Shown: positions 1-64,000 of the stretch, in pieces | Layout of the letters: each line of letters opens with the position of its first letter | Numbering within the stretch: position 1 is the first letter of the stretch | Assembly (NCBI GenBank): GCA_038063515.1 | Contig: JBBTUY010000001.1 | Coordinates: 10,972-74,971 of the forward strand | Reading direction: 5' to 3' | Source of the DNA: Patescibacteria group bacterium | GTDB lineage: Bacteria; Patescibacteriota; Minisyncoccia; Phycocordibacterales; UBA9973 | DNA length: 64,000 nucleotides | Made by a program: the position numbers and the translations under genes | Notes under the pieces: generated by a model | The model's database searches: none | What the model saw: the letters and a program-made list of their open reading frames with translations, nothing else | What the model was told of the DNA's origin: nothing

Positions 1-675
1 GATGGAGTAGTCATATACAACGAAGAAGACGAACATGTAAAAGAAATAGTAGAAGAGTATACAGGCAATAAAATTAGTTATGGCTCATACATAGAAGAAC
101 TACCAAAACTCTCAGTTCCTGGGATCCATAATAGGAAAAATGCCGCTTGTGCACTTGCTTTGGCGGATGCACTTAGTTTAAACAAAGAAGATGCAAAGAA
201 TTCACTTCAGAACTTCTTAGGCACTTGGAGACGACTTGATAGAAAAGGGGAAACTAAAGAAGGGACTATTGTTTATGATGATTACGCTCATCACCCAACA
301 GAGATACAGGCAAGTATACAGGGTTTACGTGAATTGTACCCAGTAGGTACTAAGAAAATTACCATAATCTTCCAGCCGCATTTGTATAGCCGTACTAAGG
401 CTCTCTTTGATGACTTTGTGAAAAGCTTTAAGGGTGCTGACCAGATACTACTTTTACCCATATATTTTGCTAGAGAGCAGAACGATCCGACTGTGTCTAG
501 TGAGAAATTAGCTATGGCTATGTGCATGGAGGGGGAGAATGTGCAGGCTTTTCCCGACTTTGCTTCTGCAGAAGCTGCTGTTTCGGCATTAAACTTAGGA
601 TCAAGTGACGTACTTGTCACCATGGGAGCAGGGGAAGCTTACAAAATTGGGGATAAGTTGCTAGTTAAAGTTTAA
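1..675 (+). CDS. murC: UDP-N-acetylmuramate--L-alanine ligase (MurC), C-terminal part; 5' end lies outside the window
   Basis: Frame 1 is open from position 1; translation carries the Mur-ligase C-terminal domain with a DDYAHHPTEI motif typical of MurC. Confidence 0.65.
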   Translation, partial: DGVVIYNEEDEHVKEIVEEYTGNKISYGSYIEELPKLSVPGIHNRKNAACALALADALSLNKEDAKNSLQNFLGTWRRLDRKGETKEGTIVYDDYAHHPTEIQASIQGLRELYPVGTKKITIIFQPHLYSRTKALFDDFVKSFKGADQILLLPIYFAREQNDPTVSSEKLAMAMCMEGENVQAFPDFASAEAAVSALNLGSSDVLVTMGAGEAYKIGDKLLVKV

Positions 676-687
676 AAACCCACAAAA

Positions 688-717
688 TACCGAAATTTTT
701 CCGGTACGAATTTTTTT
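688..717 (+). terminator. Hairpin TACCG...CGGTA followed by a T7 run, downstream of murC
   Basis: 5-bp stem read directly, with a T-rich tail 4 nt downstream. Confidence 0.35.
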
Positions 718-925
718 AAGCTTAAAAAATTCTGAAATTCTCAGCCCGTCGGCCTCGAAACCCCTCCAAAATTTGTATTTTATGTGTTTTTAAACTTTAA
801 CCTGCTGTCGAGACTCAATACATCATCCAATCTTCATACTCTTTTGTCAAGGAGTTATGCCTAAAATACCCTTATAAAATAAGGATATTTTGCATTTGAC
901 ATATGAGAAAAACATGGTCTAACTA

Positions 926-954
926 TTGACTTTTTATTCAAAACATGCTAGTAT
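926..954 (+). promoter_or_regulatory. Candidate sigma70 promoter TTGACT-17-TAGTAT
   Basis: -35 TTGACT (926-931), 17-nt spacer, -10 TAGTAT (949-954), upstream of the 1059 CDS. Confidence 0.35.
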
Positions 955-1058
955 ATTAGTAAGTCCTTATCGTATAGGCGTAAAGCTTATTGAATAAGGA
1001 TTTTTCAGTTATAGCTTGTAAAAGAGCTTTGAGTTTGGCGGGGCAAAACCGCTACAAT

Positions 1059-1709
1059 ATGCAAAAGAAAAACTTAATACGCTTCATGGATTCTTTCGTT
1101 TTATTACCTCTCCTTACAATGTCTATGCCATTTAATGGCTTTATAAACAACATTGTAAAGACTGATATAAACAGTTATCCTCAAGTCGTATTAGCAAAAA
1201 AACAAAATACGGAGAAAGATGCTCTTGTAGCCTCCAATCAGGCTAAAGAAGCAGCTATCCAAATAAATGACCTTAAGGCGAAAGCCATAGATGCTTATTT
1301 TGAGGATCGTAATATGCCCTTAAAAGGAGTAGGTAAAAAGATGGTTGAGGAGGCAGAGAAAAATGACCTCGATTATCGTCTTCTACCAGCTATTGCAGTG
1401 CGTGAATCCACAGGGGGTAGACACGCTTGTATTATGGTACCAAACAACCCTTTTGGTTGGGGTTCTTGTAAGATAGGCTTTTCTTCAAACGATAAAGCTA
1501 TCGAAACAGTGGCCCGTAACCTAGGAGGTAACAATCCAAATACTGATCACCATTACGCTAATAAGACTACAAAGGAGATACTTCAGAAATACAATCCTCC
1601 TTCTATTGTGCCAAAGTATGCAGAGCAAGTGATGGGCATTATGGATGTTATTGGAGCTGCAGAAATTACATTAAATACTAACGTCGTTGCTATTAACGAT
1701 TCAAAATAA
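1059..1709 (+). CDS. Hypothetical secreted protein, possible glucosaminidase-like fold
   Basis: Open frame from 990 (TTG); first ATG at 1059 (MQKKNLIRF...) with a hydrophobic N-terminus. No confident family assignment. Confidence 0.45.
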   Translation: MQKKNLIRFMDSFVLLPLLTMSMPFNGFINNIVKTDINSYPQVVLAKKQNTEKDALVASNQAKEAAIQINDLKAKAIDAYFEDRNMPLKGVGKKMVEEAEKNDLDYRLLPAIAVRESTGGRHACIMVPNNPFGWGSCKIGFSSNDKAIETVARNLGGNNPNTDHHYANKTTKEILQKYNPPSIVPKYAEQVMGIMDVIGAAEITLNTNVVAINDSK

Positions 1710-1718
1710 TAAACAATA

Positions 1719-1746
1719 AAAAAACCCGCATATGCGGGTTTTTTTA
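1719..1746. terminator. Bidirectional rho-independent terminator (CCCGCATATGCGGG flanked by A and T runs)
   Basis: Perfect GC-rich palindromic stem with A7 upstream and T8 downstream, between convergent genes. Confidence 0.8.
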
Positions 1747-1763
1747 TTGTTTATTTCTATTAC

Positions 1764-2873
1764 CTATTCTAGGTGCACCAAAGTCATCTTTTGATCTTTT
1801 GGTTCAAAGAGAGTTATTTGGAAATTGTAGTTTTTTCCAAGCTCTAATTTTTCACGTAGTTTGGTTTCAGAAGTAAATGTAGAGTTGTGAACAAGACCAG
1901 CTACTCCTTCTTTTATGGATATGAGTGCGCCGTGTTTGTTGTATTTTATAACAACACCCTTAATGATGTCTCCTTTCTTTAGTTTACCTTCAAACTCCTT
2001 CCAAGGGTTTTCTTTTAGAGCCTTTGTAGATAGGGATATTTTACCATCTTTGATCTCTATTACTTTAGCTTGAACCTTATCACCAACTTTAAACATAGTA
2101 CGTGGATCGTCTACAAGACCCCAATCAAGCTCTGATATGTGTACAAGTCCTTCAAGTCCGTCTTCGAGTTTTAAGAACACACCGAAATCAACAATACCAG
2201 CTACAGCACAATCTACAGTATCTCCGATAGTGTACTTGCTTAGGATTTCTTTCTTTTCTTCTGGGTTGTTGTCTTTCTCAGAGAATATCAATTTACCTTC
2301 TTTAGGAAGTGTAGATATTATCATTACTCCGATACTCTGACCTACTAATTTCTTTAATTCCTTTAAGATCTTATCTTTGTCAGAATCAAGTACTCGAGGA
2401 TAGTGTTCGCTCTTTAACTGAGAAGCAGGTAAGAAACCTTGTATGCCTTGCCATTCTAGGATAAGTCCTCCTTTGTTTGCGTCTTTTATCTCTAGGTTTA
2501 GTACAGTTTTAGACTTTATAGCCTTTTCTGCTTCATTCCAGATTACTGCTTGTCGTGCTTCTTTTAGTGAGAGCTCTGTGTAGCCATCTTCGTTTTCTGT
2601 TTCTACGACTTTTGCTTTAATTACATCACCTAGGTTTATCTTCTTTATTATGTCTTTAGCATTTATGAACTCACGACCGTATATGATACCAGTACCAAAA
2701 GGTGAAAGGTCAACGAATACTGATGACTTTTTGACTAAAATCACAGGACCTTCTACGAGTGTGTCCACCTGAGGCTTGTTTATACTTTTCGCTACAATAG
2801 ACTTTAAAACAGGGTTTTCATCCTGATCTTCGTTGTTTATTTGAGCTACTACTTCTTTTTTAATATTACTCAT
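1764..2873 (-). CDS. rpsA: 30S ribosomal protein S1 (multi S1-domain, short form)
   Basis: Four repeated S1 OB-fold signatures (e.g. GDVIKAKV..., FKVGDKVQAKVIEI...). Confidence 0.8.
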   Translation of the reverse strand: MSNIKKEVVAQINNEDQDENPVLKSIVAKSINKPQVDTLVEGPVILVKKSSVFVDLSPFGTGIIYGREFINAKDIIKKINLGDVIKAKVVETENEDGYTELSLKEARQAVIWNEAEKAIKSKTVLNLEIKDANKGGLILEWQGIQGFLPASQLKSEHYPRVLDSDKDKILKELKKLVGQSIGVMIISTLPKEGKLIFSEKDNNPEEKKEILSKYTIGDTVDCAVAGIVDFGVFLKLEDGLEGLVHISELDWGLVDDPRTMFKVGDKVQAKVIEIKDGKISLSTKALKENPWKEFEGKLKKGDIIKGVVIKYNKHGALISIKEGVAGLVHNSTFTSETKLREKLELGKNYNFQITLFEPKDQKMTLVHLE

Positions 2874-2988
2874 TATTTTATATATAAATTAAAACATCCG
2901 CATGAAAGCGGATATAAGGCTAGGTTCTCTTTCTGCTTAATGCTTGAGAGGGTTATCCTAAATCCATACTTTTAATAAAAATACTTAC

Positions 2989-3017
2989 TTTTAGTTTAGC
3001 AAAAAATATGCTATAAT
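2989..3017 (+). promoter_or_regulatory. -10 box TATAAT (3012-3017) placed 7 nt before ATG 3025; candidate leaderless promoter
   Basis: Consensus TATAAT read directly. Weak -35; spacing implies TSS at or next to the start codon. Confidence 0.3.
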
Positions 3018-3024
3018 GCAAATA

Positions 3025-3651
3025 ATGATAATCACATATTTCGGCAAACAATTTTTTAAAATTACCCAAGGAGAGATGGTCTTAGCCTTCAATCCAGTGA
3101 GCAAGGATTCCAAACTAGACATTTCTACTAAGTTTGGGGCAGATATAGCCCTCGTTACCACAAACCATCCTTTTTACAATGGCATAGAGCAAGTCTCTCA
3201 TGGGGACAGGACACCCTTTACCATCACTGGTCCTGGGGATTATGAGATTAAAGACATATTTATTAAAGGTGTGTTATCTGACGCATCTATCGGTGGTAAA
3301 AAGTATATAAACACTATCTATGCATTTTCTGTCGACAATGTAAAAATAGTCTTTTTAGGTGCATTAGGAGATGGAGGTTTATTAAAAGAGTCACTTGAAA
3401 TGATAAATAATCCTGACATACTTTTTATTCCCGTCGGAGGGGGTGACGTACTAGATGCAAAGTCTGCTGCCAAGCTAGCATCTTCACTCGAACCAAAAAT
3501 GATAATTCCAATGGATTATGACGCAGTCTCCCTTAAAGCATTTTTGAAAGAGACAGCAGAGGAAAAGGCAGAAGTCGTAGAAAAATTAACTTTGAAATTA
3601 AAAGACTTAGATGGCAAGGAGGGTGAAGTACTAGTTTTGAAAGCTATATGA
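3025..3651 (+). CDS. MBL-fold metallo-hydrolase (UPF0173-like)
   Basis: N-terminus MIITYFGKQFF resembles the MKITYLGHSSF start of the family; beta-lactamase-fold motifs are present. Confidence 0.55.
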   Translation: MIITYFGKQFFKITQGEMVLAFNPVSKDSKLDISTKFGADIALVTTNHPFYNGIEQVSHGDRTPFTITGPGDYEIKDIFIKGVLSDASIGGKKYINTIYAFSVDNVKIVFLGALGDGGLLKESLEMINNPDILFIPVGGGDVLDAKSAAKLASSLEPKMIIPMDYDAVSLKAFLKETAEEKAEVVEKLTLKLKDLDGKEGEVLVLKAI

Positions 3652-3860
3652 GGAAATTTATCCATAACATAAGAAGACAATCAGACGAAACTAAGAGACA
3701 CATCTTGCACGGCCTCACTCTGTTTTGTGCTTGTTTACTTTTCGTACTTTGGGTATATTCTTTAAGTGGGGGTTTGATTAATGAAGCTTCAGAAGCAGAG
3801 ATTCAAAATGAAGCGAACCCCCTTTCTGTATTAAAAGATAATATTACACCGTTATGGTAA
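3648..3860 (+). CDS. Small membrane protein, hypothetical
   Basis: ATGA overlap with the upstream gene; one TM helix. Confidence 0.3.
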
Positions 3861-6313
3861 AGAAGATTGAAGAATTAGAAAAAGAACCTCCAAAAGACGA
3901 AATCCTACAAGTTGACGTAGTTAAGGAGATGAAAGAGTCATACCTTGCGTATGCTATGTCTGTTATTACGTCACGTGCATTGCCTGACGTTAGAGACGGA
4001 CTCAAGCCTGTGCACAGGAGAATTCTCTTTGCTATGAATGAAATGGGGCTCACTGCTAGTGCACGTTTTCGTAAGTCTGCTGCAGTAGTCGGAGATGTGC
4101 TTGGAAAATACCATCCACACGGAGATGTGGCTGTGTACGACTCTATGGTGGGTATGGCACAAGAGTTTTCATACAGGTATCCTTTCATATTAGGCCAAGG
4201 TAACTTTGGTTCTATAGATGGAGACAATGCAGCTGCTATGCGTTATACCGAGGCTAAAATGTCTAAAATTTCTTCAGAGCTTATGAGGGATTTAGAAAAG
4301 GAGACAGTAGACTATCGTCCTAACTACGATCAGACTCGCAAAGAGCCAATAGTTTTTCCTTCATCTGTACCGGCACTTCTTTTAAACGGGACTCTCGGTA
4401 TTGCTGTTGGTATGGCGACAAATATCCCTTCGCACAATTTAGGCGAGGTTCTTGATGCAACAAGCCATCTGATTGAAAACGAAGATGCTACTACAGAAGA
4501 TTTAATGCAATTTGTAAAAGGACCTGATTTCCCTACAGGGGGCATAGCATACGGATACAAAGACATGCTTCACGCATACTCTGGTGGACGTGGTGGAGTG
4601 GTCACTAGAGGTGAAGCAGAAATAGTAGAACAAAAAGACGGTAATTTTTCTATAATTATTACTTCTATTCCTTTTAGAGTAAACAAAGCAAATCTAATCA
4701 TGGCTATTGCAGAATTAGTCCAAGAGAAAAAGCTTGAGGGTATAAAAGGCCTTCGTGATGAGTCTACGAGAGACATTCGTGTCGTTATAGATCTAAAGCC
4801 TAGCGCCCATCCAGAAAAAGTTTTAAATTATATTTACAAAAACACTCAGCTCGAGTCAAATTTCAATTTTAACATGGTAGCACTTGTGGACGGTGTGCCT
4901 CAGACTCTGTCTCTTAAGTCTATACTCGAGCAATTTATTTTACATAGAAAAGAAGTAGTACGAAGACGAAGTGAATACGATCTTAAAAAAGCACAAGAAC
5001 GTGAACACATTTTGCTTGGTTTGAAAAAAGCACTCGACAAGATTGATCGTGTTATCACCATCATTCGTGGCTCTAAGAATTCTCAAATTGCAAAACTAAA
5101 CTTAATGAAAGAATTTAAGTTTTCAGATTTACAGGCTACTGCCATACTTGAGATGAAGCTTTCAAAGCTCGCTGGTCTTGAGAGAAAGGCAGTGGAAGAT
5201 GAATTGAAAGAAAAACAAAATTTCATAGCAGAAATGAAAGATCTTCTTGCAAGTCCAAAAAAGATTTTGAAACTTATCGCAACAGAATTAAAAGAAATTC
5301 GTGAAAAATACGCAGACGAAAGAAGAACAAAGATCATCAAAGGGGGAGTAAAAGAAATCTCTGATGAAGATCTCGTGCCAGAAAAGGAGACTATGCTTGT
5401 GCTTACTGCCGGAGGATATGTAAAGTGTACAGATCCTAAAGAATACAAGTCACAAAAGCGTGGCGGTGTCGGCGTGATCGATCTTGAAACTAAAGAAGAA
5501 GACTTTGTTACAATGCTTGTCTCTGGTTCTACACATAGCAACATGCTTTTCTTCACAAACCTTGGTAAAGCATATCAAATGAAAATGTATGACATACCTG
5601 AGGGTCATCGTGCTACAAAAGGTAAGTCCATCATGAATTTCCTCTCACTTTCCGGTGATGAAAAGGTAAGCTCAATACTCGCCATGCCTAAAGATTTAAA
5701 TAAATCTTCTGCTTCACTTCTGCTTGTGACAAAAGACGGCACAGCAAAGAAAATGGCAAGTTCAAGCTTCCATGATGTGAGGAGGAGCGGAATCATAGCT
5801 ATTCGTCTCGACAAAGGCGACGAGCTCGTGGCCGCACTGAGTGTGGACAAAGGTGATGAGGTAATGATTGCAACAGGCGACGGACAAGCAATAAGATTTA
5901 AAGAGTCTGATGTGCGTGAAATGGGTAGAACTGCAGGAGGAGTTACCGGTATGAAATTAAAGAAAGGGGATATTGTCATAGGTGTGGATGTTATTAAAAA
6001 GGAACACAAAGATGGAACATTCCTCACCATGAGTGCAAATGGTTTTGGTAAAAAGACCAATCTTAAAGAATACAAAGTTCAGAAACGTGGTGGCTCTGGT
6101 ATAAAGACTGCAAAGGTTACAGGAAAGACAGGTAAGCTCATTGTCGCAAAAGTTCTAGCAGGGGAGGAAGAAGAGCTCGTAGCTATGTCTAAAAAAGGTC
6201 AGGTCATACGTACAGCACTCAAAGATATCTCAGCACTTGGTCGTCAGACACAAGGTGTCACGATAATGCGCCTACGCGCAGGTGACGGCATTGCATCACT
6301 TGCGTGCATATAA
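3854..6313 (+). CDS. gyrA: DNA gyrase subunit A
   Basis: [18 protein letters not shown] motif containing the active-site Tyr region; 819 aa with C-terminal beta-pinwheel repeats. Confidence 0.95.
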
Positions 6314-6328
6314 TATAATGTCTAAAAG

Positions 6329-6904
6329 ATGACAAACACAAAAATACAAATAGCCTTCAGAGATTTTAATGTAACATATTTTAAACCGGATAATAAAGAA
6401 ATTGTAATTTTTTCGTTAGGTAATTGTGAGATTGGAATACCCATTGTACGTATTCACTCTTCTTGCTTGTTTGGGGAAGCTTTTAATTCACAAGATTGTG
6501 ATTGCGCACAACAACTCAATGCTACTATTAAAAGAATTGTTCAAAATGGTGCAGGTATCATAGTTTATGTTTTTGAAGAAGGTAGAGGGATAGGGCTAGA
6601 AAATAAAATAAAAGCAATAGAAATTGAACGTACAGAAGAGGTAGACACAGTAGAGGCTTTTAGAAAATTAGGCTTTGAACCAGACCCGCGAGATTTGGAT
6701 ATTCCAGCTAAAATACTTTCAGATTTAAACACAAGTAAAACTATTGGATTATTTTCTGGAAATCCAAAAAAGAAACAATCATTAGAAAAGTTCGGATTTA
6801 AAATTGTTGAAGAATATGAAACTAGTGAACCTTTATTATCAGTAGTAGCAAAAAAGGAAAAAGAAACTAAACGTACAAAACTCGGATATAGTTACAAAAA
6901 ATAA
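6329..6904 (+). CDS. ribA: GTP cyclohydrolase II-like (RibA family)
   Basis: RIHSSCLFGEAF...CDCAQQL...EGRGIGLENKI closely matches the RibA zinc and catalytic motifs. Confidence 0.7.
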   Translation: MTNTKIQIAFRDFNVTYFKPDNKEIVIFSLGNCEIGIPIVRIHSSCLFGEAFNSQDCDCAQQLNATIKRIVQNGAGIIVYVFEEGRGIGLENKIKAIEIERTEEVDTVEAFRKLGFEPDPRDLDIPAKILSDLNTSKTIGLFSGNPKKKQSLEKFGFKIVEEYETSEPLLSVVAKKEKETKRTKLGYSYKK

Positions 6905-7230
6905 TGTTTAAAATCATAAAAATTTTCTTAAACACAATACCTATAATTTTTATGGTTTTTCTGATACCCATTGTGGAGGATGATTATTTGCTCACTGGTA
7001 TCTATATAGCAATAATCATCGCTCTTTTTTCATTTAAAAAAGAACGAAAAGAAATACTCATCTTTACTCTCGGATTTTTCTCTATGATATTTTTTGAGTA
7101 TATCTTTATAAGTACTGGAGTAGAAACTTTTTTAAGAAATAGTTTATTCGGCATAATGCCACTCTGGCTTCCATTTCTCTGGGGTTATGGTTTTGTAGTT
7201 ATTAAGCGCTCTACCTACCTATTAAATTAA
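6904..7230 (+). CDS. Small polytopic membrane protein, hypothetical
   Basis: Three hydrophobic segments; start overlaps the ribA stop. Confidence 0.3.
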   Translation: MFKIIKIFLNTIPIIFMVFLIPIVEDDYLLTGIYIAIIIALFSFKKERKEILIFTLGFFSMIFFEYIFISTGVETFLRNSLFGIMPLWLPFLWGYGFVVIKRSTYLLN

Positions 7231-7235
7231 CTCTG

Positions 7236-7256
7236 TGTCAAAGACCGTCTTTGACA
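7236..7256. repeat. Terminal hairpin TGTCAAAGAC-C-GTCTTTGACA
   Basis: Perfect 10-bp stem read directly; overlaps the transposase stop codon. Confidence 0.8.
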
Positions 7257-7873
7257 GTACCTTCCTTGCATAATTCTAGTGTTTCTTGCTCAAAATCTTT
7301 TTCGTCAAATGTGGACATTATGAGATCTTTAGATAGTATTGTTAGATTTCTTTTGTTTATGAAATCTATGTAACTACTCCATGGATATTCTCTGGGGTGT
7401 TGCGTCATTTTAGCTTTGACAGGATTCATATGCATATATGCTGATATCCACATTAACTGAGGATTATTTTGTATTAGTACAGCTTTGAATTTATCTTGAA
7501 AAACATGCCCAACTCTTTTGTATTTTTTGTTTATGTATTTAGAATAACTTGTACAGAGTTTTGAAATTAATTTTGAAATTGGAACATCTTTAGTTTGTTC
7601 TATGAGTAAATGAAAATGATTCGGCATCAAACAGAAAGCGTGGAGCTTAAAGTCACCCTTAACAGTTCCAGTAATTCTAATTCTTGAGTAGGGCATAGAA
7701 GTTAGCTTCTCTTTATTTAGTTCTTCTTCGGTAAATCCTAAGCATAGTCCGAGTCTAAAAAGAAAAGCTGTGTGATCTTGATTGTCAAAAAATATTTTTT
7801 CTTTGTTGTTACCACGATTGTAGATATGTAAAATATTGCCAGAGGCAAAATTTTTATAGTCTCTATTGTTCAT
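7238..7873 (-). CDS. tnpA: IS200-like / REP-associated tyrosine (Y1 HUH) transposase
   Basis: LHIYNRGNNKEKIFFDNQDHTAFL and CLMPNHFHLLIE (HuH) motifs of the Transposase_17 family. Confidence 0.75.
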   Translation of the reverse strand: MNNRDYKNFASGNILHIYNRGNNKEKIFFDNQDHTAFLFRLGLCLGFTEEELNKEKLTSMPYSRIRITGTVKGDFKLHAFCLMPNHFHLLIEQTKDVPISKLISKLCTSYSKYINKKYKRVGHVFQDKFKAVLIQNNPQLMWISAYMHMNPVKAKMTQHPREYPWSSYIDFINKRNLTILSKDLIMSTFDEKDFEQETLELCKEGTVKDGL

Positions 7874-7883
7874 AATTATATTA

Positions 7884-7904
7884 TGTCAAAGACGGTCTTT
7901 GACA
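7884..7904. repeat. Terminal hairpin TGTCAAAGAC-G-GTCTTTGACA (reverse complement of 7236-7256)
   Basis: Perfect 10-bp stem, 10 nt upstream of the transposase start. Confidence 0.8.
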
Positions 7905-7966
7905 ACAAGTGTATAACTTAGATTTTGTCTAATGCATACAATATTTTTTTGAGTTATAATTAAATA

Positions 7967-8497
7967 ATGTTCTCTGATCCGGTAAAAAATTTAAAATTGT
8001 TTGGACTAAGAGAAGATAGTATTGTTGCAGACTTGGGAGCTGGGACAGGATTTTATTCTGTGGCTGCGGGGGGCATGGTTCCAAAAGGGAAAGTTTATGC
8101 TATTGAAATAGTAAAAGACTTTTTAACAACAATCAAAAACAAAGTAAAAGACGCACATTTAGACAATGTAGACATCATCTGGGGCAATGTAGAGGACAAA
8201 CACGGCACACATTTGGCTGACAGCATAGTGGACGCAGTTATTGCTTCTAATATTTTCTTCCAAGTAGAAGACAAAAATCAATTTATCGAAGAAATAAAAA
8301 GAATATTAAAACCTTCTGGGAAAATACTTATCATTGACTGGCTTCCCGAAGATTCAAAAGATGCTTTACCTATCAAATTCAAAGGCTCTATGTCTAAAGA
8401 AAGGGCACGGGAGATGTTTGAGAAAAAAGGTCTTTTGTTTGATCGTGACATAGACGCAGGTGTGCATCATTATGGTATGATATTAAAAAAGCAATGA
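7967..8497 (+). CDS. Class I SAM-dependent methyltransferase
   Basis: VADLGAGTGFYS glycine-rich SAM-binding motif. Confidence 0.6.
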   Translation: MFSDPVKNLKLFGLREDSIVADLGAGTGFYSVAAGGMVPKGKVYAIEIVKDFLTTIKNKVKDAHLDNVDIIWGNVEDKHGTHLADSIVDAVIASNIFFQVEDKNQFIEEIKRILKPSGKILIIDWLPEDSKDALPIKFKGSMSKERAREMFEKKGLLFDRDIDAGVHHYGMILKKQ

Positions 8498-9789
8498 AGG
8501 CAAGCTTCCAAATTATATTTATAGTTTTATTTATAGCATCTGCCATATTTGGTGTCTTAGTTTTTTCTGGAATTATAAAACTAGGTGGTGATGATGCTTC
8601 CTCGACTGGTGGTACGGTAGTGCTTTGGGGTACCATTCGAAGTGAAGTTATGGTCGGAGCCCTCGAAGGTTTTAATAACAATAATCAAAATTTTAATGTA
8701 AAGTATGTACAAAAGTCAGCAGAGACTTTCGACAACGACTTACTCGAAGCCCTCGCATCTGGCAAAGGTCCAGATATGTATTTCTTGCCTGACAACCTTG
8801 CGTATCACTATGCAAACAAAATAGGCATCATACCTTACACGAGCTATTCACTCACTTCCTTTAAGAACAACTTTGCCGGAGCAGGGGAAGTTTTCCTCAC
8901 CCCTACGGGGCTACTCGCCTTTCCTATGACCATAGACCCTCTTGTGATGTATTACAACAGGAGCACTTTTGACTCAAATGGTATTATTTATCCACCAACT
9001 ACTTGGGATGAGATCTCAAATGACATAGTTCCTGTTCTTACAAAAAAGAATGAATTAAATAAAATAACAAAAAGTGCAGTGGCACTCGGGCATTTCTCAA
9101 ACGTAAATCATTCAAAAGACATCCTAGCAACTCTTTTCATGCAGGCAAAGAATCCCATTACGACTTTAAATGGCGGAAGACTTCGATCTTCTTTGAGTGA
9201 TTTAAATCCTAAATACAATTTAGGTTCTGTGCTTAAGTTTTATACTGATTTTGCCGACCCATCTCATCCTACTTATTCTTGGAATAAATCTTTTTCAAAT
9301 TCTCTAAATACATTTAGCTCTGAAGACCTCGCTATTTATTTTGGTTTTGCATCTGAGCTGAAGTCTCTCGTAGATAGGAATCCAAATCAGAATTTCTCTG
9401 TAGCACCAGTTCCTCAGATCAAAGGCGAATCTGTTAAAGTCACGGGTGCGAGAGTCATGGGGCTTGCCATATCTTCATTTTCTAAGAATTTTAATACTGC
9501 ATTTACCGCAGCTAGTCTCATGGCAACAGGGGACTTTGCATCTAAGCTCTCTCTTGCTTTAAGTGTGCCCCCTGCAAGGAGAGATTTGCTTGCCATAAAG
9601 CCTGTGGACTCTTATTCACCAATATTTTACAATTCTGCATTATATGCGAGAAGCTACCTTGATCCTTCTTCAGATCAGACAGATGATATTTTCCGTACTA
9701 TGATTGACGGTGTGCTTTCTAACAACATGACCCCAAACGATGCCATATCAGACGCAAGTTCCAAATTAGATCTTTTACTAGCTAAGTAA
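8494..9789 (+). CDS. Membrane-anchored extracellular protein; possible solute-binding (SBP family 1-like)
   Basis: N-terminal TM helix, then TVVLWGTI... and a periplasmic-binding-like composition. Weak assignment. Confidence 0.35.
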   Translation: MKASFQIIFIVLFIASAIFGVLVFSGIIKLGGDDASSTGGTVVLWGTIRSEVMVGALEGFNNNNQNFNVKYVQKSAETFDNDLLEALASGKGPDMYFLPDNLAYHYANKIGIIPYTSYSLTSFKNNFAGAGEVFLTPTGLLAFPMTIDPLVMYYNRSTFDSNGIIYPPTTWDEISNDIVPVLTKKNELNKITKSAVALGHFSNVNHSKDILATLFMQAKNPITTLNGGRLRSSLSDLNPKYNLGSVLKFYTDFADPSHPTYSWNKSFSNSLNTFSSEDLAIYFGFASELKSLVDRNPNQNFSVAPVPQIKGESVKVTGARVMGLAISSFSKNFNTAFTAASLMATGDFASKLSLALSVPPARRDLLAIKPVDSYSPIFYNSALYARSYLDPSSDQTDDIFRTMIDGVLSNNMTPNDAISDASSKLDLLLAK

Positions 9790-9800
9790 TTTATGTTTAT

Positions 9801-10238
9801 ATGAAAAGCTTAACCAAAATTTTAATTTCTTCTTTAGTTTTTATAATTCTCTTGACCCCTGTCATATCTTTTGCCTTTTTGGATTTAAGACAAGGCTTAG
9901 TGACATGTGGTAGAGGTGTAGCTCCTGGTGTACCCGAAGCATACACCCACCCATGTGGATTTAACGACATGATGGATTTTATAAATAACCTTATTCATTT
10001 TGTATTATTTTTCTTAGCTTTACCTATCGCTGCTATAATGGTTGCATATGCAGGATTTTTACTTGTTACCGCAGGAGAAGAGAGTGGCCATGCACGGCAA
10101 AAAGCAAAGAACATATTTACTCATGCTGTTGTCGGCCTTGTCATAGCCATTGCTTCGTGGCTCATTATTCGCTCAGTACTGTCTATAGTAGGATACGATG
10201 GGGCATGGATAGGTTTACCTAAAACAAATGTATTTTAA
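9801..10238 (+). CDS. T4SS pilin-like protein (TrbC/VirB2-type), paralog 1
   Basis: Signal peptide plus two hydrophobic helices around an AGFLLVTAGEE...KAK motif. Confidence 0.55.
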   Translation: MKSLTKILISSLVFIILLTPVISFAFLDLRQGLVTCGRGVAPGVPEAYTHPCGFNDMMDFINNLIHFVLFFLALPIAAIMVAYAGFLLVTAGEESGHARQKAKNIFTHAVVGLVIAIASWLIIRSVLSIVGYDGAWIGLPKTNVF

Positions 10239-10275
10239 TTTTGCCAAAAATTCAATTTGGCGTTACAATATAAAT

Positions 10276-10668
10276 ATGAAATTTTTTATAAGTAACCTGG
10301 TTGTTTTTACTTTTTTAGCTTTTGTTTTATTACTACCAACCTTAACTTTATATGCAGACACAAACCCTGTTCCGCCTACGACTACCCCTACTCCTTCCGG
10401 TAAACTAGTAAATCCAATACCAAGTATCACTTCGATACCTGGCCTTATTAAGACTATATTAGAGGGTCTGCTTAAGATCGGCCTTCCGCTCATAGCACTC
10501 GCTATTATTTATTGTGGATTTCTCTTTGTCGTGGCTCAGGGTAGTGAAGAGAAGCTTACTAAAGCAAAGGATACTTTGCTGTATACGATCATAGGATCAG
10601 CGATACTTCTCGGTTCTTGGGCTATTGCCAAGTTAATAGAGACGACTGTCACAGGTCTTGGAGCATAA
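10276..10668 (+). CDS. T4SS pilin-like protein, paralog 2
   Basis: IYCGFLFVVAQGSEEKLTKAKDTLLYTIIGSAILLGSWAIAK module; ATG 10276 chosen after the upstream stop. Confidence 0.55.
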   Translation: MKFFISNLVVFTFLAFVLLLPTLTLYADTNPVPPTTTPTPSGKLVNPIPSITSIPGLIKTILEGLLKIGLPLIALAIIYCGFLFVVAQGSEEKLTKAKDTLLYTIIGSAILLGSWAIAKLIETTVTGLGA

Positions 10669-10672
10669 ATAT

Positions 10673-11227
10673 ATGCTAAATTTACTAAACACAATACAAG
10701 AAATTCTAAATTCTCTCATACCGTTATTTGTAACTATCGGCATAGTGTATTTCGTATTCGGTGTTGTGCAGTATTTTATAGCTGATGCAGAAGAAGCAAA
10801 AAAGAATGGACGAGATAGGATCATCTATGGAATTATAGGCCTAGCGGCTATTACAGGCCTCTGGGGGCTTGTAAAAATAGTGCAGGACACCTTTGGAGTC
10901 AGCAACTTGTACGATCCAAACGTATCTGTTTCTGGTGTGTGTCGCGTGGGCACAACTTTCGCGACTTTGGTTTATTATATTATTTGCATAATAAATAAAT
11001 CCGTCATACCTCTTTTATTTGCGGTATCCATTTTAGTATTTGTATACGGGACGGTAAACTTCTTCATCATAGGTGCAGGCGAAGAAGCAAAGAGGACTCA
11101 AGGCAAGCAGTTTATGATCTGGGGAGTTGTAGCTCTCACGGTGATGCTCTCAGTTTGGGGATTAGTTAAAATTTTTGGTAGCACTTTTAATATTAATACA
11201 AGCGTCATACCACAGACTAAAGAATAA
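10673..11227 (+). CDS. T4SS pilin-like protein with two tandem pilin modules
   Basis: Two consecutive modules (…ADAEEAKKNGRDRIIYG… and …IIGAGEEAKRTQGKQFMIWG…). Confidence 0.55.
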   Translation: MLNLLNTIQEILNSLIPLFVTIGIVYFVFGVVQYFIADAEEAKKNGRDRIIYGIIGLAAITGLWGLVKIVQDTFGVSNLYDPNVSVSGVCRVGTTFATLVYYIICIINKSVIPLLFAVSILVFVYGTVNFFIIGAGEEAKRTQGKQFMIWGVVALTVMLSVWGLVKIFGSTFNINTSVIPQTKE

Positions 11228-11229
11228 TT

Positions 11230-11682
11230 ATGCTTTGCACATTTGCTACTGACTCAAAAATACAAGACGTACTGAACTACATTACCTGCTTTGTGTCAAA
11301 ATCTATATTGCCTCTCATTTTTACAGTGGCTATAGTCCTCTTTGTTTGGGGTATAGTGCAGTTTTTCATTATAGGTTCAGGTGAAGAGGCAAAGAGGACT
11401 CAGGGCAAGCAGTTTATGATCTGGGGAATACTCGCTATGGCAGTGATCTTGTCTCTCTGGGGGCTCGTACGTATCCTAGGGAGCACTTTTGGCTTAAATA
11501 CAAGTATTTTACCAGGTACTCGGCCCTCGTCTTCTTCTAATTTTAATCCCGCAGGTACAGACCCAATAGACCCAGGGAATTTCCCTATTACCTTACCTGG
11601 GTCTGAGAACAGTGATAACGTGGATTCTCCCATACCTTGTGAGTTTAGTGCAGAAGGTTGCGGTGGTCAGGTTGAGAGTTAG
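11230..11682 (+). CDS. T4SS pilin-like protein, paralog with a Pro/Ser/Gly-rich C-terminal tail
   Basis: IIGSGEEAKRTQGKQFMIWG module nearly identical to the one in the upstream gene. Confidence 0.55.
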   Translation: MLCTFATDSKIQDVLNYITCFVSKSILPLIFTVAIVLFVWGIVQFFIIGSGEEAKRTQGKQFMIWGILAMAVILSLWGLVRILGSTFGLNTSILPGTRPSSSSNFNPAGTDPIDPGNFPITLPGSENSDNVDSPIPCEFSAEGCGGQVES

Positions 11683-11776
11683 CTTTTTATTTAGCGTGTA
11701 GTATAATATATAGGTATTATTTATTATTAAAATAGGTCGCTTATTATTATAAATTTATGTTTGTTAAAAATTAGTT

Positions 11777-12190
11777 ATGAAAAATAAATTAATGGTTTTA
11801 TCAGGTTTAGTTATGATGTCTGCTCCTGTCGTTGCTTTAGCACAGGTGCAAATACAGAGCGGTGGGGCATGTAGTGGTCTTATTGGTACTGGTACAACAC
11901 AAGGAGGAGTAAAGGAGATCATATGTCGTGTTGGAGATATATTAAGTACAATAGTCCCAGTATTGATGGTGCTTGCTATCATCTACTTCGTATGGGGAGT
12001 TATTAACTACGTTATCGCTAGTGATGAAGAAGCTAAAAAAGCAGGAAGAGATAGAATTATCTACGGAGTTATAGGTCTTGCTGTTATCGTCGGTGTATGG
12101 GGACTTGTAAAAATCGTTCAAGATACATTTGGTTTTGATAACACTAATACAAACCCTATAGTTCTACCAACTATCGATATCTATAACTAA
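11777..12190 (+). CDS. T4SS pilin-like protein, paralog
   Basis: Signal peptide ending in ALAQ, plus a VIASDEEAKKAGRDRIIYGVIGLAV module. Confidence 0.55.
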   Translation: MKNKLMVLSGLVMMSAPVVALAQVQIQSGGACSGLIGTGTTQGGVKEIICRVGDILSTIVPVLMVLAIIYFVWGVINYVIASDEEAKKAGRDRIIYGVIGLAVIVGVWGLVKIVQDTFGFDNTNTNPIVLPTIDIYN

Positions 12191-12192
12191 GC

Positions 12193-12516
12193 ATGATGAA
12201 TTTGTTTTCTACTAACATAGCCTATGCTGCGACGCCGGAGCTTGATAAGTTTATCAGGAACGTGGATCGACTTATTATAAATCCCATCATTACCTTACTT
12301 TTTGCTATTGCTGTCGTATATTTTCTTTACGGTGTGTTTCAGTTTTTGTGGGCTAGTGCAAGTGAAGAGAAAAAGACAAATGGCAAGTCGCACATGCTCT
12401 GGGGCATCATCGGGATCACGATCATGATGAGCGTCTGGGCTATCCTTGGTATCGTAATGCGTACCATAGGAGTCACAGGTATTAACCCACAGCAGGGAAC
12501 AGTGGAGCTAAGGTAG
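12193..12516 (+). CDS. T4SS pilin-like protein, paralog
   Basis: LWASASEEKKTNGKSHMLWGIIG module. Confidence 0.5.
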   Translation: MMNLFSTNIAYAATPELDKFIRNVDRLIINPIITLLFAIAVVYFLYGVFQFLWASASEEKKTNGKSHMLWGIIGITIMMSVWAILGIVMRTIGVTGINPQQGTVELR

Positions 12517-12540
12517 TAGAAATAAAATAAATAGAAATGT

Positions 12541-12575
12541 AAAAGAGCCGAATCATAAACGATTCGGCTCTTTTT
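12541..12575. terminator. Bidirectional rho-independent terminator AAAAGAGCCGAATC-ATAAAC-GATTCGGCTCTTTTT
   Basis: Perfect 10-bp stem flanked by A4 and T5, between convergent transcription units. Confidence 0.8.
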
Positions 12576-12644
12576 GTGCTAGCCAACAGCACGATTTTTC
12601 GGCTAAGACCCTTTGACGGGGGTCAGCCGTGTCATCTACAATCG

Positions 12645-13043
12645 TCACCAGCGATTGTAGATGACAACCTCCTGCCCTTTATCAGGGCGGAAGGTGTAAA
12701 ATCCCGCGGGTTCCTCGGGAGCATGATCGCTCCCGGGGCAGTCGTGAATCTCACGACCGCTGGGTGTGTCTATATAGATACACCCACCCTTCGGGTAGAT
12801 GGCTGGAGAAAGCTCTAGCCACTTCCGAAGGCCTTCCTTTGGAATCTTGAAACGCTTGGGGGTTTTAGCCCCGCTCCCACTGGTGGTGGTACCAGTGGAG
12901 GAATTTTTGGCTTCGACTTTTTGAGGGGCCTCAGCCAGTTGGGTTTTTTTGGTGCTACCCGCTTTCTTTATCAGAAAAGTAGTAACACCTAAGATGATCG
13001 CAGCAACAATGGCAATCAACAGAAGCCCGCTTATTTTTTTCAT
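12645..13043 (-). CDS. Small membrane-anchored protein; C-terminal part encoded by a GC-rich palindrome-dense segment
   Basis: Start codon shares one nucleotide with the upstream stop (TAATG). N-terminal TM anchor. The C-terminal 60 aa come from a region of about 58% GC. Confidence 0.4.
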   Translation of the reverse strand: MKKISGLLLIAIVAAIILGVTTFLIKKAGSTKKTQLAEAPQKVEAKNSSTGTTTSGSGAKTPKRFKIPKEGLRKWLELSPAIYPKGGCIYIDTPSGREIHDCPGSDHAPEEPAGFYTFRPDKGQEVVIYNRW

Positions 13044-14062
13044 TAGTTTTTACTCCCTAAGAATTTTGCAACCAGGGCTGCAGTTGCAGGGTCAAGGCTA
13101 AAATTTTGTGCAGCAATATTCTTCGTGGCCTTACCCAAAGCCATTTGAACTTGCTCTTCTGCTCTTAGCCTGTCCATGCCACCTTTGATAATATTTCCGT
13201 CTTCATCTTGACCTCCATTTACAAGGAGATCAACCATACTATCAAAGTGTCCAATTTCGACGATCTGTCCTTTACGTTGCAGCTTTTCTCTGGTTTTTAA
13301 GGCCAGGTCTTCAGCTACTTTTGAGTCCGAAGGAGCTATCTGAGGTATTACAACATTCGTTATTTTGATACCCCAGGCATCGCTGTCATCTTCGTTTAAT
13401 CTCTCAAGGAGTTGGTCTCCCAACTCCTCATTCGAACTAAGCACTGTTTCAAGATTCATTTGACGCACGCGCACTCTGATTACTTGGTCACGTGCGTCAT
13501 CGATACCTTGCTTTATGTCTTTCATTTCTACCCCGAGATATTCGTAAAGATTGTCGGGGTAATAAGTTACTGTTGCGCTTACAGTAACTTCTACGTTATC
13601 TGCGGTCATAACTCTTAGTTTGTCGAGCGGCATTATCTGCAGTTTGACGTCCTGCGTTTTCAAGGAAAATGGGAGAGGGATCCAACGTAGTCCTTCTCCA
13701 ATTTGAATTCTTTGCCGTTCGCCAAAAAGGAGGAGTAATCCTCTATGCCCAATTTCGACGGTGATGAGCCCATTGACGACCCACCACCCTAAGAATATCG
13801 TCCAAGCTAATAGCCCGAACCATATCCATGACATCGAGAAGCTTAGAAACGTTTCGTAGGCGCTTAGTAATACTAATCCCGCGCCCAGTATGCCCAGTAT
13901 TCTGTCGCCTTGTTCTTTTAAGAATACTAGACATACGATTCCGCCAATAATTCCGGCTACCACACTTAGGCCTTCGAAGCCGTAGATGCGGTAGATGAAT
14001 ATGGTGATTAATCCCAGCAGAGCTGCTGCCAGAACTAATCCTAAAAATTTTTCTTTTCCCAT
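13043..14062 (-). CDS. SPFH/band-7 (stomatin/HflK-like) membrane protein
   Basis: N-terminal multi-TM region, then an SPFH core (…IGHRGLLLLFGERQ…VMTADNVEVTVSATVTY…); AAGGAGA SD 5 nt before the ATG. Confidence 0.7.
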   Translation of the reverse strand: MGKEKFLGLVLAAALLGLITIFIYRIYGFEGLSVVAGIIGGIVCLVFLKEQGDRILGILGAGLVLLSAYETFLSFSMSWIWFGLLAWTIFLGWWVVNGLITVEIGHRGLLLLFGERQRIQIGEGLRWIPLPFSLKTQDVKLQIMPLDKLRVMTADNVEVTVSATVTYYPDNLYEYLGVEMKDIKQGIDDARDQVIRVRVRQMNLETVLSSNEELGDQLLERLNEDDSDAWGIKITNVVIPQIAPSDSKVAEDLALKTREKLQRKGQIVEIGHFDSMVDLLVNGGQDEDGNIIKGGMDRLRAEEQVQMALGKATKNIAAQNFSLDPATAALVAKFLGSKN

Positions 14063-14300
14063 AACGTCTCCTTCGCGCCAGAGGCGCAGTGTTGCGCCCG
14101 CGACGGCGCGGGTGAGTTAACGTTTCTGGATAAATAAATTTACCCAGCTTTAAAAATTCCACTACCTCAAGGTCTCCCTCGAAATACTAAAATTTTTACG
14201 AACTGCATAGTTTGCTCACTAAAGAGCCAGTTTTTACTCGCTACTTGGTAAGCAAACCATGCAATTCTTATTTTATTGTCAGGGGACAGTCTACTGGTGT

Positions 14301-14329
14301 ATTATAGCATATAAATACAGAAAAGTCAA
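14301..14329 (-). promoter_or_regulatory. Consensus sigma70 promoter TTGACT-17-TATAAT (minus strand) with overlapping palindrome GTCAATATTGAC
   Basis: Read on the reverse complement: -35 at 14329-14324, -10 at 14306-14301. A 12-bp perfect palindrome (14325-14336) overlaps the -35. Confidence 0.55.
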
Positions 14330-14375
14330 TATTGACGTTACTTCAAATAGCCTATATTATATAGGTATAACTATG

Positions 14376-14422
14376 AAAAAGACCCTTATATAGATACGTC
14401 TATATCGGGGGCTTTTTCTTTT
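14376..14422 (-). terminator. Hairpin plus U-run directly after the NYN gene stop
   Basis: AAAAAGACCC...GGGGGCTTTTT outer stem with an inner TATAGA/TCTATA stem; on the minus strand it is followed by a T-run. Confidence 0.55.
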
Positions 14423-14903
14423 AGGACTGACTAGAGAATTTATGATAATGATCATTTAAGAAGGTCAGTTCAATATTCTTATTTCGGAGTAAAATAGAAC
14501 ATTTGTTCTTATCTGGTGCTAAAACACAGGTTAATGACTTGTTTTGCTCTAAAAACTCAACAAGGCAACCAAAGTCACCATCCCCAGTTATTAAAATACA
14601 TGAATTAAAAGCTTTAGTATAGAAATCTGAAACATTTTTTAGAACGAGTTCAGCATCACAGTTACCCTTTATTCTTCCATCAACAGATATGGTTTGTTTA
14701 AAAACAAGAATAAAACCACACTCTTGAAGGTATTCATAAAATTTTACCCTATTTGGAACAAGACCTATAAATAGGTATATATTTTCTGGGTTATATTTTT
14801 GACGAAGCCAGCCTCTAAATTTCTTATAGTCTATTTCGAAACCAAGTTCTTTTGCTGCTCTGTAGAGATTATTTCCATCAATATAAATATTAATTTTATT
14901 CAT
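14421..14903 (-). CDS. NYN-domain (LabA-like) protein, putative RNase
   Basis: IYIDGNNLY, GNCDAEL and ITGDGDF motifs of the NYN fold. Confidence 0.7.
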   Translation of the reverse strand: MNKINIYIDGNNLYRAAKELGFEIDYKKFRGWLRQKYNPENIYLFIGLVPNRVKFYEYLQECGFILVFKQTISVDGRIKGNCDAELVLKNVSDFYTKAFNSCILITGDGDFGCLVEFLEQNKSLTCVLAPDKNKCSILLRNKNIELTFLNDHYHKFSSQS

Positions 14904-14927
14904 TTAAAGTATATTTTACCATAAATC

Positions 14928-14954
14928 AAAAAATCCCCAAGTTGGGGATTTTTT
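14928..14954. terminator. Bidirectional terminator AAAAAATCCCCAAGTTGGGGATTTTTT
   Basis: Perfect stem with flanking A and T runs. Confidence 0.8.
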
Positions 14955-14965
14955 GATTACGATTA

Positions 14966-15661
14966 TTAATCGTGCTTCGCAGGCTTTGCGTGATATCTAG
15001 CTTCTCCACCAAAGATTTTTCGGACGAGGACGACTATTATAAGTATGATTATTGCAAATAGTATCCACTGTAGAAGTCCTGAGGGCATGAAGCTACCGTT
15101 ACCAAAGATTGCATTCGAAGCGAGGTCAGAATAATTTCCTATAGATTTATCTTCTGTCGTACTTTTGTTTTGGTTATATAGGTAGTTGTTAGGATCTTCG
15201 TTCTTTTGAGTATTTGTAGTTTGTGCAGTTTTTACATAACCCTTTATTTTAAAGAATATTGCAACAGAATACGCACTTCTACTAGGGTTGTATACGTTTA
15301 TGTATCCACCGTCAGAGCTCGAAAGGTCTGCATTAGTTAGGTGTATAAAGAGGTGCCTTCCATCTATGAAAGTCGTAGGGCGAGGGGAGCCTTTCCATCT
15401 TGCGACAGAGTTAGCCATAAATCCACGACCCGTAAGAGTAACAGTTGTATCAGGTTCACCTGAGTTTGCTGATCCAGGCTTTAAAGAATAAAGCTGTGGT
15501 ACGGGGTTCTGTGAGGGTGCTAGGAAGTGGTCGTATCCATCATCATAATACTCTGCTTTTGCAGTATGAGGCATAAATGCGAGTCCTAAAGAGAAAATAG
15601 CTAGTATTATCAATGTAGAAACTACTCCATATTTGATTTTTAGACTATTTATTTTATTCAT
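14966..15661 (-). CDS. Secreted, C-terminally membrane-anchored protein with an Ig/IPT-like segment
   Basis: Signal peptide MNKINSLKIKYGVV...AKA; TVTLTGRGF...ARW segment; C-terminal TM plus a basic tail. Start set at ATG 15661 because the longer frame would overlap tRNA-Leu. Confidence 0.45.
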   Translation of the reverse strand: MNKINSLKIKYGVVSTLIILAIFSLGLAFMPHTAKAEYYDDGYDHFLAPSQNPVPQLYSLKPGSANSGEPDTTVTLTGRGFMANSVARWKGSPRPTTFIDGRHLFIHLTNADLSSSDGGYINVYNPSRSAYSVAIFFKIKGYVKTAQTTNTQKNEDPNNYLYNQNKSTTEDKSIGNYSDLASNAIFGNGSFMPSGLLQWILFAIIILIIVVLVRKIFGGEARYHAKPAKHD

Positions 15662-15700
15662 ACCTATATAATAGCATATTTTAAATAAAAAGTCAAGTTG

Positions 15701-15782
15701 TGCTGGAGAAGGGACTCGAACCCTTAAGCCTTGCGGCACTAGTTCCTAAGACTAGCGCGTATACCAATTCCGCCACTCCAGC
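15701..15782 (-). tRNA. tRNA-Leu (anticodon TAG)
   Basis: Cloverleaf with a 7-bp acceptor stem, CTTAGGA anticodon loop, long variable arm, GGTTCGAGTCC T-arm. Confidence 0.8.
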
Positions 15783-15786
15783 AATG

Positions 15787-15859
15787 TGCGCCCTGAAGGG
15801 ATCGAACCTTCGACCTTATCCTTAAGAGGGATCTGCTCTACCAGCTGAGCTAAGGGCGC
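15787..15859 (-). tRNA. tRNA-Lys (anticodon CTT)
   Basis: GCGCCCT acceptor stem, GCTCAGCTGGTAGAGC D-arm, CTCTTAA anticodon loop, GGTTCGATCC T-arm. Confidence 0.8.
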
Positions 15860-15902
15860 ATTATTTTAAATTTTTTAACTTCTATTTTATAACATTCTTC
15901 TG

Positions 15903-16087
15903 TTGAATCCGCTACAGCTGAGCTAAGGGAGTATTTTATATTTTTAAAACCTACCTATATTATTATCTAATAAATTATTTTGTTGAACCCGCTACATCTA
16001 AACTAAGGGCGCATACGTATTTACATCTTATTTTAAACTATAATCTTACTAAAAATCTAACGACCTACCAAAACAACTAAGGGTGCA
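15903..16087 (-). repeat. Three degenerate copies of the 5' portion (acceptor plus D-arm) of tRNA-Lys at about 75-79 bp periodicity (15903-15934, 15983-16013, 16056-16087)
   Basis: Shared core CTAAGGG[C/A/T]G[C/T]AT and GCTACAGCTGAGCTAAGGG; similarity decays with distance from the intact tRNA-Lys. Confidence 0.5.
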
Positions 16088-16117
16088 TTTATAAAACAAA
16101 AAAATTTCAAAAAACGG

Positions 16118-16199
16118 TGCCCGGAGTGGGAGTCGAACCCACATCCCTTACGAGACACGATTTTAAGTCGTGCGCGTATACCAATTCCGCCATCCGGGC
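16118..16199 (-). tRNA. tRNA-Leu (anticodon TAA)
   Basis: GCCCGGA acceptor stem, CTTAAAA anticodon loop, long variable arm, GGGTTCGACTCCC T-arm. Confidence 0.8.
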
Positions 16200-16259
16200 A
16201 ATTTATTTATAACCTTCCTAATATATCAGAGAAATAAAGAAATGTTAAATAAAATGCTG

Positions 16260-16332
16260 AGGCCACGGTGGGATTTGCACCCACGCGTCGCGGTTTTGCA
16301 GACCGCTGTGTTAGCTACTTCACCACGTGGCC
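16260..16332 (-). tRNA. tRNA-Cys (anticodon GCA), non-canonical T-loop UGCAAAU
   Basis: 7-bp GGCCACG acceptor stem, 5-bp anticodon stem with CTGCAAA loop, 5-bp T-stem; 3-bp D-stem. Confidence 0.65.
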
Positions 16333-17040
16333 TTCTATTATCCTTTTCATTACTTTATCGATAACTTGCGGTCGTAATTTAAAGTAATTATTGAATATTC
16401 TAAATTTTCGCATAAAAAAGGAATTAATGCTAGTGCCTTTATACATCAGCTTAAATAACTCTAAAGAATCTTTTGTATTATATATTAATTGATAGGATCT
16501 TTTACTTACATATATTTTACCATTTTTAATCTCAGCAATTTCTAAAGAAGCCTGCATTTCTTGAAGAAATAATTTACTACCACTTGTAAATATTACACGT
16601 ACTCTTTTGATAATTAATTTTTGAGTTTTACCTTTAGTTTGTAGAAAACTAACACAACCATCACCATCAAAATATCCTCTGACAAAGTCACCTAAGTATT
16701 TTTTTGGAATTTTAGGAAAATTTATCGTTAAGGATTTATTTGGGTATAATCCTAATTTAAAAAGGTCGTTATATATTTTATGGCTGCCTATTCTTAATAT
16801 AAAACAAATTTTTCCTCCTATGAAATTTGATTTTTTCTGACCAATTTTATGCTCAGAATTTAGCCAGTTTTTAATTCTATATATAGAATCTTCATCTGTG
16901 CTTGTTATTTGTATGTATTTACCACGCATGTAAGGGGAATCATCTAAGCTTCCATCAGCGTAGATATAACCTAAAACATATCCCATAGTCGGTGACCATT
17001 TTTTAAAAAACTTTTCGTTAACTTTATATTTTAATCCCAC
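16315..17040 (-). CDS. LAGLIDADG homing endonuclease, double-motif, free-standing
   Basis: Two motifs, LGYIYADGSL and VRGYFDGDGCVSF, about 100 aa apart. The 3' end overlaps the 5' end of tRNA-Cys by about 18 nt. Confidence 0.75.
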   Translation of the reverse strand: MGLKYKVNEKFFKKWSPTMGYVLGYIYADGSLDDSPYMRGKYIQITSTDEDSIYRIKNWLNSEHKIGQKKSNFIGGKICFILRIGSHKIYNDLFKLGLYPNKSLTINFPKIPKKYLGDFVRGYFDGDGCVSFLQTKGKTQKLIIKRVRVIFTSGSKLFLQEMQASLEIAEIKNGKIYVSKRSYQLIYNTKDSLELFKLMYKGTSINSFFMRKFRIFNNYFKLRPQVIDKVMKRIIEGHVVK

Positions 17041-17085
17041 TTTTATATTATAGGTGGTAATTATGTATACTGCAAGTTAATTGCT

Positions 17086-17403
17086 CTATCTAAGCAATTC
17101 GTCAATTCTTTGTCTGTTCTTTTCTCCTTGATCTATCTCAATATCAATAAAAGGAATTATTTTAACAGGCATATTCTTTTTCAAGTATTCTCGGAGTTCT
17201 GGTCTTTTGCGTTTTGCGAATTCTAGCGCAGTCTTTTCTTTGTCAGTAGGAAGTACTGTCATAAAAATTGTTGCACGCTTTAGGTCAGGGGAACAGCTCG
17301 CATTTGTAACAGTCAAAAGGGAAGTTTTATTATTTTCTCTTCCTAGGAATTCTGCTGCCAGTTCTTTTATTTTATTTGTGACTTTCTCGTTTCTTTGGGT
17401 CAT
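17086..17403 (-). CDS. rbfA: Ribosome-binding factor A
   Basis: RbfA-like SPDLKRATIFMTVL core; lies directly downstream of infB. Confidence 0.7.
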   Translation of the reverse strand: MTQRNEKVTNKIKELAAEFLGRENNKTSLLTVTNASCSPDLKRATIFMTVLPTDKEKTALEFAKRKRPELREYLKKNMPVKIIPFIDIEIDQGEKNRQRIDELLR

Positions 17404-17412
17404 ATTTGTCTA

Positions 17413-18942
17413 TTATTTATGCACGACTGAAAATGATTCTATTACGTCTCCTTCAGCTATTTCTATCTTTGATTCGATCATCATTCCAAATTCTGTTCCA
17501 GTGTTTACTTCACTTGTCTTAACCTTTCCTTTTTCTAGGTTTACTATTTTACCGCGTCCTATTTCAAAGTCTCTGCGTGTTATTTTCACCATAGCATTCA
17601 GGCTGATGCCTCCTTCGAGTACTCTGCCTCCTACTATTTGTCTTTCTTTTGTACGACTAAAAGCTCTTAAGATTTTTGCTTTTCCTATAACCACGTTTGT
17701 CTCCACTCGTGGTCTCCTTGCTTCCATTTCAGTTTCTAGCCATTCAGACATTTTATATATTATTTCAAAGAATGAAATTTTTATACCTCTATTCTCTGCT
17801 ATCTCGACAGCGGTAGCGTCAGCCTTTACATTAAATCCAATTATTATTGTGTCTTCTGCTGTGGTTATAGATTTCATGTCTCTTTCTGTGATGGGTCCCA
17901 CACCTTTTGCAATAATTTTAAATTCTACTGTTTGATCATCTACGCCGTCTATGGATTTTGTTTTTATTTTAGATATTTCTTTTTCTATTGCCTCTAATGA
18001 CCCAGATACATCAGCTTTTACTATCACAGCTATTATTTTCTTGCCTGTTTCTTCGGTATTTTGACTGTTTGTTTCATTTTTATTATCACCTTGCCATTTC
18101 TCCGCATATTCTATGGCGTCCTTTTTATTTTCGAAAGATTTAAATTCTGCACCAACGCGAGGCATTTTATCAAAACCAAAAATTCTAACAGGTGAAGAAA
18201 AGTGAGCTTCATCAACAGGGGAGCCTGTAAAGTTTTCTATCATACGAGTAGAACAAATGCTGTGTTCGGTGACCACTGTCATGCCTTTTTTTAATACACC
18301 TTCTTTTATGAGCATAGTAGCTTGCATTCCACGTTTTGAGTCGAGGTTTGCTTCGAGTATGTAGCCTGATGCATTGCCAGTCTCTATGCCGGCTATGTTT
18401 TCTACTTCTGCAATGAGTAGTATGAGTGAAAGGAGGCTGTCTACTCCAGTGCCTACTTTTGCAGAGATCTCTACGTATGGTATTTTACCCCCATAGTTTT
18501 CTAGATAGATTTCATGCTCTGCGAGCTCCATTTTTGTTTTTTCTACATTTGCGCCTGGTTTATCTATTTTATTTATTGCTACTATGGCAGGGAGCTTCAT
18601 GTCTACGACTGTTTTCCATGCTTCTAGTGTTTGTGGCTTTACCCCATCTTCTGCAGAGACGACGAGTATTGCTATGTCTGCAATCATGGCTCCACGCTCA
18701 CGCATCTTAGAAAAGGCTTCGTGTCCGGGTGTATCTAAAAAGGTGATTTTCTTTTTCTCACCAGTTTCATCTTTGTGTAAAACTTCGTATGCAGAAATCC
18801 TCTGGGTGATGCCTCCAGTCTCACTATCAACTACATTTGATTTTCGTATATAGTCGAGGAGCGTAGATTTACCATGATCGATGTGACCCATAACTACCAC
18901 GACTGGTGGTCTACTTGTAATTGTATTTTCTTTTATATTCAT
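17413..18942 (-). CDS. infB: Translation initiation factor IF-2, short form without the N-terminal extension
   Basis: G-domain [12 protein letters not shown]...DTPGHEAF, then the IF-2 beta-barrel domains; 509 aa. Confidence 0.9.
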
Positions 18943-19397
18943 TTTACGTGAGCTTTGTCTAATACTTCTTTTTCTTCTGTGGTAAGTTCGTAATCTGATT
19001 TTCTATTTTTAATTGGCTTGGCAAATACACTCATTCGTTCACGAGCATACAGACTTGAAAGTATAACTCCGTCTCCATCTTCGTTTAGAAGTCCAATTGC
19101 AAAGCTTTGATTGCTACCTTGATCAGAGAATGGATTAAATCTTATGGTTTCAAGTCCGCGAATACTTTTTCGCATTTTTAGATTCATAACACCCATTTCT
19201 TTCTCTATGTCCTCTCTCGCTTTCTTTAATTTCACAATTTCGTTTTCAAGTGCTAGTATATTGTCTTCGAGGTTTTTTCCATTTTTACCCATAAAGAATC
19301 TCTTAAGACGCTTTTCTGTCATAGTTACCCAAAAAGACCCCACAAGGAGAAAAAAACCAAATACAACAAACAAAACTATTTCGAGCTTTATATCCAT
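18939..19397 (-). CDS. Membrane-anchored hypothetical protein (DUF4446-like) occupying the position usually held by nusA
   Basis: N-terminal TM, coiled-coil, ATGA overlap with infB. Confidence 0.35.
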   Translation of the reverse strand: MDIKLEIVLFVVFGFFLLVGSFWVTMTEKRLKRFFMGKNGKNLEDNILALENEIVKLKKAREDIEKEMGVMNLKMRKSIRGLETIRFNPFSDQGSNQSFAIGLLNEDGDGVILSSLYARERMSVFAKPIKNRKSDYELTTEEKEVLDKAHVK

Positions 19398-19421
19398 ACA
19401 TTTTCAATATATACTATTTTC

Positions 19422-20636
19422 ATGAGGAGATCAATGAATAAATTTAATAAAACAAAGAATACAGTTTACCTAGACCATGCTTCTTCGGCTAACTTTGCGT
19501 CTTCAAATCCAAGTGCCATTCACGCACTCGGAGTACAAGAGAAAAATAAATTAGAAAATGTGAGAAAAAAAGTGGCAGACATTTTACATGCACACTCTGA
19601 TGAAGTCGTTTTCACATCAGGTGCTACTGAGAGCAATAACTTAGCTATCTTGGGACTTGTTTCTGATTTTAATAAACCACATATTGTTACTACAAACATA
19701 GAACATGCATCTGTATTAGAACTTTGTAAACATTTAGAAGAAACAAAGAGAGCAACAGTGACGTATGTCGAAGTGGGTAACGACGGAATAGTTGATCCAA
19801 AGAAAATAAAAAAAGCTATAAAAGAAAATACAGTACTTGTGTCTGTGATGTATGCAAATAATGAAATAGGTACAATACAACCGATACAAGAAATTGCAAA
19901 AGAGATTCGACACTATAATAAAAGAAACAGGAAAATGAAGTTTTTGGAATGGTCTTCTGATTTTTTCCGAGGACCTGAGAAAAATTTGCATTTTCCTGTT
20001 TCTTTTCATACCGACGCTACACAAGCTGTAAATTATTTATCTATAAATGTTGCCAAGCTCGGTGTAGACTTGATGTCTTTTAATGGCGCAAAAATTTATG
20101 GCCCAAAAGGTGTTGGAGTTTTGTATGTAAAGAAAAATACACCTATTAAGAAAATAATGTTTGGCGGAGACCAAGAGCACGGATTGCGCCCAGGCACAGA
20201 AAATGTTTCAGGTATTACAGAGCTTGCATTTGCTTTAGAGCACACAGAAAAGATTAAGGAAAGGGAAGTCGCGCGTCTCTCTAAGCTCCGTGAATATTTT
20301 ATAAATAAATTATCAAATATTTCACACGCTCACGAAATAAATGGTGATCTGGTAAATAGATTACCAAACAACATAAACATTACCTTCCCAAATATCCCAA
20401 GTGATCTTCTTGTCATAGAATTATCAGCACACGGAATAATGTCTTCTGCGAAGAGTGCGTGTAAATCAGGCGACGGCAAAGCATCACATGTAATACAAGC
20501 AATAAATAAAAATATTAAAGATACAGACGGATCATTGCGTTTTTCTCTCGGTAGAGATACTGCAAAACATGATATCGACTACACTATTACAGTTTTAAAA
20601 AATGTTTTGCAAAAATTAGAAAAATGGTATAATTAA
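19422..20636 (+). CDS. Cysteine desulfurase (class V aminotransferase, IscS/NifS-like)
   Basis: PLP-lysine region SFNGAKIYGPKGVGVLY, HASVLE, GATESNN. Confidence 0.8.
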   Translation: MRRSMNKFNKTKNTVYLDHASSANFASSNPSAIHALGVQEKNKLENVRKKVADILHAHSDEVVFTSGATESNNLAILGLVSDFNKPHIVTTNIEHASVLELCKHLEETKRATVTYVEVGNDGIVDPKKIKKAIKENTVLVSVMYANNEIGTIQPIQEIAKEIRHYNKRNRKMKFLEWSSDFFRGPEKNLHFPVSFHTDATQAVNYLSINVAKLGVDLMSFNGAKIYGPKGVGVLYVKKNTPIKKIMFGGDQEHGLRPGTENVSGITELAFALEHTEKIKEREVARLSKLREYFINKLSNISHAHEINGDLVNRLPNNINITFPNIPSDLLVIELSAHGIMSSAKSACKSGDGKASHVIQAINKNIKDTDGSLRFSLGRDTAKHDIDYTITVLKNVLQKLEKWYN

Positions 20637-20639
20637 ATT

Positions 20640-21170
20640 ATGGATGTAAAAGATTTAAACAAATCACAGCTTATACTTCTTGCGATACTACTTTCTTTCG
20701 TTACGTCTATAGCTACTGGTATCACCACTGTGACATTGCTCCAGCAAGCACCTACGTCTGTGAGCATTCCTATCACTCGTGTTGTTCGTGAGACAGTAGA
20801 GAAGATAGTCCCGACTGTTGTCACCCCCACTGTAAATACTCCAGCACTATCTGATGAACAAAAGAAGCTTTTAGAAGAGTTAAAAGCTATTAAGCCACTC
20901 ACTGTCACTCTAGTTTTAAAAGGAGACAAAGAGGATAAAGTTTTAGGCACAGGATTATTTTTAGGGGATAACAAAGTTGTGATAGCATCCTTAATATCAG
21001 GACCAAAAGAAGGTGAAGTGTATCTCGTACGATCTGTCCTAGGAGAGCAAAAAGTTTCTAAAGTAACACAAGAAAAAGATTTTACAATCATTGAGTTAGT
21101 TAAAACCGAAGTTACACCTCCTCCATCTGTCCCTACTCCAAAAGAAGGAGAGCCTGAAATAAAACAATAA
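20640..21170 (+). CDS. Membrane-anchored Pro/Thr/Val-rich hypothetical protein
   Basis: Single N-terminal TM helix and a low-complexity ectodomain. Confidence 0.3.
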   Translation: MDVKDLNKSQLILLAILLSFVTSIATGITTVTLLQQAPTSVSIPITRVVRETVEKIVPTVVTPTVNTPALSDEQKKLLEELKAIKPLTVTLVLKGDKEDKVLGTGLFLGDNKVVIASLISGPKEGEVYLVRSVLGEQKVSKVTQEKDFTIIELVKTEVTPPPSVPTPKEGEPEIKQ

Positions 21171-21289
21171 TCTGCACATCATATTCATATATAGAAAGTT
21201 CTCATGTGTTGACACAAAAGTGTATTATGAGATTATAGACCATATATTTTTGAGAACCTTAAAATATCGTTATAAATAAATAAAATATA

Positions 21290-24007
21290 ATGCCACCATT
21301 ACATAAATTTACAACTAAAGCTAAAGATGCAATAAAAAAGGCTCACGAGCTTGCCATAGAGCGTGGTGTTAACCACGTGTCATCTTTGCATTTACTAGGA
21401 GCACTGCTTTTAGCAGAGGAGTCTATGGTAAATTCTATTTTAGATAAATTAGACATAGACACGATGCTTTTGACGGATTCTGTTTTAGAGTTGATAGAGC
21501 TACCAGAGGCACATTCGACTTTGTCACCTGCGTATCAGATTTATTTAAATCCAGATCTTGCACAAGTTATAGAACACTCAGCCAAGCTTGCAGAATACAT
21601 GAAGGATGATTTTGTTTCGACAGAGCATTTGTTCATAGCCATTTTAGAAGTTACAAGTGAAGCTCGCGAGACACTGGCTCGTTTTAGGATTGGGAAAGAT
21701 CAGGTTTTGAAAGTCCTCGAAGAGCTTCGCAGTCAAAACATCACAGATGTAAATGAACCAAAGAAATTTAAATTAATTTTAAAATATACAAGGAATCTCA
21801 CAAAATTAGCAAAAGAAGACAAGCTCGATCCTGTCATTGGTCGTGATAGTGAGATTACACGCATCATGCAGATACTTTCTCGAAGGACAAAAAACAATCC
21901 GATACTGATTGGTGAAGCTGGCACAGGTAAGACAGCAGTGGTGGAAGGGCTTGCAGAACGTATAGTAAAAGGTAATGTTCCAGAATCACTAAAAGATAAA
22001 GAGCTTGTATCTCTCGACTTAGGTATGCTTGTCGCCGGTACAAAATACAGAGGCGAATTTGAAGAAAGACTGAAAGGCATAATGAAAGAAATAGAAAGAT
22101 CAGATAATAAAATTATTCTTTTTATTGATGAGATCCACACAATAGTCGGAGCTGGTGGGGCAGAAGGTACTATGGATGCTTCAAATATGCTAAAACCCGC
22201 ACTTTCACGCGGTGAGCTACGTGCGATAGGTGCAACTACTTTAAAAGAATATCAAAAGCACATAGAGAAAGATCCTGCACTCGCTCGTCGTTTCCAGCCT
22301 GTTTACATAGATGAGCCTAGCATCGAAGATGCAGTTACAATACTACGCGGACTTAAAGAAAAGTACGAGCTATTTCACGGTGTGAGGATTACTGATGATG
22401 CGATAATCTCCGCAGTAAATCTTTCTGCTAGATACATCACAAATAGATTTCTTCCAGATAAAGCAGTGGACTTAATAGACGAAGCTTCTTCTTCACTTAA
22501 AATAATGCTTGAGAACAAGCCTGCTGTTTTAGAAGATGCACATAGAAAAATAATGCGTTTTGAAATAGAGAAAGAAGCCCTGAAAAAAGAGCTCTCTGTT
22601 TTAGCTGGAGAAAAAGGTAAAGAAGAGAAAGAAAAAGACAAAGAAATACGAAATAGAATAAAAGAAGTGGATCGTGAAATAGGAAATCTGTATGAAAAGA
22701 CAAAAGAACTCGAGTTAAAATGGACAAATGAAAAGGCTATCGTCACCGAAATCAGAACTATAAAAAAAGAATTAGAGACTATTCGTCTCGAGGCTGAAGA
22801 TGCAGAGATGAAATCAGATCTTTCTCGTGCAGCCGAGATACGCTACGGGAAAATCCCTTCTCTTAAAAAAGATTTAGAAGTAAAACTCACAAGACTTAAG
22901 AAATTACAGAAATCTCGCCGAATATTAAAAGAAGAAATTACAGCGGAAGATATTGCAGAAGTTGTTTCTCGTTGGACAGGTATTCCTCTTACAAAGATGC
23001 TTGAAGAAGAGCGTGTAAAGTTAGAGAAAATGGAGCTTGAATTAAATAAAAGAGTTGTCGGACAGACTGAAGCCATATCTCGTGTGGCAAATGTTATCAG
23101 ACGTTCTCGTGCTGACATAGGAGATCCCAATAGACCCATAGGCTCATTTATGTTCCTAGGTCCTACTGGTGTCGGTAAGACAGAGCTTACAAAGACTCTC
23201 GGGCAATTTATGTTTAATGACGAGCGAGCAATTATCAGGGTGGACATGTCAGAATACATGGAAAGACATTCTGTATCAAAACTCATTGGTTCACCTCCTG
23301 GATACATAGGATATGATGAGGCAGGACAGCTGACCGAGTCTGTACGACACAGACCGTACTCTGTTGTTTTATTTGATGAGATTGAAAAGGCACATCCTGA
23401 AGTTTTCAATATGCTTTTGCAAGTTATTGACGAGGGAAGACTTACGGATGGAAAAGGAAGAATGGTTAATTTTAAAAATACAATTATCATTCTTACCTCC
23501 AACCTAGGATCACAGTTTGTAGAGAAGATGGAGTCTATCGGTTTCTCTAATAACTCTAAAAAGGATGACTATACCAACATGAAAGAAAAGGTTATGGAAA
23601 CCTTAAAAGATAGTTTCCGTCCAGAATTTTTAAACCGTCTTGATGAGATTATAGTATTCGATATTCTTACACCCGAGTCTATTCGTGAGATTGTAAACCT
23701 CAGGATTAAAGTTGTGCAACATCGTTTATTTGCAAAGGGTATTACCTTATCTCTCGATGATGACGCTATCTCTTATTTGGTAAAAGAAGGATACGATCCA
23801 CATTATGGCGCACGACCTTTGAACCGCTTAATTCAAAATAAAATATTAAACCCTGTTGCTTCATATATAATAAGCAATCAAGTAAAGAAAGGGGACAGTG
23901 TCTTTGTAAGTGCTAAAAATAACGAGCTTGTTATTGAAAACAGAAAACCTGCTAAAACTGGTAAAATAAAAAGCACCATTCACACTAGCTCTCGCTCTAA
24001 AGTTTAA
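21290..24007 (+). CDS. clpB: ATP-dependent chaperone ClpB
   Basis: Clp N-domain repeats, two AAA+ modules (GEAGTGKT; [10 protein letters not shown]) and a long coiled-coil middle domain. Confidence 0.9.
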
Positions 24008-24075
24008 AATTTTAAATTTGTAAAAATACATAAAAAAGTGTATAGTTTTTTGTATGCATATATCTGTGCATACAT

Positions 24076-24159
24076 GCGTCGGTGGTAGAGTGGTCAAATA
24101 CAACAGACTGTAAATCTGTCGGCCTTAGGCCTACGAAGGTTCGAATCCTTCCCGACGCA
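24076..24159 (+). tRNA. tRNA-Tyr (anticodon GTA)
   Basis: GCGTCGG acceptor stem, CTGTAAA anticodon loop, long variable arm, GGTTCGAATCC T-arm. Confidence 0.8.
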
Positions 24160-24165
24160 CAATAT

Positions 24166-24196
24166 AAAAACCCTAAGCTTTTGCTTTAGGGTTTTT
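24166..24196 (+). terminator. Rho-independent terminator CCCTAAGC-TTTTG-CTTAGGG plus T5
   Basis: Perfect 8-bp stem with a U-run. Confidence 0.7.
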
Positions 24197-24342
24197 ATAT
24201 ATATGTGCTCGAGAGGAAGAGTGCTTGCACAAGACTGACCCTTTTTTTATTTGTTATTTTCCGAGAAGTATGTTACAATTATAGGGTGTTAAAAGAGCCT
24301 CCGGGCTTTTTTTCTTTATTATTTACTTAAATTCTTAAAATT

Positions 24343-26145
24343 ATGGAAATTCGAAACATAGCTATTATCGCTCACGTGGACCATGGAAAGACAACTCTTA
24401 CAGATGCTTTAATGAAGCAAAATGGTGGTCTACAAGATGAAGGACTGTCCATGGACTCAAATGCTCTAGAAAAAGAGCGTGGTATTACTATTTATTCTAA
24501 AAATACATCTATCACGTACAAGGGTACGAAGATAAACATAGTAGATACTCCAGGTCACGCTGACTTCGGATCTGAAGTAGAGCGTGTGCTTCGTGCTATT
24601 GATTGCGTGCTTCTTTTAGTTGACGCTGTCGAAGGTCCTATGCCTCAGACGAGATTTGTTTTGAAAAAATCACTCGAGCTTGGTTTAAAACCAATAGTTG
24701 TTATAAATAAAATAGACAAGCCCGCATCTGACCCACACAGAGTACACGAAGAAGTTTTAGAATTATTCTTTGAATTAGGTGCTAGCGAAGAGCAGGCAGA
24801 TTTTGAAACCATATACGCAATAGGACGTGAAGGAAAAGCATTTAAAAATCTAGGTGATGAGTCTTCAGATTTATCTCCTCTGGTTGATTTAATTTTAGAA
24901 AAAGTTCCTCCAGCTTCTGTAAAGGAAGGAGAGAAAATGGCCGCACAAGTTTTCAACTTGGGTTACGACAATTTCTTAGGAAGAATGGCTGTATGCAGAA
25001 TATACAGTGGTAAGATTGTCTCTGGTAGTACTGTTTTCGTAAAAGGTGAAAATGGAACTCGTAAAGGAAAGATAACTAAACTTTTTTCCTTCGAAGGTAT
25101 TGCAAGAAAAGACATAGACAATGCGACTTCTGGAGACATAGTTTTACTCTCAGGTATTCCAGACATCTACATAGGAGAAACTTTATGTGAAGATGAAACA
25201 GTAGACCCGCTTCCACACATAGCCATAGATGAGCCGACTTTGTCTCTTAACTTTTTAGTTAACGACTCTCCATTTGCAGGAACAGAAGGAAAGTTTGTGA
25301 CATCTCGTCAGATAAAAGAAAGACTAGAAAAAGAGCTTGAAATAAACGTCGGACTAAAAGTTGATTTTGCTCCAGATCAAGGTGACAACAAAGGTGGCCC
25401 TAGCTTTTTCAAAGTCTACGGACGAGGTGAGCTTCACATAGCTATTCTTTTAGAAAACATGCGCCGTGAAGGATTTGAAATGCAGGTATCACAGCCAGAG
25501 GTTATTGTGAAAGAGGAAAATGGAATGAAGACAGAGCCATACGAAGAACTCGTAATAGATGTTCCTATGGAATTCTCTGGAAGTGTTATAGAGAAGATTG
25601 GCAAGAGACGTGGAATCATGAAAGACATGGTAGAGAAAATGAATATTGCCAGAATAACCTTTGACATACCTACTCGTGGACTACTTGGTTATAGAGGAGA
25701 GTTTATAATTGATACAAAAGGTGAGGGGATCATGAGCTCTCGTGTTACAGGATTTAGAGAGTATGCAGGTGAGATAAAAAAGCGTTCTTATGGCTCTATG
25801 ATTTCCATGGTGGCAGGTAAAGCAGTTGCCTTTTCCTTGGCAAACTTGCAAGAACGTGGTATACTATATATAGAACATGGTAGTGCTGTATACGAAGGAA
25901 TGGTTGTCGGTAATGTTCTCAAAGGTGAGGACATGTCAGTAAACCCTACTAAAGGAAAACAGCTTACAAACATGCGTGCATCTGGTACAGATGAGGCCAT
26001 AACTTTAAATCCGGTGTTTATTTTGAGTATAGAACGTGGTCTTGAGGTTATGAACGGAGACGAATACTTAGAGGTTACCCCTCAGTCTGTGAGACTTAGA
26101 AAAAGATACTTAACAGAAGTTGATAGGAAGAAATTAGGTAAATAA
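24343..26145 (+). CDS. typA: Translational GTPase TypA/BipA
   Basis: IRNIAIIAHVDHGKTTL G-domain; 600 aa; BipA-type C-terminal domain. Confidence 0.9.
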   Translation: MEIRNIAIIAHVDHGKTTLTDALMKQNGGLQDEGLSMDSNALEKERGITIYSKNTSITYKGTKINIVDTPGHADFGSEVERVLRAIDCVLLLVDAVEGPMPQTRFVLKKSLELGLKPIVVINKIDKPASDPHRVHEEVLELFFELGASEEQADFETIYAIGREGKAFKNLGDESSDLSPLVDLILEKVPPASVKEGEKMAAQVFNLGYDNFLGRMAVCRIYSGKIVSGSTVFVKGENGTRKGKITKLFSFEGIARKDIDNATSGDIVLLSGIPDIYIGETLCEDETVDPLPHIAIDEPTLSLNFLVNDSPFAGTEGKFVTSRQIKERLEKELEINVGLKVDFAPDQGDNKGGPSFFKVYGRGELHIAILLENMRREGFEMQVSQPEVIVKEENGMKTEPYEELVIDVPMEFSGSVIEKIGKRRGIMKDMVEKMNIARITFDIPTRGLLGYRGEFIIDTKGEGIMSSRVTGFREYAGEIKKRSYGSMISMVAGKAVAFSLANLQERGILYIEHGSAVYEGMVVGNVLKGEDMSVNPTKGKQLTNMRASGTDEAITLNPVFILSIERGLEVMNGDEYLEVTPQSVRLRKRYLTEVDRKKLGK

Positions 26146-26148
26146 AAC

Positions 26149-27180
26149 ATGTCTATAACAATATCTTTTAAACCAAAAAAAGTTACTAAAAAAATAACAT
26201 CAGAACTCGCATCTCGCGCTTCTGATGTTATTGTCAATCGTTTCGGATTAACTCTTGACGGTAAAAGAAAAACTCTCGAAGAGATAGGAAAGAAATACAA
26301 CATCACCAGAGAAAGAGTTCGCCAGATTGAAGAAGTAGCAATAGCTTCTATAAAAAAGTCTGGTGCGTACCACACAGAGCAAGCTATTTTCGAAGAGTTG
26401 AAGCAACTTATGCACAAGCTAGGATCAGTCGTAGCGGAGCATGAGCTTCTTCCTTATATTTCTAAAGATAAAATAACTCAGAATCATATTCATTTCTTGC
26501 TTACACTAAGTGATTCTTTTAAAAAGCATCGTGAAGATCAGCATTTTCATTCACGTTTTAGTGTGGATGATGAGATGGCATTACGTGTGCATGAAGCACT
26601 ACGTAAGTTGTATTCGAGTTTAAGTGACGAAGACCTGGTTACAGAAACTGAAATAATAAAAAAGTTTTTTGATCACCTTAAAGAGGTTGCAGAGGAATAC
26701 AGAGATGATGAGATAGTAAAGAGGTGGCTTTCTATGTCTAAGACTATTGCTAAGAATCCGCTTGGTGAGTGGGGTAAAGCTTCTTCTCCAAATATAAAGA
26801 TTCGCGGAGTTAAAGATTACGCTTTTCTTGTCATGAGAAGTCATGGTTCTCCTATGCATTTTCGTGAAGTTGCAGACTCTATATCTAAGACTTTTAGTAA
26901 AAAGATACACTACGCTACATGTCACAATGAATTAATCAAAGATCCACGATTTGTTTTAGTAGGTCGCGGTATATACTCGCTTGCTGAGTGGGGATACAAG
27001 TCTGGTACCGCTCGCGAAGTTATGATAGATATATTAAAAAAAGAAGGACCACTCTCACGAGAAGATATAATTTCCAAAGTTAATAAAGAGAGATACTTTA
27101 AGAAAAATACTATTTTAGTAAACCTTGTAAACTCTAAGTTTTTCAAGAAAAACAAAGAAGGACTCTATATTCTAGCTTAA
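26149..27180 (+). CDS. Putative transcription factor: N-terminal sigma-70 region-4-like HTH, C-terminal HARE-HTH-like domain
   Basis: KRKTLEEIGKKYNITRERVRQIEEVAI (sigma region 4.2 signature); C-terminal GRGIYSLAEWGY (HARE-HTH/RpoE-delta-like). Confidence 0.4.
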   Translation: MSITISFKPKKVTKKITSELASRASDVIVNRFGLTLDGKRKTLEEIGKKYNITRERVRQIEEVAIASIKKSGAYHTEQAIFEELKQLMHKLGSVVAEHELLPYISKDKITQNHIHFLLTLSDSFKKHREDQHFHSRFSVDDEMALRVHEALRKLYSSLSDEDLVTETEIIKKFFDHLKEVAEEYRDDEIVKRWLSMSKTIAKNPLGEWGKASSPNIKIRGVKDYAFLVMRSHGSPMHFREVADSISKTFSKKIHYATCHNELIKDPRFVLVGRGIYSLAEWGYKSGTAREVMIDILKKEGPLSREDIISKVNKERYFKKNTILVNLVNSKFFKKNKEGLYILA

Positions 27181-27250
27181 ATAAAGTTACATTTTCTTTA
27201 TAATGCATTTTTTCATTTCTTTTTTATCGTTTATGTATTATTATTAGTAC

Positions 27251-28651
27251 ATGACTGAGTTTGGAGATAATCTCGAACACATTATAGCAAATTATTGGCA
27301 CTACATTTTAGCTTTAATAGCTATATTTTTTCTTTGGTACTACGATTTGCTTCGTGGAGCTATAGAAGCAGCACTAGCCCTTGCCGGAGTTATTATACTT
27401 GGACGTATGGCTTGGAAGGTATGGGTGCATTATGTTCAGCAGGATTTTATCTCAGGTATCGATTATGTTTTACTTGAGATCATCCCTCCACGAGAAGTTT
27501 TAAGAAATCCTAAAGCAATGGAGCTTTTTTTTAGTAATGCACTCTATCACTGGAGTTTAAAAGGAGGAAAAGAGGAATACTGGCAGGGTGCAGTGTGGTT
27601 TTGGTTTTCTCTTGAGATCGCATCCATTGACGGACAAGTGCATTTTTATGTACGTACACCCACTCGTATACGAGGGCTCATAGAGACACAGATGTACGCT
27701 CAGTATCCTCAAGCACAAGTAAAGGAAGTGGAAGACTATACTATGGCTGTGGATAAAATAAGCCCTGATAGTAAATGGATGGGTTGGGGTTGTGAATTTA
27801 AATTAAAGAAAAATGAAGCATATCCTATTAAAACTTATGTGGATTTCGGTCTTGATAAGGATCCTAAAGAAGAGTATAAGGTTGACCCTATTTCACCTCT
27901 TATAGAGCTTTTTGGTTCACTTAAAAAGGGTGAGCAAATGTGGGTGCAGATAGTCGTAACGCCTTCTAAAAAAGCTTACAAAACTAAAGGGACATTGTTT
28001 GGATCTCATGACTGGGTACAAGAGGCGCAAGATGAAGTTTTAAGATTTCTTGCTCCATACACAAGCCATAAGGAGGTTAAGGAAATAGGTGATTATGGAA
28101 TAGGTAGGAGTCGTATTGAAACTCGTGTGCCGCCATTTTTAGATAGAGCAGTAAAAGCCATGGGTGCAAAGACTACAAAGCTTGGTTTCGACACCGGTAT
28201 ACGTGCATATTATGTAGCTCCTAAAGAAATATACGACATGAGTAGTAGGAGAAACATCCGTCTCATCTTCCGTCAGTATGATGCTCCTGATAGTAATGGA
28301 CTTATCCGTACAAATCCTACTCAGGCTGATGCGCTCGGTCGTTTCGGTGTTTTTTCTCTTTCCGCTGAGCAGGTCATGGTATTAGCAGACAGGATGCTCA
28401 ATGAGTACAGAGAAAGACAGTTTTTTCATCCACCACTTCGTCATCAAATTTTAAATAACCATAATATAAAATGGCCTTTTAATATTTTTGTACATCCATT
28501 TTTCTTACCATATCTTCATGGTAGTACTTTTGTTTTAAATACTGAAGAGCTTGCGACACTCTGGCATTTCCCTGGTCAGATACTCAAAGTTCCTACACTC
28601 GAACGTATCGAATCTAAAGAAGCTTCTCCTCCTACTAACTTACCGACTTAA
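27251..28651 (+). CDS. Large membrane-anchored hypothetical protein
   Basis: One or two N-terminal TM helices; no recognisable catalytic motif. Confidence 0.35.
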   Translation: MTEFGDNLEHIIANYWHYILALIAIFFLWYYDLLRGAIEAALALAGVIILGRMAWKVWVHYVQQDFISGIDYVLLEIIPPREVLRNPKAMELFFSNALYHWSLKGGKEEYWQGAVWFWFSLEIASIDGQVHFYVRTPTRIRGLIETQMYAQYPQAQVKEVEDYTMAVDKISPDSKWMGWGCEFKLKKNEAYPIKTYVDFGLDKDPKEEYKVDPISPLIELFGSLKKGEQMWVQIVVTPSKKAYKTKGTLFGSHDWVQEAQDEVLRFLAPYTSHKEVKEIGDYGIGRSRIETRVPPFLDRAVKAMGAKTTKLGFDTGIRAYYVAPKEIYDMSSRRNIRLIFRQYDAPDSNGLIRTNPTQADALGRFGVFSLSAEQVMVLADRMLNEYRERQFFHPPLRHQILNNHNIKWPFNIFVHPFFLPYLHGSTFVLNTEELATLWHFPGQILKVPTLERIESKEASPPTNLPT

Positions 28652-28654
28652 TAT

Positions 28655-29587
28655 ATGGAAAATGTCCCTTTCAACCCTAAAATACTAGGTGATAGTTCTA
28701 AGTTCCACAAGCATAGATATGCTATTTTTTCTTTTTTAATAATAGGTTTTATTTTTTTTGTATATTATTTATTTTTTTCTACACCTAGAAGTTTTCCTGT
28801 AAATTATAAATTACAAATAGAGCAAGGAGAGACTTTGCATGCTATATCAAATGAGCTTAAGAGAAATAATGTTATCCGGTCAAGTATTGCATTCGAGGCT
28901 TTCGTTATATTTTATAATGCAGAAAATAGTATAGTAGCTGGAGATTACTTGTTTGAAAAGAATATGCCTGTATGGCAAGTCGCAAGACGTATTTCTAAAA
29001 ATGTACGATTTGTTCCATCTGTTATAGTGGCTATTCCAGAAGGTTACGATATATATCAGATAGCCGATACGTATGCTAGCAAGCTATCTCTTTTCAGTAA
29101 AGAGAAATTTTTAGCCTATGCAAAAACCAAAGAAGGATATTTTTTCCCTGATACATATTACTTTTTAAACAATGACACAGAAAAGAATGTGATAGATTCT
29201 ATGAGTAAAAATTTTGAGAAGAAGCTTGCGCCCATTCGTCCAAATATACTAGCATCTGGTAAAAGTGAAAAAGATATCATAACCATGGCCTCTATTATAG
29301 AACGTGAATCAAGAGGATATTTCGATCGTAAGGAAATATCTGGAATTTTATGGAAGAGAATTTCTATAGGTATGAGACTGCAAGTAGACGCTGCACCGGT
29401 AACTTACCAAGCAAAAGGCTTACCAACAAATCCAATTTCTAATCCAGGATTAGAGGCAATAGATGCTGCCATTAATCCCAAAATTTCGAATTATTTGTAT
29501 TATTTACATGACAAAGATGGAAATATACATTATGCAAAAACTTTCGGTGAGCATAAGGCTAACATAGCGAAATATTTGACGAAGTAG
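28655..29587 (+). CDS. mltG: Endolytic murein transglycosylase MltG (YceG-like)
   Basis: N-terminal TM and the YceG signature ...MASIIERE... Confidence 0.75.
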   Translation: MENVPFNPKILGDSSKFHKHRYAIFSFLIIGFIFFVYYLFFSTPRSFPVNYKLQIEQGETLHAISNELKRNNVIRSSIAFEAFVIFYNAENSIVAGDYLFEKNMPVWQVARRISKNVRFVPSVIVAIPEGYDIYQIADTYASKLSLFSKEKFLAYAKTKEGYFFPDTYYFLNNDTEKNVIDSMSKNFEKKLAPIRPNILASGKSEKDIITMASIIERESRGYFDRKEISGILWKRISIGMRLQVDAAPVTYQAKGLPTNPISNPGLEAIDAAINPKISNYLYYLHDKDGNIHYAKTFGEHKANIAKYLTK

Positions 29588-29612
29588 TTTATTCTGTTAG
29601 ATTAAAGAATAA

Positions 29613-30851
29613 ATGATGAAGTCAGATAAAAAGAAAATAACTAGAAATAAAAAAACTCGAGAAAAGAAAGTTGTTTTTGTGGGTCTCTCTGGGGGCGTAG
29701 ATAGTGCTGTTTCGGCTAGCCTATTACTTCAGTCTGGGTATGAAGTAGTGGGAGTTTTCATTAAAACTTGGCACCCTGATTTCTTAGAATGCAACGAAGA
29801 AGAAGAGAGGCGTGACGCTATGCGTGTGGCAGCACACCTAGACATCCCATTCCTTACTTTTGATTTTGAAGATGTTTATAAAAAGGAAGTTGCGGACTAT
29901 ATGATAAGAGAGTATAGGCTAGGTCGTACTCCAAATCCCGATGTGATGTGTAACAAAGAAGTAAAATTTGGAGCATTTTTACAGAAGGCACTTTCTATGG
30001 GGGCAGACTATGTGGCGACGGGCCACTACAGTCAGATCAGCGAAGTTGGAAATGACTTTTTATCAGGTCCTCGGTTCTCTGGGTCCCTATCCCGGCCAGA
30101 CCATGCTAAAAAGTATTTCCAACTTTGCCAGAGCTCGGATCCTTCAAAAGACCAAAGTTATTTTCTCTGGACTTTAAAACAAGAACAGATATCTAAAATA
30201 ATTTTTCCTATAGGCAGTTTTAAGAAAATTGAAGTGAGGAAATTAGCAAAGAAATTCAACCTACCTGTTGCCGAAAAGCATGACAGTCAAGGCATATGTT
30301 TTTTGGGCGATATAGATTTAAAAGAATTTTTAAAACATTATATTAAAGAAAAGAGAGGTAAAGTTTTAAATGATACAGGTGAGGAGATAGGGTATCACGA
30401 TGGCGTGGTTTTCCATACACTCGGAGAACGTCATGGATTTACTATTACTAAAAAGAGCACAAATGATGGACGATACTATGTAGTTAGTAAAGATGTAAAG
30501 AAAAATACTTTGATTGTTAGCCAAGAAAAAAATATGCTTCTTTCTCACGGCTCGCACTTCATCTTGAATATGGATGACCGAGCTTTGGTAGCGAATGCCG
30601 AAGAAAGAACATATTTTAATCTTGGCTTAGAAAATGTAAATTGGATTTCTCAAATTCCAGAAGAAAATAAAATCTATAAAGCCCAGATACGATATCATGG
30701 GGAATTTTTACCATGCAAAATAAAATGTTTAACACCGAGTGTTGAACAAAACACAGAAATTATTTTTGAGAAGCCTGTTTTAGTTGCACCTGGGCAGTCT
30801 ATAGTTCTCTACGACAAAGACGTTTGCCTGGGTGGCGGAGTTGTGAGATAA
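29613..30851 (+). CDS. mnmA: tRNA-specific 2-thiouridylase MnmA
   Basis: PP-loop GLSGGVDSAV and catalytic-Cys regions MCNKEVKFGAFL / DQSYFL. Confidence 0.85.
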   Translation: MMKSDKKKITRNKKTREKKVVFVGLSGGVDSAVSASLLLQSGYEVVGVFIKTWHPDFLECNEEEERRDAMRVAAHLDIPFLTFDFEDVYKKEVADYMIREYRLGRTPNPDVMCNKEVKFGAFLQKALSMGADYVATGHYSQISEVGNDFLSGPRFSGSLSRPDHAKKYFQLCQSSDPSKDQSYFLWTLKQEQISKIIFPIGSFKKIEVRKLAKKFNLPVAEKHDSQGICFLGDIDLKEFLKHYIKEKRGKVLNDTGEEIGYHDGVVFHTLGERHGFTITKKSTNDGRYYVVSKDVKKNTLIVSQEKNMLLSHGSHFILNMDDRALVANAEERTYFNLGLENVNWISQIPEENKIYKAQIRYHGEFLPCKIKCLTPSVEQNTEIIFEKPVLVAPGQSIVLYDKDVCLGGGVVR

Positions 30852-30858
30852 TGTATTT

Positions 30859-31320
30859 ATGTCTCAATTTTTAATACAAAATGGTCCTATAATTTTAAAA
30901 TTATTTATAGCTGCTGGTTTAGGTATGCTTATAGGTTTAGAGAGGGTCTTAGTACATAAAGAAGCAGGTATGAAAACCCACGCACTGGTCTCTCTTGGTG
31001 CAGCTGTTTTTATAATTATTTCCGAATTAATAGCTGTAAAATACGCAATAACAGGCGGGCTCGATCCAAGTCGTGTTGCTTCACAGATAATAGTAGGTAT
31101 TGGATTTTTAGGTGCAGGGTCAATAATTTTACAAGGTAATAAACTTATGGGACTCACTACTGCGGGCGGTCTTTGGGTCACAGCAGGTATTGGTATGGCT
31201 GCTGGTTTTGGATTTTATTCTCTAGCTATCATGACTACAATAATTGTACTTTTCATATTAATAGTTGTGTACTTATTTGAAAAACCTATTCGTGAAAGAT
31301 ACAATGATGCAATCAAGTGA
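30859..31320 (+). CDS. MgtC/SapB family membrane protein
   Basis: GLERVLVHKEAGMKTHALV motif; four TM helices. Confidence 0.6.
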   Translation: MSQFLIQNGPIILKLFIAAGLGMLIGLERVLVHKEAGMKTHALVSLGAAVFIIISELIAVKYAITGGLDPSRVASQIIVGIGFLGAGSIILQGNKLMGLTTAGGLWVTAGIGMAAGFGFYSLAIMTTIIVLFILIVVYLFEKPIRERYNDAIK

Positions 31321-33046
31321 AATAAGAAATAGATTTTTAAAATTTTTTGAAAATAGGGGACATAAAATAATTCCTTCGGCTTCTCTCGTGCCCGAGAATG
31401 ATCCCTCAGTACTCTTTAATACTGCAGGCATGCAGCCACTCGTGCCGTATCTTTTAGGACAGGATCACCCTATGGGTAAAAGGATTGCTGATGTTCAGAA
31501 GTGTGTACGTACAGGAGACCTAGATGACATAGGTGACAATAGACATTTTTCTTTTTTTGAAATGATGGGAAACTGGTCACTTGGGGATTATTTCAAAGAA
31601 GATGCGATAAAGTGGAGTTACGATTTTTTAACTTCCAAGGAAGAGGGTCTAGGCTTAGATGTAAAAAGACTTTATGTTACAGCATTTGAAGGAGATGAAA
31701 ATGCCCCCAAGGATATAGAATCAAGAGATATTTGGAAAAGTTTAGGAATACCGGAAAACAGAATTTATTTCTTACCCGCAGAGGACAATTGGTGGAGTCC
31801 AGGAGACAATGGCCCATGTGGACCTTGTAGCGAAATGTTTTATGATATGACTGGTAATGTTGGGGATCTTTCCCATGAGGAGTTTCTAGATGCCACAAAT
31901 AAAGAAACAGTCATAGAAATATGGAATGACGTCTTTATGGAATACGAAAAGAAAGACGGAAAGGTTATAGGTAAATTAAAGCAGAAAAATGTAGACACAG
32001 GTGCCGGACTTGAGCGTATCACAGCAGTAATGCAAGGTAAACAAACTGCGTATGATACTGATTTATTTGATGGTATTTTAGATTTAATAAAAAGTAAATC
32101 TAAGGATTTTGATGGAAAGAAAGCAAGAATTATAGCTGATCATATGCGAACAGCACTTTTTCTTGTGTCTGATGGAGTTATTCCTTCAAATAAAGATAGA
32201 GGATACGTTTTACGTAGATTACTGCGACGTGCGGGTACAAGAGCCCAACAAATGGGCCTCACAACCTCTGATTTAATTGAAGTTTCTAATATATATAGAG
32301 AAAAATACAAAGAAGCATATCCAAATATACATAATAGTAAAAATAATGAGATGCTTGTAGAGGAGTTGAATAAATTTAATCAAACACTGGTTTCCGGCTT
32401 AAAAGAATTTGAAAAAGGTACAGATGTATTTATTTTAGCAACTACATACGGCTTTCCTGTTGAGCTCACTGTTGAGCTTGCTAAGGAAAATGGAAGAGAG
32501 ATTGATCTCGAAGACTTTAATAAAAAAATGTCTGAGCACCAGAGACTTTCACAGACTGCGTCAGCAGGTATGTTTAAGGGAGGGCTTGCAAATCACAACG
32601 AAAAGACTGTAAAGTTACACACTGCTCACCATTTGCTTCTCGCGGCCCTTCAGAATGTTGTCAGTAAAGAAGTAAGACAAAGAGGAAGTAACATTACCGA
32701 AGAGCGTCTTCGTATAGATTTTCTCTGTGACCATAAATTAACAGATGAAGAGAAGCAAAAAGCGGAAGATTTAGTAAATGATAAAATATCTCAAGGCTTA
32801 AACGTAGTACGTAGAGAGATGTCAAAAGATGAAGCCTTGCGTATAGGTGCTGAGATGGAGTTTGGTGCAAAATATGCTGACCAGGTCTCTGTATATTTTA
32901 TTGAAGATAAAGATGGTAATGTCTTTTCAAAAGAATTCTGTGGTGGTCCGCACGTTTCTAATACAAAAGAGCTTACAAAATTTAAAATTCAAAAAGAAGA
33001 AGCAGTTGCTCAAGGAATAAGGAGAATAAAGGGTGTACTTTTGTAG
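31304..33046 (+). CDS. alaS: Alanine--tRNA ligase, truncated form (catalytic, tRNA-recognition and editing domains; no C-Ala domain)
   Basis: N-terminal motifs (FNTAGMQP, FFEMMGNWSLGDYFK) and the editing HxxxH ... CGGPHV motif; ends about 280 aa short of canonical AlaRS. Confidence 0.8.
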   Translation: MMQSSEIRNRFLKFFENRGHKIIPSASLVPENDPSVLFNTAGMQPLVPYLLGQDHPMGKRIADVQKCVRTGDLDDIGDNRHFSFFEMMGNWSLGDYFKEDAIKWSYDFLTSKEEGLGLDVKRLYVTAFEGDENAPKDIESRDIWKSLGIPENRIYFLPAEDNWWSPGDNGPCGPCSEMFYDMTGNVGDLSHEEFLDATNKETVIEIWNDVFMEYEKKDGKVIGKLKQKNVDTGAGLERITAVMQGKQTAYDTDLFDGILDLIKSKSKDFDGKKARIIADHMRTALFLVSDGVIPSNKDRGYVLRRLLRRAGTRAQQMGLTTSDLIEVSNIYREKYKEAYPNIHNSKNNEMLVEELNKFNQTLVSGLKEFEKGTDVFILATTYGFPVELTVELAKENGREIDLEDFNKKMSEHQRLSQTASAGMFKGGLANHNEKTVKLHTAHHLLLAALQNVVSKEVRQRGSNITEERLRIDFLCDHKLTDEEKQKAEDLVNDKISQGLNVVRREMSKDEALRIGAEMEFGAKYADQVSVYFIEDKDGNVFSKEFCGGPHVSNTKELTKFKIQKEEAVAQGIRRIKGVLL

Positions 33047-33078
33047 TATTTATATCAATCTTTTGATATAATTTACTT

Positions 33079-34263
33079 ATGGGATTTTTTGGTGAAACTA
33101 AAACAAATGAAGAATTAATATTAGTTTTTGATATCAGGTCTTCTTCTGTCGGAGCAGCTTTTTTTTATACTGATAAGAACCAAAAAAGTAGAATTATTAT
33201 GTCTGTATCTGAGCCCATCCCTGCTGAGGACAAGGGAGACATAGACAGATTTCTTTTTCTTACTATGAAAGCACTCGAAGTAGTAGTTGGTCGCATCATA
33301 GTCAAAGGTTTAGGTGCACCAGACAAGATTTTTTGTGTTCTATCTCTACCATGGTACATATCAGAGTCCCGTGTTGTTAGCCTTAAAAAAGATACACCAT
33401 TTTTATTTACTCCCAAAGTCGCTGATAGTTTGATTGAGCAAGAAGTTGCTTTAGTAAAAGAGAAATATTTGAAAATGTACACAGATATCGGTGATAGTTT
33501 GCGTAGTATTGAACTTAAAAATGTTAAGATAACTATGAATGGTTATGAGGTATCAAATCCTATAAATAAACACGCTAAAGAAGTTGAGATGAATTTATTT
33601 ATTTCACTAAGTGCTGAGAAAATATGTAAGAAAATAGAAGAAACGATAGCCACACATTTCTCATCTAGGCAAATAAAGTTCTCGCCTTTTTCTATGGCTG
33701 CATTTTCTGTAGTACGAGATATATTTAGTGACTTTCTTGTTATCAATATAGGCGGAGAAATCACAGATATATCTATGGTAAAGGGCAGTACATTACGTGA
33801 ATCCATCTCCTTTCCCATCGGAACAAATTCTATGACCCGTGGTGTTGCATCGAGTATGAAATGTACTCTCGATGAAGCACGATCCTTTGTATCTATTTTT
33901 AAAGATAGTCATGCTTCACCTAGCCTCATTGCAACACTAGAGCCCATAATGAAGAAATTAAAAGCAGAATGGCTTGTAAAATTTCAAGAATCTTTAGCAA
34001 ATATTTCTAATGACATTTCTGTACCAGCCCTTTTGTATATCACGATAGATAGTGATCTAGAAGAATTGTTTAGAGAATTAATAACCACAGAACAATTTAA
34101 CCAGTATACACTTACAGAATCCAAGTTTCAGCTTGTCTTTTTAAATATCGAAACATTGCGCAATTTTATAGTATTTGAAAGAGATGTACCTTTCAATTCA
34201 TATCTGGTGATAGATGCTATTTATATTAATCATTTTTTAACCAATCCTAAAACATATGCCTAA
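33079..34263 (+). CDS. Actin-like ATPase-fold protein (PilM/FtsA-like)
   Basis: ILVFDIRSSSVGAAF and LVINIGGEITDISMV phosphate-binding-loop-like motifs. Confidence 0.4.
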   Translation: MGFFGETKTNEELILVFDIRSSSVGAAFFYTDKNQKSRIIMSVSEPIPAEDKGDIDRFLFLTMKALEVVVGRIIVKGLGAPDKIFCVLSLPWYISESRVVSLKKDTPFLFTPKVADSLIEQEVALVKEKYLKMYTDIGDSLRSIELKNVKITMNGYEVSNPINKHAKEVEMNLFISLSAEKICKKIEETIATHFSSRQIKFSPFSMAAFSVVRDIFSDFLVINIGGEITDISMVKGSTLRESISFPIGTNSMTRGVASSMKCTLDEARSFVSIFKDSHASPSLIATLEPIMKKLKAEWLVKFQESLANISNDISVPALLYITIDSDLEELFRELITTEQFNQYTLTESKFQLVFLNIETLRNFIVFERDVPFNSYLVIDAIYINHFLTNPKTYA

Positions 34264-35548
34264 AAATCAAATTCAAGATATGGTAAAAGTGAAGAGTATA
34301 AGGAATATTCCGAAGAGGCATCACACGGAACAGAAAAAAGTCTCACCACGTCCTCTAGAAGTCAGACAACACCATATTAGAAAAGAAGAATATTTTGAAC
34401 CAAAAAAAGGGGGAAATTCTAAATACAGCTTGTGGTTTGTTTCTATTGTTCCCATATTATTTTTTATTTTTGCCATATCGTATCTCTTTACTAGAGCAGA
34501 GGTAACAGTCGAGCCTAAAACTCAAAATTTAGTTTTAAGTCAAAGCTTGTCAGCTATTAAAAATTCTACTACTGAAGATCTAGGGTTTAATTTAGTCATT
34601 ATTTCTGGAGAAGAGGAAGAGAAAGTATTAGGAAAAGAAGAAAAAGACGTAGCCCTAGCTTCTAAGGGAACTGTGTTTGTCTACAATTCTTTTAGCTCGG
34701 CTCCCCAGAAGCTTCTGATTGATACAAGGCTCGAAGGGTCAAATGGTAAAATATATAAAACAGCATCTGCTTTCACAGTGCCAGGTATGGCAAAAGACGG
34801 CACTCCAGGCAAAGTACAGGTTTCCATATACGGAAGTGAGCCCGGACCAGAATATGATGATAAACCGCTTGATTTTAAAATCTTTGGTTTTAAAGGTACA
34901 CCCAAATACGAGAAATTTTATGCACGAAGTGAGGGAAACATAACAGGAGGATTTATAGGCAAGTCACCCGTCATTTCTGACGACGATAAAATAGCCTCAA
35001 TTAACACTCTAAAAGATAAACTAGGAGCAAAGCTTTTACAAAAGGCAGGAGATCAGATACCAAGTGGATTTATTTTATTTAAAAATGCATTTTATCTAAA
35101 TATAGACGAAGAGAAATTTGACGTAGATAGTAACAACGAACCAGTTCTAAAGGTCAAAGGCACCTTGTATGGAATACTCTTCAATGAGCAAGATCTCACT
35201 AAGAAAATTGCAGAAAGTAATATAAAGAAATACGATGGAAGTGAAATTTATATTCCTGGTATACGTGACCTCACCTTTAACCCTGGTAATGGTGGCATAT
35301 TAACTTCAAATATTGCTCTTACAGAGAGGCTGGATTTCAATCTAACTGGAAATACAAAGCTTGTATGGAAAGTTGATCAAGCTAAGCTCACAAAGGATCT
35401 CGCAGGTAAATCTAAAAAAAGCTTTGGCCAAACTCTCGGAGAATATCCAAACATAGAGTCTGCAAATTTGTCGATAAGCCCATTTTGGTCTAGGTCTATT
35501 CCGAGCAAGACAAAATACATCAAGGTTGTAATTGACGACACTAAATAA
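34256..35548 (+). CDS. Membrane-anchored extracellular hypothetical protein
   Basis: Basic N-terminus, one TM helix at about aa 60, large ectodomain. Confidence 0.35.
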   Translation: MPKNQIQDMVKVKSIRNIPKRHHTEQKKVSPRPLEVRQHHIRKEEYFEPKKGGNSKYSLWFVSIVPILFFIFAISYLFTRAEVTVEPKTQNLVLSQSLSAIKNSTTEDLGFNLVIISGEEEEKVLGKEEKDVALASKGTVFVYNSFSSAPQKLLIDTRLEGSNGKIYKTASAFTVPGMAKDGTPGKVQVSIYGSEPGPEYDDKPLDFKIFGFKGTPKYEKFYARSEGNITGGFIGKSPVISDDDKIASINTLKDKLGAKLLQKAGDQIPSGFILFKNAFYLNIDEEKFDVDSNNEPVLKVKGTLYGILFNEQDLTKKIAESNIKKYDGSEIYIPGIRDLTFNPGNGGILTSNIALTERLDFNLTGNTKLVWKVDQAKLTKDLAGKSKKSFGQTLGEYPNIESANLSISPFWSRSIPSKTKYIKVVIDDTK

Positions 35549-35565
35549 TTAATATTTTTCACCTA

Positions 35566-35593
35566 TTGACCATATTTTTAATTCTGGTAGAAT
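35566..35593 (+). promoter_or_regulatory. Candidate sigma70 promoter TTGACC-16-TAGAAT upstream of infA
   Basis: Both hexamers read directly; 12-nt leader without a clear SD. Confidence 0.45.
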
Positions 35594-35605
35594 ACATAGA
35601 TATAA

Positions 35606-35839
35606 ATGAGTGATAATAAAAATGAAAAACTTGAAACAGTTAGGGGAGTAGTCACAGAAGCTTTACCCTCAACATTGTTTCGAGTAGAAATTAAAGAGAA
35701 AGAAGGCGACGCAAAAGAAATTCTTGCTTACTTGTCTGGAAAGATGCGCATGCACAGAATTAAAGTTTTAATTGGGGATTCGGTTGAGGTCGTACTTGAC
35801 CCATATGGAGGCAAAGGACGCATTGTGAAGAGATTTTAA
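35606..35839 (+). CDS. infA: Translation initiation factor IF-1
   Basis: S1-like OB fold; GKMRMHRIKVLIGDSVEVVLDPYG. Confidence 0.85.
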   Translation: MSDNKNEKLETVRGVVTEALPSTLFRVEIKEKEGDAKEILAYLSGKMRMHRIKVLIGDSVEVVLDPYGGKGRIVKRF

Positions 35840-35908
35840 AGAAACACTTGTATTTTTTTTATAATAGTGTATCATAGTATGTACAGTTTTTAAAACATTT
35901 ATAGCGTT

Positions 35909-35937
35909 TAAAAATAAAGGTTTTTTCCTTTATTTTG
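35909..35937 (+). terminator. Hairpin AAATAAAGG-TTTTTTC-CTTTATTT between infA and rpmJ (possible attenuator)
   Basis: AT-rich stem with a T-rich loop and tail. Confidence 0.4.
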
Positions 35938-35957
35938 TGTTTTACGTCAAATATTTT

Positions 35958-36068
35958 ATGAAAATCAAATCAGCAGTAAAGAAAATATGTCACAATTGTA
36001 AAATGGTCAAAAGAGCTAGGCATTTAAGGATTATTTGTGTGAATCCTAAGCATAAACAAAAACAATAA
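35958..36068 (+). CDS. rpmJ: 50S ribosomal protein L36 (36 aa, below the ORF-track length cutoff)
   Basis: Manual translation: [36 protein letters not shown], with the C-x2-C...C...H zinc-ribbon pattern of L36. Confidence 0.85.
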
Positions 36069-36070
36069 TT

Positions 36071-36451
36071 ATGAGAATCCTTGGAATTACGGTACCAAAT
36101 GAAAAGAGACTTGAATTTAGCTTGACTGTTATCTACGGTATTGGGCTTTCTACTGCAAGAAAAATAATAGACAACGTAGGCATAGATAGAGGTATAAAGG
36201 CACAAGACTTAACTCCTGAACAAGAGAACAAAATTCGCGTTGTTATAGAAAGTATGACAATCGAAGGAAATTTAAAAAGAGAGATTTCAAGTAACATTAA
36301 GAGATTGAAAGATATTAAAAGTTATCGTGGTACAAGGCACATGAAAAGACTGCCTGTGCGAGGTCAGCGAACTAAAACAAATTCTAGAACAGTGAGAGGA
36401 AATGTTCGAAAGACAATGGCTTCTGGAAAGAGAAAAGAAAGTAAGACATAA
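36071..36451 (+). CDS. rpsM: 30S ribosomal protein S13
   Basis: MRILGITVPNEKRLEFSLTVIYGIG signature. Confidence 0.9.
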   Translation: MRILGITVPNEKRLEFSLTVIYGIGLSTARKIIDNVGIDRGIKAQDLTPEQENKIRVVIESMTIEGNLKREISSNIKRLKDIKSYRGTRHMKRLPVRGQRTKTNSRTVRGNVRKTMASGKRKESKT

Positions 36452-36455
36452 TTTT

Positions 36456-36884
36456 ATGGTAAAGACTAAGACAACAACAGAATCCGTGGAAGAGAAAGTA
36501 GTTGAAGAGAAGGCAGTCTCTAAAGCTCAGAAAAAGAAAATAAGTTCTGGTGTTTTACACATTGAGGCTACTTTCAACAACACAAAGGTTCTTTTTTCAG
36601 ATAAGGCTGGTAACACTTTATTTTGGTCAAGTTCAGGCTCACTTGGTTTTCGTGGAGCAAAGAAGGGTACTCCTTTCGTAGCTTCTAAGATAGGTGACCT
36701 TATAGGAGGAAAAGCAGCAATGATAGGAGTTAAGGATGCTGATGTTGTAGTTTTAGGAGTTGGATCAGGTCGCGAACCAGCTATAAGAGCTTTCATGGCT
36801 CATGGTATACAGATAAATGCCATTACAGACAAGACTCCGGTTCCTCACAATGGACCAAAAGCTAAGAAGCCTAGAAGAGTTTAA
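36456..36884 (+). CDS. rpsK: 30S ribosomal protein S11
   Basis: VLHIEATFNNT...SGSLGFRG core. ATG 36456 chosen after the rpsM stop. Confidence 0.9.
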   Translation: MVKTKTTTESVEEKVVEEKAVSKAQKKKISSGVLHIEATFNNTKVLFSDKAGNTLFWSSSGSLGFRGAKKGTPFVASKIGDLIGGKAAMIGVKDADVVVLGVGSGREPAIRAFMAHGIQINAITDKTPVPHNGPKAKKPRRV

Positions 36885-36896
36885 TTTTTAAAAAAA

Positions 36897-37496
36897 ATGA
36901 TATCCAAACCAAAGTTTAAAATTTGTAGAAGATTAGGACCAGGTGTGTATGACAAATGTCAGACTACTAAGTTTTCGACTTCAACTAAAGGCAGCATGGG
37001 CAACAAGCGTCCTAAGGCTCTCTCTGAATACGGCACTCAGTTTTTAGAAAAACAAAAAGTTAGACTTTCATACGGTGTATCTGAAAGACAGCTATCAAAC
37101 TACGTTAAAAAAGCAACAGCAATAAAGGGAACTCATACTACAGAAAAGTTTTATGAAGATCTTGAGTCTCGCTTAGACAACGTTATTTATAGAACTGGTC
37201 TCGGATCTACAAGACGTGCAAGTCGCCAAATGGTTTCTCATGGACACTTCTTAGTAAATGATCGCAAAGTGACTATACCTTCATACGAAATGAAAGTAGG
37301 TGATGTGATCAAGATTCGTGAAGGTTCTAAGAGTAGTAAATTATTTACTGATCTCGCTGCAAAGCTTAAGGATCACGTAGCACCTACTTGGATTTTTTTT
37401 GATATAAACAAGATGGAGGGAAAGGTGCTCGCAAAAGCTAAAAATGTAGAGACTTTCCTCAATTTAAATGCTGTCCTCGAATTCTATAGTCGTTAA
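36897..37496 (+). CDS. rpsD: 30S ribosomal protein S4
   Basis: N-terminal MISKPKFKICRRLG with a C-x-C zinc motif and an S4 RNA-binding domain. Confidence 0.9.
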   Translation: MISKPKFKICRRLGPGVYDKCQTTKFSTSTKGSMGNKRPKALSEYGTQFLEKQKVRLSYGVSERQLSNYVKKATAIKGTHTTEKFYEDLESRLDNVIYRTGLGSTRRASRQMVSHGHFLVNDRKVTIPSYEMKVGDVIKIREGSKSSKLFTDLAAKLKDHVAPTWIFFDINKMEGKVLAKAKNVETFLNLNAVLEFYSR

Positions 37497-37542
37497 TTTG
37501 TAAATTTATTTATTATTAAAAATTTAACTTTTTTATAAAATT

Positions 37543-38517
37543 ATGCCTGAATATAAAATAATTATGCCTTCAAAGCCAAACGTTGTTTTGGAAGATGGTA
37601 ATAAGGGAGTATTTGAAATAGACGGCCTCTATCCTGGGTACGGACATACACTAGGAAATAGTTTAAGAAGAATCATTTTGTCTTCACTTCCAGGTCATAG
37701 TATCACATCTATTAAAATAGATGGTGTTTCTCATGAGTTTCAGACTATCGATGGAATAAAAGAAGATGTAATTGTAATGATTTTGAATTTGAAAAAGACT
37801 AGATTTAGAATGACATCTGATGAACCTCAGACAGTTACACTTTCTGTAAAAGGACCAAAAGAAGTTACAGCAGCTGATATAAAAACAACAGGACAAGTAG
37901 AAGTATTAAATCCTGAGAACCACATAGCTTCTGTGACAGGAAAGGTGAATTTAAATATTGAACTTCTCATAGAGAAAGGCTTAGGTTTTATTTCAAAAGA
38001 AAATTTCCACAAAGAAAAGGTGGACGTTGGTACTATCGCTGTCGATGCTATCTTTACTCCTGTAAGACGTGTGTCTTATGAAGTAGAGAACATGCGTGTA
38101 GGTGACAAGACTAACCACAACAGACTTAGAATTTCTATAGAAACAGATGGAACTCTATCTCCACGTGAAGCCCTCACAAGATCAATAGAAATAATGATAA
38201 ATCAGCTTAAAGCTATTGTTGATTTTAAGGAACCTGAAGAAGAAACAGAAGAAGAAGTTTCTAATACAAAAGTAGCAAAAGAAGAAAAGAATGAAAAGAG
38301 CGACGCTGATTTTGCCGATGTTTTAAAGACTCGTACAGAAGACCTTGATTTCTCTACTCGAACATTGAACGCTCTAACTTCTGCAAACGTTCGAACTCTT
38401 GGAGGACTTGCTCGAAAAAAGAGAGAAGACCTTTTGGAGATAGAAGGTATCGGAGAGAAGGGAATTACTGAGATTAAAAAGATGTTGAATAAATTTAATT
38501 TAAATTTAAAAGATTAA
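37543..38517 (+). CDS. rpoA: DNA-directed RNA polymerase subunit alpha
   Basis: Alpha NTD motifs (GHTLGNSLRRILLSSL) and a C-terminal HhH domain. Confidence 0.9.
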   Translation: MPEYKIIMPSKPNVVLEDGNKGVFEIDGLYPGYGHTLGNSLRRIILSSLPGHSITSIKIDGVSHEFQTIDGIKEDVIVMILNLKKTRFRMTSDEPQTVTLSVKGPKEVTAADIKTTGQVEVLNPENHIASVTGKVNLNIELLIEKGLGFISKENFHKEKVDVGTIAVDAIFTPVRRVSYEVENMRVGDKTNHNRLRISIETDGTLSPREALTRSIEIMINQLKAIVDFKEPEEETEEEVSNTKVAKEEKNEKSDADFADVLKTRTEDLDFSTRTLNALTSANVRTLGGLARKKREDLLEIEGIGEKGITEIKKMLNKFNLNLKD

Positions 38518-38518
38518 T

Positions 38519-38872
38519 ATGAGACACCATAACGCTAATAGAAAATTTGGTAGAACGAAGACACAAAGGAGAGCACTCTTAAACTCTTTAGCATTCAACC
38601 TCATAACACGTGAGAAAATAAAGACTACACTACCTAAAGCAAAAGAACTACGACCTTTCGTTGAAAAGATAGTAACTCATGCAAAGAAAGGAGACATAGC
38701 AAGTAGGAGACTCGTAGTCTCTAAGCTTGGTGCTGGTAGTCGCGAGATTAAAAAGCTTTTTGAAGTTATAGCGCCAAAATACGAAAAGAAAAGTGGTGGC
38801 TATACAAGGATTTTAAAATTAGGAGTGAGAAAGTCTGACGGTGCACCTATGGCTGTCATAGAATTTGTATAA
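38519..38872 (+). CDS. rplQ: 50S ribosomal protein L17
   Basis: MRHHNANRKFGRTKTQRRALL signature. Confidence 0.9.
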   Translation: MRHHNANRKFGRTKTQRRALLNSLAFNLITREKIKTTLPKAKELRPFVEKIVTHAKKGDIASRRLVVSKLGAGSREIKKLFEVIAPKYEKKSGGYTRILKLGVRKSDGAPMAVIEFV

Positions 38873-38909
38873 TTTTTGACAATAGTTTAGTATGATTTAA
38901 TATCGAAAT

Positions 38910-39275
38910 ATGAAAAAAGAAAACACAAAAGAAATAAAGACGATAGATGCAGAAGGACGAACTCTCGGCCGTGTGGCTTCAGAGGTCGCTATGTCTTTAA
39001 TGGGTAAGACAAAGGCTACATTTGAGCGTCATGTGTATTCTGGTTTTCCTGTTAAAGTTGTAAATGCTTCTAAATTAAAGATCACTCCTAAGAAGCTCGC
39101 TGAGATTTATCACACTCGCTACTCTGGTATCCCAGGAGGTTTGAGGATACTTTCAGGTACTTTCACGAAAGAGACAAAAGGCTTAAAAGAGCTTATTAGA
39201 CTTGCTACATACCAAATGCTTCCTGACAACAAGATCCGCCGAACTATGATGAAAAATCTAAAGATAGAAGATTAA
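38910..39275 (+). CDS. rplM: 50S ribosomal protein L13
   Basis: IDAEGRTLGRVASEVA...YSGIPGGL pattern. Confidence 0.85.
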   Translation: MKKENTKEIKTIDAEGRTLGRVASEVAMSLMGKTKATFERHVYSGFPVKVVNASKLKITPKKLAEIYHTRYSGIPGGLRILSGTFTKETKGLKELIRLATYQMLPDNKIRRTMMKNLKIED

Positions 39276-39286
39276 TTTAAATATAT

Positions 39287-39706
39287 ATGGAAAAAAATAC
39301 AGAAGATAAATACATAGAGGCTGTCGGACGAAGAAAAACTTCGACTGCACGAGTGCGTATCTGGGTAGCAGGACGTGCAAGCTTTAAAGTAAACCATAAG
39401 GATGCTAAAGAGTATTTTCCTACAGAAGAAGAAAGAATTTTGATATTAGATCCTATAGTAAAAGGCATAGAAGGAGAAGGTAAAAATATAAAATGGGCAG
39501 TAGAAGCACATGTGTCTGGCGGCGGCATACACTCTCAGTCTGAGGCTGTACGTCACGGACTCTCTCGTGCACTCGTAAAATACGATCTAGAGCTCCGTGG
39601 TGCTCTTAAGAGTCTTGGATTCTTAAAGCGTGACCCAAGAGCAAAAGAACGCCGTAAATTCGGTCTCAAAAAAGCTCGTAAGGCTCCAAAGTGGTCTAAA
39701 CGTTAA
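39287..39706 (+). CDS. rpsI: 30S ribosomal protein S9
   Basis: GRRKTSTARV...C-terminal KARKAPKWSKR. Confidence 0.9.
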   Translation: MEKNTEDKYIEAVGRRKTSTARVRIWVAGRASFKVNHKDAKEYFPTEEERILILDPIVKGIEGEGKNIKWAVEAHVSGGGIHSQSEAVRHGLSRALVKYDLELRGALKSLGFLKRDPRAKERRKFGLKKARKAPKWSKR

Positions 39707-39710
39707 TTAT

Positions 39711-39738
39711 AAAAATCCCCTTTATAAGAGGATTTTTT
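39711..39738 (+). terminator. Terminator hairpin AAAATCCCC...GAGGATTTTTT after rpsI
   Basis: Stem with one mismatch followed by T6. Confidence 0.55.
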
Positions 39739-39739
39739 G

Positions 39740-39748
39740 TGCTATAAT
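39740..39748 (+). promoter_or_regulatory. Extended -10 promoter TGcTATAAT, 6 nt upstream of the grpE ATG (leaderless arrangement)
   Basis: TGnTATAAT read directly at 39740-39748; ATG at 39755. Confidence 0.45.
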
Positions 39749-39754
39749 ACACAT

Positions 39755-40348
39755 ATGAGTGACGAAAATGAGCTAAATAAAGAAGAAGAAATCTCTATAC
39801 CCGAAGAGGAAACTGAGGTTGAAGAATTTGAATTCAATGATGACGGGGAGGAGGATTTAAAGAAAACTCTTAAGAAATTAAGGGTGGATTTGAAAGTTGC
39901 TAAGAAAGAAAAAGAAGAATACCTGACAGGCTGGCAGAAAGAGCGAGCGGACTTTATAAATTACAAAAAAGAAGAGGCGACCAGACAGAGCATGATGTCA
40001 AATGTTTTTCGTGAAAGTATAATTTCAGAATTTTTATCTGTGGCAGATAGCTTTGATGTGGCATTTTCCAACAAGGAGGCATGGGAAAAAGTAGATGCAA
40101 ACTGGCGTACAGGCGTCGAGTACATTTATTCTCAAATGAATGGCATCTTTGAAAATTACGGAGTGAAAAGCTTGGGTGTAGAAGGAGAGAATTTTGATCC
40201 CAATATTCACCAGTCTATAGAAGTAGTAGATACAGACAAAAAAGATCTTGATCACAAAGTAGCAAAAGTAATTCAAAAAGGTTATAAGCTCGGCGAACGA
40301 GTCATGCGCCCTGCTCGGGTAAATGTATACGAATACAAAGATTTGTAG
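39755..40348 (+). CDS. grpE: Nucleotide exchange factor GrpE
   Basis: RADFINYKKE (GrpE RxEFxNYRKR-like) and C-terminal GYKLGERVMRPARVNV. Confidence 0.8.
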   Translation: MSDENELNKEEEISIPEEETEVEEFEFNDDGEEDLKKTLKKLRVDLKVAKKEKEEYLTGWQKERADFINYKKEEATRQSMMSNVFRESIISEFLSVADSFDVAFSNKEAWEKVDANWRTGVEYIYSQMNGIFENYGVKSLGVEGENFDPNIHQSIEVVDTDKKDLDHKVAKVIQKGYKLGERVMRPARVNVYEYKDL

Positions 40349-40364
40349 ACGTCCGACGTCTACA
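40344..40364. repeat. Perfect palindrome TGTAGACGTC-C-GACGTCTACA spanning the grpE stop codon
   Basis: 10-bp arms read directly. Followed by A5 rather than a T-run, so it is not a canonical terminator. Confidence 0.4.
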
Positions 40365-40402
40365 AAAAGCTTAGTTTATCATATATGATATATTAAGGAT
40401 TT

Positions 40403-42094
40403 ATGAAAAGTGAAACTAAAAACTGCCAGAATTGTAAAAAAGATTTCGTAATAGAAACTGAGGATTTTGACTTTTATGAAAAGATAAAAGTGCCTCCACC
40501 GACGTGGTGCCCAGAGTGTAGGCAAGTACGTCGCTATGCTTGGAGAAATGAACGTACTCTGTACAGGAGAAACTGTGATCTCTGTAAGAAAAATATGGTG
40601 ACAATATATTCACCGAACAAACCATTTGTAGTGTATTGCAATGAATGCTGGTGGGGTGATGGCTGGGATCCAGCTTCGTATGCCAAAGATTTTGACTTTT
40701 CAAGGCCATTTTTCGAGCAATTTTCTGAGCTCCAGCACGAAGTCCCCCGTATGGCACTTTTAAATAAAAATAGTACTAATTCAGAGTATACTAACCATGC
40801 CGCTAATAATAAAAATTGTTATCTATCATTTACACTTATTGATGATGAAAATGTTATGTATAGTGCGTGGGTTGTAAAATCTCGTGATTGTGTAGATTGT
40901 AGTTTTATATATGAGAAAGGGGAGCGGCTTTATGAAGTAATTGATTCCCGTACTTGTTATCAGTGTCAGTACGGACTTTTTTTTAAAGACTGTTCGTCAG
41001 TGTATTACTCTTATGATTGCCATAGTTGCAATGAATGCTTTTTATCTTCAAATTTACGTAATAAAAGTTATGTTTTTAAAAATGTTCAATACTCGAGGGA
41101 AGAATATTTAGAAAAAATAAAAGAATATAATTTATCTTCTTTTGAAGTACGACAGAAATTAAATGAAGAATTTAAAAATCTATTGGAAAATATTGCTGTC
41201 CACAAGTATGTCGTCAATGAAAGAAACGTAAATTCTACAGGGTCCTTAATTTATGACTGTAAGGATGTAAATAAGGCATTTGAAGTTTATAAAGGAGAAA
41301 ATGGTAAATATATTTATGGTGCAATAAATATAAAAGACTCTATGGATTTGTACCACATAGATGGAGCTGAGTTGTGCTATGAGGTTCATGCTGGTATTAG
41401 AAATACTAATTCCCAGTTTATTACTCTCTGCTATGATAATACTTATATCATTTATAGTGATACCTGTCATAACAGTCAAAACCTTTTCGGCTGTGTTAGC
41501 GTCAAGAAAGGTGAATATGTGATTTTAAATAAGAAATACAGTAAAGAGGATTATCTTATTTTAAGAGAAAAGATTATTGAACATATGAAAAAGGGAGGGG
41601 AATACGGAGAATTTTTTCCTCCCTCCATTGCTCCTGTCACCTACAATGAGACTCAGGGGAATTTATATGAGCCTATGACCAAAGAGGAGGTCTTGGCTAA
41701 GGGATGGAACTGGGAAGAAAATGTACCAGGGACATTTGGTAAAGAAACTATTCCTCACGACCAAATACCAGACAAAATAGAAGATGTCCCCGATTCATAT
41801 TTGAAAGAGATTTTTATTTGTACCGAGTGCTCGAAGAATTACAATATTAATCAAAATGAACTTCTTTTTTATAAAAAAGAAAAAATCCCACTTCCTAGGA
41901 AATGCCCAAATTGTAGATACAAAAGGAGATTTGACTTAAGACCACTTCGCAAGTTGTGGCATCGTATTTGTATGTGCTCGCAAAAGCATAATAATCATGA
42001 AGGTAAATGTGAAGTAGAATTTGAGACCCCATATTCTCCGGATAGAGTTGAAAAAGTGTATTGCGAAAAATGCTACCAGCAAGAAGTCTACTAA
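40403..42094 (+). CDS. Cysteine-rich protein with N- and C-terminal zinc-ribbon modules and internal Cys repeats (hypothetical)
   Basis: About 40 Cys. N-terminal CQNCKKDFVIETEDFDFYEKIKVPPPTWCPECRQVRR and C-terminal CTECSKNYNINQNELLFYKKEKIPLPRKCPNCRYKRR are homologous CxxC...CPxCR ribbons. Confidence 0.5.
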   Translation: MKSETKNCQNCKKDFVIETEDFDFYEKIKVPPPTWCPECRQVRRYAWRNERTLYRRNCDLCKKNMVTIYSPNKPFVVYCNECWWGDGWDPASYAKDFDFSRPFFEQFSELQHEVPRMALLNKNSTNSEYTNHAANNKNCYLSFTLIDDENVMYSAWVVKSRDCVDCSFIYEKGERLYEVIDSRTCYQCQYGLFFKDCSSVYYSYDCHSCNECFLSSNLRNKSYVFKNVQYSREEYLEKIKEYNLSSFEVRQKLNEEFKNLLENIAVHKYVVNERNVNSTGSLIYDCKDVNKAFEVYKGENGKYIYGAINIKDSMDLYHIDGAELCYEVHAGIRNTNSQFITLCYDNTYIIYSDTCHNSQNLFGCVSVKKGEYVILNKKYSKEDYLILREKIIEHMKKGGEYGEFFPPSIAPVTYNETQGNLYEPMTKEEVLAKGWNWEENVPGTFGKETIPHDQIPDKIEDVPDSYLKEIFICTECSKNYNINQNELLFYKKEKIPLPRKCPNCRYKRRFDLRPLRKLWHRICMCSQKHNNHEGKCEVEFETPYSPDRVEKVYCEKCYQQEVY

Positions 42095-42097
42095 AAT

Positions 42098-42676
42098 TTA
42101 TTTACAAAAACTCTCTAAAAGTATTTTCTTAGTTTCTTCGTCTATCATTTGAGTGACGATGATCATGATCTCAGTTGTAAATCCGAGATCTTTTTTAATA
42201 TTTATAAAAAGATGTTCGTACGGGTAGGGGGATATCCATGCAGAATTTTTAAGACATACAAAGCCTGCTTTTTTAAGGAGATAACGCATGCTTTCGCGTT
42301 CACTTTTTCTATCTTCTGGTATGTCGAGAAGTATGATCCTCCAATATCCATCCCACTTGGTGCTCACCATTCCTGTAGTGTTTTCTAGTTTGAGGCTATG
42401 AGTCTTTTTCTTACCTTCTTTTGTGAGTCTCACATAATCATTTTGAGGAGAAGAGATTTGCTCTATAAGCCCAGCTTCCCGGAGTCCTTTGAGGGATCGG
42501 GTAATAGCGTATTTCTGATCAGATAGAGGTTTAGCCTCTATCTTAGAATTATTTAAATTACTTAGGTGTCCAACACCTAAGTTGTGTATTTCAGACAGGG
42601 AAATAGCGGGTTTTTGACCTAAAATCCTTAATATTTTCTTTGAGTATTGATTGTCTTTCTTGTCTTTGCTTGACAT
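42098..42676 (-). CDS. Winged-HTH transcriptional regulator, PaaX-like C-terminal domain (tentative)
   Basis: N-terminal wHTH (KKILRILGQKPAISLSEI), C-terminal WDGYWRIILLDIPEDRKSERESMRYLLKKAGF resembling PaaX_C. Divergent from dnaK. Confidence 0.4.
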   Translation of the reverse strand: MSSKDKKDNQYSKKILRILGQKPAISLSEIHNLGVGHLSNLNNSKIEAKPLSDQKYAITRSLKGLREAGLIEQISSPQNDYVRLTKEGKKKTHSLKLENTTGMVSTKWDGYWRIILLDIPEDRKSERESMRYLLKKAGFVCLKNSAWISPYPYEHLFINIKKDLGFTTEIMIIVTQMIDEETKKILLESFCK

Positions 42677-42784
42677 GCATATATATTATCATATATACTA
42701 CTTTATACAAGTATTTGGTGGTCACGAAATACCTGTAAATATTAAAAAATATCATTAAAATTATTAAATAATCAAACAAAATAT

Positions 42785-44701
42785 ATGTCAAAAATAATAG
42801 GTATAGATTTAGGTACAACAAACTCAGCGGTCGCTTTCATCGAAGGTGGAGCACCAAAAATAATAGAAAACATAGAAGGCTCTCGTACGACTCCTTCGAT
42901 AGTTTCTGTTGCTAAAAATGGAGATAGACTCGTCGGTCTCCTTGCAAAGAGACAAGCCGTCACAAATCCAGAAAATACTGTTTACGGTATCAAGCGTTTT
43001 ATGGGTCACAATTTTGAAGATCCAGAAGTGCAGAAGGACTTAAAAAATGCATCTTTCAAAATTCAAAAAGGAACAAATGGTGGTGTTGAAGTAAAGATTG
43101 GTGATAAATGGATGAGACCAGAAGAAATCTCTGCAATGATTTTAGGTAAAATAAAGGCAGACGTAGAAGCAAAACTCGGAGAGAAGATAACAGAAGCTGT
43201 GATTACAGTTCCTGCATATTTTAACGATGCTCAGAGAAAAGCTACAAAAGACGCAGGTGCAGTCGCAGGACTTGATGTAAAGCGTATTATAAACGAGCCT
43301 ACAGCAGCAGCGCTCGCATACGGATTTAATAAAAAGAAAAATGAAAAAATAGTAGTCTACGACTTCGGTGGAGGAACATTTGATGTATCTGTGCTCGAGA
43401 TTGGTGACGACGTTATCGAAGTTAAGTCTACAGACGGAGACAGTCACTTAGGTGGTCGTGATATAGATCACAAGATCATCGCATGGATCGCGGAAGAGTA
43501 TAAGAAGACTTCAGGTGTAGATGTACGCAACGACAAGCTCGCATTACAGAGACTCGATGAGGCGGCAGAAAAAGCGAAGATCGAACTTTCTACTTCTATA
43601 GAAACAGAAATAAATATTCCATTTATAACTTCTACAGCCGAAGGCCCTCAGCACTTACTTTTGAAGATGACACGTGCACAACTCGAAGCTATAGCAGAAG
43701 AATATATAAACCGTTCTATAGAGATCACAAAGCGTGCTATGTCTGCATCTGGTTTTAAAATGGAAGACATGAATGAGATCATCATGGTCGGAGGTCAAAC
43801 AAGAATGCCTAGAATAGTGGAGGAAGTTAAAAAAGTTTTTGGTAAAACTCCAAACCTTTCTATAAATCCTGACGAAGTGGTAGCGCTCGGTGCTGCGGTG
43901 CAGGCTGGAGTATTGCAGGGTGATGTGCGTGATGTACTTCTTCTCGATGTTATACCTCTTTCTCTCGGTATTGAGACTCTAGGAGGAGTAGCGACAAAGT
44001 TAGTCGAAAGAAATACAACTATCCCATCAAATAAATCTCAGACTTTTTCTACAGCTGCTGACAACCAGACTTCTGTGGAGATACACATAGTCCAAGGTGA
44101 GCGTCCAATGGCGTCTGATAACAAATCTCTAGGAAGATTCATCTTAGATGGAGTTCCACCAGCACCACGCGGTATGCCTCAGATCGAAGTATCTTTTGAT
44201 GTGGATGCAAACGGAATACTAAATGTTACTGCAAAGGATAAAGCTTCAGGTAAAACACAATCCATAAAGATCGAAGCAAGCTCTGGACTTAAAGATGAAG
44301 ACATAAAGAAAATGCAGGCTGATGCTGAGCTTCATGCAGACGAAGATAAAAAGAAGAGAGAATTAGTAGATGTGAAGAATACAGCAGAGATGATCATCTA
44401 CACTGCGGAGAAAGCTATTAAAGATGCTGGTGATAAAATTCCTGCTGAATTAAAAACAGAAGTAGAATCCAAGATCGCTATAGTAAAAAGTGTCAAAGAT
44501 GGCACTGACGAGCTTGCGATAAAGAAAGCTACAGAAGAGCTATCTAATGAAATGTCAAAGATCGGTGAAGCGATGCAAAAAGCAGGCGCAACTGATTCAG
44601 CCTCTTCAGGACCTTCAACTCCCGAAGAACAGCCAGCAGAAGTCAATGACGCTGAATTTAAAGAAAAAGAAGGAGGAGAGGGAGAGCAACCCAAAGCATA
44701 A
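42785..44701 (+). CDS. dnaK: Chaperone DnaK (Hsp70)
   Basis: [23 protein letters not shown] and the full NBD plus SBD organisation. Confidence 0.95.
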
Positions 44702-44740
44702 ACTTTAAACTTGTTCAACATTCGGTATTGAACATTACTA

Positions 44741-44770
44741 AAAAGCCCTAAAATAAAGAGGGGCTTTTTA
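44741..44770 (+). terminator. Terminator hairpin AAGCCCT...AGGGCTT plus T5 after dnaK
   Basis: 7-bp stem with a U-run. Confidence 0.65.
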
Positions 44771-44831
44771 GTTCTCTATTTATTGCTGTGTTGTTCATGC
44801 TCTTCATTTGTTGTGATATAATATAAATCAT

Positions 44832-46916
44832 ATGGAATTTCCAGAAATACCTAAAAATAGAGATATAACCTATTTGGGTCTTACCACGTATAGAGATAAA
44901 AATACGCTCTTCGGCATAAAGCGTAAAGACAGGCGTCAGCATGTATACATTCTCGGAAAGTCCGGTACAGGTAAGTCTGTACTCATGTTTAATATGATTA
45001 TACAAAACATCCAGAATGGGGACGGTGTTTGTTTAGTTGACCCTCACGGAGAAAATGTTGAAGGAGTGCTTTCTTCTATTCCTCCACACAGAGTAAAGGA
45101 TGTAGTTTATTTTAACCCTGCAGATACGGAGCACCATATTGGTTTTAATGTTTTAGAATTAGTTGACCCTCAATACAAGCACCTAGTAGCTTCTGGGCTC
45201 ATGGGAATCTTTACAAAGATATGGGCAAATGCATGGTCTGCTCGTATGGAATACATTTTAAACAATACTATTCTTGCACTTCTTGATACTCCAGGTTCTA
45301 CAATGCTCGGCATTCCTCGAATGCTCGTAGACAAAGATTATCGTCAGAAAATAATTTCAAATTTAAAAGACCCTGTCATTAAAGCCTTCTGGGTGCATGA
45401 ATATGAAGCATGGCAAGATAAATTTAGAAATGAAGCAATAGCACCAATACAAAACAAAGTAGGGCAATTCCTCTCTACGTCTATCATAAGAAATGTTGTC
45501 GGGCAGTCAAAGAGCACTATAGACATTTTCAACATGATGAATGAGGGAAAGATTTTCCTTGTGAATGTTTCTAAGGGTCGCATAGGTGAGGACAACTCTG
45601 CGTTGCTTGGAGGTATGATCATTACCAAGATCCAGCTTGCAGCCATGGAGCGTGTGAGAATTCCTGAAGATTCTCGTCGTGACTTTTATTTATATGTCGA
45701 CGAATTTCAAAATTTCGTTACAGATGCTTTTGCTGGGATTTTGTCTGAGGCTCGAAAATACCGACTAAACCTTACAGTGGCTCACCAGTACACAGCTCAG
45801 CTCGTCTCAGACAAGAGTACGGCAGTGCGTGACGCAGTCTTCGGTAACGTAGGAACCATGATCATTTTTCGTGTCGGTTCTGACGACGCAGAATTCTTAG
45901 AAAAAGAATTTGATCCAGAGTTTACTCCACAGGATATTGTAAATCTTCCAAACTATAAAATTTATCTAAAGCTCATGATAGACGGCGTGACTTCTCGCCC
46001 ATTTTCTTCGAGGACGTTACCTCCTATGGTAAAGTCTGGAAATAAAGAAATAGAAGAGGCTGTTATAAAGTCTTCTCGCGAGCTTTATTGTAAATCAAAA
46101 GAAGAAATAGAAAGAGAAATAAATAATTGGAGTGGCATGTCTCTCGGTGGTGAAGGAGGCGAGTCGGTGAATCAGCCTACGGGTAAATTTGAAATTACAT
46201 GCTCTGCATGTAAGAAGCAGACCACTGTGCCATTTAAGCCTGAGGGAGGTAGGCCCGTGTATTGTAAGGAATGTATGGCAAAGATAAAATCAGGGGAGTT
46301 AAAAGTACAAAAAGGAAAAGACGATCAGATTAAATACGATGATTCAAAGTTTTACAAACCTCTTGCTGATCTTGGTATAGAATACAAGCCTAAGGATGAA
46401 GGCGTAAAATCTGTCATTAATTCTGCCATTAATAAGGAATTAAAAGAAGTAAAGGAGGTTCCTAAAGAAATGCAAAAAGAAAAGGTTGTAAAAAAAGAGG
46501 AAGAAAAACCTCCTTACGTGCAAAAACAAGAAGTTTCACCCCTTAAACAAGCCTTAAATAAAATTACAGAGATAATAAAAACAGAGCCTGCTCCTGTAGT
46601 GGAAGAAGTAAAGGAAACAATAAATAAAGAAGAACCTTCTCCGGAACTTTTAAAAGAGAAAATAAAAGTAATTGCAAAAAAGTCTACAATAGTAACCACC
46701 TCAAAAGATAAATCTGCAAGTAAAGAAGATATGAAAAAACTAAGAGACTTCTTGGCTTCTGCCCCTATGAAACAAACTGAAGAAAATACTAAAAAAGAAA
46801 TTCCTGAAATACAAAAAGAGCCAGAAGTAAAGCCAAGTGAAGAGGATGTTGTACCTCTTCCTAAAAAGCCAAAAGAAGTTCCAGAGGAAGTTTTACGAAA
46901 GATCTTAGAAGATTAA
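44832..46916 (+). CDS. Soluble VirD4/TraG-like (type IV coupling protein family) P-loop ATPase with C-terminal zinc ribbon and Lys/Glu-rich disordered tail
   Basis: Walker A ILGKSGTGKS, then CLVDPHGE; Walker B YLYVDEFQNF; ARKYRLNLTVAHQYTAQL (T4CP RKYG...Q..QL-like). CSACKK...RPVYCKECM ribbon. No TM helices. Confidence 0.55.
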   Translation: MEFPEIPKNRDITYLGLTTYRDKNTLFGIKRKDRRQHVYILGKSGTGKSVLMFNMIIQNIQNGDGVCLVDPHGENVEGVLSSIPPHRVKDVVYFNPADTEHHIGFNVLELVDPQYKHLVASGLMGIFTKIWANAWSARMEYILNNTILALLDTPGSTMLGIPRMLVDKDYRQKIISNLKDPVIKAFWVHEYEAWQDKFRNEAIAPIQNKVGQFLSTSIIRNVVGQSKSTIDIFNMMNEGKIFLVNVSKGRIGEDNSALLGGMIITKIQLAAMERVRIPEDSRRDFYLYVDEFQNFVTDAFAGILSEARKYRLNLTVAHQYTAQLVSDKSTAVRDAVFGNVGTMIIFRVGSDDAEFLEKEFDPEFTPQDIVNLPNYKIYLKLMIDGVTSRPFSSRTLPPMVKSGNKEIEEAVIKSSRELYCKSKEEIEREINNWSGMSLGGEGGESVNQPTGKFEITCSACKKQTTVPFKPEGGRPVYCKECMAKIKSGELKVQKGKDDQIKYDDSKFYKPLADLGIEYKPKDEGVKSVINSAINKELKEVKEVPKEMQKEKVVKKEEEKPPYVQKQEVSPLKQALNKITEIIKTEPAPVVEEVKETINKEEPSPELLKEKIKVIAKKSTIVTTSKDKSASKEDMKKLRDFLASAPMKQTEENTKKEIPEIQKEPEVKPSEEDVVPLPKKPKEVPEEVLRKILED

Positions 46917-46931
46917 TTTAATAATTTATAT

Positions 46932-48410
46932 ATGCCAAAGCCAAATAGAATACAAATAATAAAATACGGTCCACCACCACCAGAACTTCCTGTTTTCGGT
47001 AAGGTAAAACCTGAAGACGTATCTTTTATAGGCCGTACGAATTACGTGGCTGCACTTGAAGAAAAGAAATTCGTCTTTGGTATCAAAAGGGTAGATAGGA
47101 GAAGGCACCTATACATCATAGGAAAGTCGGGAGTGGGGAAGACTAAGCTTCTTGAGCTTTTTTTGCGTCAGGATATCACCTATGGACATGGACTTTGTCT
47201 CATAGACCCTCACGGAGACGTGATAGACGCAATGCTTGATTATATTCCTAAGGAACGCATTGATGACGTATGTATTATAGACCCATCTGATATTGATTTC
47301 CCTGCATCATTTAATCCTCTTTCAAACGTGGATCCTATGTTTAAGTTTCAGCTTACGCAAGGACTCATCGAAGTTTTCCAAAAGCAATTCGGAGCCAACT
47401 GGACTCCACGTCTTGAGCACGTTTTTCGTTTCACTTGCCTTGCACTTCTAGACTATCCTCATGCGACGATGCGTGGAATGATATCAATGCTTACAGATAG
47501 AAACTACAGACAGAAAGTTGTGGAATACATCACAGATGACATGGTGAAAAGATTCTTCGCTATTGAATTCGCTGATTGGTCTGAGAAGTTCGATACTGAC
47601 GCTATAATCCCGCTTGTAAACAAACTAGGACAATTTCTCTCTGACCCACTGCTACGTAATATTTTCGGTCAGAAACAAAACAAAATAGACATAAGCAAGC
47701 TCATGAATACTCAAAAGATAATTTTTATTAATTTATCTAAGGGTCGCCTCGGTGAGGAGAATTCTTCATTTCTCGGTTCTATGTTTTTAACAAAGATAAA
47801 ACAAGCAGGCATGGAGCGTGCAGGTATGCCAGAGAGTGCACGTAAAGACTTCTACATATATGTGGATGAGTTTCAGAATGTTGTGACGCAAACATTTGAA
47901 AATATTTTATCTGAGGCCCGTAAGTACGGACTCAATCTCACCATGGCTCACCAGTATGTGGGACAAATAATCACAAAAGTTCACCAAGCTGTACTTGGTA
48001 ACTGCGGTAGTATTATTACTTTTCGTATAGGTGGTGAAGATGCAGTGAAATTAAAACCAGAATTTTCCCCACTTTTTGATGTTAAAGATATGATCAATCT
48101 CGCTGTGACAGAATTTTATATAAAAATGACTATTGATGGTGAATCTTACGATCCATTTTCAGCTGAGACTTTACGAGTTTTACCTCCAACGCACGAGTCT
48201 TATAGAGAAGAAATAATTGCTGCATCTAGAGCAAAATATTCAATACCCAAAGATGATGCACAGAAATTAATTGCTGAAGAAGAAGCCACTATCATCAGAA
48301 GCGTCGAAGAAAAGGCTATGATCGAAGGTAAAGCAAAGAATAAAGACGGTATGGGTAATGAAACAACAGAAACTCCAAAAGTAAAAGAAGAAGTGCAGCC
48401 AATGATATAA
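46932..48410 (+). CDS. Soluble VirD4/TraG-like P-loop ATPase, paralog of the upstream gene
   Basis: IIGKSGVGKT / CLIDPHGD / YIYVDEFQNV / ARKYGLNLTMAHQYVGQI in the same order as in 44832-46916. Confidence 0.55.
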   Translation: MPKPNRIQIIKYGPPPPELPVFGKVKPEDVSFIGRTNYVAALEEKKFVFGIKRVDRRRHLYIIGKSGVGKTKLLELFLRQDITYGHGLCLIDPHGDVIDAMLDYIPKERIDDVCIIDPSDIDFPASFNPLSNVDPMFKFQLTQGLIEVFQKQFGANWTPRLEHVFRFTCLALLDYPHATMRGMISMLTDRNYRQKVVEYITDDMVKRFFAIEFADWSEKFDTDAIIPLVNKLGQFLSDPLLRNIFGQKQNKIDISKLMNTQKIIFINLSKGRLGEENSSFLGSMFLTKIKQAGMERAGMPESARKDFYIYVDEFQNVVTQTFENILSEARKYGLNLTMAHQYVGQIITKVHQAVLGNCGSIITFRIGGEDAVKLKPEFSPLFDVKDMINLAVTEFYIKMTIDGESYDPFSAETLRVLPPTHESYREEIIAASRAKYSIPKDDAQKLIAEEEATIIRSVEEKAMIEGKAKNKDGMGNETTETPKVKEEVQPMI

Positions 48411-48452
48411 ATATTTTCTTGACCAAAGTGTATCTATAAGTATAATACGACT

Positions 48453-49538
48453 ATGAACAAAGACTATTATGAAACATTAGGAGTAAATAAAAATGCCTCA
48501 AAAGAAGAAATCAAGAAGGCTTTTTATAAGCTCGCACACAAATACCACCCTGATAAAAAAGACGGAAATGAAGCTAAATTCAAGCAGGTAAATGAAGCGT
48601 ACCAAGTGCTCTCTGATGACTCTAAACGCTCTAAATATGACCAATACGGCTCTCAATATGAAAACATGGGTCATGCACATGCCGGACACCAAGGTGGCGG
48701 ATTTGAAGGTTTTGACTTTAGTGGCTTTGGACAGGGTGGGGCAGAGTTTGATTTTGGAAACTTAAACGATATCTTTTCTGATTTCTTTGGAGGTGGTATG
48801 GGAGCAAGAAGAGAACAAAGAAGAGGTAGAGACATTTCTACAGAAATACAAGTATCTTTTAGTGATGCTGTTTTTGGCATCACCAGAAAAGTTCTTATCA
48901 CAAAGACTTCTACTTGTGTGACATGTGATGGTAAAGGTGCGAAAATAGGTACTAAAATGGAAACCTGTAAGACATGTAATGGTCAAGGTAAGATACACGA
49001 AACAAAAAGATCATTCCTTGGAAATATTTCTACTACCAAAGTATGTGAGACATGTTTTGGTAGCGGTGAAGTACCAAAAGAAGTCTGTGATAAATGTAAA
49101 GGTAAAGGAGTACTTCGTCGTGAAGAAGAGATAACTATTATGATCCCTGCTGGCATCAGAGACGGTGAGATGATACGTATGACAGGCATGGGCGAAGCAG
49201 TTTCGAGAGGTATGACAGGGGACTTGTATATCAAGATAAACGTTGCTCCACACCCACTATTTAAACGTGACGGTAATGATTTGGTTATGAATCTCGATTT
49301 AAATTTATCTGATGCATTACTCGGTATGAAATATCCTGTAAAAACTTTAGATGGAGACATAGAAGTCACTATTCCTGAAGGAGTAAAGATAAATGAAGTG
49401 CTCCGAGTACGTGGCAAGGGTGTACCAAATAAAAATAAAAGAGGAGACTTGCTTATAAAATTAAATATAAAACTTCCACATAAGATTTCCAAAAAATCTC
49501 GTGAACTTATCGAGCAGCTTAAAAAAGAGGGGATATAA
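48453..49538 (+). CDS. dnaJ: Chaperone DnaJ
   Basis: J-domain with HPD (KYHPDK), G/F-rich linker, four CxxCxGxG repeats. Confidence 0.9.
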
Positions 49539-50129
49539 ATGAACTTCGAACAAATAATCGCTTGTATTATTCTTATTATCCAGTCTATTGGAGTTTTTTT
49601 CTATATTCGTGATATGGTGCGTGGCACCACGAAACCAAACAGGATTACTTGGTTTATCTGGGCTCTGGCCCCGCTCATTACAACATGGATTGCAGTTAAA
49701 GCTGGTTCAGGACTTTCGATACTTCCAGTATTTCTAGCTGGATTTAATCCAGTTTTAGTTCTTATTGCTTCTTTTATAATTAAAAAAGGCTATTGGGAAA
49801 TAACCAAACTTGATGTTGTGTGTGGTATTTTAGCGGGTATCTCACTTTTGTTGTGGTTATTAACGCAAAGTTTTTGGGTTTCAATATTATTTGCGATTTT
49901 AAGTGATGGACTTGCTGCAGTTCCAACATTAATAAAATCATGGAAATTTCCTGAGACTGAAACTTCTTCTGCATATCTTGGCGGTGCAGTTGCCAATGTT
50001 CTTGGTCTTATAATAATTAAAGAGTGGACTTTCCCTATATACTCGTTTGGAGTTTATAATATTTTAATCAATTTACTAATCCTTTGTTTTATCCATCGCA
50101 AAAAGATTTTATTTTGGTATACTAGATAA
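49539..50129 (+). CDS. Polytopic membrane protein, hypothetical
   Basis: About 6 hydrophobic helices; no family signal recognised. Confidence 0.35.
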   Translation: MNFEQIIACIILIIQSIGVFFYIRDMVRGTTKPNRITWFIWALAPLITTWIAVKAGSGLSILPVFLAGFNPVLVLIASFIIKKGYWEITKLDVVCGILAGISLLLWLLTQSFWVSILFAILSDGLAAVPTLIKSWKFPETETSSAYLGGAVANVLGLIIIKEWTFPIYSFGVYNILINLLILCFIHRKKILFWYTR

Positions 50130-50133
50130 TATT

Positions 50134-51000
50134 ATGCATGAAGATAAAGAAGAACATGTGCCAAACAATTTTTTAGGAATAAATGAAGTGTCCATGGAAG
50201 AGGCACAGGTTTTAGTATTGCCAATACCTCTTGAGGCGACAGTGAGCTATGGTAAAGGTACTGCAAAAGGTCCCGAAGGTATCATTACAGCTTCACAGCA
50301 AGTAGAATTTTATGACCATGAGCTAGGGTATGAGGTGAATGAAGAAGTTAAAATAAAGACATTACCTTATATTGATTTTCCTGAACAAAACGCAGAAAAA
50401 GCACAAGCTATAATATCTGACACGATTAAAGACCTCACTGATAAATTTATATTAAGTCTTGGTGGAGAACACTCTATAACTCCAGCGCTTGTAAGTGAGT
50501 ACAAAAAGAAATACCCTGATCTTTCTATTTTATATTTTGATGCACATACTGACATGCGTGAAGAATACAGAGATACTAGGTGGTCTCATGCCTGTGCGGC
50601 TAGAAGATGCCAGGATGACCATGGTATTAAAAACATAGTCTGGGTAGGTACTAGAAATACTTCTCTAGGCGAACAGCAATATATAAATAAAGATCAAGTG
50701 AATTATGGAAATACATATGACTTAAAGAAAATTTTAAGTCAGCTTTCTGATAACGTATATCTTTCTTTTGATGTAGACGTCTTTGATGTCTCTACTATGC
50801 CAGCAACAGGTACACCAGAGCCAGGAGGAATTTCTTGGTATCAAGCAATGGAGATATTTGAAGCGGTGACACGTGAGAAAAATGTTGTCGGGGCGGATAT
50901 AGCAGAATGCTCTCCGATACAGACTCCTGGATTTCATGGGTATGATTTCTTAGTAGCAAAACTTGCTTTCAAGCTTATTGGGTATAAATTTAGAAAATAA
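50134..51000 (+). CDS. Ureohydrolase family (agmatinase/arginase-like)
   Basis: GGEHSIT, DAHTDMR and SFDVDVFD Mn-binding motifs. Confidence 0.7.
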   Translation: MHEDKEEHVPNNFLGINEVSMEEAQVLVLPIPLEATVSYGKGTAKGPEGIITASQQVEFYDHELGYEVNEEVKIKTLPYIDFPEQNAEKAQAIISDTIKDLTDKFILSLGGEHSITPALVSEYKKKYPDLSILYFDAHTDMREEYRDTRWSHACAARRCQDDHGIKNIVWVGTRNTSLGEQQYINKDQVNYGNTYDLKKILSQLSDNVYLSFDVDVFDVSTMPATGTPEPGGISWYQAMEIFEAVTREKNVVGADIAECSPIQTPGFHGYDFLVAKLAFKLIGYKFRK

Positions 51001-51006
51001 AAAATT

Positions 51007-52371
51007 TTAAATCTTAGAAATTTTTTGTCCTTCCTCGGTGTCTTTTACCTCATAGCCGAGAGACTTGATCTTATCTCGTAATTCATCAGAATTTTTAAAG
51101 TCTTTATTTTTTCGAGCTTGCTCTCTTTCTTTTATTATCGACTGAATATTTTCAGGAATTTCTATTTCTTTAGCTTCTTTTAGATTTTTAAAACCAAGTC
51201 CTAAAACTTTATCAAAGTCTAATATTGTCGCCTTGCGGTCTGCTTTAGAGACATTCTCGTCTCTAATTACATCCCAAAGTACTACTAATGCTCGAGGGGT
51301 GTCTAGGTCGTCCGTGATGCATTCAGCAAACTTTTTCTGGTATTTCTTGTCTATTTTACCCACTTTAGTACCTAGTGCTATATAGAGGGAATAAAGGCGT
51401 TTTAGGGCCGTTTCTGCCCCTTCTAGGGCCTCCCAGATGAAGTTTACACGTGTCCTGTAGTTGGCCATGAGAAGCCAGAATCTGTATGCCACAGGGTTTA
51501 TGTTTTGCTCTAGTAAATCTCGCAAAGTAAAGAAATTCTTCTCTGACTTAGACATTTTCTTATTGTCTACGAGGACCCATTCATTATGCATCCAGTATTT
51601 TACAAAATGTTTTCCAGTAGCACCTTCGGACTGAGCTATCTCATTTTCATGATGGGGGAATATGTTGTCTACTCCTCCTGTGTGGATATCAAGTTGCGCT
51701 CCGAGATTTGCTATAGACATAGCAGAACATTCTATATGCCAGCCTGGACGGCCTTTGCCAAGTTTTGTTTTCCAGAATACATCTCCATCTTTTTCGTCCC
51801 ATGCTTTCCATAATGCAAAGTCTTCAGCACTGTCTTTGTCATATTCGTCTTTTTTTATTCTACCTCCTGCATTTTCTTTTTGGTTTTTGAGTACGAGGTG
51901 AGAGAGCTTGCCGTAATTTTTAAATTTCTTTATATCAAAATACACAGAGCCGTCCTCGCTTTTATATGCGAGTTTTTTCTGTAATAACTTTTCTATGATC
52001 TTCACCATTTCTTTTACGTAGCTTGTGGCTTTGGTGAATTTCTTTGGATTTGTGATATTGAGAGATTTTATATCTTTAAAAAATTCTTTAGTGTAGAATT
52101 CTGTAAATTCTTTTAAAGTTTTTCCTTCTTTTTGTGATTCACGGATGGTCTTGTCATCTATGTCTGTGAGGTTCATTATGTGCTTTACTTTGTAGCCTTG
52201 GTAGATGAGGACACGTTTTAATGTGTCAGCAAATATGTAGGCTCTGTAGTTGCCTATGTGTGGATAGTTGTAGACTGTAGGTCCGCAGCTATACATTTTG
52301 ACTTCTTTTTTAGAAAGCGGTGTGAAGATTTCTTTTTTGCGTGATAGGGTATTATAGAATTTTATTTTCAT
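51007..52371 (-). CDS. cysS: Cysteine--tRNA ligase
   Basis: HIGN (PHIGNYRAY) and KMSKS class-I motifs plus a CysRS-type anticodon-binding domain. Confidence 0.9.
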   Translation of the reverse strand: MKIKFYNTLSRKKEIFTPLSKKEVKMYSCGPTVYNYPHIGNYRAYIFADTLKRVLIYQGYKVKHIMNLTDIDDKTIRESQKEGKTLKEFTEFYTKEFFKDIKSLNITNPKKFTKATSYVKEMVKIIEKLLQKKLAYKSEDGSVYFDIKKFKNYGKLSHLVLKNQKENAGGRIKKDEYDKDSAEDFALWKAWDEKDGDVFWKTKLGKGRPGWHIECSAMSIANLGAQLDIHTGGVDNIFPHHENEIAQSEGATGKHFVKYWMHNEWVLVDNKKMSKSEKNFFTLRDLLEQNINPVAYRFWLLMANYRTRVNFIWEALEGAETALKRLYSLYIALGTKVGKIDKKYQKKFAECITDDLDTPRALVVLWDVIRDENVSKADRKATILDFDKVLGLGFKNLKEAKEIEIPENIQSIIKEREQARKNKDFKNSDELRDKIKSLGYEVKDTEEGQKISKI

Positions 52372-52380
52372 TTTATTTTC

Positions 52381-53397
52381 TTAAACTCTTTGTTCATTAA
52401 ATTCATTTCTATAAATAGATATGAGTGTGTAGAGTAGACTCACAGCAAGCGGTCCTACGAGCACCCCTATAGGTCCCAAGAAGGCTATGCCTCCTAGTAC
52501 AGAAAAGAGGATTAGAAATGGATGAATGTTTGTTTGCTTTCCGACAACAAGCGGACTCAAAACATTGTCTATCATTCCTACAATAACAATAGACCAACAC
52601 AAGAGCCCTATGGCTGCAGGTGTGTTTCCAGTTATCATTAAGAAAATAATAGCAGGTACGGATACGAGCGCAGTACCGAGAGTGGGTATGAGAGACATAA
52701 TAGCAGCGACTACACCCCAGAGTGCAGGATTTGGAACATTAAAGAGCCATAAACCAAAGCCCATGAGCATACCTTGAACGAGAGCTATCAAAAGGTAGCC
52801 TTTAACGACAGCATTAACTGCTATTACGAGGTGACTTGTAATTTTTTCATTATATTTGTCTCCGAGAGGTGAGAGGGCTCTTAGAGATTCTTTCCATCTT
52901 GAGCCATCTTTTAAGAAATAGAAAATAATTAAAAGCATTAATATGAAAGAAAAGAATGCTGACAAGGTGCTTTTAAATATATTCGCTATGTTGCTCGATA
53001 CATATGAAATGAGTTCTGTGGCTTTATCGTTTATGTCAAAAGTTACACCTACTGGTAAGTGCTTGCTTATTGTTACTCCTAGGGATTTTATAAATGGACC
53101 AGTGTCTTTGTTGTTTACTACGAGATGGTATACATCTTCACTTTGGTTGTAAACGAGAGTACCAATTAGGAGGAGCGGACCACATATTATGATAGTAAAT
53201 AGTATTACAGTTATTAGTGAAGCAAGCCATTCTGGAAGCTTTATGTTTAACCATCTGTAAATAGGGTGTAATACTATTGCAAAGCAGACACCGAGAACTA
53301 ATACTATCCAAAAAGGACGGAAAATTAAGAAAGTGAATGCTAAAGTCGCTATTAAAAGCCCAAAGAAAAAGTATCTTTCACTAGTTTTTGTTTGCAT
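52381..53397 (-). CDS. AI-2E family (PerM/YhhT-like) transporter
   Basis: Eight TM segments with an AI-2E-like topology. Confidence 0.5.
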   Translation of the reverse strand: MQTKTSERYFFFGLLIATLAFTFLIFRPFWIVLVLGVCFAIVLHPIYRWLNIKLPEWLASLITVILFTIIICGPLLLIGTLVYNQSEDVYHLVVNNKDTGPFIKSLGVTISKHLPVGVTFDINDKATELISYVSSNIANIFKSTLSAFFSFILMLLIIFYFLKDGSRWKESLRALSPLGDKYNEKITSHLVIAVNAVVKGYLLIALVQGMLMGFGLWLFNVPNPALWGVVAAIMSLIPTLGTALVSVPAIIFLMITGNTPAAIGLLCWSIVIVGMIDNVLSPLVVGKQTNIHPFLILFSVLGGIAFLGPIGVLVGPLAVSLLYTLISIYRNEFNEQRV

Positions 53398-53495
53398 GCT
53401 TTAAGTATAGCATTCGGTAGTAGAGCTTTGCAAAGTCTCGCTCCTAAGTGCTAAAAGCTTGCTTTTTAACACGATTTCTTATAATATAAGGCAAT

Positions 53496-53834
53496 ATGAA
53501 AACAGCAGAGTATGCAGTCATACAAACAGGCGGAAAACAATACAAAGTCTCAGAAGGAGACGTTGTTTCTATTGAGAAAATAAAAGCTCTAAAGGGAAGT
53601 GAATACAAAAAAGGAGACAAGGTTTCCTTTGATCAAGTTCTCTTAGTTGATAGTGGTAAAGATGTAACAATAGGTACTCCTTACATAACTGGTGCTAAAG
53701 TTGACGCTGAAATTACAGAAATAGGACGAGCAAGAAAGATACTTGTTGTAAAATATAAACAAAAGTCTCGCTACCTCCGCCGAAACGGTCACCGCCAGCC
53801 ATTCTTTAAAGTAAAAATAACTTCCATAAAATAA
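53496..53834 (+). CDS. rplU: 50S ribosomal protein L21
   Basis: YAVIQTGGKQYKVSEGD signature. Confidence 0.85.
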   Translation: MKTAEYAVIQTGGKQYKVSEGDVVSIEKIKALKGSEYKKGDKVSFDQVLLVDSGKDVTIGTPYITGAKVDAEITEIGRARKILVVKYKQKSRYLRRNGHRQPFFKVKITSIK

Positions 53835-53835
53835 T

Positions 53836-53857
53836 CTGCCTCAAGGGCAGGTTTTTT
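53836..53857 (+). terminator. Rho-independent terminator CTGCC-TCAAG-GGCAG plus T6
   Basis: Perfect stem and U-run directly after rplU. Confidence 0.75.
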
Positions 53858-53877
53858 ATTTATGTTATAATATTCTT

Positions 53878-54267
53878 ATGAAAAAATACGAGCAGATTAT
53901 TAAGAAATATTTAAAGGAAAGAGGATGGGATGATTTGCGTCCGGCGGATATTGCTAAGTCTATATCCATAGAGTCCGCAGAGCTTTTAGAGATTTTTCAG
54001 TGGAGCAATCAAAGTCTCGCAGAAGTAAAAAAAGATAAAGAAAAAATAGAAAAGATCAAAAATGAATTAGCTGATGTCTTGAATTATTGTTTTGATATGA
54101 CTGTACTTCTAAATCTAAATACTGAGAAAATACTCATGGATAAGTTAAAAAAAGTTAAAGCAAAGTATCCTGCCCATTTATTTAAAAACCGACCTAAAAA
54201 CGTAGATGCTGGCTCAGAAGAGATCTATTGGAAAATCAAAAAGGAACACAGAATGAAGGGGGAGTAA
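53878..54267 (+). CDS. MazG-like nucleotide pyrophosphohydrolase
   Basis: All-alpha NTP-PPase motifs (ESAELLEIFQW...ELADVLNY). Confidence 0.55.
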   Translation: MKKYEQIIKKYLKERGWDDLRPADIAKSISIESAELLEIFQWSNQSLAEVKKDKEKIEKIKNELADVLNYCFDMTVLLNLNTEKILMDKLKKVKAKYPAHLFKNRPKNVDAGSEEIYWKIKKEHRMKGE

Positions 54268-54294
54268 TTGGTCAAACTGCCAGGTCGACCAATT

Positions 54295-54906
54295 CTACTG
54301 CCTATTTTTTAATGCATTTTTGAGAGTTTCATTGTCTGAGTATTCAAGCTCGGTGCCTGTTGAGAGTCCACGACCTAGGGAAGATATTTTAGTATTATTT
54401 TTTTCTAGAATAAGAGCAAGCTCTTCGCGTACATAAGAGTCTGTATGGTTGCCTTGAGGGTTTAATGAAAAGGCGAGTACTATCTCTTTTATCTCTTTAT
54501 TATTTTTTATTTTGTTTTTTAATTCTTCTATCCTCACTCGACTTTTGGTATTCTTCTCTACTATAGGTACAAGTCCACCGAGTACAAAATACTTTCCAGT
54601 ATAGACTCTACTTTTCTTTACGGATTCTAGATCAGAATCTTTTTCTACTATCATAAGCATCGATGTATCCACATTTATGTCACTGCATACATCACAATTT
54701 TTATTGTTACCATTTTTGATGATGAAAAATCTAAAACATTCTCTGCACTGAGCCACTTCTTTTTTTATATCTGCTATGAGGCTTGATAAATTTTCGTTAT
54801 ACGCTCCTGTTTTAGACATTAAGAAATACACAAACCTTCTTGCTTGTCTCTCACCTATACCAGGGAATTCCTTAAATACTTCTGTTAGTTTATCTATGAC
54901 ATCCAT
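54295..54906 (-). CDS. recR: Recombination protein RecR
   Basis: N-terminal HhH (FPGIGERQARR), C4 zinc finger (CxxC...CxxC), Toprim. Confidence 0.85.
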   Translation of the reverse strand: MDVIDKLTEVFKEFPGIGERQARRFVYFLMSKTGAYNENLSSLIADIKKEVAQCRECFRFFIIKNGNNKNCDVCSDINVDTSMLMIVEKDSDLESVKKSRVYTGKYFVLGGLVPIVEKNTKSRVRIEELKNKIKNNKEIKEIVLAFSLNPQGNHTDSYVREELALILEKNNTKISSLGRGLSTGTELEYSDNETLKNALKNRQ

Positions 54907-54921
54907 CTTATTAATTTCATC

Positions 54922-56358
54922 TTAAAATTCATCCAGACTTCCAGAAATCTTTGATGGTGTAAATTCACTAATATTACTTTTCTCTAAGTTTAAGAATGTT
55001 GTCGTCTTCTCGTCGAAATAAAGTTCTACTTTACCCGTAGGACCATTTCTGTGTTTCTCTACTAGTATCTCGGCTATGTTTGTTCTCTCAGATTCATCTT
55101 TGCCTTTATCTTCACGGTGGATGAACATGACAACGTCTGCATCCTGCTCTATGGATCCAGAGTCACGTAGGTCTGAGAGGCGAGGCTTGCCCCCACGACT
55201 TTCCACTGCACGAGAGAGCTGAGAAAGTGCAAGCACGGGTACATCGAGCTCTTTTGCGAGGCTTTTGAGTGAACGAGATATCTCTGTAACTTGGTTTACC
55301 ATCGAGTCGTAATTTTTAGTTGTTGACATAAGCTGTAAGTAATCTACGACAATGAGGTCGACTCCTTTTTCAGCTTTGATTCTACGAGCAAGTGCCTTCA
55401 TGCGGACTATGGAGTTACCTGCTTGGTCATCAATGTATATTTTTGCTTTTGCAAGCTTGTCGAGAGAGTCACGAAGCTGAGAGAATTCTCTGTCTGAAGA
55501 AAGGTTTCCAGTACGGAGACTCCACGCATTTACTCGAGACTGTGCAGAAAGCATGCGGTCCACTAGCTGTTGCGAGGACATTTCAAGAGAAAATATTAAT
55601 ATTGATTTATCGTGAACGGTTGCAGCGAGTCTAGATATGTCTAGTGCAAGAGTCGTCTTACCCATACTTGGACGAGCAGCGAGAATGATGAGGTCTGAAG
55701 GCTGGAGACCAGAAAGCATCAGATCAAGATCTTTAAATCCAGTTGGTAATCCACGAAGCATGCCTTTGTTCTCATGAAGCTTCTCTAATCTTTCGTATGC
55801 TTCAGGTAGGGAATCCTTAAGAGTTACAAATTTTTGATTTTTAGGACTAGATACTACGCTAAACATTTTCTTTTCAGCTAAATCTAAAATGTCATCCATG
55901 TGGTCTTCACCTTCTTCGAATGCAAGTTCAGAGACATAGTCTGCTGCTTCTATGAGGCTTCTTAATACATATTTTTTTTGCACTATGTCTGCATAATGTT
56001 TAACATTAGTAGAAGATGGAACAATGTTTACTATTTCTGCGAGATATTGATTTCCACCGACTGCTTCTAAGAGTTTTTGTTCACCTAATTTTGTAGAAAG
56101 TGAAAGCATGTCTATAGGCTCATTCTTGAGAGATAGATCAAGCATCGCATTAAATATTTTCTTATGCTTTTCTACATAGAAAGATTCTGGTGTCACCATG
56201 TCTTCTATTTCATGCATTGCATCTTTGCGTAGCATTATGGATCCAAGCACTGCTTGTTCTGAAGGTATGCTCTGAGGAGGTATGCGGATACTGCCTGAAT
56301 TGAAATTTGGTTTTGGGTTTTGTTTATTATGAAAATTATTTTTAGCGTTCCTGTCCAT
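54922..56358 (-). CDS. dnaB: Replicative DNA helicase DnaB
   Basis: Walker A ARPSMGKTTLALD and the DnaB N- and C-terminal domains; no intein. Confidence 0.9.
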   Translation of the reverse strand: MDRNAKNNFHNKQNPKPNFNSGSIRIPPQSIPSEQAVLGSIMLRKDAMHEIEDMVTPESFYVEKHKKIFNAMLDLSLKNEPIDMLSLSTKLGEQKLLEAVGGNQYLAEIVNIVPSSTNVKHYADIVQKKYVLRSLIEAADYVSELAFEEGEDHMDDILDLAEKKMFSVVSSPKNQKFVTLKDSLPEAYERLEKLHENKGMLRGLPTGFKDLDLMLSGLQPSDLIILAARPSMGKTTLALDISRLAATVHDKSILIFSLEMSSQQLVDRMLSAQSRVNAWSLRTGNLSSDREFSQLRDSLDKLAKAKIYIDDQAGNSIVRMKALARRIKAEKGVDLIVVDYLQLMSTTKNYDSMVNQVTEISRSLKSLAKELDVPVLALSQLSRAVESRGGKPRLSDLRDSGSIEQDADVVMFIHREDKGKDESERTNIAEILVEKHRNGPTGKVELYFDEKTTTFLNLEKSNISEFTPSKISGSLDEF

Positions 56359-56460
56359 ACAAGAATATTAACATACTAGAAAATTTGAGGAAGCCTCTCT
56401 GGTGCGTAAAAGTGGGGGTAAGGTGTGGAGAATTATTTTAAGTGTGATAATATAGTAAAT

Positions 56461-57417
56461 ATGTCTAAGAAAATACTATTATCTGGTTTAAAACCAACAG
56501 GAGCCCCGCATATAGGGAATTATTTTGGTGCAATAAAACAATGGGTAGATCTAATAAATGAGTATGAAAGCTATGTCTTTATTGCTGACTACCACGCCTT
56601 GAATTTCATTCAAAATAGAGAAGAAATGAGTAAAAATATTGTAAATGTTCTGCTCGACTATTTAGCGCTTGGTCTTGATCCAGCAAAAGTTACAATATTT
56701 AAACAAAGTGATGTGAGTGTTCACACTGAGCTCACTTGGATTTTTGATACTATCACCACCATGCCTTACCTTATGCGAGCACATGCATATAAAGATGCAG
56801 AAGCGAAGAATAAAGAGATAGTAGTAGGAACTTTTAATTACCCGTTACTTATGGCTTCTGACATATTGCTTTATGATGCAAATATTGTACCTGTGGGCCA
56901 AGACCAACAGCAGCACGTAGAAATAGCGAGAGATACAGCTCAAAAATTCAACAATACTTTCGGTGAAACTTTTATATTACCAGAACACAAGATAGTGAAA
57001 GAGGTAGCTGTAGTTCCGGGTACAGACGGAAGAAAGATGAGCAAGAGTTATGGCAATACAATCCCGCTATTTGCAGAATATGAAGAAATACAAAAGTTAA
57101 TTATGGGTATTGTGACTGATTCAAGTGAAGGTATTCCTAAAAATGTTTATGAGATACACAAGCTTGTGAGAAGTGAAGATGAATTAAAAAAGATTTATGA
57201 AGAAAATTCAGGAAAGTACAAGATCTTAAAAGAGACACTAATAGAAGACTTAGAGAAATTCATCGCTCCACTTAGGGAAAAGAGGAAAGAATTTGAGAAA
57301 GATATACCAAAAGCACTAGAAATATTAAAAAAGGGTGGAGAAAAAGCAAAGAAAATTGCCGAAGAAAAAATGAAAGAAGTGAGAAAGAAAATAGGAGTGG
57401 ATGTTTATGAAAAATAA
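56461..57417 (+). CDS. trpS: Tryptophan--tRNA ligase
   Basis: HIGN (GAPHIGNYFGA) and KMSKS motifs. ATG 56461 chosen within the longer frame. Confidence 0.85.
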   Translation: MSKKILLSGLKPTGAPHIGNYFGAIKQWVDLINEYESYVFIADYHALNFIQNREEMSKNIVNVLLDYLALGLDPAKVTIFKQSDVSVHTELTWIFDTITTMPYLMRAHAYKDAEAKNKEIVVGTFNYPLLMASDILLYDANIVPVGQDQQQHVEIARDTAQKFNNTFGETFILPEHKIVKEVAVVPGTDGRKMSKSYGNTIPLFAEYEEIQKLIMGIVTDSSEGIPKNVYEIHKLVRSEDELKKIYEENSGKYKILKETLIEDLEKFIAPLREKRKEFEKDIPKALEILKKGGEKAKKIAEEKMKEVRKKIGVDVYEK

Positions 57418-57700
57418 TATAGATCTCTATAAAAAGGAAGTGACTGAAGTTATTTATAAAATAGCTAAAGATAAAGGTCTTTTGTCTGATTTTATAAAAG
57501 ATATATTAACCCCCCGAGAGTTTGAAAATCTAAGTGTTCGCTGGCAGATAGTCAAACGTCTCTCAAGAGGGGAACATCATCAATCCATAGCAGAAGATTT
57601 ACATTTAGGTGTCGCTACTGTTACCAGGGGATCCAGGGAGATGCGTAAGAAAGAAGGCGGACTTCAAAGAGCATTAAAAGTCCTTAAAGCTATTAAATAA
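57401..57700 (+). CDS. TrpR-like protein (YerC/YecD family)
   Basis: TPREFENLSVRWQIVKRLSRGEHHQSIAEDLHLGVATVTRGS matches the Trp-repressor-like HTH; 17-nt overlap with trpS. Confidence 0.6.
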   Translation: MFMKNNIDLYKKEVTEVIYKIAKDKGLLSDFIKDILTPREFENLSVRWQIVKRLSRGEHHQSIAEDLHLGVATVTRGSREMRKKEGGLQRALKVLKAIK

Positions 57701-57989
57701 AAAACAAAGTTACTCACACATATATAAAAGTCACACTTGACTTTCTTTTCTATATATACTAGCATACTAGTATGATAGTAATAAATCATTTTCAAATGCA
57801 AAAAAATACATTAAACATAATGAGTGAAAATAGGGAAGTCACTGGGTTATCTTGGTGGGGCGTAAAGCATCTAGCTTTTACGTCTCTCTGTTGATTTCTT
57901 ACTTAATTTTAATTGACTATTTAAAACAAGGAATCCATTAAGTGGCGCAAGAGCGTCATTTTTTTTGTTCTTTAAAAAAGGAGATTAAT

Positions 57990-58766
57990 ATGAAGAGAAA
58001 AGAACTACAGCTCCAGCTGCCAAACGTCGCTGAGATTCCTGCTTGGGTCTTGCGCTCTATTGAGCGCAAGATTAAGAGTGGAACACTTATACTTGTATCT
58101 GCAGTTTGCCCTGACTATGAAAGAGCAGATCGTAGATTTACTTATAAAAATGTTGGCTGGGGTGTACCATACATCGCTGGCCAACATTTGGAAGTGGTCA
58201 AAGCATTAATTTCTCAAATTCCTAATTCTGTTAAAGTTACATACCATGTAACTTTGGCTGATACTGAATTTGATTTACCACTCGTCATGGATCATTTGGT
58301 TGGAGGTGATCCAAATGAATTTCTCCAACGCTGCCAACTTAGTTGCGAGAAAATTCTAGAGCGGGCGCTGGAAATAAATTTGCCAGTCAAAAGCTCAAGC
58401 CGCTTCACTGAGGTTTTCCCTCAATGGTTTCAACTGTATGAATTAGCACTTTTGCAATTCAAACAAGAAGCTAAAGTTAGCTCTTCAACCGGATACGATT
58501 TAGAGTCGGGAGCACAGAAACGTGTCCCACTCTATGCGGCAATGGCGGGTCACGAAGTTGGTGTGGAGTATTGTCGAGAGATGGTATTACGCCAGTGGGC
58601 TCAATATGCGGCATGGGGTGAGGCTGCGCGTGGGGTCTTTGGTCAAGACTTTGTCATGATCAATCACTCGACCCCCAACCTAGGTCGGGTCAATGATCAG
58701 ATTTTCCGGAAGGATAGGGAACGAATTCCAATCCTTCAACTATCGACCACTACGACACCCGAGTAG
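57990..58766 (+). CDS. Hypothetical protein encoded by a GC-rich (about 50%) segment; unknown function
   Basis: AAGGAG SD 6 nt upstream of ATG 57990; composition differs sharply from the flanks. No family recognised. Confidence 0.4.
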   Translation: MKRKELQLQLPNVAEIPAWVLRSIERKIKSGTLILVSAVCPDYERADRRFTYKNVGWGVPYIAGQHLEVVKALISQIPNSVKVTYHVTLADTEFDLPLVMDHLVGGDPNEFLQRCQLSCEKILERALEINLPVKSSSRFTEVFPQWFQLYELALLQFKQEAKVSSSTGYDLESGAQKRVPLYAAMAGHEVGVEYCREMVLRQWAQYAAWGEAARGVFGQDFVMINHSTPNLGRVNDQIFRKDRERIPILQLSTTTTPE

Positions 58767-58810
58767 TGGTCACATCTTCACCCTTCTGTCGCTCGTGCGG
58801 TAGAAGGGTG
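58745..58810 (+). terminator. Two consecutive hairpins (GACCACTAC...GTAGTGGTC; CACCCTTCT...AGAAGGGTG) at the 3' end of the GC-rich gene
   Basis: Two perfect 9-bp inverted repeats read directly; the first spans the stop codon; weak U-tract. Confidence 0.4.
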
Positions 58811-58838
58811 TTAATATTAAAATATTAAATTAAAAAAT

Positions 58839-59465
58839 ATGCCAAAAATTATTCCAATCATTACTAGTGCGCCAATAAAGTATGCTTTTGACGGGCTCGA
58901 CACATATGATGCTTTTGACTTGGTTTCTCAGGGAATCAAAGAAGCACCTCTTTCAGAAAATGTGCTGGAAATTATAAAAAATCATAAATTCTCCTTTCCA
59001 CTTAAAGGAATAAAAATAATTTTTACTGCTGAAAAAGGTCAGACCGTAGAGACGGCAAAACTTTTTATAGACTCTGGAATCACTCCAAATGCAAAAATTG
59101 TTCGTACTTATCTTCTGAATGGTATTAATTTTTCTATGAGAAATTTAATATCAAAGGAGAAGTTTGTCAGTATGCCTCAGGGTCAGGCTCTTTCCTTGGC
59201 ACGCGAAGCTTTTGTCATAGAATTATATAAAAATAATTTAGAAGAATCTTTAGGGAGTATTATTTCACAAATGAATAGTTTACTTTCTTTACTAAAAGAT
59301 CAAAAAGGCTCAGTGCTTTGTATTTCCCACTCTTTTTATATTAAACTTTTTGAAATATATATAAAAGATAGATCCAGGTTTTTAGACGTAGAAATATTAA
59401 TAGATTCATTCAATCCAGAACATAAGCCCTATGAACCACTTTCGGGTTTTATTTTAGAGATTTAA
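58839..59465 (+). CDS. Hypothetical protein, weak histidine-phosphatase-like similarity
   Basis: LCISHSFYIKLFE loosely resembles the second conserved His region of the phosphoglycerate-mutase superfamily. Confidence 0.3.
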   Translation: MPKIIPIITSAPIKYAFDGLDTYDAFDLVSQGIKEAPLSENVLEIIKNHKFSFPLKGIKIIFTAEKGQTVETAKLFIDSGITPNAKIVRTYLLNGINFSMRNLISKEKFVSMPQGQALSLAREAFVIELYKNNLEESLGSIISQMNSLLSLLKDQKGSVLCISHSFYIKLFEIYIKDRSRFLDVEILIDSFNPEHKPYEPLSGFILEI

Positions 59466-59508
59466 TATATAAATAATAATTATATTTTTATGCTAAACTG
59501 TTTTAATA

Positions 59509-61146
59509 ATGACACAAGCGGAAGCTTTGAATATTTTAAAAACAGGGGCAAATGTTTTCTTGACTGGTGAACCCGGAGCAGGGAAAACGCATACGGTTAA
59601 TTCTTATATTTCATATTTACGTGACTCTAATATTGAGCCAGCTGTTACTGCTTCTACTGGTATCGCAGCGACACACATTAATGGTATGACTATACATTCA
59701 TGGAGTGGTATTGGTATACGACCAAGATTAGACAAATATGATTTAGATAAAATAGCGAGTAGTGAATATATTGCAAAGCGTATTCATAAGACTCGAGTGC
59801 TTATCATAGATGAGATTTCTATGTTGTCGGCTGATACTCTTGATATGGTGGACATGGTTTGCCGAGAAGTAAAACAAAACACTGAGCCATTTGGGGGAAT
59901 ACAGATCGTCTTAGTCGGTGATTTTTTTCAATTACCACCAATTATAAAAAGAGATTTTTACCATGAAGAAAAAACGAGAAAACAAAATTCTTTTTTAGAA
60001 GAAGAATCAAATTCACAAATTCCAAAAGTTTTCGCTTACGATTCGACTGCATGGGGGCGTACTGATCCTGTTATTTGCTACTTGACTGAGCAACATCGTC
60101 AGGATGATGAGTCTTTTCTTAAAATACTCGCAGCTATTCGCAGTGATGAAGTTTCTGAAGAAGATTTTGAAAAAATAATTACTCGAAAAATAAATAGGGA
60201 TAGTATGCCGTTAAATATTACAAAACTTTTTTCACACAATGTTGATGTGGACAAGGTAAACAATATTGAACTTTTAAAACTAGATAAAGATGTAAAATCA
60301 TTTGTAATGTCTACCGCTGGCAACGACAAGCTGGTGGATACTTTGAAAAAGGGTTGCTTGTCTCCAGAGAATTTGGAATTAAAAGTCGGCGCAGTTGTTA
60401 TGTGTACAAAAAATAATCCAAAAGAGAGATTTGCAAATGGAACTCTCGGCACTGTCACTTCTTTTGAAGAGTTTACGGGATATCCCATTATTAAAACTAA
60501 AAATGGTAGAAGTATTGTGATTTCACCCATGGATTGGGCTGTTGAAGAAAATGGAAAGATTCGTGCACAGATAACTCAGTTTCCACTTCGCCTCGCTTGG
60601 GCTATCACGGTGCACAAAAGTCAGGGGATGAGCATGGACGCTGCTATTATGGATTTGTCTCAAGTGTTTGAATTTGGGCAAGGGTATGTGGCTTTGTCTC
60701 GTGTGCGTAAGCTCTCTGGAATTTATTTACTCGGTATAAATGAGCGTGCTTTTAAAGTGCATCCAGAAATTCTAGAGAAGGACATATTTTTTAAAGATAG
60801 ATCACGGCAAGCAGTGGAAGTCTTCGGTAATCTTTCAGAAAATGAGATCAAGAAAATGCATGATGATTTTATCATCTCTTCTGGGGGTAAAATAAAGAAA
60901 CCTTTTCGTAGTGGCGGAGAGAAAAAAGAAGGAAAGTCTGTATCTCTAATTAAATCCTCAACAAAATCTTTTGAAGAAATACCAGAAAAATATCCAAATG
61001 CATATAGACCATGGAATGAAAATCAGGATGCAAAGTTAACAGAGTTATATACTTCCGGTTCCTCTATACCGGAATTAGTAGAGACATTTGGGAGGAAAAG
61101 AGGTGCTATTACTTCTAGGCTTGTGAAGCTTGGGTTGAGGGAATAA
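59509..61146 (+). CDS. PIF1/RecD-like superfamily-1 helicase with C-terminal HTH
   Basis: Walker A LTGEPGAGKTHT, Walker B LIIDEISML, QIVLVGDFFQLPP and C-terminal SF1 motifs. Confidence 0.7.
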   Translation: MTQAEALNILKTGANVFLTGEPGAGKTHTVNSYISYLRDSNIEPAVTASTGIAATHINGMTIHSWSGIGIRPRLDKYDLDKIASSEYIAKRIHKTRVLIIDEISMLSADTLDMVDMVCREVKQNTEPFGGIQIVLVGDFFQLPPIIKRDFYHEEKTRKQNSFLEEESNSQIPKVFAYDSTAWGRTDPVICYLTEQHRQDDESFLKILAAIRSDEVSEEDFEKIITRKINRDSMPLNITKLFSHNVDVDKVNNIELLKLDKDVKSFVMSTAGNDKLVDTLKKGCLSPENLELKVGAVVMCTKNNPKERFANGTLGTVTSFEEFTGYPIIKTKNGRSIVISPMDWAVEENGKIRAQITQFPLRLAWAITVHKSQGMSMDAAIMDLSQVFEFGQGYVALSRVRKLSGIYLLGINERAFKVHPEILEKDIFFKDRSRQAVEVFGNLSENEIKKMHDDFIISSGGKIKKPFRSGGEKKEGKSVSLIKSSTKSFEEIPEKYPNAYRPWNENQDAKLTELYTSGSSIPELVETFGRKRGAITSRLVKLGLRE

Positions 61147-61156
61147 TTATGTTAAA

Positions 61157-62518
61157 ATGCAATTACTTATGAAAAATAGAGTATATATTAAAGATTTAAA
61201 AGATCATGTGGGTAAGGAGGTAATGATTGCTGGATGGGTAGACGTGCGCAGAGATCAAGGAAAAATGATATTTTTTGATATGCGTGATATGACAGGCAAA
61301 GTGCAGTGTGTCGTACTTCCAAATCATCCAGAAGCCATAGAGAAATGCAAAGACATAAGACTCGAATGGGTGGTGAAGCTTACTGGAATGGTAAACAAGC
61401 GTCCAGAGAGAAATGTAAAAGCTGGAGTTATGAATGGTGATGTAGAGCTCGAAGTTTTAGATGTGGAAGTTCTGTCCCAGGCTGCGCCACTACCTTTTGA
61501 CATGTCTCTCGATGGTTACAATCTTGACCTTACGACAGAGCTTGATAACAGATCTTTGGTGTTAAGACAGCCAAAGGTTCAAGCAGTATTTAAAATACAA
61601 GAAACAGTCATAGACTCGTTCCGAGAATTTATGAAGAAAAATATGTTTTTCGAATTTCAAGCACCAGCCATAACTCCTGCGACAGCAGAAGGTGGAGCCG
61701 AAGTTTTTCAAGTTGATTATTTTGATAAAAAAGCATATTTAACTCAGTCACCTCAGCTCTACAAGCAAATAGTCATGTCTGCATTTGAGAGATGTTTTTC
61801 TGTGAATAAAGTTTTTCGTGCAGAGCCTTCGTCTACAACTCGACACCTCACAGAGATCGTATCTCTAGATGCTGAGATGGCATTTATTGATTCTTGGACT
61901 GACGTGCGTGACATGGCCGAAGAGACAGTGAGATTTATTTTGCAACAAGTACAAGAAAGAAATGGAGAACATTTAAAAACACTCGGAGCAACATTGCCTA
62001 CGATGATAGACAAAACTCCAACTATGTCTCTTAGAGAAGTGCAAGAAAAGATCTTTGCTAAAAATGGACGAGATGTGCGAGGAGAGAAAGATACAAACCC
62101 TCAAGATGAAAGAGAGATATGCGAAATAATAAAAGAAGAGACTGGTTCTGACTTTGTATTTATATACGGCTATCCAACACGTAAGAAGCCTTTTTATGTA
62201 TATCCAAATCCAGATGAACCAGAATACAACGAAGGTATGGACTTAATATGTCGCGGTGTCGAATGGCTCTCAGGAGGCAGAAGAATAAATGAATACGAGC
62301 AACTGATGAAGCATGTTGAGATTTGGAAAATGGATCCAAGTAAAATAAAAATGTTCTTACAAGCATTTAAATACGGAGTACCACCAGAAGGTGGCTTTGC
62401 TCTTGGTGCTGAGCGCATCACCATGCAACTTCTTGAATTAAAAAATGTACGTGAAGCTTGTATGTTTCCTCGTGATATGAACAGAATAGATGAGAAGTTA
62501 AACTTTGATGGATTCTAA
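61157..62518 (+). CDS. aspS: Class IIb aminoacyl-tRNA synthetase, most likely archaeal-type aspartate--tRNA ligase (AsnRS not excluded)
   Basis: N-terminal OB fold (VMIAGWV...GKMIFFDMRD), motif 2 FRAEPSSTTRHLTE, motif 3 GGFALGAERI. Confidence 0.6.
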   Translation: MQLLMKNRVYIKDLKDHVGKEVMIAGWVDVRRDQGKMIFFDMRDMTGKVQCVVLPNHPEAIEKCKDIRLEWVVKLTGMVNKRPERNVKAGVMNGDVELEVLDVEVLSQAAPLPFDMSLDGYNLDLTTELDNRSLVLRQPKVQAVFKIQETVIDSFREFMKKNMFFEFQAPAITPATAEGGAEVFQVDYFDKKAYLTQSPQLYKQIVMSAFERCFSVNKVFRAEPSSTTRHLTEIVSLDAEMAFIDSWTDVRDMAEETVRFILQQVQERNGEHLKTLGATLPTMIDKTPTMSLREVQEKIFAKNGRDVRGEKDTNPQDEREICEIIKEETGSDFVFIYGYPTRKKPFYVYPNPDEPEYNEGMDLICRGVEWLSGGRRINEYEQLMKHVEIWKMDPSKIKMFLQAFKYGVPPEGGFALGAERITMQLLELKNVREACMFPRDMNRIDEKLNFDGF

Positions 62519-62876
62519 AAAAAAATACAGGATTTCGGGACTTGTCGTGCACGGTGATGGATATGGGAGGAAAATTGGATTTCCTACAGTGAATTTAGAT
62601 ATAGATACGGAGGCAACGCCTCCGTATGGAATAAGGGAAGGGGTTTATTCTGGTCTAGCTTTATTAGATAAAAAAACTTATAGAGCAGGGATTGTAGTCA
62701 GTAATGTTGTTGATAAAAATATACCAAAGATAGAGGCGCATTTGATAGATTATACCGGAGACGCTTATGGTAAAAATGTAGTACTAGAAATACAAAAGTT
62801 TATCCGCGAGTATAAAAACTTTGAAACAGAAGAAGAATTAATTAATCAAATTAAAGAAGATTTAAACCAATGCTAA
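62505..62876 (+). CDS. Stand-alone riboflavin kinase domain (RibF C-terminal-like)
   Basis: GRKIGFPTVNL...GVY...AHLIDYTGDAYG pattern of flavokinase; 14-nt overlap with the aaRS gene. Confidence 0.55.
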   Translation: MMDSKKKYRISGLVVHGDGYGRKIGFPTVNLDIDTEATPPYGIREGVYSGLALLDKKTYRAGIVVSNVVDKNIPKIEAHLIDYTGDAYGKNVVLEIQKFIREYKNFETEEELINQIKEDLNQC

Positions 62877-63790
62877 ATACAGCGTTAAAAAATTACACAG
62901 GTCCTATCTTTATAATAATGGCCGCATCTCTCTGGGCCTTTGACGGTCTCATCAGACAGTACCTTTATACATTGCCACCGATAACTATAATTTTCTTTGA
63001 GCATTTAATAGGATTTATTATTTTATTTCCTTTTGTTTTTAAGTATGTTTTAAAAGCTGAGCTTACAAAAAGGGAATGGTGGCTCCTCGTACTCATATCC
63101 ATATTGAGTGGACTCTTAGGTACATTATGGTTCACTACAGCTTTAGGTAAAGTCCACTACATTTCAATATCAGTGGTATTTTTATTACAGAAACTTCAGC
63201 CGATATTTGCTATATCTACTGCCCACATTTTTCTTAAAGAAAAGTTAGATACAAGATATATCAAATGGGCTGTGCTTGCACTTCTGTCTGCATTTTTTGT
63301 GACATTCCCAAATGGGTATGTTAATTTGTCGACAGGTGATGGAACATTTATAGCAGCTCTTTATGCACTCGGTGCGTCTTTTGCGTGGGGATCTTCTACT
63401 ACGTTTTCTAAAATGCTTTTAGGGAGAGTAGACTTTAAGGTAAGTGTTTTTTACAGATTTCTCTTTACTTTAATTCTGTCTATTCCTTTTGTTTTTTTGT
63501 TTGGGAAGACAAGTGCAGGGGGTTTAGCAGTTCCAAATCTGTCGCAGTTTTGGTACCTCTTGATCATCGCTCTGTCTACAGGCATGATCGCTCTTCTCAT
63601 ATATTATAGAGGTCTTGCAAAGACGCCTGTCCACATATCCACCATCTTAGAATTAACTTTTCCATTTATTGCCATACTCCTTGATTTCATGATAAATGGC
63701 ACAGTCTTATCATTTACTCAATGGATCGCATCTCTTGTACTTGTATTTAGTATTTATCAAATTTCTAAACTAAGAGAAAAGATTATATAA
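62870..63790 (+). CDS. EamA/DMT-superfamily permease
   Basis: Ten TM helices in two 5-TM EamA-like halves. Confidence 0.55.
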   Translation: MLNTALKNYTGPIFIIMAASLWAFDGLIRQYLYTLPPITIIFFEHLIGFIILFPFVFKYVLKAELTKREWWLLVLISILSGLLGTLWFTTALGKVHYISISVVFLLQKLQPIFAISTAHIFLKEKLDTRYIKWAVLALLSAFFVTFPNGYVNLSTGDGTFIAALYALGASFAWGSSTTFSKMLLGRVDFKVSVFYRFLFTLILSIPFVFLFGKTSAGGLAVPNLSQFWYLLIIALSTGMIALLIYYRGLAKTPVHISTILELTFPFIAILLDFMINGTVLSFTQWIASLVLVFSIYQISKLREKII

Positions 63791-63797
63791 TCATAAT

Positions 63798-64000
63798 ATG
63801 AATAATTTAGCAAAAAAGAAATGCGGTCCATGTGACAAAAAGGGAATGAAGCCTTTAAGTAGAGAAGATGCACAAGATTACGTGGACGAGTCATACGGAT
63901 GGACTTTAAGTGAAGATGCGAAAAAGATTTCAAAAGAATTTAAATTCAAGGATTTTATAGGTGCCATAAACTTCGTCGAACGAGTGGCTGACGTAGCAGA
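63798..64000 (+). CDS. Pterin-4a-carbinolamine dehydratase (PCD/DCoH-like), 3' end outside the window
   Basis: CGPCDKKGMKPLSREDAQ...W.L...KKISKEFKFKDFIGAINFVERVADVAE matches the DCoH N-terminal pattern. Confidence 0.55.
   Translation, partial: MNNLAKKKCGPCDKKGMKPLSREDAQDYVDESYGWTLSEDAKKISKEFKFKDFIGAINFVERVADVA

Follow-up and report, generated by a model that had tools for sequence, protein, structure and literature searches.

A RAYT-like Y1 nuclease gene beside gyrA and its flanking 21-nt palindromes: a probable resident cassette in Patescibacteria

In the 64-kb window (the whole stretch of DNA analysed here), a gene for a RAYT-like Y1 HUH protein is bracketed by two 21-nt palindromes, and this architecture of one gene plus two palindromes is family-wide and highly specific. 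The best reading of the locus, to which we give a probability of roughly 0.6 from comparative sequence evidence, is a resident cassette of the REPtron/TIRtron type, in which a single-copy RAYT-like Y1 nuclease/strand-transferase would sit between co-evolved palindromes; this would be a new form, from Patescibacteria, of the RAYT/TIRYT palindrome system. The features of the locus are collected in Table 1.

Table 1. Features of the gyrA-methyltransferase locus, in window coordinates
Feature	Position	Strand	Remark
Cargo between gyrA stop and cassette	6314..7235	+	Absent from every other examined locus
3' palindrome copy	7236..7256	no strand	TGTCAAAG-ACCGT-CTTTGACA on + strand
Y1 HUH nuclease gene, RAYT-like, 211 aa	7238..7873	-	TnpAY1 class 2, subclass 2.1 motifs
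-10-like TAATAT (7883->7878), then AATT, ATG	7874..7883	-	Transcript likely leaderless or near-leaderless
5' palindrome copy	7884..7904	no strand	TGTCAAAG-ACGGT-CTTTGACA on + strand
Cassette-side spacer ACAAGTGTATAACTTAGATTTTGTCT	7905..7930	no strand	Part of inserted block
Ancestral gyrA-methyltransferase spacer remnant	7931..7966	+	Includes methyltransferase -10 box

The protein displays the motifs HxYNRG, NHFH, FQ, YMHMNP and PWSSY. Its HUH motif corresponds to N85-H86-F87-H88 and its tyrosine motif to Y146..N150-P151, with F125-Q126 and W165-S-S167 as further motif residues. Both the HUH and Tyr motifs were invariant in 29 homologs with identity as low as 32%, and NHFH, FQ, YxHxNP and WSS were invariant or nearly so across the homolog alignment, bearing out an earlier claim that the Y1 HUH gene is intact with its catalytic HUH and Tyr. 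The sequence Y146-M-H-M-N-P is a Y...NP motif, as in RAYT class 2, whereas IS200 has Y...Q. Y1_Tnp was the sole Pfam domain found (E 4.8e-12, above cut-off), and no distal HTH-like C-terminal domain was detected by Pfam in the 211 aa. The best NCBIfam model was REP_Tyr_transpos (NF047646), whose score of 66.7 bits did not reach the cut-off of 80, and the NCBIfam IS200 model (NF033573) gave 15.5 bits where 55 are required. In a PDB profile search, TnpA-REP (4ER8) ranked at the top with 1.7e-6 and ISDra2 followed at ~0.03; the family profile was needed for this result, as a search with the single sequence returned no match. The AF2 model (pLDDT 84.7) had 4er8_A as its nearest fold (E 5.9e-6), compared with ~2e-3 for IS608. 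HMM scores, PDB profile, predicted fold and motifs all mark the window protein as RAYT-like, with 4ER8 as its best solved relative. The first-pass annotation had called the element IS200/RAYT-type; the RAYT half of that label stood on 4ER8 and Y...NP, and the half that implied an IS200-type insertion sequence found no support in the HMM score, the single copy and the single slot. In Table 1 of PMC6006769, the Tyr motif of subclass 1.1 (IS200) is given as Y[IV]ENQ, and subclass 2.1 is given NH[YF]H, FQ or W[EQ], Y[IV]H.NP and a tail with SS; our assignment to subclass 2.1 is a motif matching against that table only.

The window contains one copy of the Y1 gene. The nearest homolog anywhere was 76% identical, within-genome Y1 pairs were 33-64% identical, and near-identical copies were found neither in the window nor among these homologs and pairs. 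Our search for plasmid or phage relatives above 34% identity likewise found none.

The two palindromes, read as window letters TGTCAAAGACCGTCTTTGACA (7236-7256) and TGTCAAAGACGGTCTTTGACA (7884-7904), are copies of one 10-1-10 palindrome whose sole difference is the centre base. Because only that base differs, the two are mutual reverse complements, and the window letters confirmed the initial report of two matching 21-nt hairpins in this relationship. A search of the 64 kb for further copies at up to 3 mismatches returned exactly the flanking pair (n=2), and none of 100 shuffled controls contained a match. Since only the flanking copies exist, the window appears to hold a resident, essentially private nuclease-site pair and not a proliferating insertion sequence. 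Folded as ssDNA, each copy pairs over 9 bp and leaves a loop of 3 nt, with a predicted dG of -7.1 to -7.6 kcal/mol and z-scores of -3.6 to -4.5; equally stable shuffles numbered 0 of 200. These are perfect, symmetric hairpins near both cassette ends, unlike the imperfect hairpins of IS200/IS605. The hairpin foot reads (A)TGT...ACA(T). The GT[AG]G tetranucleotide is absent from the foot of the window palindromes, and their arms (TGTCAAAG) do not contain the GGGGWSAS repeat motif. An Rfam search yielded 0 families at E up to 1.

Our survey across the family revealed matching palindromes at both gene ends for 33 of 74 Y1 genes, compared with 1 of 752 other genes (Fisher 3e-37), which agrees with the earlier view that the hairpins belong to the gene. 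The arms differ between Y1 lineages, with one kind per lineage, and they change in step with the Y1 lineage yet stay self-complementary. In the family of the window palindrome, the arms read TGTCAA[A/G]G, with 8 bp conserved around a variable 5-nt centre. The flanking pair is inverted in the window, both orientations occur in orthologs, and the centre flips freely. Because both-end pairs are Y1-specific and lineage-specific, the palindromes are cognate sites and not terminators. The contrary idea, that they represent a common host terminator or regulatory motif with the Y1 gene between two of them by coincidence, is hardly credible. It would fit the downstream copy, which lies where Y1 and the gyrA-side genes converge with their 3' ends, and the solitary copies that lie between convergent genes elsewhere, but neither window palindrome has a T-tract or was called by the terminator scan, there are only two copies in 64 kb, ~2/3 of the solitary copies lie inside ORFs, and neither the pairing counts nor the covariation of arms with Y1 lineage accord with coincidence. 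The intrinsic-terminator or coincidence reading, which the first-pass annotation had named as an outcome that would refute its own view, is effectively refuted by copy number, the missing T-tract and the Y1-specific pairing. The upstream palindrome is positioned upstream of the -10 box and is therefore probably not transcribed.

The palindromes are closely fitted to the ends of the gene, and the earlier statement that they overlap or abut the ORF ends held. The Y1 stop codon (7238-7240) sits within the downstream palindrome; the gene ends in ..GTC AAA GAC GGT CTT TGA on the minus strand, with the stop supplied by the palindrome itself, and orthologs keep this position and reading frame. On the other side, 10 nt separate the end of the 5' palindrome from the Y1 ATG. 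The core promoter of Y1 was read as TTGTCA-16 nt-TAATAT (7905->7878), and the 7884-7904 palindrome spans its spacer and -35 zone, making this copy a candidate site for binding or autoregulation. From the -10/ATG layout, the Y1 transcript is likely leaderless or near-leaderless. The orthologs provided 38 distinct upstream palindromes; 16 of these have a perfect TATAAT within 13 nt downstream, and the most frequent spacing of -10 box and ATG is 6-7 nt. A loose -10 definition, used as a promoter-overlap control, gave 82% vs 57%, which is uninformative because the DNA is AT-rich; only the count of perfect TATAAT is meaningful.

Comparison of the surrounding genes placed the cassette in a gyrA|methyltransferase slot, with the gyrA stop at 6313. 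Insertion between a membrane-protein gene and a methyltransferase gene, as originally described, does not hold, since the membrane-protein gene is part of the cargo. This cargo comprises a GTP cyclohydrolase II gene (6329-6904) and a gene for a 108-aa membrane protein (6904-7230), and no third palindrome was found on its gyrA side in the window. On the opposite side, the 7905-7930 spacer matches a semi-conserved ortholog stretch (..AAG..TTGATAACT..), and the methyltransferase -10 box, TATAAT at 7955-7960, is followed by 6 nt and the ATG at 7967. Positions 7931-7960 align ungapped at 24 of 30 with the spacer of an empty site (L279), a score that 3 of 2000 shuffles equalled. The same post-gyrA slot is occupied in the same orientation in ~25 species, whose GyrA proteins are 64-89% identical to that of the window, and Y1 and GyrA showed partial co-divergence (Mantel r 0.54; permutations as high, 0/5000). 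Among close relatives chosen by GyrA, the slot was empty and scarless in 6 of 7, and in locus L238 it was likewise empty without a scar; on the GyrA tree, empty slots are interspersed among filled ones. The cassette block is extra DNA relative to these empty-slot relatives, and the proposed comparison with empty sites thereby upheld the view of an inserted block. Neither a target-site duplication nor a conserved target was seen at the filled/empty junctions, and no terminal inverted repeats were found beyond the hairpins. In IS200/IS605 elements, bases 5' of the hairpin direct insertion to the 3' side of a specific tetra- or pentanucleotide. The Y1 gene is always antisense to its neighbours, and the same Y1 subfamily occurs in at least five other genomic contexts.

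It is unlikely that the cassette acts as a minimal, autonomous insertion sequence of the IS200 kind, composed of the Y1 gene and end hairpins and still moving by peel-and-paste; in that case the scarless empty sites would stem from precise excision or from a recent insertion with site bias. The intact Y1 HUH active site with hairpins at both ends, the footprint-free presence or absence in close relatives together with the other genomic contexts, and the lack of target duplications and of inverted repeats other than the hairpins would all suit such an element, and the constant antisense orientation could reflect a replication-strand bias. Against it, the protein scores far below the IS200 cut-off and has the Y...NP motif, the 64 kb contain the gene once, with only divergent homologs and within-genome pairs, one slot and one orientation are shared across species with partial GyrA co-divergence, and gene-less solo 21-nt palindromes are dispersed in a REP-like manner. 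The scarless empty sites and the additional contexts also fit a rarely moving autonomous element, and in this respect they count against the resident-cassette reading. A replication origin, suggested by a DnaA-box-like 9-mer (TTATCCACA / TTATCAACA) upstream of ortholog palindromes, was rejected: the GC skew is positive throughout the locus, no dnaA lies nearby, and DnaA boxes in the window are at chance level (3 found vs 3.1 expected).

Variable cargo genes were present beside the cassette in 27 of 40 filled slots and in 0 of 7 empty slots. The gyrA-Y1 interval accommodates >15 unrelated cargo types, and in ~1/3 of cases the cargo is flanked by two palindromes through third copies. No cargo-plus-palindrome unit was found at a second location in ~3 Mb of loci.

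Palindromes also occur apart from the gene. Their density in related contigs was ~1 per 87 kb (unbiased estimate: 5 per 434 kb), and loci ascertained by the motif contained 68 solitary copies and 32 Y1-adjacent ones, plus tight inverted doublets. Most of the solitary copies, as given above, are intragenic. Of 89 copies located in long open frames, 79 have the same phase, and the in-frame copies encode MSKxxFDI, mostly within housekeeping-type genes; ThrRS-like, RNase H-like and OTCase-like genes are among those with intragenic sites. The intragenic unit measures ~24 nt, equivalent to 8 codons, and can be read in the same phase from both strands. Comparison with orthologs, including the window gene at 19422-20636, identified true 8-codon insertions, and intragenic copies were found at conserved positions of orthologous genes; the insertions lie in variable loops, which blurs their boundaries. 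In some host genes, such as the ThrRS-like one, the palindrome replaces a stretch of equal length, which simple insertion does not explain and which weighs against the preferred reading, as does the intragenic palindrome that L238 retains despite its empty gyrA slot. The empty-slot loci contained 0 palindromes in 111 kb vs 1.3 expected, a difference that is not significant in an underpowered comparison. Viral contigs yielded 73 palindrome matches, all solitary and 0 with a Y1 gene, a count that we roughly estimate to be near chance level. Carriage by a phage or plasmid was rejected on this basis and on the 34% ceiling for the identity of such relatives.

These dispersed copies bear on two further readings. 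The palindromes could be duplex-DNA sites, either operators or matS/parS/NBS-like, for a dimeric protein, with the flanking copies regulating the gene; we regard this as quite improbable, whether the binder were the domesticated Y1 protein or an unrelated factor. Conserved 8-bp arms around an uncontacted variable 5-bp centre are typical for dimer sites, the core promoter is overlain by the upstream copy, and the low copy number, the tolerance of coding regions and the conserved positions in orthologous genes are also in keeping with it. In addition, the 14 imperfect copies included 7 G.T vs 3 A.C, so that the wobble test of hairpin against duplex selection was not significant. However, a mere binder would not need catalytic HUH and Tyr residues that remain invariant down to 32% identity, all characterised relatives use folded ssDNA, and the arms follow the Y1 lineage while staying self-complementary. 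An operator role also leaves the stop-codon copy and the cargo-bracketing third copies unexplained, and the 8-codon insertion polymorphisms imply site mobility. The second reading is a gene-capture platform, in which the palindromes would act as ssDNA-hairpin recombination sites, comparable in function to the attC sites of integrons, where the Y1 enzyme would insert or exchange single cargo genes beside its own gene; it would also place in-frame MSKxxFDI modules of 24 nt in housekeeping-type genes. The diversity of the cargo and its position between two palindromes can be cited for this reading, which we consider a long shot; if true, a domesticated Y1 system would shape the gene content and protein sequence of ultra-small genomes.

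For the resident cassette, a mechanism may be outlined from homology to TnpA-REP and IS608 TnpA. The Y1 protein would bind palindromes that have extruded as hairpins on ssDNA, for example at replication forks, and Tyr146 with the HUH-bound metal would cleave near the hairpin foot, after which the strands would be rejoined. Such cleavage and rejoining would create, even out or delete copies of the palindrome, and could let the cassette come or go without a scar. Occupation of the promoter-overlapping copy might in turn self-limit Y1 expression. The palindrome copy number lies far under that of classical REP families, the Y1 protein scores under the NCBIfam RAYT cut-off, and the palindromes lack the GT[AG]G tag, all of which speak against this explanation. 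With arms of perfect symmetry and a variable, flipping centre, the palindromes lack the strand-discriminating features that known TnpA-REP enzymes use.

The RAYT/REP partnership is the textbook case in which a domesticated transposase coexists with repeats of its own. Work on it has so far concerned mainly Proteobacteria and Cyanobacteria, in a high-copy extragenic form. Here, a large Patescibacteria branch (>7,000 clustered proteins) shares the gene-between-two-palindromes architecture, and subclass 2.1, the largest RAYT-like subclass, was earlier reported without REPs. The system survives in sub-megabase genomes at a very low copy number; in-frame positions in housekeeping-type genes are tolerated or even preferred, and its locus marks a hotspot for the gain and loss of small cargo genes. 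A single gene with a perfectly symmetric 21-nt site, which occurs in nature as filled and as empty alleles, makes a minimal model for the effects of these nucleases on their hosts, whether useful or harmful; a cleavage and strand-transfer assay for an ssDNA hairpin has been described (PMC8266576).

Among known systems, the REPtron is a RAYT/TnpA-REP gene flanked by its own REP/BIME (E. coli yafM; 4ER8; Nunvar 2010, Ton-Hoang 2012, Messing 2012, Corneloup 2021). Shared with it are a single-copy Y1 HUH gene of class 2 (Y...NP), cognate hairpin-forming palindromes on both sides and elsewhere in (related) genomes, inverted doublets included, protein-palindrome co-evolution, largely vertical inheritance with losses, and 4ER8 as the top match in both sequence profile and fold. 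Unlike a REP, the window palindrome has no GT[AG]G tag and combines symmetric arms with a variable centre, with no obvious strand discrimination; copies occur at ~1 per 87 kb in place of hundreds per genome, and they are mostly intragenic and in-frame, whereas REPs are extragenic. At 211 aa the protein is also longer; it carries a WSS tail and an insert that separates beta1/alphaA from the HUH strand, and it misses the NCBIfam RAYT cut-off.

The TIRtron/TIRYT group (Di Nocera 2013) equals TnpAY1 subclass 2.1 (Quentin 2018) and Group 1 RAYT (Bertels 2017). The cassette resembles it in the motif set NH[YF]H, FQ, Y[IV]H.NP and SS tail, in flanking inverted repeats that are non-GTAG, may be self-complementary and may overlap gene ends, in the low or moderate copy number of the repeat families and in the low copy number of the gene. 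It differs in missing the distal HTH/DnaA_C-like C-terminal domain (211 aa vs a median of 238) and in window repeats without GGGGWSAS, a motif of most TIRYT repeats. Quentin et al. describe no REP-like structures for subclass 2.1, whereas every Y1 lineage here has a clear palindrome. Patescibacteria members are unreported in these three studies, which also do not describe a fixed gyrA slot, cargo association or in-frame dispersal. With IS200, the cassette shares a size of ~0.7 kb, the Y1 HUH gene as its only ORF, hairpins near both ends, one of them overlapping the promoter/5' region of the gene, and the absence of target duplication. It departs from IS200 in having Y...NP and not Y...Q, 211 aa as against ~130-155 aa for TnpA, an HMM score far under cut-off, no multiple or near-identical copies, a recurrent single slot and gene-less solo palindromes.

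Palindromic repeats that lie in-frame in protein-coding genes, within variable loops and with presence/absence polymorphism among species, include the Rickettsia palindromic elements (RPEs), which have no known transposase. They were reportedly described by Ogata et al. in 2000. Intragenic REPs have been recorded as well (PMC3733652 and PMC6006769). Like intragenic REPs and RPEs, the palindromes of the Y1 family are tolerated in-frame in protein-coding genes, in variable loops and with presence/absence polymorphism; unlike RPEs, they form a ~24-nt unit with the same phase on both strands, are linked to a Y1 gene and in some cases replace a stretch of equal length.

The gene-plus-two-hairpins layout described in the first-pass annotation was confirmed in the window, where a 211-aa Y1 HUH nuclease gene and the two 21-nt copies around it form a cassette between gyrA and a methyltransferase gene. 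The window is part of a Hainich groundwater MAG. Both copies are one 10-1-10 palindrome differing at the centre base alone, and each, as single-stranded DNA, is predicted to fold into a hairpin with 9 bp in the stem and 3 nt in the loop (dG ~-7 kcal/mol, z -3.6 to -4.5). A search allowing up to 3 mismatches across the 64 kb returned no palindrome beyond the flanking pair, and shuffled sequence also gave none.

Positions of the cassette, its neighbours and related features in the window
Feature	Position	Strand	Remark
Palindrome TGTCAAAGACCGTCTTTGACA	7236-7256		holds Y1 stop codon
Y1 ORF, 211 aa	7238-7873	minus	bracketed by both palindromes
Palindrome TGTCAAAGACGGTCTTTGACA	7884-7904		ends 10 nt upstream of Y1 ATG
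Cargo: GTP cyclohydrolase II (GCH2) and 108-aa membrane protein	within 6314-7235
Promoter-like site TTGTCA-16 nt-TAATAT	7905->7878		-35-to-spacer zone covered by upstream palindrome
DnaA-box-like 9-mer TTATACACT	7911-7919
Methyltransferase gene start, TATAAT-N6-ATG	7955-7967		no Shine-Dalgarno
GCH2 gene start, TATAAT-N9-ATG	6314-6331		no Shine-Dalgarno
Further start of this kind	7874-7883		no Shine-Dalgarno
Inserted DNA	6314-7930
Segment aligned to empty-slot spacer	7931-7960
T4SS_pilin/TrbC-like gene array	9801-12516
Aminotransferase-class gene	19422-20636

Comparison with 78 related loci from GTDB genomes revealed that the palindromes belong to the Y1 gene. Close orthologs share the layout, with (A)TGTCAA[A/G]G-N5-C[T/C]TTGACA(T) lying ~9-26 nt before the start, and a second copy over the stop, and distant Y1 lineages carry other palindromes in an identical layout (e.g., TGTAGAAGAC, TGTGGAGGG, TGTGCAAAG, TTCCAAGG, TGTTAAACAC). 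Perfect matching palindromes occurred at both ends of 33/74 Y1 genes versus 1/752 other genes of at least 150 aa from these loci (Fisher 3e-37); the one exception is a cargo gene that Y1's own palindromes enclose. The loci analysed, on MAG and metagenome contigs, had been ascertained via Y1 or via perfect palindromes, and genes were called by simple ORF heuristics. The alternative that the hairpins are a generic terminator motif, which the first-pass annotation had named among the findings that would overturn its own reading, did not hold, because the palindromes have no T-tracts, are not called by a terminator scan, and are paired with Y1 genes. An Rfam search gave no match, and a G.T-wobble test of hairpin selection on the palindrome copies gave no clear signal either way. 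The two copies within a locus nearly always have a common centre, in either orientation, and centres vary between species, a pattern that implies ongoing homogenisation.

The protein resembles REP-associated tyrosine transposases (RAYTs). It matched Pfam Y1_Tnp (4.8e-12), and of the two classes left open by the first-pass annotation, the RAYT model was the best NCBIfam match, although at 66.7 bits it fell under its cut-off of 80, versus 15.5 bits against a cut-off of 55 for the IS200 model. The HUH motif and catalytic tyrosine noted earlier are indeed present: H16/N19/R20/G21, N85-H86-F87-H88 (HUH), F125-Q126, Y146...N150, and S167 are invariant in a 29-member alignment reaching down to 32% identity, indicating that selection acts on the active site. 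A profile of this alignment matched E. coli TnpA-REP (4ER8) at 1.7e-6 and ISDra2 TnpA at merely ~0.03. The AlphaFold2 model (pLDDT 84.7, pTM 0.86) was closest to 4er8_A (E 5.9e-6, target-normalised TM 0.66), with IS608 and ISDra2 at ~2e-3. The motifs NHFH, FQ, YMHMNP, and PWSS agree with TnpAY1 subclass 2.1 (Quentin et al. 2018), which equals the Group 1 RAYTs of Bertels and probably Di Nocera's TIRYTs. The family is large, with 7,122 clustered matches, and the best 120 of these (68-77% identity, ~208 aa) all came from Patescibacteria.

The stretch separating gyrA from the methyltransferase gene is a polymorphic slot. Y1 occupies it in the same orientation, convergent with gyrA (SBP-methyltransferase, Y1, gyrA), in ~25 species that share 64-89% GyrA identity with the window. 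Y1 and GyrA distances were correlated (Mantel r 0.54, 0/5000 permutations as high) with a large intercept, and certain pairs with ~89% identical GyrA had Y1 proteins just 39% identical, so the occupant is now and then replaced. One fetched locus (L053:10001-10579) holds in the same gyrA-side slot a 38%-identical Y1 in the opposite orientation with its own palindrome (TGTGCAAAG arms), and another (L041:5371-5979) a 43%-identical Y1, though its GyrA is ~89% identical to that of L032. In the empty-site comparison proposed in the first-pass annotation, GyrA-based sampling, which is unbiased for Y1 presence, found the slot empty in 6/7 relatives, as it is in L238, with no scar, half-site, or palindrome and the methyltransferase gene 7-118 nt after gyrA. 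A 30-nt segment beside the cassette aligned with the ancestral, empty-slot spacer at 24/30 positions (3/2000 shuffles scored equally), so the DNA between it and gyrA is an insertion. On the GyrA tree, empty and filled slots are interspersed in a shallow clade, and deep clades are filled too; either an old resident was lost repeatedly without a scar, or the cassette was gained repeatedly at this one site.

In L238 (7356 and 11745-14367), the slot is empty, yet an intragenic palindrome lies 4.4 kb away; either palindromes persist after the slot's Y1 is gone, or that genome has a further Y1 copy at some other place. Downstream of the methyltransferase-SBP pair, the window and the relatives L278-L284 have a conserved array of 4-6 small T4SS_pilin/TrbC-like genes.

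Members of the Y1 subfamily also occupy at least five further contexts, and two of these each recur in two species. Within-genome Y1 pairs were 33-64% identical, and no relative above 34% identity was found on known plasmids or phages; together with the slot and orientation, this history is not typical of an IS. In nearly all cases Y1 runs antisense to the genes on either side of it, within co-directional arrays (L018, L021, L027, L028, L033/L035, L172/L207, L036, and all gyrA-slot loci), a placement that could reflect a bias tied to replication strand or transcription.

Filled slots also carry cargo. A small gyrA-strand gene lies between gyrA and Y1 in 27/40 filled slots versus 0/7 empty ones (p = 0.0012), and the cargo comprises at least ~15 unrelated types, including kinase-like, isochorismatase-like, cupin-like, methyltransferase, NUDIX, and acetyltransferase genes. 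The intervals compared, including L008-L038, L163, and L284, form a hotspot of unrelated small cargo. The window's cargo had no homolog in any other fetched locus. A third palindrome directly after the gyrA stop places cargo between palindromes in 8 loci, counted as 7 distinct because L016 and L165 read identically here; it is absent from the gyrA side in the window.

The palindromes are dispersed beyond Y1 genes. A metagenome scan for ATGTCAAAG-N5-CTTTGACAT returned 120 loci, whose palindromes divide into 32 that adjoin a Y1 gene, 68 solitary copies in loci that lack Y1, and 54 that a nearby contig end leaves unclassifiable; centre types recur, and several copies form tight inverted doublets resembling REPINs. 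Doublets lie 6-14 nt apart (L203:13795/13828, L211:11927/11954, L218:3219/3250, L220:382/409, L236:2645/2672, L266:10872/10905, L028:9905-10693), some in-frame inside genes, and in L028 they stand to either side of the Y1 gene. Roughly two thirds of solitary copies are inside long ORFs, and 79/89 copies in open frames of at least 120 codons share one phase, encoding (M/V/L)SKxxFD(I/M); the third phase, used by the Y1 gene, is always a stop (T-TGA-CA). Copies with differing 5-nt centres recur at the same sites in orthologous RNase H-like, Ile/Val-tRNA-synthetase-like, ThrRS-like, and OTCase-like genes of different species, named from sequence motifs rather than HMMs. The housekeeping-type genes with intragenic copies (loci L158-L277, e.g., L164:3849, L183:1375, L159:11647, L269:1113; also L012:18066) include UvrA-like ones as well. 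At the site, palindrome-free orthologs either have a gap of 8 codons or carry an unrelated peptide of equal length; some sites are thus insertions of 8 codons and others replacements of the same length. The aminotransferase-class gene of the window is short by exactly 8 residues at the point where its L204:739 ortholog has the palindrome, a clear-cut case of presence versus absence. In Y1-ascertained sequence, for which the motif was not used, density was 5 per 434 kb (~1 per 87 kb). Matches on viral contigs were solitary only, roughly as many as estimated by chance, with no Y1 gene beside them.

The upstream palindrome lies over a promoter-like site. In orthologs, a perfect TATAAT, often TGnTATAAT, follows 16/38 distinct upstream copies within 13 nt, and the spacing from -10 to ATG is most often 6-7 nt, a layout shared by the neighbouring methyltransferase gene. 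Palindrome position and spacing point to leaderless Y1 transcription from a promoter that would be blocked once the site is occupied. Filled loci have an outward TATAAT-N6-ATG promoter between palindrome and methyltransferase gene, where the gap to gyrA had been 7 nt; in that 7-nt arrangement the two genes are probably co-transcribed. Starts 6-9 nt after TATAAT were seen at several window genes and in many orthologous loci, which suggests that leaderless or near-leaderless transcription is widespread in the lineage. A DnaA-box-like 9-mer (TTATCCACA, TTATCCACT, or TTATCAACA) recurs on the way from the upstream palindrome to the methyltransferase promoter, ~10-20 nt from the palindrome, in L007 (~4150), L013, L010, L284, and L163; the locus has no oriC signature, and DnaA boxes are unenriched in the window. 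A DnaA_C-like tail is reported in subclass 2.1 proteins (Quentin et al.), and the Y1 protein is without it. The sequence comparisons show the cassette's anatomy, the pairing of gene and palindromes, the conserved active site, the variable slot, and the dispersed copies. By homology to TnpA-REP and IS608 TnpA, the protein would bind the palindrome hairpin on single-stranded DNA and cleave and rejoin strands via Tyr146/HUH; it may thereby spread or homogenise palindromes, mediate scarless cassette loss or gain, and regulate itself.

In the searchable literature, we found no account of a Patescibacteria system of this kind. Interest at the family level is increased by palindromic modules of 24 nt that lie in-frame within housekeeping-type genes, a cassette-tied cargo hotspot, and natural filled and empty alleles. 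The IS200 part of the IS200/RAYT-type identity given in the first-pass annotation is not supported: the cassette departs from IS200 in its match to the protein model, in its Tyr motif, and in how its copies behave. With RAYT/REPtron systems it shares a class-2 Y1 and flanking repeats, but it lies under the RAYT HMM cut-off and lacks a GTAG tag and high extragenic copy number. Relative to subclass 2.1/TIRYTs, the distal HTH-like tail and GGGGWSAS repeats are absent, whereas the protein motifs match. Judged from sequence, the cassette probably works like a REPtron or TIRtron.

Follow-up and report, generated by a model that had tools for sequence, protein, structure and literature searches.

Tandem arrays of small VirB2-like genes raise the question of whether their members are interchangeable versions of one surface pilin or different parts of one structure, and we address it here for an array in an ultra-small bacterium, represented by a Paceibacteria MAG from Hainich groundwater. 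The DNA analysed (hereafter, the window) is a 64 kb housekeeping region of the chromosome, in which a preliminary description had recognized six consecutive small ORFs with seven modules and interpreted them as a diversified cassette of VirB2/TrbC-type pilins that could act in surface variation or host-cell contact. The count of genes and modules was borne out by ORF calling and by a search with an HMM of the module, for which the only matches in the entire window are the six array ORFs. These genes, g1 to g6, follow one another on the + strand at 9801-12516 and carry seven two-helix modules. The features of the locus, together with a pair of distant ATPase genes, are as follows:

8494-9789, + strand: membrane-anchored family-1 solute-binding protein (SBP), 431 aa; Pfam SBP_bac_8 and SBP_bac_1 above threshold
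9801-10238, + strand: g1, pilin-like type A, 145 aa, with signal peptide, Cys-pair segment and helical hairpin; PF18895, 30.1 bits
10276-10668, + strand: g2, pilin-like type B, 130 aa, with signal peptide, Thr/Pro-rich linker and hairpin; PF18895, 31.3 bits
10673-11227, + strand: g3, a type C hairpin module fused to a following type D module, 184 aa; PF18895, 49.9 bits in two stretches
11230-11682, + strand: g4, stand-alone type D module, 150 aa; PF18895, 35.2 bits
11683-11776, + strand: intergenic gap with conserved -10 box and leader motif, from motif alignment
11777-12190, + strand: g5, pilin-like type C, 137 aa, with signal peptide and Cys pair; PF18895, 39.8 bits
12193-12516, + strand: g6, pilin-like type E, 107 aa, without signal peptide; PF18895, 37.6 bits
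12541-12574, no strand assigned: bidirectional intrinsic terminator, from fold energies and z-scores
44832-48410, + strand: two adjacent soluble VirD4/TraD-like P-loop ATPases, from Pfam matches and Walker A

All six genes are intact and tightly coupled, and the module HMM detected no silent copies elsewhere in the 64 kb window. Four independent assemblies, which are population samples, contain the array with 99.9-100% identity, which excludes an assembly artefact. There are no long near-identical DNA repeats, the longest direct repeat being 149 nt at 72% identity, and an Rfam scan of the whole window yielded tRNAs only. The fusion of two modules in g3 was confirmed by two separate PF18895 stretches and four helices, and the Thr/Pro-rich linker of g2 and the Pro/Ser/Gly-rich tail of g4, both pointed out previously, are indeed present in the protein sequences.

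The assignment to the T4SS pilin family holds for every member of the array: all six proteins score above the gathering score of Pfam family PF18895 (T4SS_pilin), at 30.1-49.9 bits against 26.6 bits, and the precomputed hits in the four assemblies agree. Membership in TrbC/VirB2 proper did not stand. None of the proteins reaches the PF04956 gathering score of 27.9 bits, the best being g2 (26.8 bits, E=6e-6) and g1 (17.2 bits), with no match for the other four, and when the modules and each orthogroup were compared by hhalign with eight annotated plasmid VirB2/TrbC proteins, the best probability was 22%. The TrbC/VirB2 signal for types A and B is weak but consistent. Among the NCBIfam models, the Mbov_0395 pilin-like conjugal transfer protein (NF045849) ranks first for every protein except g4, for which it is a close second, with scores of 18.1-35.7 bits that fall below the 40-bit cut-off; together with TIGR03745 and TraQ, it makes the sub-threshold matches consistently ones to conjugation pilin-like families. 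The family itself is large, with 33,415 cluster representatives matching the module profile, and elsewhere it includes chains of 3-16 modules, a 16-module member being encoded on an archaeal-looking contig. A literature search for fused or polyprotein VirB2 returned nothing relevant.

In each module, the hydropathy profile shows two strongly hydrophobic helices around a charged loop, xxEE..K..(K/R), and g3 contains four such helices, that is, two modules. In the AlphaFold2 model of g3 (pLDDT 72.5), the predicted helices span residues 2-36, 40-74, 96-133 and 138-171, and in that of g5, the predicted hairpin consists of helices 45-80 and 84-117 and has, for the most part, a block-mean pLDDT of 83-88. 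A separate N-terminal, signal-peptide-like hydrophobic helix is found in g1, g2 and g5, ending in SFA, LYA and ALA, respectively. There is no such helix in g3, g4 and g6, where the supposed anchor helix is helix 1 of the hairpin, so that the architecture proposed for all members, a signal or anchor helix preceding the core, is correct throughout for the two-helix core with its charged loop, whereas the separate signal helix is confined to these three proteins. Identity per alignment column reaches 0.6-0.9 in the hairpin cores and falls to about 0-0.2 in the N-termini of the mature proteins and in the C-tails; the variable parts are only the outward-facing N- and C-terminal segments. Modules C and D are fused in the same orientation, an arrangement that would allow parallel, side-by-side packing. 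A sequence-profile search of the PDB with 88 g3 homologues produced only a chance match to a designed protein (E=1), and the structure searches do not discriminate a pilin from any membrane hairpin.

The composition of the array is best understood from its relatives. With g3 as the query, we gathered 34 related loci, in all of which the array is preceded by GyrA, a methyltransferase and the membrane-anchored SBP. Across these loci, the pilin-like genes fall into five orthologous types in the fixed order A, B, fused C-D, C, E; in the window, there are two copies each of types C and D, one of each being part of the g3 fusion, and such a fused double hairpin is usual for the clade. Orthologues are 52-59% identical vs 16-37% between paralogue types. 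Within the window, identities between modules are 16-42%, only the duplicated pairs being closer (54% between g5 and the C half of g3, g3a; 62% between g4 and the D half, g3b). Copy-number changes, which the preliminary description had proposed to look for by synteny, do occur, but they are limited, affecting types C and D only (5 to 8 genes per array), and the order is otherwise fixed. These sequence comparisons indicate that the paralogues are ancient and that the array is a stable set of five kinds of subunit, conserved from species to species.

The individual genes conform to this picture. The orthologues of g1 (orthogroup 1) and of g2 (orthogroup 2) are, respectively, the first and the second gene in every array. 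An alternative ATG for g2, at 10228, was rejected, given the lack of support from the orthologue alignment. With its short C-terminus, TVTGLGA, which recalls the TLTGG end of VirB2, g2 is the array member that most resembles TrbC/VirB2. In g3, the linker between the hairpins is outward-facing and comprises about 20-37 residues, depending on the chosen start of helix 3; here, this protein has neither a signal peptide nor a C-terminal tail, whereas most of its orthologues have both. There are more than 500 homologues of g3, and nearly all of the 120 matches listed are full-length, which, along with the identity of the four assemblies, led us to reject an assembly or frameshift artefact. The tail of g4 is acidic as well as rich in Pro, Ser and Gly; this gene, which lacks a signal peptide, occurs in the window and in 4 of the 34 related loci. 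By sequence identity, g4 derives from the D half of g3 through an old duplication, and a recent duplication was rejected because the distance between the two (58-62%) is about the same as that to the counterparts in four other species. The product of g5 (orthogroup 5) is a candidate major subunit. Finally, g6 (orthogroup 4, mean identity 59%) has a conserved N-terminal motif of the MDLFSTKIAYA type and is the last gene in all complete arrays but one, L039, in which one additional gene follows it.

The only sizeable intergenic gap within the array (11683-11776) precedes g5, and a gap of 55-197 nt is present at the same junction in 31 related loci. It contains a conserved -10 box, TATAAT, at 11702-11707 and a conserved leader motif, ATTATT-ATTATTA-AGGTCGC-ATTATTA, at 11716-11749. 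The exact leader pattern occurs once in the 64 kb window, against 0.01 expected, and once per locus, in the same place, in 11 of the 34 related loci; of the 30 related loci with the gap, 25 contain a looser GGTCG/AGTCG anchor. No stable fold of the leader RNA was obtained (z=+0.47), which argues for a DNA or sequence motif rather than an RNA-structure element, and Rfam gave no match for the leader at E<=1. The gap probably serves g5-g6 as an internal promoter or operator. The perfect bidirectional terminator reported to close the unit was found as described: 14-nt perfect arms (12541-12554 and 12561-12574), flanked by A4 and T4, have folding free energies of -21.3 and -21.8 kcal/mol on the two strands (z -6.6 and -7.6) and lie between convergent genes, the array and a - strand gene at 12645-13043.

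In a scan of 46 window ORFs of at least 120 aa against Pfam, ten of them also against NCBIfam, members of the VirB3, VirB4, VirB6 and VirB8 families were not detected, in agreement with the earlier observation that no T4SS core gene is adjacent. The two ATPases at 44832-48410, suggested as partners, do score above the Pfam cut-offs for TrwB_AAD_bind (40.8/27.6 bits), T4SS-DNA_transf (30.4/26.1 bits) and TraG-D_C (26.1/26.2 bits), with NCBIfam equivalogs far below cut-offs. They have a Walker A motif and no TM helix, and their genes are placed between dnaK and dnaJ, away from any T4SS or relaxase gene. The biogenesis of the pilus relies, in canonical T4SSs, on VirB4, not on the coupling protein. 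The T4CP-type domains of these soluble proteins are real; the case for them as partners of the array is weak. According to the available text of PMC12102498, VirD4-like proteins number about 2 per Patescibacteria genome, mostly unlinked to virB4, and the homologue of such proteins in Southlakia epibionticum is non-essential.

The SBP gene ends 11 nt before g1 and lies directly upstream of the array in all 34 related loci. The protein has one N-terminal TM helix, its nearest solved relatives are sugar-type SBPs, and the homologue search returned close orthologues only. No ABC permease or ATPase gene was found near the SBP or the array. In these relatives, the region from the Mur ligase to ClpB is wholly syntenic, with GyrA 87% identical, so that the adjacency may reflect inherited gene order only.

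Arrays of this kind have been reported before. In the available text of PMC12102498, an array is defined as at least two PF18895/PF04956 genes in tandem or one non-pilin gene apart, and VirB2-like arrays of 2-11 genes are counted in 383 Patescibacteria assemblies, mostly from Microgenomatia and Saccharimonadia, whereas the present array of six contiguous genes comes from Paceibacteria. The same text gives a within-array identity of 25% on average and 54% at most (PMC12102498); here, divergence is similarly high, the pair g3b/g4, at 62%, and the pair g3a/g5 being the exceptions. It further reports co-occurrence of VirB2-like and VirB4 proteins in 1,948 assemblies, with adjacency in 1,135, counts which imply that pilin genes lie away from virB4 in about 40% of assemblies (PMC12102498). 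The ‘Sec-secreted array’ of TM7x, as far as it is described in the preprint's available text (bioRxiv 10.1101/258137), is a tandem array of similar type.

The most informative relative is the six-gene PF18895 array SEML1_0014-0019 of the Saccharibacterium Southlakia epibionticum ML1, which is essential by Tn-seq (PMC10633639; discussed in PMC12857230) and of which the five genes with displayed supplement rows match PF18895 (PMC10633639). Both arrays consist of six tandem genes for divergent small two-helix proteins on the chromosome of a monoderm Patescibacterium, in no relaxase context. The S. epibionticum array, however, is located inside a T4SS cluster next to virB4 and virB6, whereas no T4SS core gene was found over about 10 kb upstream and 50 kb downstream of the window array, which differs also in the covalent double module, the SBP upstream and three members without a signal peptide.

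The TrbC/VirB2/TraA subunits of T-pili and F-pili are likewise small hairpins with N-out/C-out topology and the loop on the cytoplasmic or lumen side, and types A, B and C share with them predicted, cleavable-looking signal peptides. In contrast, the window array scores below the PF04956 threshold and at no more than 22% in hhalign, lacks adjacent virB1, virB3 and virB4, and comprises, in a monoderm host, five different types of subunit where those pili have a single major pilin. The tandem virB2 paralogues of Rickettsiales and Bartonella are also divergent genes lying side by side in host-dependent bacteria; they are thought, in the available text of PMC12102498, to serve antigenic variation or host range, whereas the window paralogues are fixed orthologous types across species. 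Mbov_0395 of Mycoplasma ICEs (NF045849) is likewise small, with two TM helices, and belongs to a conjugation system of the monoderm, MPF-FATA type, but it is encoded by a single gene within an ICE, whereas the window harbours a chromosomal array scoring below the 40-bit cut-off. The archaeal Ced and Ted import systems reportedly employ pilins, CedA1 and TedC, that are VirB2-like hairpins. This machinery is non-conjugative and VirB4-dependent and functions in a cell without an outer membrane; its likeness to the window array is by description, and the 16-module PF18895-type protein mentioned above comes from an archaeal-looking contig.

Taken together, a fixed order of orthologous types speaks for a multi-subunit structure of set composition, which is most likely to be the pilus or conduit of a T4SS, and against a variation cassette. 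We infer, with a probability of roughly 60%, that the five ancient VirB2-like hairpin types of PF18895 form one heteromeric, T4SS-built pilus or conduit that contacts the host. Under this scenario, the proteins would insert in the cytoplasmic membrane with both termini outside and the EE..K/R loop inside, A, B and C after signal-peptidase cleavage and g3, g4 and g6 as uncleaved hairpins. A Patescibacteria monoderm-type T4SS (VirB4, VirB6, PrgI, TrsD), encoded elsewhere in the genome, would then assemble them into a single wall-spanning pilus- or conduit-like structure touching the host cell, in which the conserved helices and loop would make up the packed core and lumen, and the hypervariable N-segments and C-tails the exposed surface, with g5 and g6 presumably expressed from their own conserved promoter and leader. 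In favour of this reading, PF18895, which all six proteins match, is the family of the essential S. epibionticum pilin genes. The absence of VirB4 and VirB6 among the scanned window ORFs, the sub-threshold TrbC/VirB2 and hhalign scores, and the lack of signal peptides in three of the six proteins count against it. So do the covalently fused hairpins, with 2 modules in this array and as many as 16 in other members of the family, which sit uneasily with machinery that extracts its pilins one by one. To judge from the papers cited here, a pilus of this type has yet to be observed on a Patescibacterium; it is discussed as a possibility (PMC12857230). Host contact rather than conjugation, as initially suggested, matches the view in the literature, including the available text of PMC12102498 (PMC10633639, PMC12102498, PMC12857230); the surface-variation half of that suggestion is not supported by the sequence comparisons.

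That the paralogues could be interchangeable versions of one pilin for evading or matching hosts, an idea for such arrays raised also in the available text of PMC12102498, would fit with their high divergence (16-62%), the hypervariability of the outward-facing terminal segments between species and the changing copy number of C and D. However, for each type, the related loci contain an orthologue at the corresponding position, with the order unchanged, and orthologues are far closer to one another than to paralogues of other types, a pattern by which, as far as sequences can tell, this explanation is largely refuted. The turnover, recombination and strain differences of a variation-type cassette were not observed: the array is invariant among the four population samples, only the terminal segments vary, repeats for recombination exceeding the 149-nt one are absent, and the window holds six coupled, intact genes and no silent store. 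We consider this explanation quite improbable. Even less credible, and highly improbable in our estimate, is that the proteins are unrelated to pilins, being small membrane proteins of a holin-like, immunity or stress type whose hydrophobic composition alone resembles the pilin profile. Short TM hairpins are prone to compositional matches, and there are weak side matches to the Yip1 and holin families (E 0.002-0.09); yet six proteins with seven modules pass one curated threshold with an aligned, non-hydrophobic EE..K..G motif, the module profile matches tens of thousands of cluster representatives, and the sub-threshold matches are uniformly pilin-like.

A more serious alternative, although still an unlikely one, is that the hairpins never form a filament but remain membrane-embedded, joined in a hetero-oligomeric ring or bundle belonging to a T4SS translocon or another envelope machine, possibly with the SBP. 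Half of the proteins have no signal peptide, fused chains of 2-16 modules exist in the family, the SBP is invariably the upstream neighbour, and structure searches do not separate a pilin from a membrane hairpin. Fused multi-hairpin chains resemble, by analogy, the fused c-ring subunits of rotary ATPases. On the other side are the regional synteny, which may account for the SBP adjacency, the lack of an ABC permease or ATPase gene close by, the consistent if weak TrbC/VirB2 signal of types A and B, and the absence of an SBP among the displayed supplement rows for the S. epibionticum T4SS/pilin cluster (PMC10633639). A bolder version of the heteromeric pilus or conduit, which we regard as doubtful, would see in the five types not alternative pilins but parts of a single hetero-oligomeric tube or ring, each with its own set place in an assembly of constant make-up. 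This assembly would be hard-wired by the hairpin fusions and would serve as a T4SS-derived, wall-spanning conduit through which material is taken up from the host, with g5-g6 separately regulated via the ATTATTA/AGGTCGC leader. If this version were true, the tube or ring would be built unlike any known homopolymeric conjugative pilus, and hard-wiring by fusion would have been repeated, with 2 modules here and 3-16 elsewhere, including an archaeon.

VirB2-like pilin arrays in Patescibacteria are an already published kind, and the window array adds no new kind of system. What is new is the fixed order of five types, the C-D fusion as the norm of a clade, the pattern of conserved cores and variable termini, and the promoter/leader motif of g5; the available text of PMC12102498 and of the TM7x preprint describes neither positional orthology, module fusion and the SBP neighbour nor this motif. 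A large part of the uncultured diversity of bacteria belongs to the Patescibacteria, which live in dependence on host cells. Few of their systems have been shown to be essential for this lifestyle; the T4SS with its pilin array is one of them, and this in one Saccharibacterium only. For modelling, the present analysis supplies several constraints: five types in a fixed order, two of them covalently linked in the same orientation, conserved cores with variable termini, and one sub-operon, g5-g6, with its own conserved control element. These constraints make a heteromeric structure testable and speak against the antigenic-variation reading in the literature.

The array comprises six plus-strand open reading frames, at exactly the coordinates given in the preliminary description.

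Pilin-like genes of the array (window coordinates; open reading frames)
9801-10238, plus strand: g1
10276-10668, plus strand: g2
10673-11227, plus strand: g3, two modules
11230-11682, plus strand: g4
11777-12190, plus strand: g5
12193-12516, plus strand: g6

By hydropathy, each encoded protein contains a charged loop between two strongly hydrophobic helices, that is, one hairpin module, and g3 contains two such pairs (g3a and g3b), in agreement with the earlier count of seven modules in which one gene fuses two. The alignment of all seven modules reveals a common ..EE..K..G / W core, with module-to-module identities of 16-42%, except for g3a/g5 (54%) and g3b/g4 (62%); an HMM of the module searched against the whole window matched the g1-g6 open reading frames and no others. 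The signal or anchor helix previously ascribed to every gene was found as a separate N-terminal, signal-peptide-like helix in g1, g2 and g5, ending in SFA, LYA and ALA, respectively; in g3, g4 and g6, there is no separate helix, and a short amphipathic stretch leads into the first hairpin helix. The array is indeed closed by a perfect bidirectional terminator (12541-12574, between convergent genes), with perfect 14-nt arms and A4 and T4 flanks; its folding energy is -21.3 kcal/mol (z -6.6) on one strand and -21.8 kcal/mol (z -7.6) on the other. Another perfect inverted repeat (12630-12666; 15-nt arms, 7-nt loop, -23.5 kcal/mol, z -5.0), lacking a T-run, overlaps the stop codon of the minus-strand gene 12645-13043. 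The array is no assembly artefact because Hainich aquifer assemblies (three from ENA/NCBI and one from Logan) carry it too, with nucleotide identities of 99.9-100%.

All six proteins score above the Pfam gathering score of the T4SS_pilin family, PF18895 (30.1-49.9 bits against 26.6), with g3 aligning in two stretches, and these profile scores establish the membership. Assignment to TrbC/VirB2 (PF04956, cut-off 27.9) was not upheld: the best score was that of g2 (26.8 bits, E=6e-6), followed by g1 (17.2 bits). In NCBIfam, five of the six had NF045849, the "Mbov_0395 pilin-like conjugal transfer protein" of Mycoplasma ICEs, as their top match, likewise below threshold (18-36 bits, cut-off 40). 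AlphaFold2 predicted two hairpins for g3 (helices 2-36, 40-74, 96-133 and 138-171; pLDDT 72.5), and a signal helix followed by one hairpin for g5 (45-80 and 84-117; pLDDT 74.9). Homology to canonical VirB2, which the fold cannot discriminate, is plausible but weak, given that hhalign probabilities against eight annotated VirB2/TrbC proteins did not exceed 22% and that a PDB sequence search found nothing.

More than 500 homologues of g3 were detected; among the 120 listed, nearly all are full-length, at 50-63% identity, and the 28 with a source name come from Paceibacteria/Nomurabacteria, several of these being called "pilin" by NCBI. We collected 34 non-redundant related loci by exact look-up and by scanning species-representative genomes; in all of them, the open reading frame and HMM map shows the same order: Lactamase_B, GyrA, methyltransferase, a solute-binding protein (SBP, 427-440 aa) and the pilin array. 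The 220 modules cluster into five orthogroups in a fixed order, A (g1), B (g2), fused C-D (g3), C (g5) and E (g6). Exactly this five-gene array is present in 20 of the 34 loci; an additional C gene precedes the fusion in six, an additional stand-alone D gene (g4) follows it in the window and in four, in three loci that are more distant, every array gene has a single module (5 to 8 genes per array), and one array is interrupted by a contig end. Given that g4 (58-62% identical to g3b) is about equally far from its counterparts in other species, its duplication is old.

Mean orthologue identity is 52-59%, compared to 16-37% between paralogue types, and 87% for GyrA, 75% for Lactamase_B, 62% for SBP and 63% for the methyltransferase. 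Column conservation is 0.6-0.9 in the pre-helix region, both helices and the loop, against 0-0.2 in the mature N-terminal segments and C-terminal tails. Orthologues of g3 mostly carry both a signal peptide and a tail, neither of which is present on the window g3; here, the tail is on g4 instead. Types A, C and D share a conserved Cys pair, 14-17 residues apart, in the outward-facing segment preceding the first hairpin helix (g5 C32/C50, g1 C36/C52, g4 C3/C20, g3 linker C90/C105), which suggests an exposed loop stapled by a disulfide. Between gyrA and the methyltransferase gene, the window also carries an IS200/Y1-transposase-like gene (7238-7873, minus strand; sub-threshold match to REP-associated tyrosine transposase), and a GTP cyclohydrolase II gene (6329-6904) that is absent there in all 34 related loci. 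Homologues of the transposase-like gene are found at this very position in four other species of the set (L012, L016, L035 and L038), which suggests that the element is domesticated or site-specific and did not insert at random.

Array junctions are tight (mostly 1-60 nt or slight overlap), with one exception: in 31 related loci, a gap of 55-197 nt directly precedes the g5 orthologue (94 nt in the window, 11683-11776). This gap contains a conserved TTTGCT-17/18-TATAAT pair, followed by ATATTATTAG-TTTATTATTA-AGGTCGC-N-ATTATTAG.

Conserved elements of the gap before g5 (window coordinates)
11702-11707, plus strand: TATAAT box
11716-11749, plus strand: leader motif ATTATTA..AGGTCGC..ATTATTA

The window contains a single occurrence of the pattern (0.01 expected), and each matching related locus has one in the same place; the promoter-like pair and the leader motif are both present in about 26 of the 31. 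The leader had no Rfam match, and a search for a stable RNA fold found none. We interpret this element as a putative internal promoter with an operator or leader, so that g5-g6 would be a separately controlled unit.

The surroundings are ordinary chromosome, encoding Mur ligase, S1, GyrA, IF-2, ClpB, TypA, AlaRS, RpoA, GrpE-DnaK, DnaJ, CysRS, DnaB, Pif1, AspRS and five tRNAs. A free-standing LAGLIDADG homing-endonuclease-like gene (16315-17040, minus strand) lies beside a four-tRNA cluster (15700-16332), its first codons overlapping the abutting tRNA-Cys; a 466-aa protein (27251-28651) has predicted N-terminal transmembrane segments and no Pfam or NCBIfam match. As noted previously, no T4SS core gene adjoins the array: no VirB4, VirB6 or VirB8 family member was detected among the scanned open reading frames of the 64-kb window. 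Two ATPases had been proposed as partners.

VirD4/TraD-like P-loop ATPases between dnaK and dnaJ (Pfam; window coordinates)
44832-46916, plus strand: first ATPase
46932-48410, plus strand: second, adjacent ATPase

There is no evidence for this partnership because both are soluble, without a transmembrane helix, lie between dnaK and dnaJ, and fall far under every NCBIfam equivalog cut-off, and because, according to PMC12102498, only 148 of 5,713 T4CP homologues from 2,918 Patescibacteria genomes are near virB4 and the S. epibionticum homologue is non-essential. The first ATPase carries a CxxC-x17-CxxC treble-clef zinc finger, the model of which weakly matches a protein of 563 aa encoded immediately upstream of dnaK (40403-42094).

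The array is of a kind already described. Arrays of small, VirB2-related signal-peptide proteins were reported in Saccharibacteria in 2018 (bioRxiv 10.1101/258137). Among the six S. epibionticum genes SEML1_0014-0019, at least five match PF18895 and at least three are called essential by Tn-seq (PMC10633639, supplement); the article describes the pilin subunits as essential and located within the T4SS cluster. Quinonero-Coronel et al. (2025; PMC12102498) found VirB2-like genes in 1,948 VirB4-containing assemblies, near virB4 in 1,135, and 441 arrays of 2-11 genes (mean identity 25%, maximum 54%), proposed to serve adaptation to different hosts; a 2025 FEMS review speculates that a pilus could serve as a conduit through which host material is taken up (PMC12857230). 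A profile of the seven modules retrieved 33,415 cluster representatives (E<=1e-3) of 1.84 billion searched, many of them multi-module chains, and the published literature searched contained no description of such "poly-pilin" fusions.

Examples of multi-module chains
P0273: five modules
P0251, L049:1777-3435: six modules, within a five-gene pilin array
P0282, L051:950-4393: eleven modules
P0267, L050:10001-15328: sixteen modules; probably archaeal, given ribosomal protein L39e and Cas4 on its contig

We favor, with a probability of roughly 0.6, a set of VirB2-like hairpin subunits whose five types are fixed. The subunits would insert into the membrane so that both termini face outwards and the K/R-rich loop inwards, and a T4SS encoded elsewhere would use them to build a single heteromeric pilus or conduit, in which the conserved core would be the packing and the variable termini the surface. 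The diversified cassette for surface variation suggested earlier, that is, an antigenic-variation system, is disfavoured by the positional orthology of the paralogues across the 34 loci and the invariance of the array within the population (four assemblies). A membrane-resident hetero-oligomer, possibly tied to SBP, is a serious rival, if a rather unlikely one: g3, g4 and g6 lack a signal peptide, fused multi-module chains exist, and the literature searched has no report of a filament, although the adjacency of SBP may merely reflect general synteny of a closely related clade.

The observation of the array is confirmed and its interpretation partly supported. The features worth carrying forward are the conserved architecture of five types, the fusions of hairpins and the putative g5 control element.

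Follow-up and report, generated by a model that had tools for sequence, protein, structure and literature searches.

A predicted, positionally conserved chain of hairpins overlies the coding sequence of an SPFH-linked membrane protein gene in Patescibacteria

Why should a short piece of an AT-rich bacterial genome be rich in GC and, at the same time, crowded with inverted repeats? The question is raised by positions 12576-12900 of a 64,000-nucleotide stretch of DNA from a Patescibacteria group bacterium, the whole of which was analyzed and is called the window below. An initial annotation, made from the sequence alone, proposed that this segment could be horizontally acquired coding sequence, a structured noncoding RNA, or a protein-binding or recombination site. 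We find that it is mostly explained by ordinary coding sequence, with a genuine overlay of conserved nucleic-acid structure.

The segment is the 325-nt stretch with the highest GC content in the 64 kb, about 4.4 standard deviations over the mean. It was rightly described as GC-rich, but its GC content is 55.7% rather than about 58% (57.5% in its best 200-nt window), and the whole window stands at 36.9%, not at the 32% or so first taken as background. Three strong inverted repeats had been reported, and all are present, with coordinates that agree within 1 to 4 nt:

12630-12644 / 12652-12666: inverted repeat, 15-nt arms, 100% complementary, 7-nt spacer
12713-12722 / 12729-12738: inverted repeat, 10-nt arms, 90% complementary
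12754-12773 / 12774-12793: inverted repeat, 20-nt arms, 80% complementary; core GGTGTGTCTATA / TATAGATACACC, with one G-T pair

The tetraloop-type hairpin and short palindromes mentioned alongside them were also recovered (CCCTTCGGG and the palindromic GAAGGCCTTC). The segment contains 5 perfect inverted repeats of 7 bp or more, against a mean of 0.20 in shuffled versions (maximum, 3 in 1000) and of 0.48 in other 325-nt windows, and the stems are nearly perfect Watson-Crick helices (15/15, 9/9, and 11/12). Since six independent assemblies carry the identical sequence, with zero differences across 1.9 kb, the segment is not an assembly artifact. A scan of genome contigs found only one locus. 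The sole direct repeat (12593-12628 / 12901-12936) is 75% identical; its mismatches are of mixed type rather than adenine-specific and one copy lies in a 3' untranslated region (UTR), so that, on the evidence of the repeats, a diversity-generating (DGR) variable region was rejected.

The segment consists, on the minus strand, of the 3' UTR (12576-12644) of a gene that we call X and of coding sequence of X (12645-12900), that is, about its last 72 to 85 codons and a 3' UTR of ~70 nt. The gene and its upstream neighbor are laid out as follows:

12645-13043, minus strand: gene X, encoding a 132-aa single-pass membrane protein
12648-12863, minus strand: coding sequence of the C-terminal 7-strand beta domain (residues 61 to 132), the GC-rich, hairpin-dense core
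12575-12644, minus strand: 3' UTR of X, with two hairpins (12576-12592 and 12600-12629)
13043-14062, minus strand: SPFH/Band_7 gene, 339 aa (PF01145, E = 1.5e-18; weak HflK-like match)

The product of X has an identical counterpart at NCBI, where it is labeled a hypothetical protein of Patescibacteria group bacterium. It is composed of a transmembrane helix (residues 6 to 28), a disordered linker, and a C-terminal beta domain, which AlphaFold models as seven beta strands with a pLDDT of 95 to 98 over residues 61 to 130. Pfam returned no match for X or for 38 family members, searches of NCBIfam, PADLOC, and PDB sequences with X returned nothing, and Foldseek against the PDB gave only weak cupin/cNMP-like jelly-roll matches (E about 1e-2). 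A word-indexed search yielded one homolog, P0002, which is 41% identical and keeps the C-terminal domain, and a full HMM search yielded 91 hits including X itself (P0001) and P0002, thus adding 89 cluster representatives. X therefore defines a previously unannotated protein family, and the beta domain is found in every member of it.

As had been suggested at the outset, the segment encodes the C terminus of the 132-aa protein. Homologs keep its C-terminal residues (IPxEGLRxWLExxPAIYPK..TPSGR..PG..EPAGFYTFRPD..IYNRW), and the family as a whole follows the pattern [RT]F.IP.EGL...L..G....P.GG.I.I.TP.G....D.PG......P.G.Y.F..DP.GS.R.V.IYNRW. Column identities at codon positions 1, 2, and 3 are 0.76, 0.83, and 0.54, respectively. 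Because the C-terminal residues are kept, third positions vary most, and the fold is predicted with confidence, we regard the segment as almost certainly the coding sequence of a conserved domain. Both strands are indeed open, as first stated: the minus-strand ORF (12645-13043) contains the peptide quoted at the time, and an 80-aa ORF lies antisense to X on the plus strand (12576-12818). The latter was rejected, since no antisense frame is open throughout the homologs.

The nucleotide sequence of the X domain is nevertheless more structured than its protein sequence and codon composition require. RNA folding of 12576-12900 departs strongly from that of dinucleotide shuffles (minus strand, z = -9.9 at -163 kcal/mol; plus strand, z = -12.8 at -174 kcal/mol), and the segment remains the window's top outlier on both strands once folding energy has been regressed on GC. 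Synonymous-codon shuffles within the domain preserve protein sequence, codon composition, and GC content; against them, the X domain folds at -120.7 kcal/mol versus -88.9 ± 5.5 (z = -5.8), and a second run over 78 codons of X gave z = -4.9. For 30 long ORFs in the window, the same test on their last 85 codons gave a mean z of -0.64, with two outliers, one of which is the SPFH gene of the X operon. Among 17 family genes from 15 loci the mean z is -2.40, compared with -0.52 for 29 independent control CDS ends of the window (Mann-Whitney p = 5e-5), and the excess appears across lineages that share just 30 to 45% protein identity. It is not universal: the genes L013b (+0.47), L015 (+0.07), and L002 (-1.05) do not show it.

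Within the coding sequence, the minimum-free-energy and centroid structures agree on a chain of hairpins, which a further hairpin enclosing the stop codon continues:

12667-12695, 12714-12737, 12738-12760, 12761-12786, 12788-12831, 12847-12868, and 12877-12898, minus strand: hairpin chain in the X CDS
12630-12666, minus strand: 15-bp hairpin, perfectly paired, around the stop codon; codons V-I-Y-N-R form its 5' arm and the UTR its 3' arm

The hairpins of the chain recur at the same places in homologs, partly compensated and sometimes shifted in register. When the homologous structures are mapped on the codon alignment, hairpins fall at W-L-E..P-A and K-L-G..T-P-S, with further equivalent positions at G-R..x-P-G, P-G..P-G, and F..D-P-P-G-S..R-K. 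The bracket profiles of 12 homologs have a mean pairwise correlation of 0.213, compared with 0.104 ± 0.022 for synonymous shuffles. Two helices, KLG::TPS and F::RK, stay in one register in most of the sequences and carry compensatory double changes; for instance, the third base of a Leu codon and that of a Pro codon form U-A in 4 sequences, C-G in 4, and U-G in 2. On these two helices 82.6% of the cells are paired, versus 38 to 53% when the partner is slid by 1 to 3 columns. Double-change cells number 22, against 10.7 ± 3.3 in shuffles (0/500 reach 22) and 4 to 10 in slid controls, with the proviso that these are related, coding sequences, so that shuffle-based controls overstate the significance. 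RNAalifold recovers only these two shared helices, with a small covariation term (-0.67 kcal/mol), because several hairpins shift register between subfamilies. Such shifts suggest either that selection favors the presence of a stem at a given position, whatever its exact pairing, or that stems are repeatedly re-created.

The clearest case for selection on nucleic-acid structure comes from the hairpin that encloses the stop codon, since one of its arms is noncoding. Its 5' arm (GUC AUC UAC AAU CG) pairs with the first bases of the UTR, and its loop, CUGGUGA, contains the UGA stop codon (12645-12647). The duplex has a ΔG of -23.3, compared with -10.5 ± 2.7 for shuffled UTRs (p = 0.001), and an equivalent hairpin is found in ~14/17 family genes; when CDS ends are tested against shuffled versions of their own UTRs, the combined p is 3e-6. 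Moreover, the noncoding arm tracks the codon in use (CGC-UGG/CCAGCG, CGU-UGG/CCAACG, and AGA-UGG/UCUG), and the arms read AAUCG/CGAUU in the window versus AACCG/CGGUU in the related locus L011. The stop hairpins of homologs differ in length and register.

The 3' UTR that follows is also a family feature. Relatives share an element, GCGCCCGACCAGCGCAAAAGAGGUCAGAAAGGAG...CAAUCGCGCUGGCCACGC, followed by the terminator; its common blocks are AATCGYGCTG..GGC and a GACC(C)..(G)GGTC hairpin. In locus L013 each of the three X genes is followed by the element, which has no other occurrence among the loci fetched. The window carries a divergent copy, in which the hairpins are kept and the Shine-Dalgarno-like (SD-like) AGAAAGGAG block is absent. 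A small ORF after this block in the relatives' UTRs was considered and rejected: an ATG is present in some loci only, and frames and peptides are not conserved. The suggestion of a structured noncoding RNA gene found no support in Rfam. A scan of 12300-13200 with E values up to 10 gave only terminator look-alikes, at 12508-12579 and all far below thresholds, and in the window Rfam finds only tRNAs, in agreement with the earlier failure to match tmRNA, RNase P, SRP, or 6S RNA.

Could these hairpins be a nonfunctional by-product of plain coding sequence, generated by a self-complementary amino acid pattern, GC-rich codons, and template-switch mutations (quasi-palindrome correction)? We consider this the strongest competing explanation, albeit an unlikely one. 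The near-perfect Watson-Crick stems are as expected of recent DNA-level events, the two strands fold equally well (mean z of -2.76 for sense and -2.45 for antisense), and the drift of hairpin registers between subfamilies, like the family members that lack an excess, would fit a by-product. In addition, the amino acid sequence forces part of the pairing (WLE with APA, KLG with TPS, and PG with PG). However, synonymous shuffles with the same protein and codon composition fold 30 kcal/mol worse, controls from the same genome lack the excess, and its recurrence at 30 to 45% protein identity is not what a by-product predicts; compensatory CG and UA states are maintained, and the noncoding arm of the stop hairpin covaries with codon choice. 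The initial annotation held that conservation of the same C-terminal residues in orthologs would make this plain coding sequence with coincidental palindromes. The residues are conserved and the segment is coding, but the palindromes are not coincidental, since they exceed synonymous-codon shuffles, recur across the family, and show compensatory changes. Taken together, we think it likely that the structure itself is under selection.

Which molecule the structure serves has to be considered in the context of the operon, which is completed by two further elements:

14063-14329, minus strand: promoter (TTGACT-17-TGcTATAAT, 14329-14301) and structured leader of ~230 nt
12541-12574, both strands: bidirectional intrinsic terminator (AAAAGAGCCGAATC-N6-GATTCGGCTCTTTT) with 14-nt perfect arms (terminator scan)

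The ATG of X overlaps the stop codon of the SPFH gene (TAATG), which argues for coupled translation of the two genes. The same direct, overlapping arrangement is present in the window, in L001, L004, L005, L012, and L014, and on the contig of P0020, where a Band_7 gene likewise precedes the X homolog. Downstream of X, a run of T4SS-pilin genes on the plus strand converges toward it. This order, a Band_7 gene, X, and convergent T4SS pilins, is found in the window, L001, L004, L005, L012, L014, L015, and L016, and the same order is kept in all contigs of adequate length, distant members included. Locus L013 has a tandem arrangement, with X present three times and SPFH twice, and no convergent gene. 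X is predicted to be a small membrane-anchored partner of the SPFH protein in Patescibacteria.

The terminator at 12541-12574 is common to the convergent pilin operon (plus strand) and the SPFH-X operon (minus strand), and it aligns with the AAAAGGGCGG..CCGCCCTTT terminators of homologs. Around the segment only this site qualifies as an intrinsic terminator, with a U run behind a GC-rich stem; the 15-bp stop hairpin lacks such a run. Elsewhere in the window, the strongly folding region 1651-1850 corresponds to a 22-bp bidirectional terminator between convergent genes. At the other end of the operon, the promoter is conserved (TTGACTTTT...TGATACAAT), and both promoter and long leader hairpin are kept in L013 and L014. 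The leader folds with z = -10.5 and is a GC-corrected outlier on the minus strand only; an Rfam scan of it gave one chance miRNA match and nothing else. In this genome, all 7 of 7 windows along the SPFH CDS exceed synonymous shuffles (z from -1.9 to -5.3), so that the whole SPFH-X operon, including its strongly folded leader, follows the same structured trend. In four relatives the SPFH gene shows only slight structure, and the strongest folding usually lies in the X domain. The ribosome-binding site and start junction of X are unstructured (z = +0.55), as one would expect where translation initiates.

With a convergent pilin array downstream of X in at least eight loci, the structure might instead serve the plus strand or the convergent layout, by shaping antisense RNA from pilin read-through, by providing back-up terminators or roadblocks, or by self-folding against sense-antisense duplexes. 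The plus strand folds slightly better (-174 versus -163 kcal/mol), it has two extra terminator-like hairpins with T runs (12574-12594 and 12877-12898), and two A-C mismatches of the sense strand become G-U pairs on it. Nevertheless, we find such a role improbable. The extra terminator-like sites are not conserved among homologs, and the tandem X genes of L013 retain the UTR element and the stop hairpin with no gene converging on them, two of the three showing excess structure (z of -2.1 and -2.8). Family-wide, G-U cells outnumber A-C cells by 32 to 18 (p = 0.065), which points weakly to the sense strand in a comparison that is itself biased, the structure being derived from that strand. A candidate antisense promoter (TTGACG-18-TACAAT, 12613-12642) was rejected as a mere consensus match, 10 such matches being found in 3 kb where 6.3 are expected; no similar motif was seen in the antisense strand of the L004 3' UTR, the one homolog read.

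We therefore lean toward a coding sequence whose mRNA is also selected for local structure, probably as a module that stabilizes the 3' end. The predicted structure is a string of short hairpins through the X domain, then the stop hairpin, the two UTR hairpins, and finally the terminator. Although the two strands fold equally well, several features suggest that the molecule under selection is the sense mRNA: a leader that folds on one strand only, the setting at a terminator, the UTR element and stop hairpin that the tandem L013 genes retain, and the weak G-U excess. In such a transcript, the hairpin chain could act as a 3'-terminal stability module: after passage of the last ribosome, the stems would refold and block 3'-to-5' exonucleases, and they may also restrict access by endonucleases, giving the SPFH-X message a long functional half-life. 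Protection by the hairpins of the CDS would be intermittent, because translating ribosomes unwind them. The unstructured start region of X would leave coupled translation unhindered. We put forward the stabilizer function as such only tentatively.

A more ambitious possibility, which we hold to be rather doubtful, is that SPFH-X transcripts carry a conserved multipart RNA architecture amounting to a system of posttranscriptional control or stability. Such an architecture may include the leader with its conserved long hairpin, a possible upstream ORF of 7 or 8 codons, the hairpin chain, the stop hairpin, and the 3' UTR element. If so, protein sequence and RNA structure would have coevolved over the full length of a domain, with a small RNA possibly being released from the 3' UTR block.

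Alternatively, the hairpins could tune translation, either by slowing ribosomes for cotranslational folding of the beta domain and its assembly with the SPFH oligomer or by setting the X:SPFH stoichiometry. The overlapping stop and start codons (TAATG) imply coupled translation, and the hairpins lie over the folded domain, not the linker. However, bacterial ribosomes unwind short stems efficiently, and the UTR and stop hairpins are beyond the reach of elongation control, which leaves little room for this explanation.

The GC jump itself could reflect horizontal acquisition, as initially proposed, here taken as a recent foreign segment from a GC-richer donor. In the X domain, GC is 0.560 and GC3 0.603, where the protein and the codon usage of the genome predict 0.437 and 0.280, respectively; about two-thirds of the excess thus come from synonymous choice. 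The high GC3 would be in line with transfer, as would the GC content of the SPFH-X operon, which is overall richer than the adjacent pilin genes. In the same domain, G or C occupies the third position at 40/59 paired sites, compared with 12/26 unpaired ones. Against transfer, the segment encodes the domain that defines the family and is present in every member. The order of Band_7 gene, X, and pilins is shared by at least eight related loci, relatives also keep the adjacent membrane protein gene together with the pilins, and the local GC rise recurs in L005 (0.60 versus 0.43) and L015 (0.56 versus 0.43). Transfer would also leave the folding beyond synonymous shuffles unexplained, and we judge it very improbable.

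Least probable of all is a DNA-level site (a recombinase core, a cruciform, or the binding site of a dimeric protein): perfect 15-bp inverted arms around a 7-bp spacer, strand-symmetric stability, and a tRNA cluster and inserted NYN gene nearby would suit it, but the 15-nt arm has no other copy beyond chance in the 64-kb window, one arm belongs to the conserved end of the coding sequence, IYNRW, many of the conserved pairs are G-U wobbles (32 cells), plasmid and phage collections searched with the segment gave no match, and a tyrosine-recombinase core was rejected because, despite the 15-7-15 geometry, there is no second site in the window and the stop hairpins of homologs vary in length and register, with no fixed site.

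For the annotation of such genomes, the lesson is that a palindromic GC spike in AT-rich DNA need not be foreign DNA or an RNA gene. Conserved RNA structure spanning a whole domain is well documented in viruses and seldom reported for bacterial chromosomal genes, and X offers a compact, testable example in the Patescibacteria, in which gene regulation is almost unstudied. X also represents an unannotated family that would be tied to an SPFH scaffold as its constant partner, beside a pilin array that these episymbionts probably use at the cell surface.

The gene pair is reminiscent of the NfeD-type partners of SPFH proteins, such as E. coli QmcA-YbbJ and B. subtilis YuaF-YuaG. Like them, X is small and membrane anchored, with a soluble beta domain, and it is encoded in an operon with an SPFH/Band_7 gene, probably with translational coupling. 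Unlike NfeD, X has no match to PF01957 or to any other Pfam or NCBIfam family, its predicted domain has 7 strands and a weak cupin/cNMP-like resemblance instead of a 5-strand OB barrel, and its family was seen only in Patescibacteria-type contexts beside pilin arrays. Membership in the NfeD family was consequently rejected: the SPFH/Band_7 operon context is shared, but the defining PF01957 OB-fold domain was not found. A literature search on Patescibacteria and SPFH gave nothing relevant.

As for the sequence itself, in-frame palindromic elements are known as the Rickettsia palindromic elements, and the yeast mitochondrial DNA contains GC clusters; these resemble the X segment in that GC-rich or palindromic sequence is translated in an AT-rich genome. 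They are, however, mobile multicopy insertions absent from orthologs, whereas the X segment is single copy, conserved, and family defining. Indeed, an insertion of a dispersed palindromic repeat (MITE, REP, or RPE-like) was rejected, with an arm that is unique in 64 kb, no plasmid or phage match, and a segment present in all homologs. Small RNAs derived from 3' UTRs are known from envelope-stress operons, as in the case of CpxQ from cpxP. The X family similarly has a conserved block between stop codon and terminator in a membrane-related operon, but the UTR copy in the window, unlike those of its relatives, has lost the most conserved block (GGTCAGAAAGGAG).

Closer parallels are offered by two classes of mRNA structure. 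In 1987, Newbury et al. reportedly described 3' stem-loop stabilizers of mRNA (REP/BIME), together with terminator hairpins, that act against PNPase and RNase II. Like these, the X hairpins are GC rich, lie at the 3' end of an operon transcript, and are proposed to block 3'-to-5' decay. Unlike REPs, which are intergenic and dispersed repeats, the X stems lie mostly within a conserved CDS and have sequences unique in the window, and their stabilizing role is a proposal. Katz and Burge are said to have reported, in Genome Research in 2003, that bacterial coding regions are under selection for local secondary structure of the mRNA. General reviews of such selection are available (e.g., PMC3575835). 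In keeping with this class, the native X CDS beats codon shuffles that encode the same protein, and its stems are local and short range. The effect in X differs in being extreme for one domain (z about -5) and in being position conserved across a family, with compensatory changes, through the stop codon and into a conserved 3' UTR. By analogy, then, X appears to belong to known classes, namely, selection for local mRNA structure and 3' stem-loop stabilizers; what sets it apart from them is the strength of the structure, its conservation across a protein family, and its span of domain, stop codon, and UTR.

The 5' end of the SPFH-X operon, which comprises an SPFH/Band_7 gene followed by X, the gene of a 132-aa membrane protein, was analyzed by folding and by comparison with two loci from relatives, L013 and L014.

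Window 14063-14329, minus strand: leader and promoter of the SPFH-X operon

The promoter (TTGACT-17-TGnTAYAAT) is conserved, and the leader of about 230 nt folds with a z of -10.5, on the minus strand only. Both L013 and L014 retain the leader's long hairpin, GCATGGTTTGCTTACCAAG...CTCTTTAGTGAGCAAACTATGC, with covariation; the region returned no match in Rfam. We consider this leader a candidate new cis-regulatory RNA. It also contains a possible upstream ORF of 7-8 codons (MVCLPSSE*).

In L013, X is present as three paralogues and SPFH as two genes, all on a single contig and arranged in tandem as X, SPFH-X, SPFH-X.

L013 24-389: X
L013 710-1986: SPFH-X
L013 2295-3751: SPFH-X

The SPFH proteins appear to fall into two size classes, about 286-300 aa versus about 340-350 aa, each paired with its own X. 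Some X family members have other architectures: a multi-pass membrane region followed by two tandem X domains, as in P0045 (529 aa), or a kinase-like N-terminal fragment fused to an X domain, in P0018 (273 aa). These arrangements hint at a portable module, extracytoplasmic or peripheral, in the X domain.

The operon is flanked by several features.

Window 9801-12516, plus strand: array of six small T4SS_pilin/TrbC-like genes
Window 14421-14903, minus strand: NYN-domain gene (PF01936, LabA-like nuclease), only 30% GC
Window 15701-16332: cluster of four tRNA genes, next in order along the window

The pilin array is convergent with the SPFH-X operon, and this layout is kept in all related contigs long enough to judge, suggesting a functional link between the two. 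The NYN gene lies between a CoaZ-repeat membrane protein gene (14966-15739) and the SPFH operon; since these neighbors directly adjoin each other in L001 and L005, it looks like a lineage-specific insertion.

Three other repeat, GC or folding features were found in the window.

Window 12593-12628 and 12901-12936: 36-nt direct repeat, 75% identity
Window 58241-58621: GC patch (52%) within the plus-strand ORF 57942-58766
Window 1707-1755: very long bidirectional terminator with a 22-bp stem

The direct repeat flanks the GC-rich core of X, with copies in the 3' UTR and the linker coding region; its mismatch types are mixed, and it is probably due to chance. The patch, the second-highest in GC in the window, encodes the C-terminal portion of this ORF's 274-aa product; it also folds better than its synonymous shuffles (z -3.3). 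The terminator, which separates the convergent genes 990-1709 (plus) and 1764-2873 (minus), explains why 1651-1850 stands out as a folding outlier.

In five of the related loci, a conserved 3' UTR element lies immediately downstream of the X genes.

L013 424-436, 2020-2032 and 3782-3794: 3' UTR element
L004 1469-1481: 3' UTR element
L005 3417-3429: 3' UTR element
L009 890-902: 3' UTR element
L011 738-750: 3' UTR element

Its order is a GACC..GGTC hairpin, AGAAAGGAG(G), CAATCGCGCTGGCCACGC and a terminator. An ATG lies 3' of AGAAAGGAG(G) in some loci, and a conserved peptide is absent from these 3' UTRs. AGAAAGGAG(G) is a perfect extended Shine-Dalgarno-like match. The element might represent an sRNA derived from the 3' UTR, or else a stabilizer that binds ribosomes.

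Follow-up and report, generated by a model that had tools for sequence, protein, structure and literature searches.

The window (the whole stretch of 64,000 nucleotides that was analysed, with a GC content of ~37%) belongs to the chromosome of a groundwater member of the Patescibacteria, whose closest named relatives are Candidatus Nomurabacteria/Paceibacterota MAGs. Among the genes for IF-2, RbfA, a LAGLIDADG endonuclease, a membrane protein, an NYN-domain protein and ClpB, it carries a tRNA cluster on the minus strand, in which the interval of 256 nt between tRNA-Leu(TAA) and tRNA-Lys(CTT) is largely occupied by three units (U1, U2 and U3) that start like the neighbouring tRNA-Lys. The features of the locus are the following:

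15700-15782, minus strand: tRNA-Leu(TAG), detected with ARAGORN and Rfam, 3 nt downstream of tRNA-Lys
15786-15859, minus strand: tRNA-Lys(CTT), intact, the source and reference copy of the repeats, detected with ARAGORN and scoring 67.2 bits with the Rfam tRNA model
15860-15932, minus strand: U1, proximal pseudo-copy of 73 nt, ACTCCCTTAGCTCAGCTG-TAGCGGATTCAACAG followed by an AT-rich tail
15933-16012, minus strand: U2, middle pseudo-copy of 80 nt, GCGCCCTTAGTTTAGATG-TAGCGGGTTCAACAA followed by an AT-rich tail
16013-16086, minus strand: U3, distal pseudo-copy of 74 nt, whose first 33 nt (16054-16086), GCACCCTTAGTTGTTTTGGTAGGTCGTTAGATT, are a conserved motif
16087-16115, minus strand: AT-rich spacer of 29 nt that separates U3 from the 3' end of tRNA-Leu(TAA)
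16116-16199, minus strand: tRNA-Leu(TAA), detected with ARAGORN and Rfam, the upstream neighbour in the conserved Cys-Leu-Lys-Leu cluster
16259-16332, minus strand: tRNA-Cys, detected with ARAGORN and Rfam
16315-17040, minus strand: LAGLIDADG endonuclease ORF, with its stop codon at positions 16-18 of tRNA-Cys

The sequence of the window is also found in contig Hain_H41_01um_R3_51 and in two other Hainich assemblies. Since three assemblies obtained independently from different samples (L001-L003) agree fully (100% identity) over a region of 801 nt covering the array, the array is not an assembly artefact; by the same comparison, these three near-identical assemblies show no strain-level variation in copy number.

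In the sense of the tRNA, tRNA-Lys (74 nt in total) reads GCGCCCTTAGCTCAGCTGGTAGAGCAGATCC. A repeat search recovers its 5' end as one of the four copies of a 21-nt direct-repeat family, whose identities to the tRNA copy are 100, 90, 81 and 71%, and whose start-to-start spacings (73, 80 and 74 nt) come close to the length of a tRNA. The units are arranged head-to-tail on the same strand and are contiguous with tRNA-Lys at 15859/15860. The core CTAAGGGNGNAT occurs exactly four times in the 64 kb, always at this locus (15850, 15923, 16003 and 16077), against an expected count of 0.09, and none of 100 shuffles reaches four; a longer 20-mer, searched with up to 3 mismatches, gives 3 matches versus 0.00 expected. 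No further tRNA fragment was found anywhere in the window after a BLAST search with its five tRNAs. The copies of the tRNA 5' half reported in a preliminary description, which was made by reading the letters of the DNA, are thus real, and the end points given there (15934, 16013 and 16087, with spacings of 75, 79 and 74) are right within 1-2 nt, the starts of the units being placed here at 15932, 16012 and 16086. With the tRNAs encoded on the minus strand, the position of the fragments relative to tRNA-Lys(CTT) is upstream (5'). The retention of the 5' part, which had been correctly recognised and regarded as unusual, has in this arrangement a simple cause: the copies are upstream of a minus-strand gene.

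Over positions 1-22 of the tRNA, U1 retains 19/22 matches, U2 18/22 and U3 16/22, so that the fall of identity with the distance from the gene is real but shallow. Moreover, the low identity of U3 is mostly due to one 4-nt block (CAGC->GTTT), which is typical of a conserved family and not of random decay. The progressive decay that had been proposed for the three copies consequently holds only in part, for U1 and U2, which look young, lineage-specific and decaying, whereas U3 is old and belongs to a strongly conserved motif.

No tRNA can be produced from any of the three units, nor is there any detectable pseudo-tRNA among them. The tRNA covariance model (Rfam RF00005, with a gathering score of 29 bits) has no match in 15860-16115 even at E<=10, and the relaxed tRNA search suggested beforehand, run with ARAGORN at 90, 80, 70 and 60% of its thresholds, calls no tRNA or pseudo-tRNA in the spacer. 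A candidate T-arm remnant (GGRTTCAAC) in U1 and U2 was rejected, as it aligns equally with the anticodon-arm region and neither alignment is significant, and end-gap-free alignments of the unit tails to the 3' part of the tRNA yield nothing in the single species. The idea that the array belongs to one larger structured RNA, or encodes a small protein on either strand, has the periodicity in its favour and nothing else. The 256-nt spacer folds no better than its shuffles (z of +0.35 and +1.12 on the two strands), which speaks against the larger RNA that had been named as a possible refutation of the tRNA-derived copies, and nothing in it matches Rfam at E<=10. Similarly, no ORF of at least 40 aa is contained within it, and the small ORFs that run across the motif are conserved on neither strand (frames inspected by eye; for the reverse strand, in L036, L038 and the window). 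This explanation can practically be discarded. For its part, a search of the window for a trans or long-range partner of CUGUUUUGGUAG gave matches at chance level.

The relationships among the units indicate that they do not share the same history. U1 keeps an exact 15-mer, corresponding to tRNA positions 4-18 (15915-15929), has lost one G of the D-loop GG and is mutated in its acceptor part at positions 1 and 3; its global alignment to the remaining tRNA is weak (p=0.076). In U2, the acceptor part is intact, with an exact 10-mer equal to tRNA positions 1-10 (16003-16012), and the D-loop is mutated; beyond position ~35, the similarity to the tRNA is not significant on its own in either unit (p=0.79 for U2). 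The damage in one unit is thus matched by an intact stretch in the other, U1 having changed in the acceptor part and U2 in the D-loop, which is a pattern of neutral decay. At the same time, both carry the G deletion and a 14-nt block, TAGCGGRTTCAACA, and form a second repeat family of 41 nt with 80% identity; they are alike over their first ~36 nt (z=4.9), and not significantly so over their AT-rich tails (z=1.1). The comparison of either of them with U3 gives z=0.2-0.9. No counterpart of U2, or of the TAGCGGRTTCAACA block, was found in any other locus. The shared deletion and block, the 80% likeness and the complementary mutations together suggest that U1 and U2 come from one later duplicate and have been decaying without constraint. 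U3, by comparison with the tRNA, shows colinearity beyond position 22 (p=0.036).

The neighbouring IF-2 protein served to collect orthologous loci from GTDB species representatives and JGI metagenomes, which resulted in ~90 loci (58-76% identity), and three further loci were taken from a large protein collection. Downstream of IF-2 and rbfA, nearly all of them have the tRNA genes Cys, Leu(TAA), Lys(CTT) and Leu(TAG), often inverted or reshuffled, and the length of the spacer that precedes tRNA-Lys varies between 15 and 256 nt. They carry 0, 1, 2 or 3 units, with a period of 71-75 nt or, in a subgroup, of 33-40 nt (~37), as in L024, with three near-identical units of 36-37 nt, and in L029 and L072, with two. 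Copy number is thus dynamic, and the comparison that had been proposed to see whether the length of the array varies has a clear outcome. In the nearest relatives available, whose IF-2 is 75-76% identical, the array is absent entirely, without a single copy.

Other tRNA genes of the cluster have left fragments as well. In five loci, the last 19-20 nt of tRNA-Leu or tRNA-Lys are copied ~95-115 nt downstream; four species have exact copies of tRNA-Cys positions 1-18 located 94-103 nt upstream of tRNA-Cys; and in L072 a longer pseudo-5'-half of tRNA-Leu(TAG) lies upstream of the tRNA-Leu(TAG) gene. In the relatives, all of these fragments share the strand of their tRNA, and every 5' fragment is upstream and every 3' fragment downstream of it. 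Some relatives also present structured trailers that end in tRNA 3'-end copies. Taken as a whole, the cluster is a hotspot for free-standing homing endonuclease genes, partial tRNA-end copies and an uncharacterised structured RNA.

Partial copies beside a tRNA gene invite an explanation by site-specific integration, in which an integrase element would have repeatedly inserted and excised, leaving partial tRNA duplications of the attL/attR type. Indeed, tRNA genes are common targets of integration, after which one partial and one complete copy remain (PMC9897764). Nevertheless, in the cases described there, element DNA of 9-23 kb stands between the two copies (PMC9897764), versus the ~50 nt found here, and there are no integrase, mobile-element or phage genes at the locus. 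Neither of the two motif types has a match among the viral contigs of IMG/VR (0 matches, exact patterns only), the copies follow one another in tandem at regular intervals, and a vertically conserved motif makes up the distal one. Repeated insertion and excision, which had been offered as one of the two possible sources of the copies, is accordingly excluded for practical purposes.

The motif represented by U3 was defined in the present analysis as the tRNA-Lys 5' mimic of Nomurabacteria, and is not a published family. Its consensus is GCGCCCWTAGCT-GTTT-TGGTAG-GTCGWWAGATT, also seen as N7-WTARCT-GTTT-TGGTAG, usually followed by GTCGWWAGATT, and membership is given by the pattern N7-WTARCT-GTTTTGGTA(G), on the same strand and upstream of tRNA-Lys(CTT). 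U3 has this pattern, matches the consensus at 31/33 positions and scores 43.8 bits (E=1e-12) with a sequence-only model in whose training set it was included. On the contrary, U1 and U2 reach only 6.5-8.5 bits with the same model, through the 14 nt of the tRNA 5' end that they share with it, and do not belong to the family, since their D-loop is still of the tRNA's own CAGCTG type and the GTTTTGGTAG core is missing. The motif is present in 15 of ~42 distinct loci, in one to three copies, and of its 27 matches in the 641 kb that the loci comprise, 24 immediately precede tRNA-Lys on the same strand. It usually starts 71-75 nt upstream of the tRNA +1, or 33-40 nt in the subgroup in which it is tandemly repeated.

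The conservation of this motif is very unevenly distributed. The 14 distinct loci compared have IF-2 proteins that share only about 65-70% identity; in their alignment, the columns at positions 1-12 are 82% identical, those at positions 13-22 (GTTTTGGTAG) 97% and those at positions 23-33 68%, while the 5' flank and the tail stay at 51-54%, an AT-rich background. From these alignments, the 5' third of the old unit is conserved far beyond neutrality, and the contrast between the 97% of positions 13-22 and the 51-54% of the flanks suggests that the U3-type unit is, or was, under selection; pure neutral decay would not account for the U3 family. Gene conversion by the tRNA could not maintain the 13-22 block either, because it is exactly in this best-conserved stretch that motif and tRNA differ (CAGC->GTTT). 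Motif positions 1, 7 and 10 do follow the allele of the adjacent tRNA, with 0.87 mean mismatches versus 2.26 when the tRNAs are permuted among loci, whereas positions 3 and 4 do not, and these alleles are scattered over a crude IF-2 tree. This allele-following could reflect occasional short conversion events, selection for pairing with the 3' strand of the tRNA, or the exchange between species of a cassette formed by motif and tRNA.

What, then, might the motif do? The best guess, of low confidence, is that it functions as a cis-acting leader element of pre-tRNA-Lys. More broadly, the U3-type mimic (and perhaps U1 and U2 as additional copies of it) may be a functional part of the pre-tRNA, where a second acceptor 5' strand and D-loop GG could modulate the folding of tRNA-Lys, its processing by RNase P or its binding by enzymes. 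This possibility overlaps with the duplication origin put forward below as to where the units come from, and differs from it on present function only. It finds support in the 21-33-nt core being far more conserved than its surroundings, in its occurrence in 15 of the ~42 loci, in its position with respect to tRNA-Lys, in the acceptor part of the motif following the cognate tRNA allele, and in the comparable conserved copy of tRNA-Cys 1-18 upstream of tRNA-Cys in four species. Furthermore, in two loci with a rearranged cluster (L081 and L098) the motif has remained with tRNA-Lys and is preceded by a conserved promoter-like sequence (TTTCAA...TGATAAAT), for which reason it is probably part of the leader RNA. 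Against this, RNAalifold finds no consensus secondary structure for the motif (0 pairs) and no Rfam family matches it, in 7 of 15 loci the motif would not pair perfectly with the 3' strand of the tRNA (position 3, 4 or 7 being mismatched), and ~60% of the relatives, including the two closest ones, do without it. In the window itself, U3 has moved from the usual -72 to -227, outside both of the customary distances, since U1 and U2 lie in between, and has changed in a nearly invariant column (C11->T), besides U1 and U2 being devoid of the GTTTTGGTAG core. On account of that displacement and that change, the motif in the window may be on its way out. A functional leader is, in sum, a possibility worth keeping, although clearly not the favoured one.

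An even more tentative extension would be that the 21-33-nt copy of the tRNA-Lys 5' end, with its remodelled D-loop GTTTTGGTAG, is an undescribed cis-regulatory leader of pre-tRNA-Lys in Patescibacteria, acting as a decoy that competes with the genuine 5' strand, or with an enzyme of tRNA processing or modification. The motif, the tRNA-Cys 5' copies and the structured trailers would then form a class of tRNA-end mimics controlling maturation, of which the array in the window would be a local expansion. We consider this rather doubtful.

A different kind of function was also contemplated, namely that the units form a tandem array of promoters, every one of them contributing a -35 and a -10 element for the transcription of tRNA-Lys and tRNA-Leu(TAG). 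The subgroup with the 37-nt period (L024 and L072) has TTTGCA-17/18-AATAAT in every unit, and from these sites transcription would start a few nt ahead of the following unit or of the tRNA. Beyond that subgroup the picture changes: TTGGTA-16/17-AATAAT occurs in just 2/11 long-type units, and the motif units show no consistent promoter geometry. In the units of the window, no promoter-like or terminator-like site is consistently placed, with two weak minus-strand matches, both inside U2, and none was found in 16087-16115 either; an array of sigma-70 sites (-35/-10 with a spacing of 16-18 nt, at a fixed position in each unit) is therefore not what the window contains. Such a promoter array is very unlikely.

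The presence of homing endonuclease genes in the cluster allows yet another explanation, according to which the fragments would be scars left by the imprecise repair of double-strand breaks made by LAGLIDADG or HNH enzymes in tRNA genes. In particular, one-ended invasion followed by illegitimate or microhomology-mediated joining would leave the old 5' end beside a freshly copied gene. The LAGLIDADG gene of the window lies in the same cluster (16315-17040, minus strand), and L020/L060, L069/L070, L061 and L010 have homologues of it at the same site, in a patchy distribution; in L027, a second LAGLIDADG gene occupies the space between Lys and Leu(TAG), and in L038 an HNH ORF lies between Cys and Leu(TAA). 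The order and orientation of the cluster are rearranged in many relatives, and the boundaries of the fragments are sharp and fall in the D-loop or the T-loop, those of tRNA-Cys ending at 18 nt. It also fits that a single block of 4 nt, as long as a LAGLIDADG overhang and with perfect matches on either side, sets the mimic apart from the tRNA, and that the differences at positions 3 and 4 could correspond to an old versus a newly copied allele. All of this evidence is, nonetheless, circumstantial: no endonuclease gene adjoins tRNA-Lys in the window, a repair scar would not be conserved, and a regular period of about a tRNA length fits duplication better. Breakage and repair of this kind thus seem improbable as the source of the array.

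The explanation that we favour, with a probability of roughly 0.7, is that the array consists of three non-functional pseudo-copies that arose by tandem duplication of tRNA-Lys and were subsequently pseudogenised, and not of scars of integrase att sites. That they were remnants of tandem duplications had already been suggested in the preliminary description, and the head-to-tail arrangement on one strand, the units of about a tRNA length, the variable copy number and period, and the colinearity of the family with the whole tRNA all agree with it. Unit length is 71-75 nt in the relatives and 73-80 nt in the window, compared with the 74 nt of the tRNA. In a family-level test and a MAFFT alignment, the units are colinear with the whole tRNA, having AGAT near position 30, and a block of the type [AG]GTT[CG]/AAGGTYG is found at unit positions 41-60 in 5/11 units, against 0.33 expected from shuffled tails; for instance, the unit of L011 reads TATGTCGAAG at the place where the tRNA reads TAAGGTCGAAG. 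The coincidence between unit and tRNA lengths, the colinearity of the family and the general arrangement in the cluster argue for the duplication of a whole gene. For U1 and U2 taken by themselves, the duplication of a whole gene would look the same as that of the spacer plus the 5' part of the gene.

As for the course of events, the copies probably arose by slipped-strand mispairing or by unequal exchange between direct repeats, each unit starting with the acceptor 5' strand and the D-arm and spanning about one tRNA length, the remainder of which would have eroded towards AT. The comparisons indicate that U3 is an ancient duplicate, from the pool of a Nomurabacteria ancestor, whose first ~33 nt are under constraint in many relatives, and that U1 and U2 descend from a later, lineage-specific duplicate that carried the 1-nt deletion in the D-loop and was doubled again, with both copies decaying independently at present. 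One gene must stay whole, and an upstream duplicate could lose its 3' part leaving the intact gene downstream of it unharmed. The asymmetry of the fragments, with 5' ones upstream and 3' ones downstream, would thus follow from a duplicate being free to erode only where the intact gene is not damaged. The array itself is presumably transcribed as part of a polycistronic pre-tRNA, from which RNase P processing would remove it.

If regarded as a plain array of pseudogenes, the locus is ordinary genomic debris and matters little. Even so, it indicates that the tRNA clusters of streamlined Patescibacteria still undergo small tandem duplications followed by erosion, and it is a warning to annotators that tRNA fragments of this sort are not att sites. 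The parts of most use would be the conserved tRNA-Lys 5' mimic, the tRNA-end copies and the endonuclease genes of the cluster and, should the motif act in pre-tRNA maturation, it would represent a new kind of tRNA-derived regulatory element.

With regard to known systems, the array is a case of tandem partial duplication and pseudogenisation of a tRNA gene, without membership in any curated RNA family, and literature searches found no described equivalent in CPR bacteria. The partial copies of attL/attR sites in phages, ICEs and genomic islands resemble it in that a truncated tRNA copy lies in direct orientation near the intact gene; however, kilobases of DNA with an integrase stand between those copies, usually a single pair, whereas here there are three tandem copies with ~50-nt spacers and no genes of an element. 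In organelle genomes with an AT bias, tandem duplication and random loss of tRNA genes leave recognisable pseudo-tRNAs between functional ones. Unlike these, the present copies are on a bacterial chromosome, and one of them is a motif conserved across many species. Furthermore, the spacers of bacterial tRNA operons can have functions of their own, as exemplified by the leuZ 3'ETS, which acts as an sRNA sponge, although such spacers are not known to be derived from tRNAs. The spacer studied here is also part of a tRNA operon, presumably transcribed, and could likewise carry its own function, but it is tRNA-derived and no partner or pairing in trans was found for it in the window.

The tyrT-tyrV locus of E. 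coli provides the comparison that goes furthest. Units of 178 bp are repeated there about three times downstream of tRNA-Tyr, each with the last ~19 nt of the tRNA, and they are the source of the RttR/rtT RNA. When this locus was checked in strain K-12, the tandem 178-bp units were found with copies spaced 178, 178 and 297 nt, the first of which overlaps the 3' end of tyrV, with rttR annotated within. Unequal recombination is the presumed origin of both the tyrT units and the present array. In both cases, head-to-tail units flank an intact tRNA gene, in the same orientation as it, and start with a short terminal piece of the tRNA; the array in the window has a near-constant period, directly abuts the gene, begins each unit with the same terminal segment of the tRNA and varies in copy number among loci. 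There is no sequence relation between them, as RF00391 has no match in the window, and they differ in other respects: the tyrT units copy the 3' end, lie downstream, measure 178 bp, are 95% identical and give rise to a processed small RNA, whereas those described here copy the 5' end, lie upstream, measure ~75 nt and are much more decayed, one of them being a conserved motif. In their arrangement, the tyrT repeats are the closest known analogue of this array, which is their mirror image.

Copies of tRNA 5' ends lying upstream of the genes they resemble are, among the loci compared with the window (L-numbers, mostly orthologous tRNA clusters of related Nomurabacteria, each in its own coordinates), found for tRNA-Lys, tRNA-Cys and tRNA-Leu(TAA).

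tRNA 5'-end copies in the compared loci
L008 7844-7946; L014 8013-8106, minus strand; L027 7811-7906; L038 8014-8108: positions 1-18 of tRNA-Cys repeated exactly, 94-103 nt ahead of that gene
L024 8061-8170; also L029 and L072: tandem tRNA-Lys 5' motif (the conserved copy of the tRNA-Lys 5' end), two or three nearly identical repeats, units of 36-37 nt
L030 about 8040-8110: hairpin upstream of tRNA-Leu(TAA)

In all four loci that carry it, the tRNA-Cys copy is placed right behind a promoter embedded in the 3' end of rbfA, and it is followed by a conserved stretch of about 40 nt (CRTGAGCGWAGCGAA...CATTCCTCTGCGCAGAGG) that reuses the 5' strand of the anticodon stem in a new hairpin; this copy is to tRNA-Cys what the tRNA-Lys motif is to tRNA-Lys. 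As for the tRNA-Lys motif, every unit in L024 and the proximal one in L072 have a promoter-like TTTGCA-17/18-AATAAT, which would begin transcription a few nucleotides ahead of the next unit or the tRNA. The L030 hairpin combines tRNA positions 1-10 with an inverted copy of positions 1-13 about 50 nt further on, the two forming an acceptor-stem-like minihelix.

Other structured elements follow the tRNA genes, and one type ends in a copy of the tRNA 3' end.

Structured elements behind tRNA genes in the compared loci
L038 8985-9078; L019 8092-8187; L024 8242-8358; L070 6983-7097; about 12 more loci: GC-rich structured RNA, about 95-140 nt
L011 8175-8290; L033 8065-8181; L036 8173-8285 and 8393-8471; L014 8478-8591: structured trailers, about 80-115 nt

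The trailers terminate by repeating exactly the final 19-20 nt of the tRNA before them, from C56 of the T-loop to the discriminator plus C, and this terminal copy pairs with an internal inverted copy of the 3' strand of the T-stem; they also hold a conserved GGCUAU-GUA-AUAGCC hairpin with compensatory variants. The GC-rich RNA lies directly downstream of tRNA-Lys or, in L008, behind tRNA-Leu(TAG), and its 5' end (GUGCG, GUGCA or GUCCG) shows covariation with the five 3'-terminal nucleotides of the tRNA that precedes it. RNAalifold predicts 24 pairs for it, 16 of them with compensatory changes. It has no match in Rfam, and a search of 489 kb with its covariance model detected 17 copies (E<=0.01), none of them in the window.

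At tRNA-Cys, the window itself holds a further element.

Window 16315-17040, minus strand: free-standing LAGLIDADG homing-endonuclease gene between rbfA and tRNA-Cys, overlapping the latter (16259-16332, minus strand)

This gene has a promoter-like site of its own (TTGCAG-17-TATAAT), and its reading frame enters tRNA-Cys for 18 nt, using the TAG at tRNA positions 16-18 as its stop. L020/L060, L069/L070 and L061 have homologues (66-82% identical) at this site, L010/L043/L044 have a truncated copy there, and most relatives lack the gene. The window tRNA-Cys is a divergent allele (GGCCACGTGGTGAAGTAGC...) common to L070 and L033, the form in most relatives being GGCCTGGTAGCCAAGTGG...; both the window and L070 combine this allele with the endonuclease gene, which is what one would expect had a cleavage-resistant target travelled with the gene, and in L033 the allele occurs alone.

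Positions 8-28 of the two tRNA-Leu genes of the window form a 21-nt block that is identical in both (15755-15775 and 16172-16192). This repeat is probably the reason why short-read Logan contigs from this organism (L004) break inside tRNA-Leu(TAA).

Two genes downstream of the window tRNA cluster, a nuclease-type domain is encoded.

Window 14421-14903, minus strand: NYN-domain protein, 160 aa (PF01936, E=1e-15)

NYN domains are nucleases, and they are employed by the protein-only RNase P of eukaryotes.
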